Positions 1-5,711 of a stretch of DNA of 5,711 nt are shown here, piece after piece. The first letter of the stretch is position 1; every line of letters begins with the position of its first letter. The notes under the pieces were generated by a model. The model was given only the letters and a program-made list of their open reading frames with translations. It was not told the origin of the DNA and ran no database searches. Source of the DNA: a virus (taxonomy: Duplodnaviria; Heunggongvirae; Uroviricota; Caudoviricetes). Made by a program: the position numbers and the translations under genes. The DNA is taken from positions 1-5,711 of the IMG/VR virus record IMGVR_UViG_2547132272_000002. One strand, given 5' to 3'.

Positions 1-371
1 TCGCCGCAGCGGTTTATCCCCACCCGGAACGCTCGCGGCTCCGTAATGGTGATGGTGTAGCCCAGGCTGGCGGCAAGGCTCTTAAAGTAAGGGATTGACA
101 GCCCACCTGTGGCGGCCATCCTGACCAGGATGTTCTGCCGCCGCTCCTGTTGTGTTGCTCCTTCACGGGGGACAATGCCGTACACGCGCTCCCAGTCGGA
201 CAGCGTCATCGATGCCTGCAATGGGGTGATTTGTGCCAGAACGCTTGCCGCTGATGCCTTCACGGCCTCCATGACGTCAGCCTCGGCGGTCAGCTCCGCG
301 GAAATATATTTCCCGTTCTGGTCATAACTGACAGGCGGCAGCATGGCGCGAAATAAATCGACCATATTCAT
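1..371 (-). CDS. Mu gp48-like tail/baseplate protein (DUF2313-type), N-terminal 123 codons; 3' end lies beyond the window
   Basis: Manual minus-strand translation from ATG at 371..369 is open to position 1 with no stop: MNMVDLFRAMLPPVSYDQNGKYISAELTAEADVMEAVKASAASVLAQITPLQASMTLSDWERVYGIVPREGATQQERRQNILVRMAATGGLSIPYFKSLAASLGYTITITEPRAFRVGINRCG. Not in the ORF track because it is truncated. Start lies 3 nt after the baseplate J stop (TGATTCATG) with a GAGGGG Shine-Dalgarno 6 nt upstream. Position directly downstream of the J-like gene matches Mu gene order. Confidence 0.65.
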   Translation of the reverse strand, partial: MNMVDLFRAMLPPVSYDQNGKYISAELTAEADVMEAVKASAASVLAQITPLQASMTLSDWERVYGIVPREGATQQERRQNILVRMAATGGLSIPYFKSLAASLGYTITITEPRAFRVGINRCG

Positions 372-374
372 GAA

Positions 375-1454
375 TCACCCCTCACGCGGAAAAGGCTGAA
401 TATCAATATTTCCCGGGCGCAGCCATTCCCACGTTGACGCGTTAATAATGGCTTTTACATTGTCTGCTGGCGTAATGATTCGCCGGTCACTGACACCGGA
501 AATTAATGAAATCTGGGTTTCCAGTTGTGAAATAATTAATTCCTGCCCCGGCTCCAGTCGGTTCATAAAATCCGTGATAACGTCAGTTATCTGCGGTTTT
601 ATCTGCTCAACGGTCAGGCCGCTGGTTTTTACCCGAACAACGAAATCAACGGCTTTTTTCGTCGGGGCCAGTACCATTGTGTCCTTCGCTGTGACCGGGC
701 GGACTTCCTCAATATGCGCCAGCACGGCATTAATCAGTTCCTGCGAAGGGAGGTCATTGGCTGACGTAATGGCCACATCAACCGTCCCCAGCCCACGACG
801 TAACGGCTCCACATACGCAGACGTAACGCCATCCACTTCCAGCGCCCAGCGTTTGTAATCATATTTGTTACCGCCAGCGGGCGGCCTGCGCAGAATATCC
901 AGATAACGCGCCAGCAGGTCGGCGTCGCTTTCCCTGTCCGTTCCGCCGGTCAGGGATTTAATCGTCACCGTGCTGTTGATGCCTTCCGGCGGGCTGACCA
1001 GCGTTGCCGTCTGCGTCGTGGATGCATTCGTCTGTGCACCCGTGGCGGTGCTTTTTACCGTCACCTCCGCACTGCCTTCATCACCGATGGTGCAGTCTGC
1101 TGTGGTGGCCACGCTGACACCTTCACCACGAATTTCCGCACCAGCTGGCAGCGTCTTACCGGGTGTGCCGGTAATCACCACCGGACCGGATGAGGCTGTT
1201 GCTTTTTTACGAAAAACATTGCGCGTGCGACAGTGCAGCTCCAGATATTCAGGGTCTGCCGTGTCAGGGAACACCTGACGGAGTATCCACCCCTGATGCA
1301 TATACAGCCCGTCCGCCACGCCGGATACGGCACTGGCACGAATGCGGTAATCGCTGTCAGCGCCGGTGTCGATGGTTTCTCCCGGCAGGGCGTTAGCGAT
1401 ATCACGTAGCTGGCGTTCTGTGTTTTCAGCAACGCCCGGAACAGGAAACGGCAT
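375..1454 (-). CDS. Baseplate J-like protein (Mu gp47 family)
   Basis: 359-aa ORF. Size and sequence character fit the baseplate J family and it sits between the gp46-like and gp48-like genes as in Mu. GAGGA Shine-Dalgarno 7 nt upstream of the ATG; ATG overlaps the upstream gene's TAA by 1 nt (TAATG). Confidence 0.8.
   Translation of the reverse strand: MPFPVPGVAENTERQLRDIANALPGETIDTGADSDYRIRASAVSGVADGLYMHQGWILRQVFPDTADPEYLELHCRTRNVFRKKATASSGPVVITGTPGKTLPAGAEIRGEGVSVATTADCTIGDEGSAEVTVKSTATGAQTNASTTQTATLVSPPEGINSTVTIKSLTGGTDRESDADLLARYLDILRRPPAGGNKYDYKRWALEVDGVTSAYVEPLRRGLGTVDVAITSANDLPSQELINAVLAHIEEVRPVTAKDTMVLAPTKKAVDFVVRVKTSGLTVEQIKPQITDVITDFMNRLEPGQELIISQLETQISLISGVSDRRIITPADNVKAIINASTWEWLRPGNIDIQPFPREG
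378..383 (-). promoter_or_regulatory. Shine-Dalgarno (GAGGGG) for the gp48-like gene
   Basis: Minus-strand GTGAGGGGTGATTCATG: GAGGGG sits 6 nt upstream of ATG 371..369, overlapping the end of the J-like gene. Confidence 0.45.
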
Positions 1455-1804
1455 TACATAATCCTCACAGGGTGTTCAAACGTCTGCAGTGTGCCCGCGT
1501 TATCCGTGACGGTGATTAACAGCAACAGCCAGCCGCGCTGACCCGCTTTCGTGTCAACGGTAATGGATTTTGCCCGCCCGTCATCAAGCAGGGGCTGAAG
1601 TGCCTGGCTGGCATACTGCGCCGCCAGCCTGTGAACACGGGAAACGTCTTTTTCCCGCTTCAGTTCGTGCAGGCGTGACCCCAGCGACGCATCCGCCCAG
1701 TAACTGCCAAGCGGTGTCGCCAGTCGCAGATAAACCGCGTTATGGAGTGTATAAATCCGGCGGCGTTCGTAGTCGCCGGTTGCAGGTGAAATCGTCTGGT
1801 CCAT
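1454..1804 (-). CDS. Small baseplate protein, Mu gp46-like (occupies the gpW/gp25-type slot between spike and baseplate J)
   Basis: 116-aa ORF (MDQTISPATGDYERRRIYTLHNAV...). Assignment is mainly by size and conserved position. Next in-frame upstream stop is at 1864..1862 and no alternative ATG or GTG lies between, so ATG 1804..1802 is the likely start despite a weak Shine-Dalgarno and hairpin occlusion. Confidence 0.6.
   Translation of the reverse strand: MDQTISPATGDYERRRIYTLHNAVYLRLATPLGSYWADASLGSRLHELKREKDVSRVHRLAAQYASQALQPLLDDGRAKSITVDTKAGQRGWLLLLITVTDNAGTLQTFEHPVRIM
1462..1466 (-). promoter_or_regulatory. Shine-Dalgarno (GAGGA) for the baseplate J-like gene
   Basis: Minus-strand CTGTGAGGATTATGTAATG: GAGGA sits 7 nt upstream of ATG 1454..1452, inside the 3' end of the gp46-like gene. 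Confidence 0.5.
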
Positions 1805-1825
1805 GCCGCCAGTCTGGCAGCATGG
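1801..1825 (-). promoter_or_regulatory. mRNA stem-loop (10-bp stem, 5-nt loop) that includes the gp46-like start codon
   Basis: Inverted repeat ccatgccgcc (1801..1810) / ctggcagcatgg-side arm (1816..1825) around loop 1811..1815. On the sense (minus-strand) transcript, CCAUGCUGCC-AGACU-GGCGGCAUGG pairs fully, including one G-U wobble that would be a C-A mismatch on the opposite strand. The AUG at 1804..1802 lies in the 3' arm. Confidence 0.4.
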
Positions 1826-1857
1826 ACAGGTCAGAATCAGGTGAGGGTGTTCAGCAC

Positions 1858-2511
1858 TTAATTATGCGGCAGGCCAGATATGCCGTGAGGGGTATCGTGT
1901 TTATGCGTTCCGATTTTAACGCCATTAATGGTGACGTCAACGGAGGTAATCACTCCACCCACATGGTTGATATCGCCTTCAAAGGTGGCAGTGTATCCCT
2001 TGCCCCCACTGATGGCCATGCCACCGTTGCCGGTGATTTTGCCTTCCACCGTCAGCTTGTCACTGGCTGTCAGTAACGGTGTTGTGAATGCGGCGCTTTC
2101 CTCTGCCTCAACCTCATAGCGTTTGCATTTCACCCGGTAAACGTCACAGTCCGTTTCAACAACCCGCCCGCGTTTCAGTACGATTTTCGCGCCTTCATCG
2201 GTATACAGGGCCACCTCGCCGGGCTTCAGTTCCGTCAGGCGATATGCGCCGTGCTCTGTGGCCACGACGACGGTATGGGATGTATTGCCATTCAGCGGAA
2301 CGGCAATACCCATTGAGCCGGGCGGCGGGGATGTGGTGAGGCCGTAATGCTGAAAATACTCCGCACCGTCCAGCTGTTCGCCTGCCAGCCCGTTAAGCTG
2401 AAGCAACTGTACTTTGGTCGAACTGTCCACCGTACCGGTCACCACCCTGAACGCCTGGCGAACGGCGGCTAGTGCCTGCTGTACGCGCTGATTAACCTTG
2501 TCCCACATCAT
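1858..2511 (-). CDS. Baseplate assembly protein V / central spike (Mu gp45-like)
   Basis: 217-aa ORF with Gly-rich beta-strand-like repeats (GNGGMAISGGKGYTATFEGDINHVGGVITSVDVTINGVKIG) and a His-containing tip (THKHDTPHG), typical of gpV-type spikes. Two tandem ATGs (2511..2509 and 2508..2506); the GGGAG Shine-Dalgarno at 2518..2514 is spaced better for the second, so the true start may be 2508. Overlaps the upstream gene stop (ATGA/TGATG). Confidence 0.8.
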   Translation of the reverse strand: MMWDKVNQRVQQALAAVRQAFRVVTGTVDSSTKVQLLQLNGLAGEQLDGAEYFQHYGLTTSPPPGSMGIAVPLNGNTSHTVVVATEHGAYRLTELKPGEVALYTDEGAKIVLKRGRVVETDCDVYRVKCKRYEVEAEESAAFTTPLLTASDKLTVEGKITGNGGMAISGGKGYTATFEGDINHVGGVITSVDVTINGVKIGTHKHDTPHGISGLPHN

Positions 2512-3719
2512 TTCTCCCAGACCTTAACAATAGCGACCTCTTTTTTCTTTTTGCCCCTGCGGTGATGGCGTTTCTTCTCGCGCGGGAAGGCGTCAGGTAT
2601 CCACACGCCGTCCTCCTTAAAGCGGAGCCGGGTTGTCTTCCCGTTACGGCCTCCGCTGAACTCACGCCCCATCAGGAAAAAGATGGCGTCGATGCCGTGG
2701 GGTTCGCTGACAATCCGCACACGCTGCCCGGGCTGCCACAGGACACCGTCCGCCGTGCGATGACCTGCAACCAGTGCGACGATATCCAGCCCCGACAGGC
2801 GGGCATCACTCATCATTTTTTTGGCGCGCCAGTTCACCTGCTCCATGTTACTGGTGTCGCCCTGGGTGATTATCTGCGGGCGGTAATAATCCACGGTGGG
2901 GTCGGTGGCCACGGCTTTCATGTTGTGAATGCCTGTCTGTCCATTATCCGTATTACCGCTGTCCTGCCCGGATAATGTGCGCACGCTGCCGTCCTCGTTC
3001 CAGATGTCCAGTGGCACCACGGCCACCTGTTTCTTGCTGTCTGCGCGGCGGGCGTGGCTCTGGGCCAGCACCGTCAGCTCGGAGAAACAGCCGTTAATGG
3101 ACCGGGTATCGTCCAGCTCCATCACGTTGTTCCCGGTGCCGTCCAGCTTCATAATCAGCGTGTCCACCGGCGTGGTGGTGTAGTCAGGGCCACCCACAAC
3201 CAGCGTCCCGTCAGGCTCAAACCACGGCCATAAGCCGCGACCGGCGGCAGCTTTAGCCAGTGCATCCCACGCACGCATCCCCGGCTCTATAACAACCTTG
3301 TCATTACGTGACACACCGGACGCCTGAATACGGATGCGCTGTATCCCCAGTGGTCTGACAATCCTGTCGATGACCTCGTCCAGTGTCAGCTGGTTGGCGC
3401 TGAACACCGGCGCGGCACAGTCCACCAGGATGGCGGCATCATCACGCCCGGACAGGGTCAGTGTGCAGTTCTGACGGGATACACTGCGGCGCACGCTGTC
3501 CACGCGACCACTGAGCACCGTCTCGTCTCCCACCTGCAACCGGACCGGCGCACCCCGGACGATATCCGCCGGGAACACCTTTTCAGGCAGTCCCAGCTGA
3601 AGCTGCCAGCCGTCGGCGGCTTTCAGGAAATCGCTGTCAATACGATAACTGCTCCAGTCAGAATGCGACCTTCCGGCAATGACCAGGCTGATTTTGTCGT
3701 CGTTATTTTGCATAGGCAT
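2508..3719 (-). CDS. Baseplate hub / tail protein, Mu P (gp44)-like, phage late control gene D family
   Basis: 403-aa ORF directly downstream of the N-like gene and upstream of the spike, as in Mu. Start is ambiguous between ATG 3719 and ATG 3713 (MPMQ...); GGTGA Shine-Dalgarno at 3727..3723. Overlaps the 3' end of the N gene by 17 nt in a different frame. Confidence 0.75.
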   Translation of the reverse strand: MPMQNNDDKISLVIAGRSHSDWSSYRIDSDFLKAADGWQLQLGLPEKVFPADIVRGAPVRLQVGDETVLSGRVDSVRRSVSRQNCTLTLSGRDDAAILVDCAAPVFSANQLTLDEVIDRIVRPLGIQRIRIQASGVSRNDKVVIEPGMRAWDALAKAAAGRGLWPWFEPDGTLVVGGPDYTTTPVDTLIMKLDGTGNNVMELDDTRSINGCFSELTVLAQSHARRADSKKQVAVVPLDIWNEDGSVRTLSGQDSGNTDNGQTGIHNMKAVATDPTVDYYRPQIITQGDTSNMEQVNWRAKKMMSDARLSGLDIVALVAGHRTADGVLWQPGQRVRIVSEPHGIDAIFFLMGREFSGGRNGKTTRLRFKEDGVWIPDAFPREKKRHHRRGKKKKEVAIVKVWEK

Positions 3720-5052
3720 TAATCACCATCCCGGCGGTTATGTTGTTCGGGTCACGCAGCTGCGGGTTCAGACGTTGCAGCTCTGCCGCACGGCTGTAAT
3801 CACCGTACCACTGCCACGCCAGCAACAGCAGACAGCTGTCCGCCTGCACCTGTTTCTGCGTCAGCGGTGGGCGGCGAGACAGAACCAGCAGGCCGACATC
3901 CTGCACGGATGCCGCCACGTTCTTCATGCTCTGAATGATTTCCGGGTACATCAGCCCCAGCGGTGATGCGGTTTCGGTTATCCGTTCGCGTTCGCCTTCA
4001 TAGCGTTCACGGAACAGCGTGATGGCTGCCTGTAAGCGGGTGCGCACATCCCCGACCAGTCGCCCGATATCCGCCGGTATAAGCTGCTCTGACTGGGCCT
4101 CATCTGACAGTATCGCCGTCGCCACGCTGGCCAGCTCTGAGGCTGCCAGAACCGCATATGCCGCTTTCACGTCCTGCACGTCTTCCACGGACGCATCCGG
4201 CGGAAGTGCCACAGACGGCGTTTTATCACCGCTGACCAGTGCGACCGGCAGCGCGACCAGCTCATCCATATCTGCCATCACCTCATTCCAGCAGGTCATC
4301 ACGGTCGCAGAACTGGCGACGCTGTCTTCTCCGGTCAGTCCGGTCGTGGTGGCGGAATCAGTACGCTCCAGCACCGGCACCGCGTGCCCGACATCTGATG
4401 AGTGGATTTCCAGCACCTCTGCCAGCCCGCCGATAAACTTTCCGGGTTCGCTGGCCAGCGACATCATATTGTCGATGGATGAGAGAAAATCGCTTTTGAA
4501 CGTCAGCAGGGTATTTACCAGCGTGGCGCGTACCGTCTGGATTTTTTTAATCACGCTGTTAATGGTCTTTAAAGGGGCCGTAACAGCGTCAAATAATTCG
4601 CTTAACTGTGCCAGTAACTTATCCAGTTCTTCAAATAACTGCTGTGCAAACAGCTCCGGTAACGGAGTGCTGAACAACGCGCTGCCGGTGCGGTTCTCCA
4701 GAAAACTCATGTCGATGGTGCAGCTGTCCGGGCTTTCTGCGTCATGGCGGATGCTGTAGCCGGTCACAATCACCGACGGTACGGAGCCATAAACCGGGTG
4801 AATCAGCTCACCATCACCGCCTTTATCCAGGGCGGCTATCAGCTTTTCAAGTTTATATTCGTAATATTCCCCCCACAGGAACGCCGTCATGCGGAACGGT
4901 CGCGCCTTGCGTCCGAGGTCGTGCAAATCTGCCCCGTCAACAAACGGGTATTCATAGACCGCATGGTCGCGGCTGATTTGCTCATCCGTGTTCAGTACAT
5001 CAAACTGCACACCGCGAAAGGAAGCGTTTTGCAGGTTTTCAGCCCAGCCCAT
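3703..5052 (-). CDS. DNA circularization protein N (Mu gp43-like)
   Basis: 449-aa ORF whose N-terminal region (MGWAENLQNASFRGVQFDVLNTDEQISRDHAVYEYPFVDGADLHDLGRKARPF...) resembles the DNA circularization N-terminal domain family. Strong GGAGG Shine-Dalgarno at 5066..5062, 9 nt upstream of the ATG. ATG overlaps the upstream stop by 1 nt (TGATG). Lies between tape measure and hub as in Mu. Confidence 0.8.
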   Translation of the reverse strand: MGWAENLQNASFRGVQFDVLNTDEQISRDHAVYEYPFVDGADLHDLGRKARPFRMTAFLWGEYYEYKLEKLIAALDKGGDGELIHPVYGSVPSVIVTGYSIRHDAESPDSCTIDMSFLENRTGSALFSTPLPELFAQQLFEELDKLLAQLSELFDAVTAPLKTINSVIKKIQTVRATLVNTLLTFKSDFLSSIDNMMSLASEPGKFIGGLAEVLEIHSSDVGHAVPVLERTDSATTTGLTGEDSVASSATVMTCWNEVMADMDELVALPVALVSGDKTPSVALPPDASVEDVQDVKAAYAVLAASELASVATAILSDEAQSEQLIPADIGRLVGDVRTRLQAAITLFRERYEGERERITETASPLGLMYPEIIQSMKNVAASVQDVGLLVLSRRPPLTQKQVQADSCLLLLAWQWYGDYSRAAELQRLNPQLRDPNNITAGMVINAYAK

Positions 5053-5711
5053 CAGTAAGTTCCTCCCGTGCCTCTGTTACCGTCCTGAAGGTTGTATTTA
5101 TTCACTGCTTCCGCCACGACCTGACCATCGAGCACCAGTTGTGTGGTGAAATTAATGGGGCTGGCAGGTGGTCCCCAGTGCGTGAGGTATTCCGGCTGGG
5201 TGATGCGTCCGGCTTGCGTTGATGCTGATTCAGGCGTTGTGTTTCCTGCGGCTTTGTTGACCTGCGCCGGTGATGGCAGGGCATCAGCTGCGGCTTTTTT
5301 CCTGTCTTCCTCCCAGCGCCTCAACCACTCCTCGTTTTCGGTGGAGTAGCCTTCCCCAAACTGCCACCACGGCTGGTATTTTTTACGGGCGGCGTCGATG
5401 ATTTCCTGGGGGTATCGGGCACGGATGCGCTTCCAGCGTTCTTCGCTTCCTTCGACGGCGGCGTCTTCTTCCGGGCTGGTTGCGGTGGCCAGTGCCGTAA
5501 CGGTGCCACCGAAAGAAAGCAGGCTACCGGCAATGCCGGGGATTTTAAATCCTTTGCCTTTTTTGACCGTGTTTTCAATGACATCACCGACAACCTCGCC
5601 AGCCTTGCCACCGGGTTTACCCCCGGTCAGGATTTTGATCCCGGCCCATGTCAGAGCCGCTGCGGTCATCGCTTCAATGGCGGGGGGGGGGGGGGCGCCA
5701 CCCCCCGCGCC
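5052..5711 (-). CDS. Tail tape measure protein, C-terminal segment (5' end outside the window)
   Basis: Minus-strand frame is open from the window edge (5711) to TGA at 5054..5052; the ORF-track Met at 5669 is probably internal. Gly/Ala/Lys-rich sequence (GIKILTGGKPGGKAGEVVGDV..., ...NLQDGNRGTGGTY) and position immediately upstream of the N gene fit a tape-measure C-terminus. The outermost 30 nt are homopolymeric G/C and may be artefactual. Confidence 0.55.
   Translation of the reverse strand, partial: GAGGGAPPPPAIEAMTAAALTWAGIKILTGGKPGGKAGEVVGDVIENTVKKGKGFKIPGIAGSLLSFGGTVTALATATSPEEDAAVEGSEERWKRIRARYPQEIIDAARKKYQPWWQFGEGYSTENEEWLRRWEEDRKKAAADALPSPAQVNKAAGNTTPESASTQAGRITQPEYLTHWGPPASPINFTTQLVLDGQVVAEAVNKYNLQDGNRGTGGTY
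5062..5066 (-). promoter_or_regulatory. Shine-Dalgarno (GGAGG) for the N-like gene
   Basis: Minus-strand GGGAGGAACTTACTGATG: GGAGG sits 9 nt upstream of ATG 5052..5050. Confidence 0.5.
5682..5706. repeat. Homopolymer block: G14 (5682..5695), then cgcca, then C6 (5701..5706), at the 3' window edge
   Basis: Read directly from the sequence. On the coding strand the G-run becomes C14 and would translate as a proline run (PPPP) inside the tape-measure frame. Confidence 0.9.

Follow-up and report, generated by a model that had tools for sequence, protein, structure and literature searches.

A predicted Mor/C-type late promoter and an embedded start-codon hairpin between the gp45-like and gp46-like genes of a Mu-like phage

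The spacer between the gp45-like and gp46-like genes of the Mu-like phage studied here encodes a hairpin that is a real sense-strand RNA structure and buries the gp46 start codon. On balance, our analysis favors the explanation that this hairpin lies within a previously unnoticed late promoter of the Mor/C type, which would fill the spacer, and that it silences read-through transcripts. What appeared to be a simple intergenic hairpin would then be a composite control element, conserved across the tail modules of Mu-like phages and prophages of Enterobacterales, Pasteurellaceae, Burkholderiales and Neisseriales.

All genes of the window (the whole 5,711-nucleotide stretch of DNA that was analysed) are on the minus strand, as are all features described below, and E. 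coli prophages that are 95-97% identical to it are its close relatives. The gene for the gp45-like spike or baseplate assembly protein V (1858 to 2511; Pfam Phage_Mu_Gp45, E=9e-24; PGAP annotation in relatives) ends in the open reading frame list with a TAA stop codon at 1860 to 1858. The gp46-like baseplate wedge gene (1454 to 1804, 116 aa; Pfam GP46, E=5e-19) starts with the ATG at 1804 to 1802 and shares 1 nt, at 1454, with the start of the gp47/Baseplate_J gene. As the earlier note had seen, the 53-nt spacer between gp45 and gp46 is the sole non-overlapping junction, the remaining junctions in the window overlapping by 1, 4, 17 and 1 nt. A gap at this junction only is what a late promoter at this place would account for.

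The hairpin over the gp46 start codon

The hairpin (1799 to 1827) is recognized from folding energy statistics, covariation and strand asymmetry. It consists of the 5' arm GUCCAUGCUGCCA (1827 to 1815), the loop GAC (1814 to 1812) and the 3' arm UGGCGGCAUGGAC (1811 to 1799), which contains the AUG (1804 to 1802) and the second codon, GAC. Start codon and second codon are therefore sequestered in the 3' arm, as a promoter-embedded inhibitory hairpin requires. The earlier note had described a stem of 10 bp with a 5-nt loop and the AUG in its 3' arm; the burial of the AUG stands, but the stem actually has 13 bp, including one U.G pair (1819/1807), and a 3-nt loop, or 12 bp and a 5-nt loop if the closing A-U pair is left open. 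A further AUG inside the 5' arm (1823 to 1821) arises because pairing with CAUG automatically creates one.

The minus-strand RNA from 1827 to 1799 folds with -23.8 kcal/mol, compared with -8.6 +/- 2.4 kcal/mol for 200 dinucleotide shuffles of this 29-nt sequence, none of which matched it (z = -6.4). The fold of the 91-nt context from 1870 to 1780, which the earlier note had proposed as a check, likewise distinguishes the strands, with z = -4.2 against shuffles for the sense strand and -0.8 for the antisense strand. Also in agreement with that note, the stretch preceding the AUG (CUGGCGGC) offers no usable Shine-Dalgarno (SD) sequence, and the structure is not an intrinsic terminator, since no U-tract follows the stem, which continues into CAGACGAUUUCA, and the terminator scan lists nothing at 1799 to 1860. 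No Rfam covariance model matches up to E=10 on either strand over 1400 to 2300. A role as RNase III site seems unlikely, as a stem of 13 bp is short for this enzyme.

Conservation of the pairing goes far beyond chance. When 21 distinct homologous junctions are aligned without gaps, 91.9% of the cells are paired and 8 of the 13 pairs have changed in both partners; of 500 shuffles, not one attains the observed pairing, and controls in which the arms were slid give 27-41%. The arm sequences are completely different between phages, while their complementarity is retained. The compensatory changes that the earlier note had suggested looking for even include the start codon: a Klebsiella phage has GUG in place of AUG and, in the opposite arm, CAC in place of CAU. 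Its claim that the pairing is specific for the sense strand is borne out by 34 sense-strand G-U pairs as against 11 A-C mismatches in the homologues, counts that are not phylogenetically independent.

The position of the hairpin is more variable than its presence. A hairpin of -10 kcal/mol or better lies between the gp45 stop and gp46 in 71 of 75 spacers, and 46 of these 71 hairpins cover the start codon. In 14 of the 75 spacers, a stable hairpin lies within the spacer and leaves the start codon uncovered, and in 11 the strongest hairpin is found upstream of the conserved box described below. Start-codon occlusion is thus not universal, and a more general role, for example as a barrier at a 3' end, could be the common denominator. 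Strong hairpins are present at the gp46 promoter and absent at the protease and lysis promoters of these phages; a terminator-like hairpin precedes the protease promoter, and a G+C-rich inverted repeat was noticed by eye ahead of the lysis promoter. In Snodgrassella, no hairpin is found, and the junction has a good -10 element and a GGAG SD sequence, with the box further upstream.

The predicted promoter in the spacer

Directly downstream of the gp45 stop codon lies a box (1840 to 1857) that we predict to be the binding site of the phage's own late activator, a protein of the Mor/C family. Its 13-nt conserved core GTGCTGAACACCC (1857 to 1845, exact) overlaps the dyad TGA-N6-TCA, with TGA at 1853 to 1851 and TCA at 1844 to 1842, and in relatives the palindromes at the box are extended. 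Counted from the A of the gp46 AUG, the centre of the dyad lies at -43.5, the position that is characteristic of Mor/C promoters, where the numbering assumes the predicted start at the A at 1804. Box and AUG are a constant 50 +/- 2 nt apart (with the exception of Snodgrassella, at 72 nt), whereas the distance from the gp45 stop to the AUG varies from 48 to 111 nt. Insertions such as USS hairpins and terminators, which the long spacers carry, are always upstream of the box.

The box recurs at other late promoters, those of the lysis genes and of protease gene I, and each of three complete relatives has three copies, no more and no fewer. In the 41-kb stretch of E2348/69 that holds the prophage, the 13-nt core occurs exactly three times, all on one strand, where 0.21 occurrences are expected; the copies lie upstream of the lysis genes (holin), the protease gene and gp46, and are followed at identical spacing by the hexamers TACCCT, CATCAT and CAGACT, respectively. 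The SuMu triad has GTGGAARNNNTTCC, followed 39 nt on by TAAAGT, TATTCT and TATCCT, and the Klebsiella phage ST405-OXA48phi1.1 has an equivalent triad. Between the gp46 box and the protease box of the same phage, 13-18 of 18 positions match in 9 further contigs, with variants that are specific to each lineage.

A Mor-family gene adjoins the lysis genes in all three of these genomes. In E. coli prophages, a gene next to the lysis genes is annotated as 'Mor transcription activator family protein', in SuMu it is gp16 (Pfam Mor, E=3e-7), and in the Klebsiella phage it is an unannotated ORF (Pfam Mor, E=4e-7). The 5.7-kb window is too short to include the activator, and the gene was found in the relatives.

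Several other readings of the box were rejected. Sigma-70 consensus, sigma-E, CRP-like and lambda/P22 boxB elements misfit in spacing or sequence (judged by eye, for sigma-70 by scan). The box also occurs in hosts that are not known to have CRP, and its complementarity to 16S rRNA would amount to only a 7-mer. The UGA in the box does not act as a frameshift or read-through stop, as its frame relative to gp45 varies (+1, +2, 0) between loci. A 50-nt bypass as in T4 gene 60 was excluded by the lack of matched take-off and landing codons and by a UGA frame that is not constant for any entering ORF. An N-terminal extension of gp46 is excluded by homologues that carry in-frame stops at -12, -18 and -27, and a uORF was rejected, with no canonical start leading into the UGA.

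Downstream of the box follows a C/U-rich, G-poor linker over the -35 region (1828 to 1839), which has no conserved hexamer in column statistics and reads TGATTC or CTGATT; no -35 consensus occurs in the spacer, and the sigma-70 consensus promoter scan of the spacer found nothing. A -10-like hexamer, CAGACT, lies at -12 to -7 (1811 to 1816), where it spans the loop and runs from the end of the 5' arm to the first base of the 3' arm. It is imperfect in that T at -12 is missing. The loop pattern A-N-A-N-T is found at 34/34, 31/34 and 34/34 for its three fixed positions, an invariance (A-N-A-N-U in the RNA) that would be explained by the loop being the -10 element. Among 74 unique spacers, 69 (93%) have an nAnnnT hexamer with its A at -11, -12 or -13, as compared with a background of about 5% per position, and only 9 have an SD-like sequence. 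A recognizable -10 element without a -35 element is a hallmark of Mor/C promoters as well. With no -35 and an imperfect -10 element, promoter activity should depend wholly on the activator encoded outside the window, and from these sequence features we infer a dependence on a Mor-family protein.

Promoter geometry places the predicted transcription start at the A of the gp46 AUG (1804), the 7th nucleotide after the hexamer. The gp46 mRNA would hence be leaderless, which would explain the missing SD sequence; the predicted promoter would also explain why no SD sequence could be present, as the -10 hexamer occupies its position. The same start geometry is found at the protease gene in 9 contigs, and in SuMu and a Mannheimia phage despite different hairpins. 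Against the leaderless reading counts the GUG start codon of the Klebsiella relative, as GUG is a poor start codon on leaderless mRNAs in E. coli.

Proposed role of the hairpin and alternative explanations

Together, these findings suggest a model in which two transcription units of a Mu-like phage meet in the gp45-gp46 spacer, which serves as a compact boundary. The phage's Mor/C-family activator would bind the TGA-N6-TCA dyad 43.5 bp upstream of the gp46 AUG, and host RNA polymerase would then use the weak -10 element CAGACT at -12 to -7, with no -35 element, and start transcription at the A of the AUG, giving a leaderless mRNA that encodes gp46 together with the wedge and fibre proteins further downstream. 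The DNA of the 5' arm (-23 to -11) lies upstream of this predicted start and would be absent from the gene's own mRNA, so that the hairpin would form only on read-through transcripts. As terminator prediction finds none from gp45 to the box, nor elsewhere upstream of the hairpin in the window, such read-through is to be expected. The long transcripts from the upstream head and tail genes would fold the -24 kcal/mol stem over the AUG, which lacks an SD sequence, and gp46 and the genes coupled to it would be translated only from the mRNA of their own promoter. On read-through RNA, the most probable effect of the hairpin is to block gp46 translation, the alternative being that it shields the upstream message at its 3' end; that its biological purpose is the silencing of read-through RNA is our inference.

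The most serious competitor, which we consider to have a real if minor chance of being correct, is that the hairpin is mainly a 3'-end barrier, a terminator substitute for the upstream gp43-45 message, and that the covering of the AUG is a by-product of fitting a stem into a 53-nt promoter. Untranslated read-through RNA past the gp45 stop would be cut or terminated by Rho further downstream, and the stem would stop exonucleases. A role as stability element, which the earlier note had offered as an alternative, is likewise a live rival to our preferred reading. A 3'-end barrier would accommodate the excess of spacers with a stable hairpin over those with a covered start codon, the terminator-like and USS hairpins upstream of the box in long spacers, the terminator-like hairpin and the inverted repeat before the protease and lysis promoters, and the C-rich, G-poor and rut-like RNA of box and linker. 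However, Neisseria loci carry an upstream terminator-like hairpin together with a strong hairpin that covers the AUG. A stem of 9-10 bp would moreover fit between -35 and -13, yet Enterobacterales, Burkholderiales and Neisseriales pair the AUG and codon 2, and compensatory change extends to the start codon itself.

The other explanations fare less well. According to the earlier note, the hairpin could set gp46 lower than the spike; in this model, a single polycistronic mRNA without internal promoter would be throttled by the hairpin at de novo initiation or re-initiation. The buried AUG, the absence of an SD sequence and the failure to find a sigma-70 consensus promoter in the spacer all agree with this, but we hold it to be improbable: the box triads and the co-variation of the boxes point to a promoter, as do the -10 signal in 93% of the spacers and a box that keeps its distance to the AUG and not to the stop, and the predicted start at the AUG leaves the gene's own mRNA without the 5' arm. 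A -24 kcal/mol stem without an SD sequence would also mean essentially no translation of an essential wedge protein, which we take to be needed in more copies than the spike, as in the Mu baseplate. Coupling by a terminating ribosome does not help, as 31 nt separate the gp45 stop from the stem, a distance over which the ribosome would not melt it, and in other phages the stop lies 48-111 nt from the AUG. It is more improbable still that the inverted repeat acts as DNA, as the operator of a dimeric repressor or as a cruciform over -10 and +1. The repeat is indeed centred on the -10 hexamer, and palindromes in promoters are often operators; against this stand arms that differ completely between phages while staying complementary, the prevalence of G-U over A-C among sense-strand mismatches, an antisense fold that is no better than shuffles, and the lack of such a repeat at the lysis and protease promoters of these phages. 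We give very little credence to a role of the hairpin as translational operator or activation target of a phage protein in the style of MS2 coat-replicase or Mu Com-mom, with the box as RNA binding site. A conserved motif at a fixed distance 5' of a start-sequestering hairpin with a conserved loop would suit such an operator, but the box is also found upstream of lysis and protease genes without such a hairpin, the conserved loop positions are those of the -10 hexamer and persist in hairpin-less versions, and the Snodgrassella box, with its different distance, is accompanied by a normal -10 element and SD sequence.

The promoter model predicts that a third late promoter exists, at another place than Mu's PP, and that the late mRNAs of the protease and gp46 genes are leaderless, and it gives a binding-site consensus for non-Mu activators of the Mor/C family, together with its co-variation between phages. 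More tentatively, and with the balance rather against us, two of the three late units (protease/head and wedge/fibre) may have leaderless mRNAs in a large group of Mu-like phages, with the wedge promoter fused to a fold-back hairpin that has the -10 element as its loop, so that the same 53 bp would serve as promoter, read-through insulator and end-of-message hairpin. An operon boundary would then be made without a terminator, and the dosage of wedge and fibre proteins would be independent of that of hub and spike proteins. In the literature that we searched, a gp46 promoter is described neither for SuMu or Mannheimia nor for other Mu-like phages. The spacer would offer a natural system for the fold-back silencing of read-through transcripts and an aid to the annotation of gp46 starts, promoters and one unannotated activator gene, and it may be of use for the design of expression constructs in tailocin or phage-tail engineering.

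Comparison with known systems

In phage Mu, the C protein binds a 16-bp dyad centred at -43.5, and the late promoters have a -10 but no -35 hexamer (PMC2582627). The predicted spacer promoter shares the imperfect dyad at -43.5 and the -10 element without -35 (PMC2582627), and Mu and the relatives of our phage are alike in having several promoter copies per genome (before the lysis genes, before protease gene I and in the baseplate cluster) and an activator gene just before the lysis genes (PMC2582627). The -10 element of Mu Plys is TAGACT, compared with CAGACT here (oligo sequences, PMC4461284). The box differs, reading CTGAAC..CCC..TCA here and being of the CATAACCCC type in the Mu promoter oligos, according to our own reading of them (PMC4461284). 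The predicted promoter is also placed differently from Mu PP, which is located within gene N (gp43), some 390 bp ahead of P, whereas here it fills the gap between gp45 and gp46, genes that overlap without a spacer in Mu. The predicted start at the AUG and the RNA hairpin that wraps the promoter are features of our phage and not of Mu, in which the annotated gene I begins some 20 nt downstream of the mapped PI start and does not have a leaderless mRNA.

The leaderless phage mRNAs of lambda cI (from PRM) and P2 gene V have no SD sequence, and their -10 elements end 6-7 nt before the AUG. In comparison, the start proposed here is predicted from geometry, and one relative uses GUG.

T4 gene 25, the counterpart of gp46 in the same wedge family, also has a conserved hairpin at its translation start at an intercistronic junction. 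That hairpin, however, lies between SD sequence and AUG and enhances initiation by shortening their spacing, whereas here the SD sequence is missing and the AUG is paired. A split ribosome binding site as in T4 genes 25 and 38 was rejected on the same grounds, with no SD sequence upstream of the stem and the AUG within and not after it.

In IS10 and IS50, which are protected from external promoters by fold-back inhibition, an inverted repeat in read-through RNA reportedly hides the start codon, and the element's own transcript starts inside the repeat. What is shielded there is a transposase gene, from activation by host transcription, and neither an activator box nor a leaderless start is known to be involved.

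By analogy, the closest precedents for a promoter-embedded hairpin are T4 genes e and I-TevI. In transcripts of e, soc, 49 and I-TevI that are initiated upstream, a stem folds over the SD sequence or AUG and translation is poor, while a late promoter within the DNA of the 5' strand gives transcripts that lack this strand and are translated (PMC3014915). The T4 logic is temporal, separating early from late transcripts, whereas both transcript classes would be late here, and the T4 late transcripts keep a leader with an SD sequence, in contrast to the leaderless mRNA predicted from the gp46 promoter. Unlike in T4, the -10 element itself would form the loop of the hairpin.

The hairpin at the start of gp46

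The window carries a Mu-type tail and baseplate module, and ORF calls together with Pfam place every gene on the minus strand: the tape-measure C-terminus (5052-5669), a DNA-circularisation protein (3703-5052), a GpP-like hub (2508-3719), the spike of the Mu Gp45 family (gp45, 1858-2511), a GP46 family protein (gp46, 1454-1804) and Baseplate_J (375-1454). As the earlier note had claimed, the gp45/gp46 junction, with its 53-nt gap (1805-1857), is the only non-overlapping one. The hairpin proposed at the gp46 start is also present, although its stem is longer than the 10 bp originally described. Minus-strand RNA 1827..1799 reads GUCCAUGCUGCCA-GAC-UGGCGGCAUGGAC and forms a 13-bp stem, one U.G pair included, with a 3-nt loop (-23.8 kcal/mol; z = -6.4 against dinucleotide shuffles). 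The 3' arm holds the gp46 AUG (1804..1802) and codon 2. When the surrounding 91 nt are folded, z is -4.2 for the sense strand and -0.8 for the antisense, in line with the suggested strand specificity. The window sequence and a terminator scan show no Shine-Dalgarno (SD) sequence before the AUG and no U-tract after the stem, and Rfam has no match at the hairpin locus. An out-of-frame AUG in the 5' arm (1821-1823, minus strand) begins a short ORF, estimated by eye at about 27 codons; its conservation is an automatic outcome of pairing with CAUGG.

Among the close relatives, 59 E. coli prophage genomes with 91-97% identity, the spacer is invariant. More distant gp46 loci were drawn from 54 bacterial species, 80 viral contigs and three sequenced phages (SuMu, Mannheimia 3927AP2 and Klebsiella ST405-OXA48phi1.1). 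Enterobacterales, Cupriavidus, Burkholderia, Paludibacterium and Neisseria retain the stem despite quite different sequences. In an ungapped alignment of 21 sequences, 91.9% of cells are paired, a level reached by none of 500 shuffles (slid controls, 27-41%), and 8 of the 13 stem pairs show the compensatory pattern of changes on both sides. The non-Watson-Crick cells of the sense strand comprise 34 G-U, 11 A-C and 9 others, counts that are phylogenetically non-independent. In the Klebsiella phage (L141:1472-1506 / L146:29777-29805), gp46 starts with GUG and the opposing 5'-arm triplet is CAC instead of CAU. At a Trabulsiella locus (L007), CAC faces AUG, and the resulting C-A mismatch looks like an intermediate stage. 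Judged by this comparative evidence, the hairpin is a selected sense-strand RNA structure. The interpretation originally given to it is partly supported.

A probable late promoter in the spacer

Three additional features of the spacer are at odds with an element that acts purely as RNA: a motif at fixed distance, a loop that coincides with a -10 hexamer, and a dyad. The motif, (G)CTGA(A/C)..C..TCA, lies at a constant 50 +/- 2 nt from the gp46 AUG across loci, whereas the gp45 stop precedes this AUG by anything from 48 to 111 nt; spacer insertions (USS hairpins, terminators) are invariably upstream of the motif. The hairpin loop, A-N-A-N-T, is near-invariant (34/34, 31/34 and 34/34), and its conserved bases are positions -11, -9 and -7 (the A of the AUG being +1) within a hexamer at -12..-7, which is CAGACT in the window and GACAAT, GAGAAT or GAAAAT in other loci. 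SuMu and the Mannheimia phage have weak and different hairpins, yet TATCCT and TACCAT occupy exactly -12..-7. An nAnnnT hexamer has its A at -11 in 43 of 74 unique spacers, at -12 in another 18 and at -13 in a further 8; together these make up 93%, where each position has a background of about 5%. Only 9 of the spacers contain an SD-like sequence of any kind. The hexamer is weak. The motif is a TGA-N6-TCA dyad (the box) centred at -43.5, lengthened in some lineages to palindromes such as GCTGAAG-CT-CTTCAGC, GGAAG-TG-CTTCC or TGAAG-CC-CTTCA. In Mu, the 16-bp imperfect dyad bound by the late activator C is centred at -43.5 (Jiang & Howe, PMC2582627), and the anatomy of the spacer fits this description of Mu late promoters. 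A Mor/C-family activator gene for this promoter is not within the 5.7-kb window.

The box recurs within genomes. In the E2348/69 relative, which is a transposable Mu-like prophage, a Mor-family activator gene immediately precedes the lysis genes. In the 41-kb stretch covered, GTGCTGAACNCCC occurs exactly three times, always on the coding strand (0.21 expected), upstream of the holin, the protease (gene I equivalent) and gp46, followed at equal spacing by TACCCT, CATCAT and CAGACT, respectively. In SuMu, GTGGAARNNNTTCC is present exactly three times (0.01 expected); the copies lie at the amidase, protease and gp46 genes, with TAAAGT, TATTCT and TATCCT 39 nt further on. The Klebsiella phage carries CACTGAAGCCCNTCAA three times, at the lysis, protease and gp46 positions also occupied in the other two genomes; an unannotated ORF between gemA and its lysis genes (MK388859.1, L146:8304-8774) matches Pfam Mor (PF08765) with E=4e-7, exceeding the curated cut-off, and is probably its late activator, absent from the deposited annotation. 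In nine further viral contigs carrying both genes, the gp46 and protease boxes of each phage share 13-18 of their 18 positions (shuffle p <= 0.002), with lineage-specific variants (..TCAG, ..TCAA, ..TCAC). Such co-variation of two distant boxes within a genome is as predicted by a shared trans-acting factor. From sequence, the identity of the spacer as a promoter is close to established.

We infer the exact gp46 start site from promoter geometry, and the leaderless state of the gp46 and protease mRNAs likewise. The protease ATG lies 6-8 nt past the hexamer (E2348/69, L142:8778-8834; viral contigs L165-L175, L187), and 6-7 nt past it in the nine contigs with both genes, so that a leaderless mRNA is predicted for the protease/head operon as well. 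The protease promoter has the same box-hexamer spacing as the gp46 promoter and no significant hairpin. The GUG start of the Klebsiella phage fits poorly with leaderless translation, and Mu differs in that its gene I, as annotated, starts about 20 nt past the mapped PI start and is not leaderless.

Proposed role of the hairpin

If transcription starts at 1804, the 5' arm (-23..-11) would be promoter spacer DNA missing from gp46's own mRNA, which would restrict hairpin formation to RNA that enters from upstream. The terminator scan predicts none between gp45 and the box in the window. We favour a model in which the hairpin would silence gp46, and the genes coupled to it, by folding back on read-through RNA. 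Consistent with a role on read-through RNA, hairpins at the protease and lysis promoters of the same phages are not significant (z = -1.4, -0.1 and +0.2, against -4 to -6 at gp46 promoters), the E2348/69 protease promoter has its own terminator-like hairpin upstream, and the Snodgrassella version (box at -72, TAAACT/TATAAA as -10, GGAG as SD) has no hairpin. A good sigma-70 consensus match (TTGACG-16-TAAAAT, 10/12; 1913-1940, minus strand) lies in the gp45 3' end, some 110 nt before the gp46 AUG; chance may explain it (4 found in the window, 2.4 expected), but if active it would yield a transcript with the entire hairpin.

In the main rival reading, the hairpin serves the upstream message as a 3'-end barrier or stands in for a terminator. 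Its placement would suit such a role: 71 of 75 spacers contain a stable hairpin somewhere, with only 46 covering the start codon, 14 elsewhere in the spacer and 11 terminator- or USS-like upstream of the box. Two observations speak against this rival: compensatory change includes the start codon itself, and in the Neisseria loci a terminator-like hairpin upstream of the box coexists with one covering the start codon. Silencing and barrier roles are not mutually exclusive.

Other lineages and known systems

In SuMu and Mannheimia 3927AP2 (L139:1400-1450, L140:1400-1445), the extra sequence that separates the gp45 stop from the box consists of two uptake-signal-like elements of ACAAGCGGTC type in inverted orientation, and the Neisseria terminator-like hairpin (L042/L043, about -101..-61 from the gp46 ATG) has a U-run; both fit a transcription-unit boundary at gp45/gp46. 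Pseudomonas-type loci (L019, L021, L022, L028, L031, L107, L110, L135-L137) have a divergent layout, in which a GCTGAAAC/GAAAC box near -43 is separated from a CAnnCT hexamer at -14..-8 by a G+C-rich hairpin that co-varies, and a second, small hairpin has the AUG in its loop or close to it. The E2348/69 prophage (L142:25000-30100) abuts a truncated eutC, and eutA is separately split by ISEc13, so that the ethanolamine operon is doubly disrupted.

In contrast to the window phage with its 53-nt spacer, gp45 and gp46 of Mu overlap by 4 nt (L143:7406-7409), and several Betaproteobacteria and MAG lineages (L029, L032, L034, L044, L053-L058) likewise replace the spacer by a UGAUG or UAAUG overlap. 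The promoter-plus-hairpin spacer thus seems to be present or absent as one unit. In Mu, the PP promoter sequence falls within gene N (gp43) and precedes P by about 390 bp (L143:5299-5317); the internal tail promoter is therefore placed differently among Mu-like lineages.

In the paper collection searched, no gp46 promoter is described for SuMu, Mannheimia or other Mu-like phages. The element combines a Mor/C-type late promoter with a promoter-embedded inhibitory hairpin, both of them known kinds. New aspects are the formation of the hairpin loop by the -10 hexamer, the predicted coincidence of transcription start and gp46 AUG, and the proposed operon boundary without a terminator. IS10 and IS50 use such a fold-back device against outside transcription. 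Among described mechanisms, the T4 genes e, soc, 49 and I-TevI come closest: their long transcripts cover the ribosome binding site with a folded stem, and late transcripts escape because the late promoter lies within the DNA encoding the 5' strand (PMC3014915).
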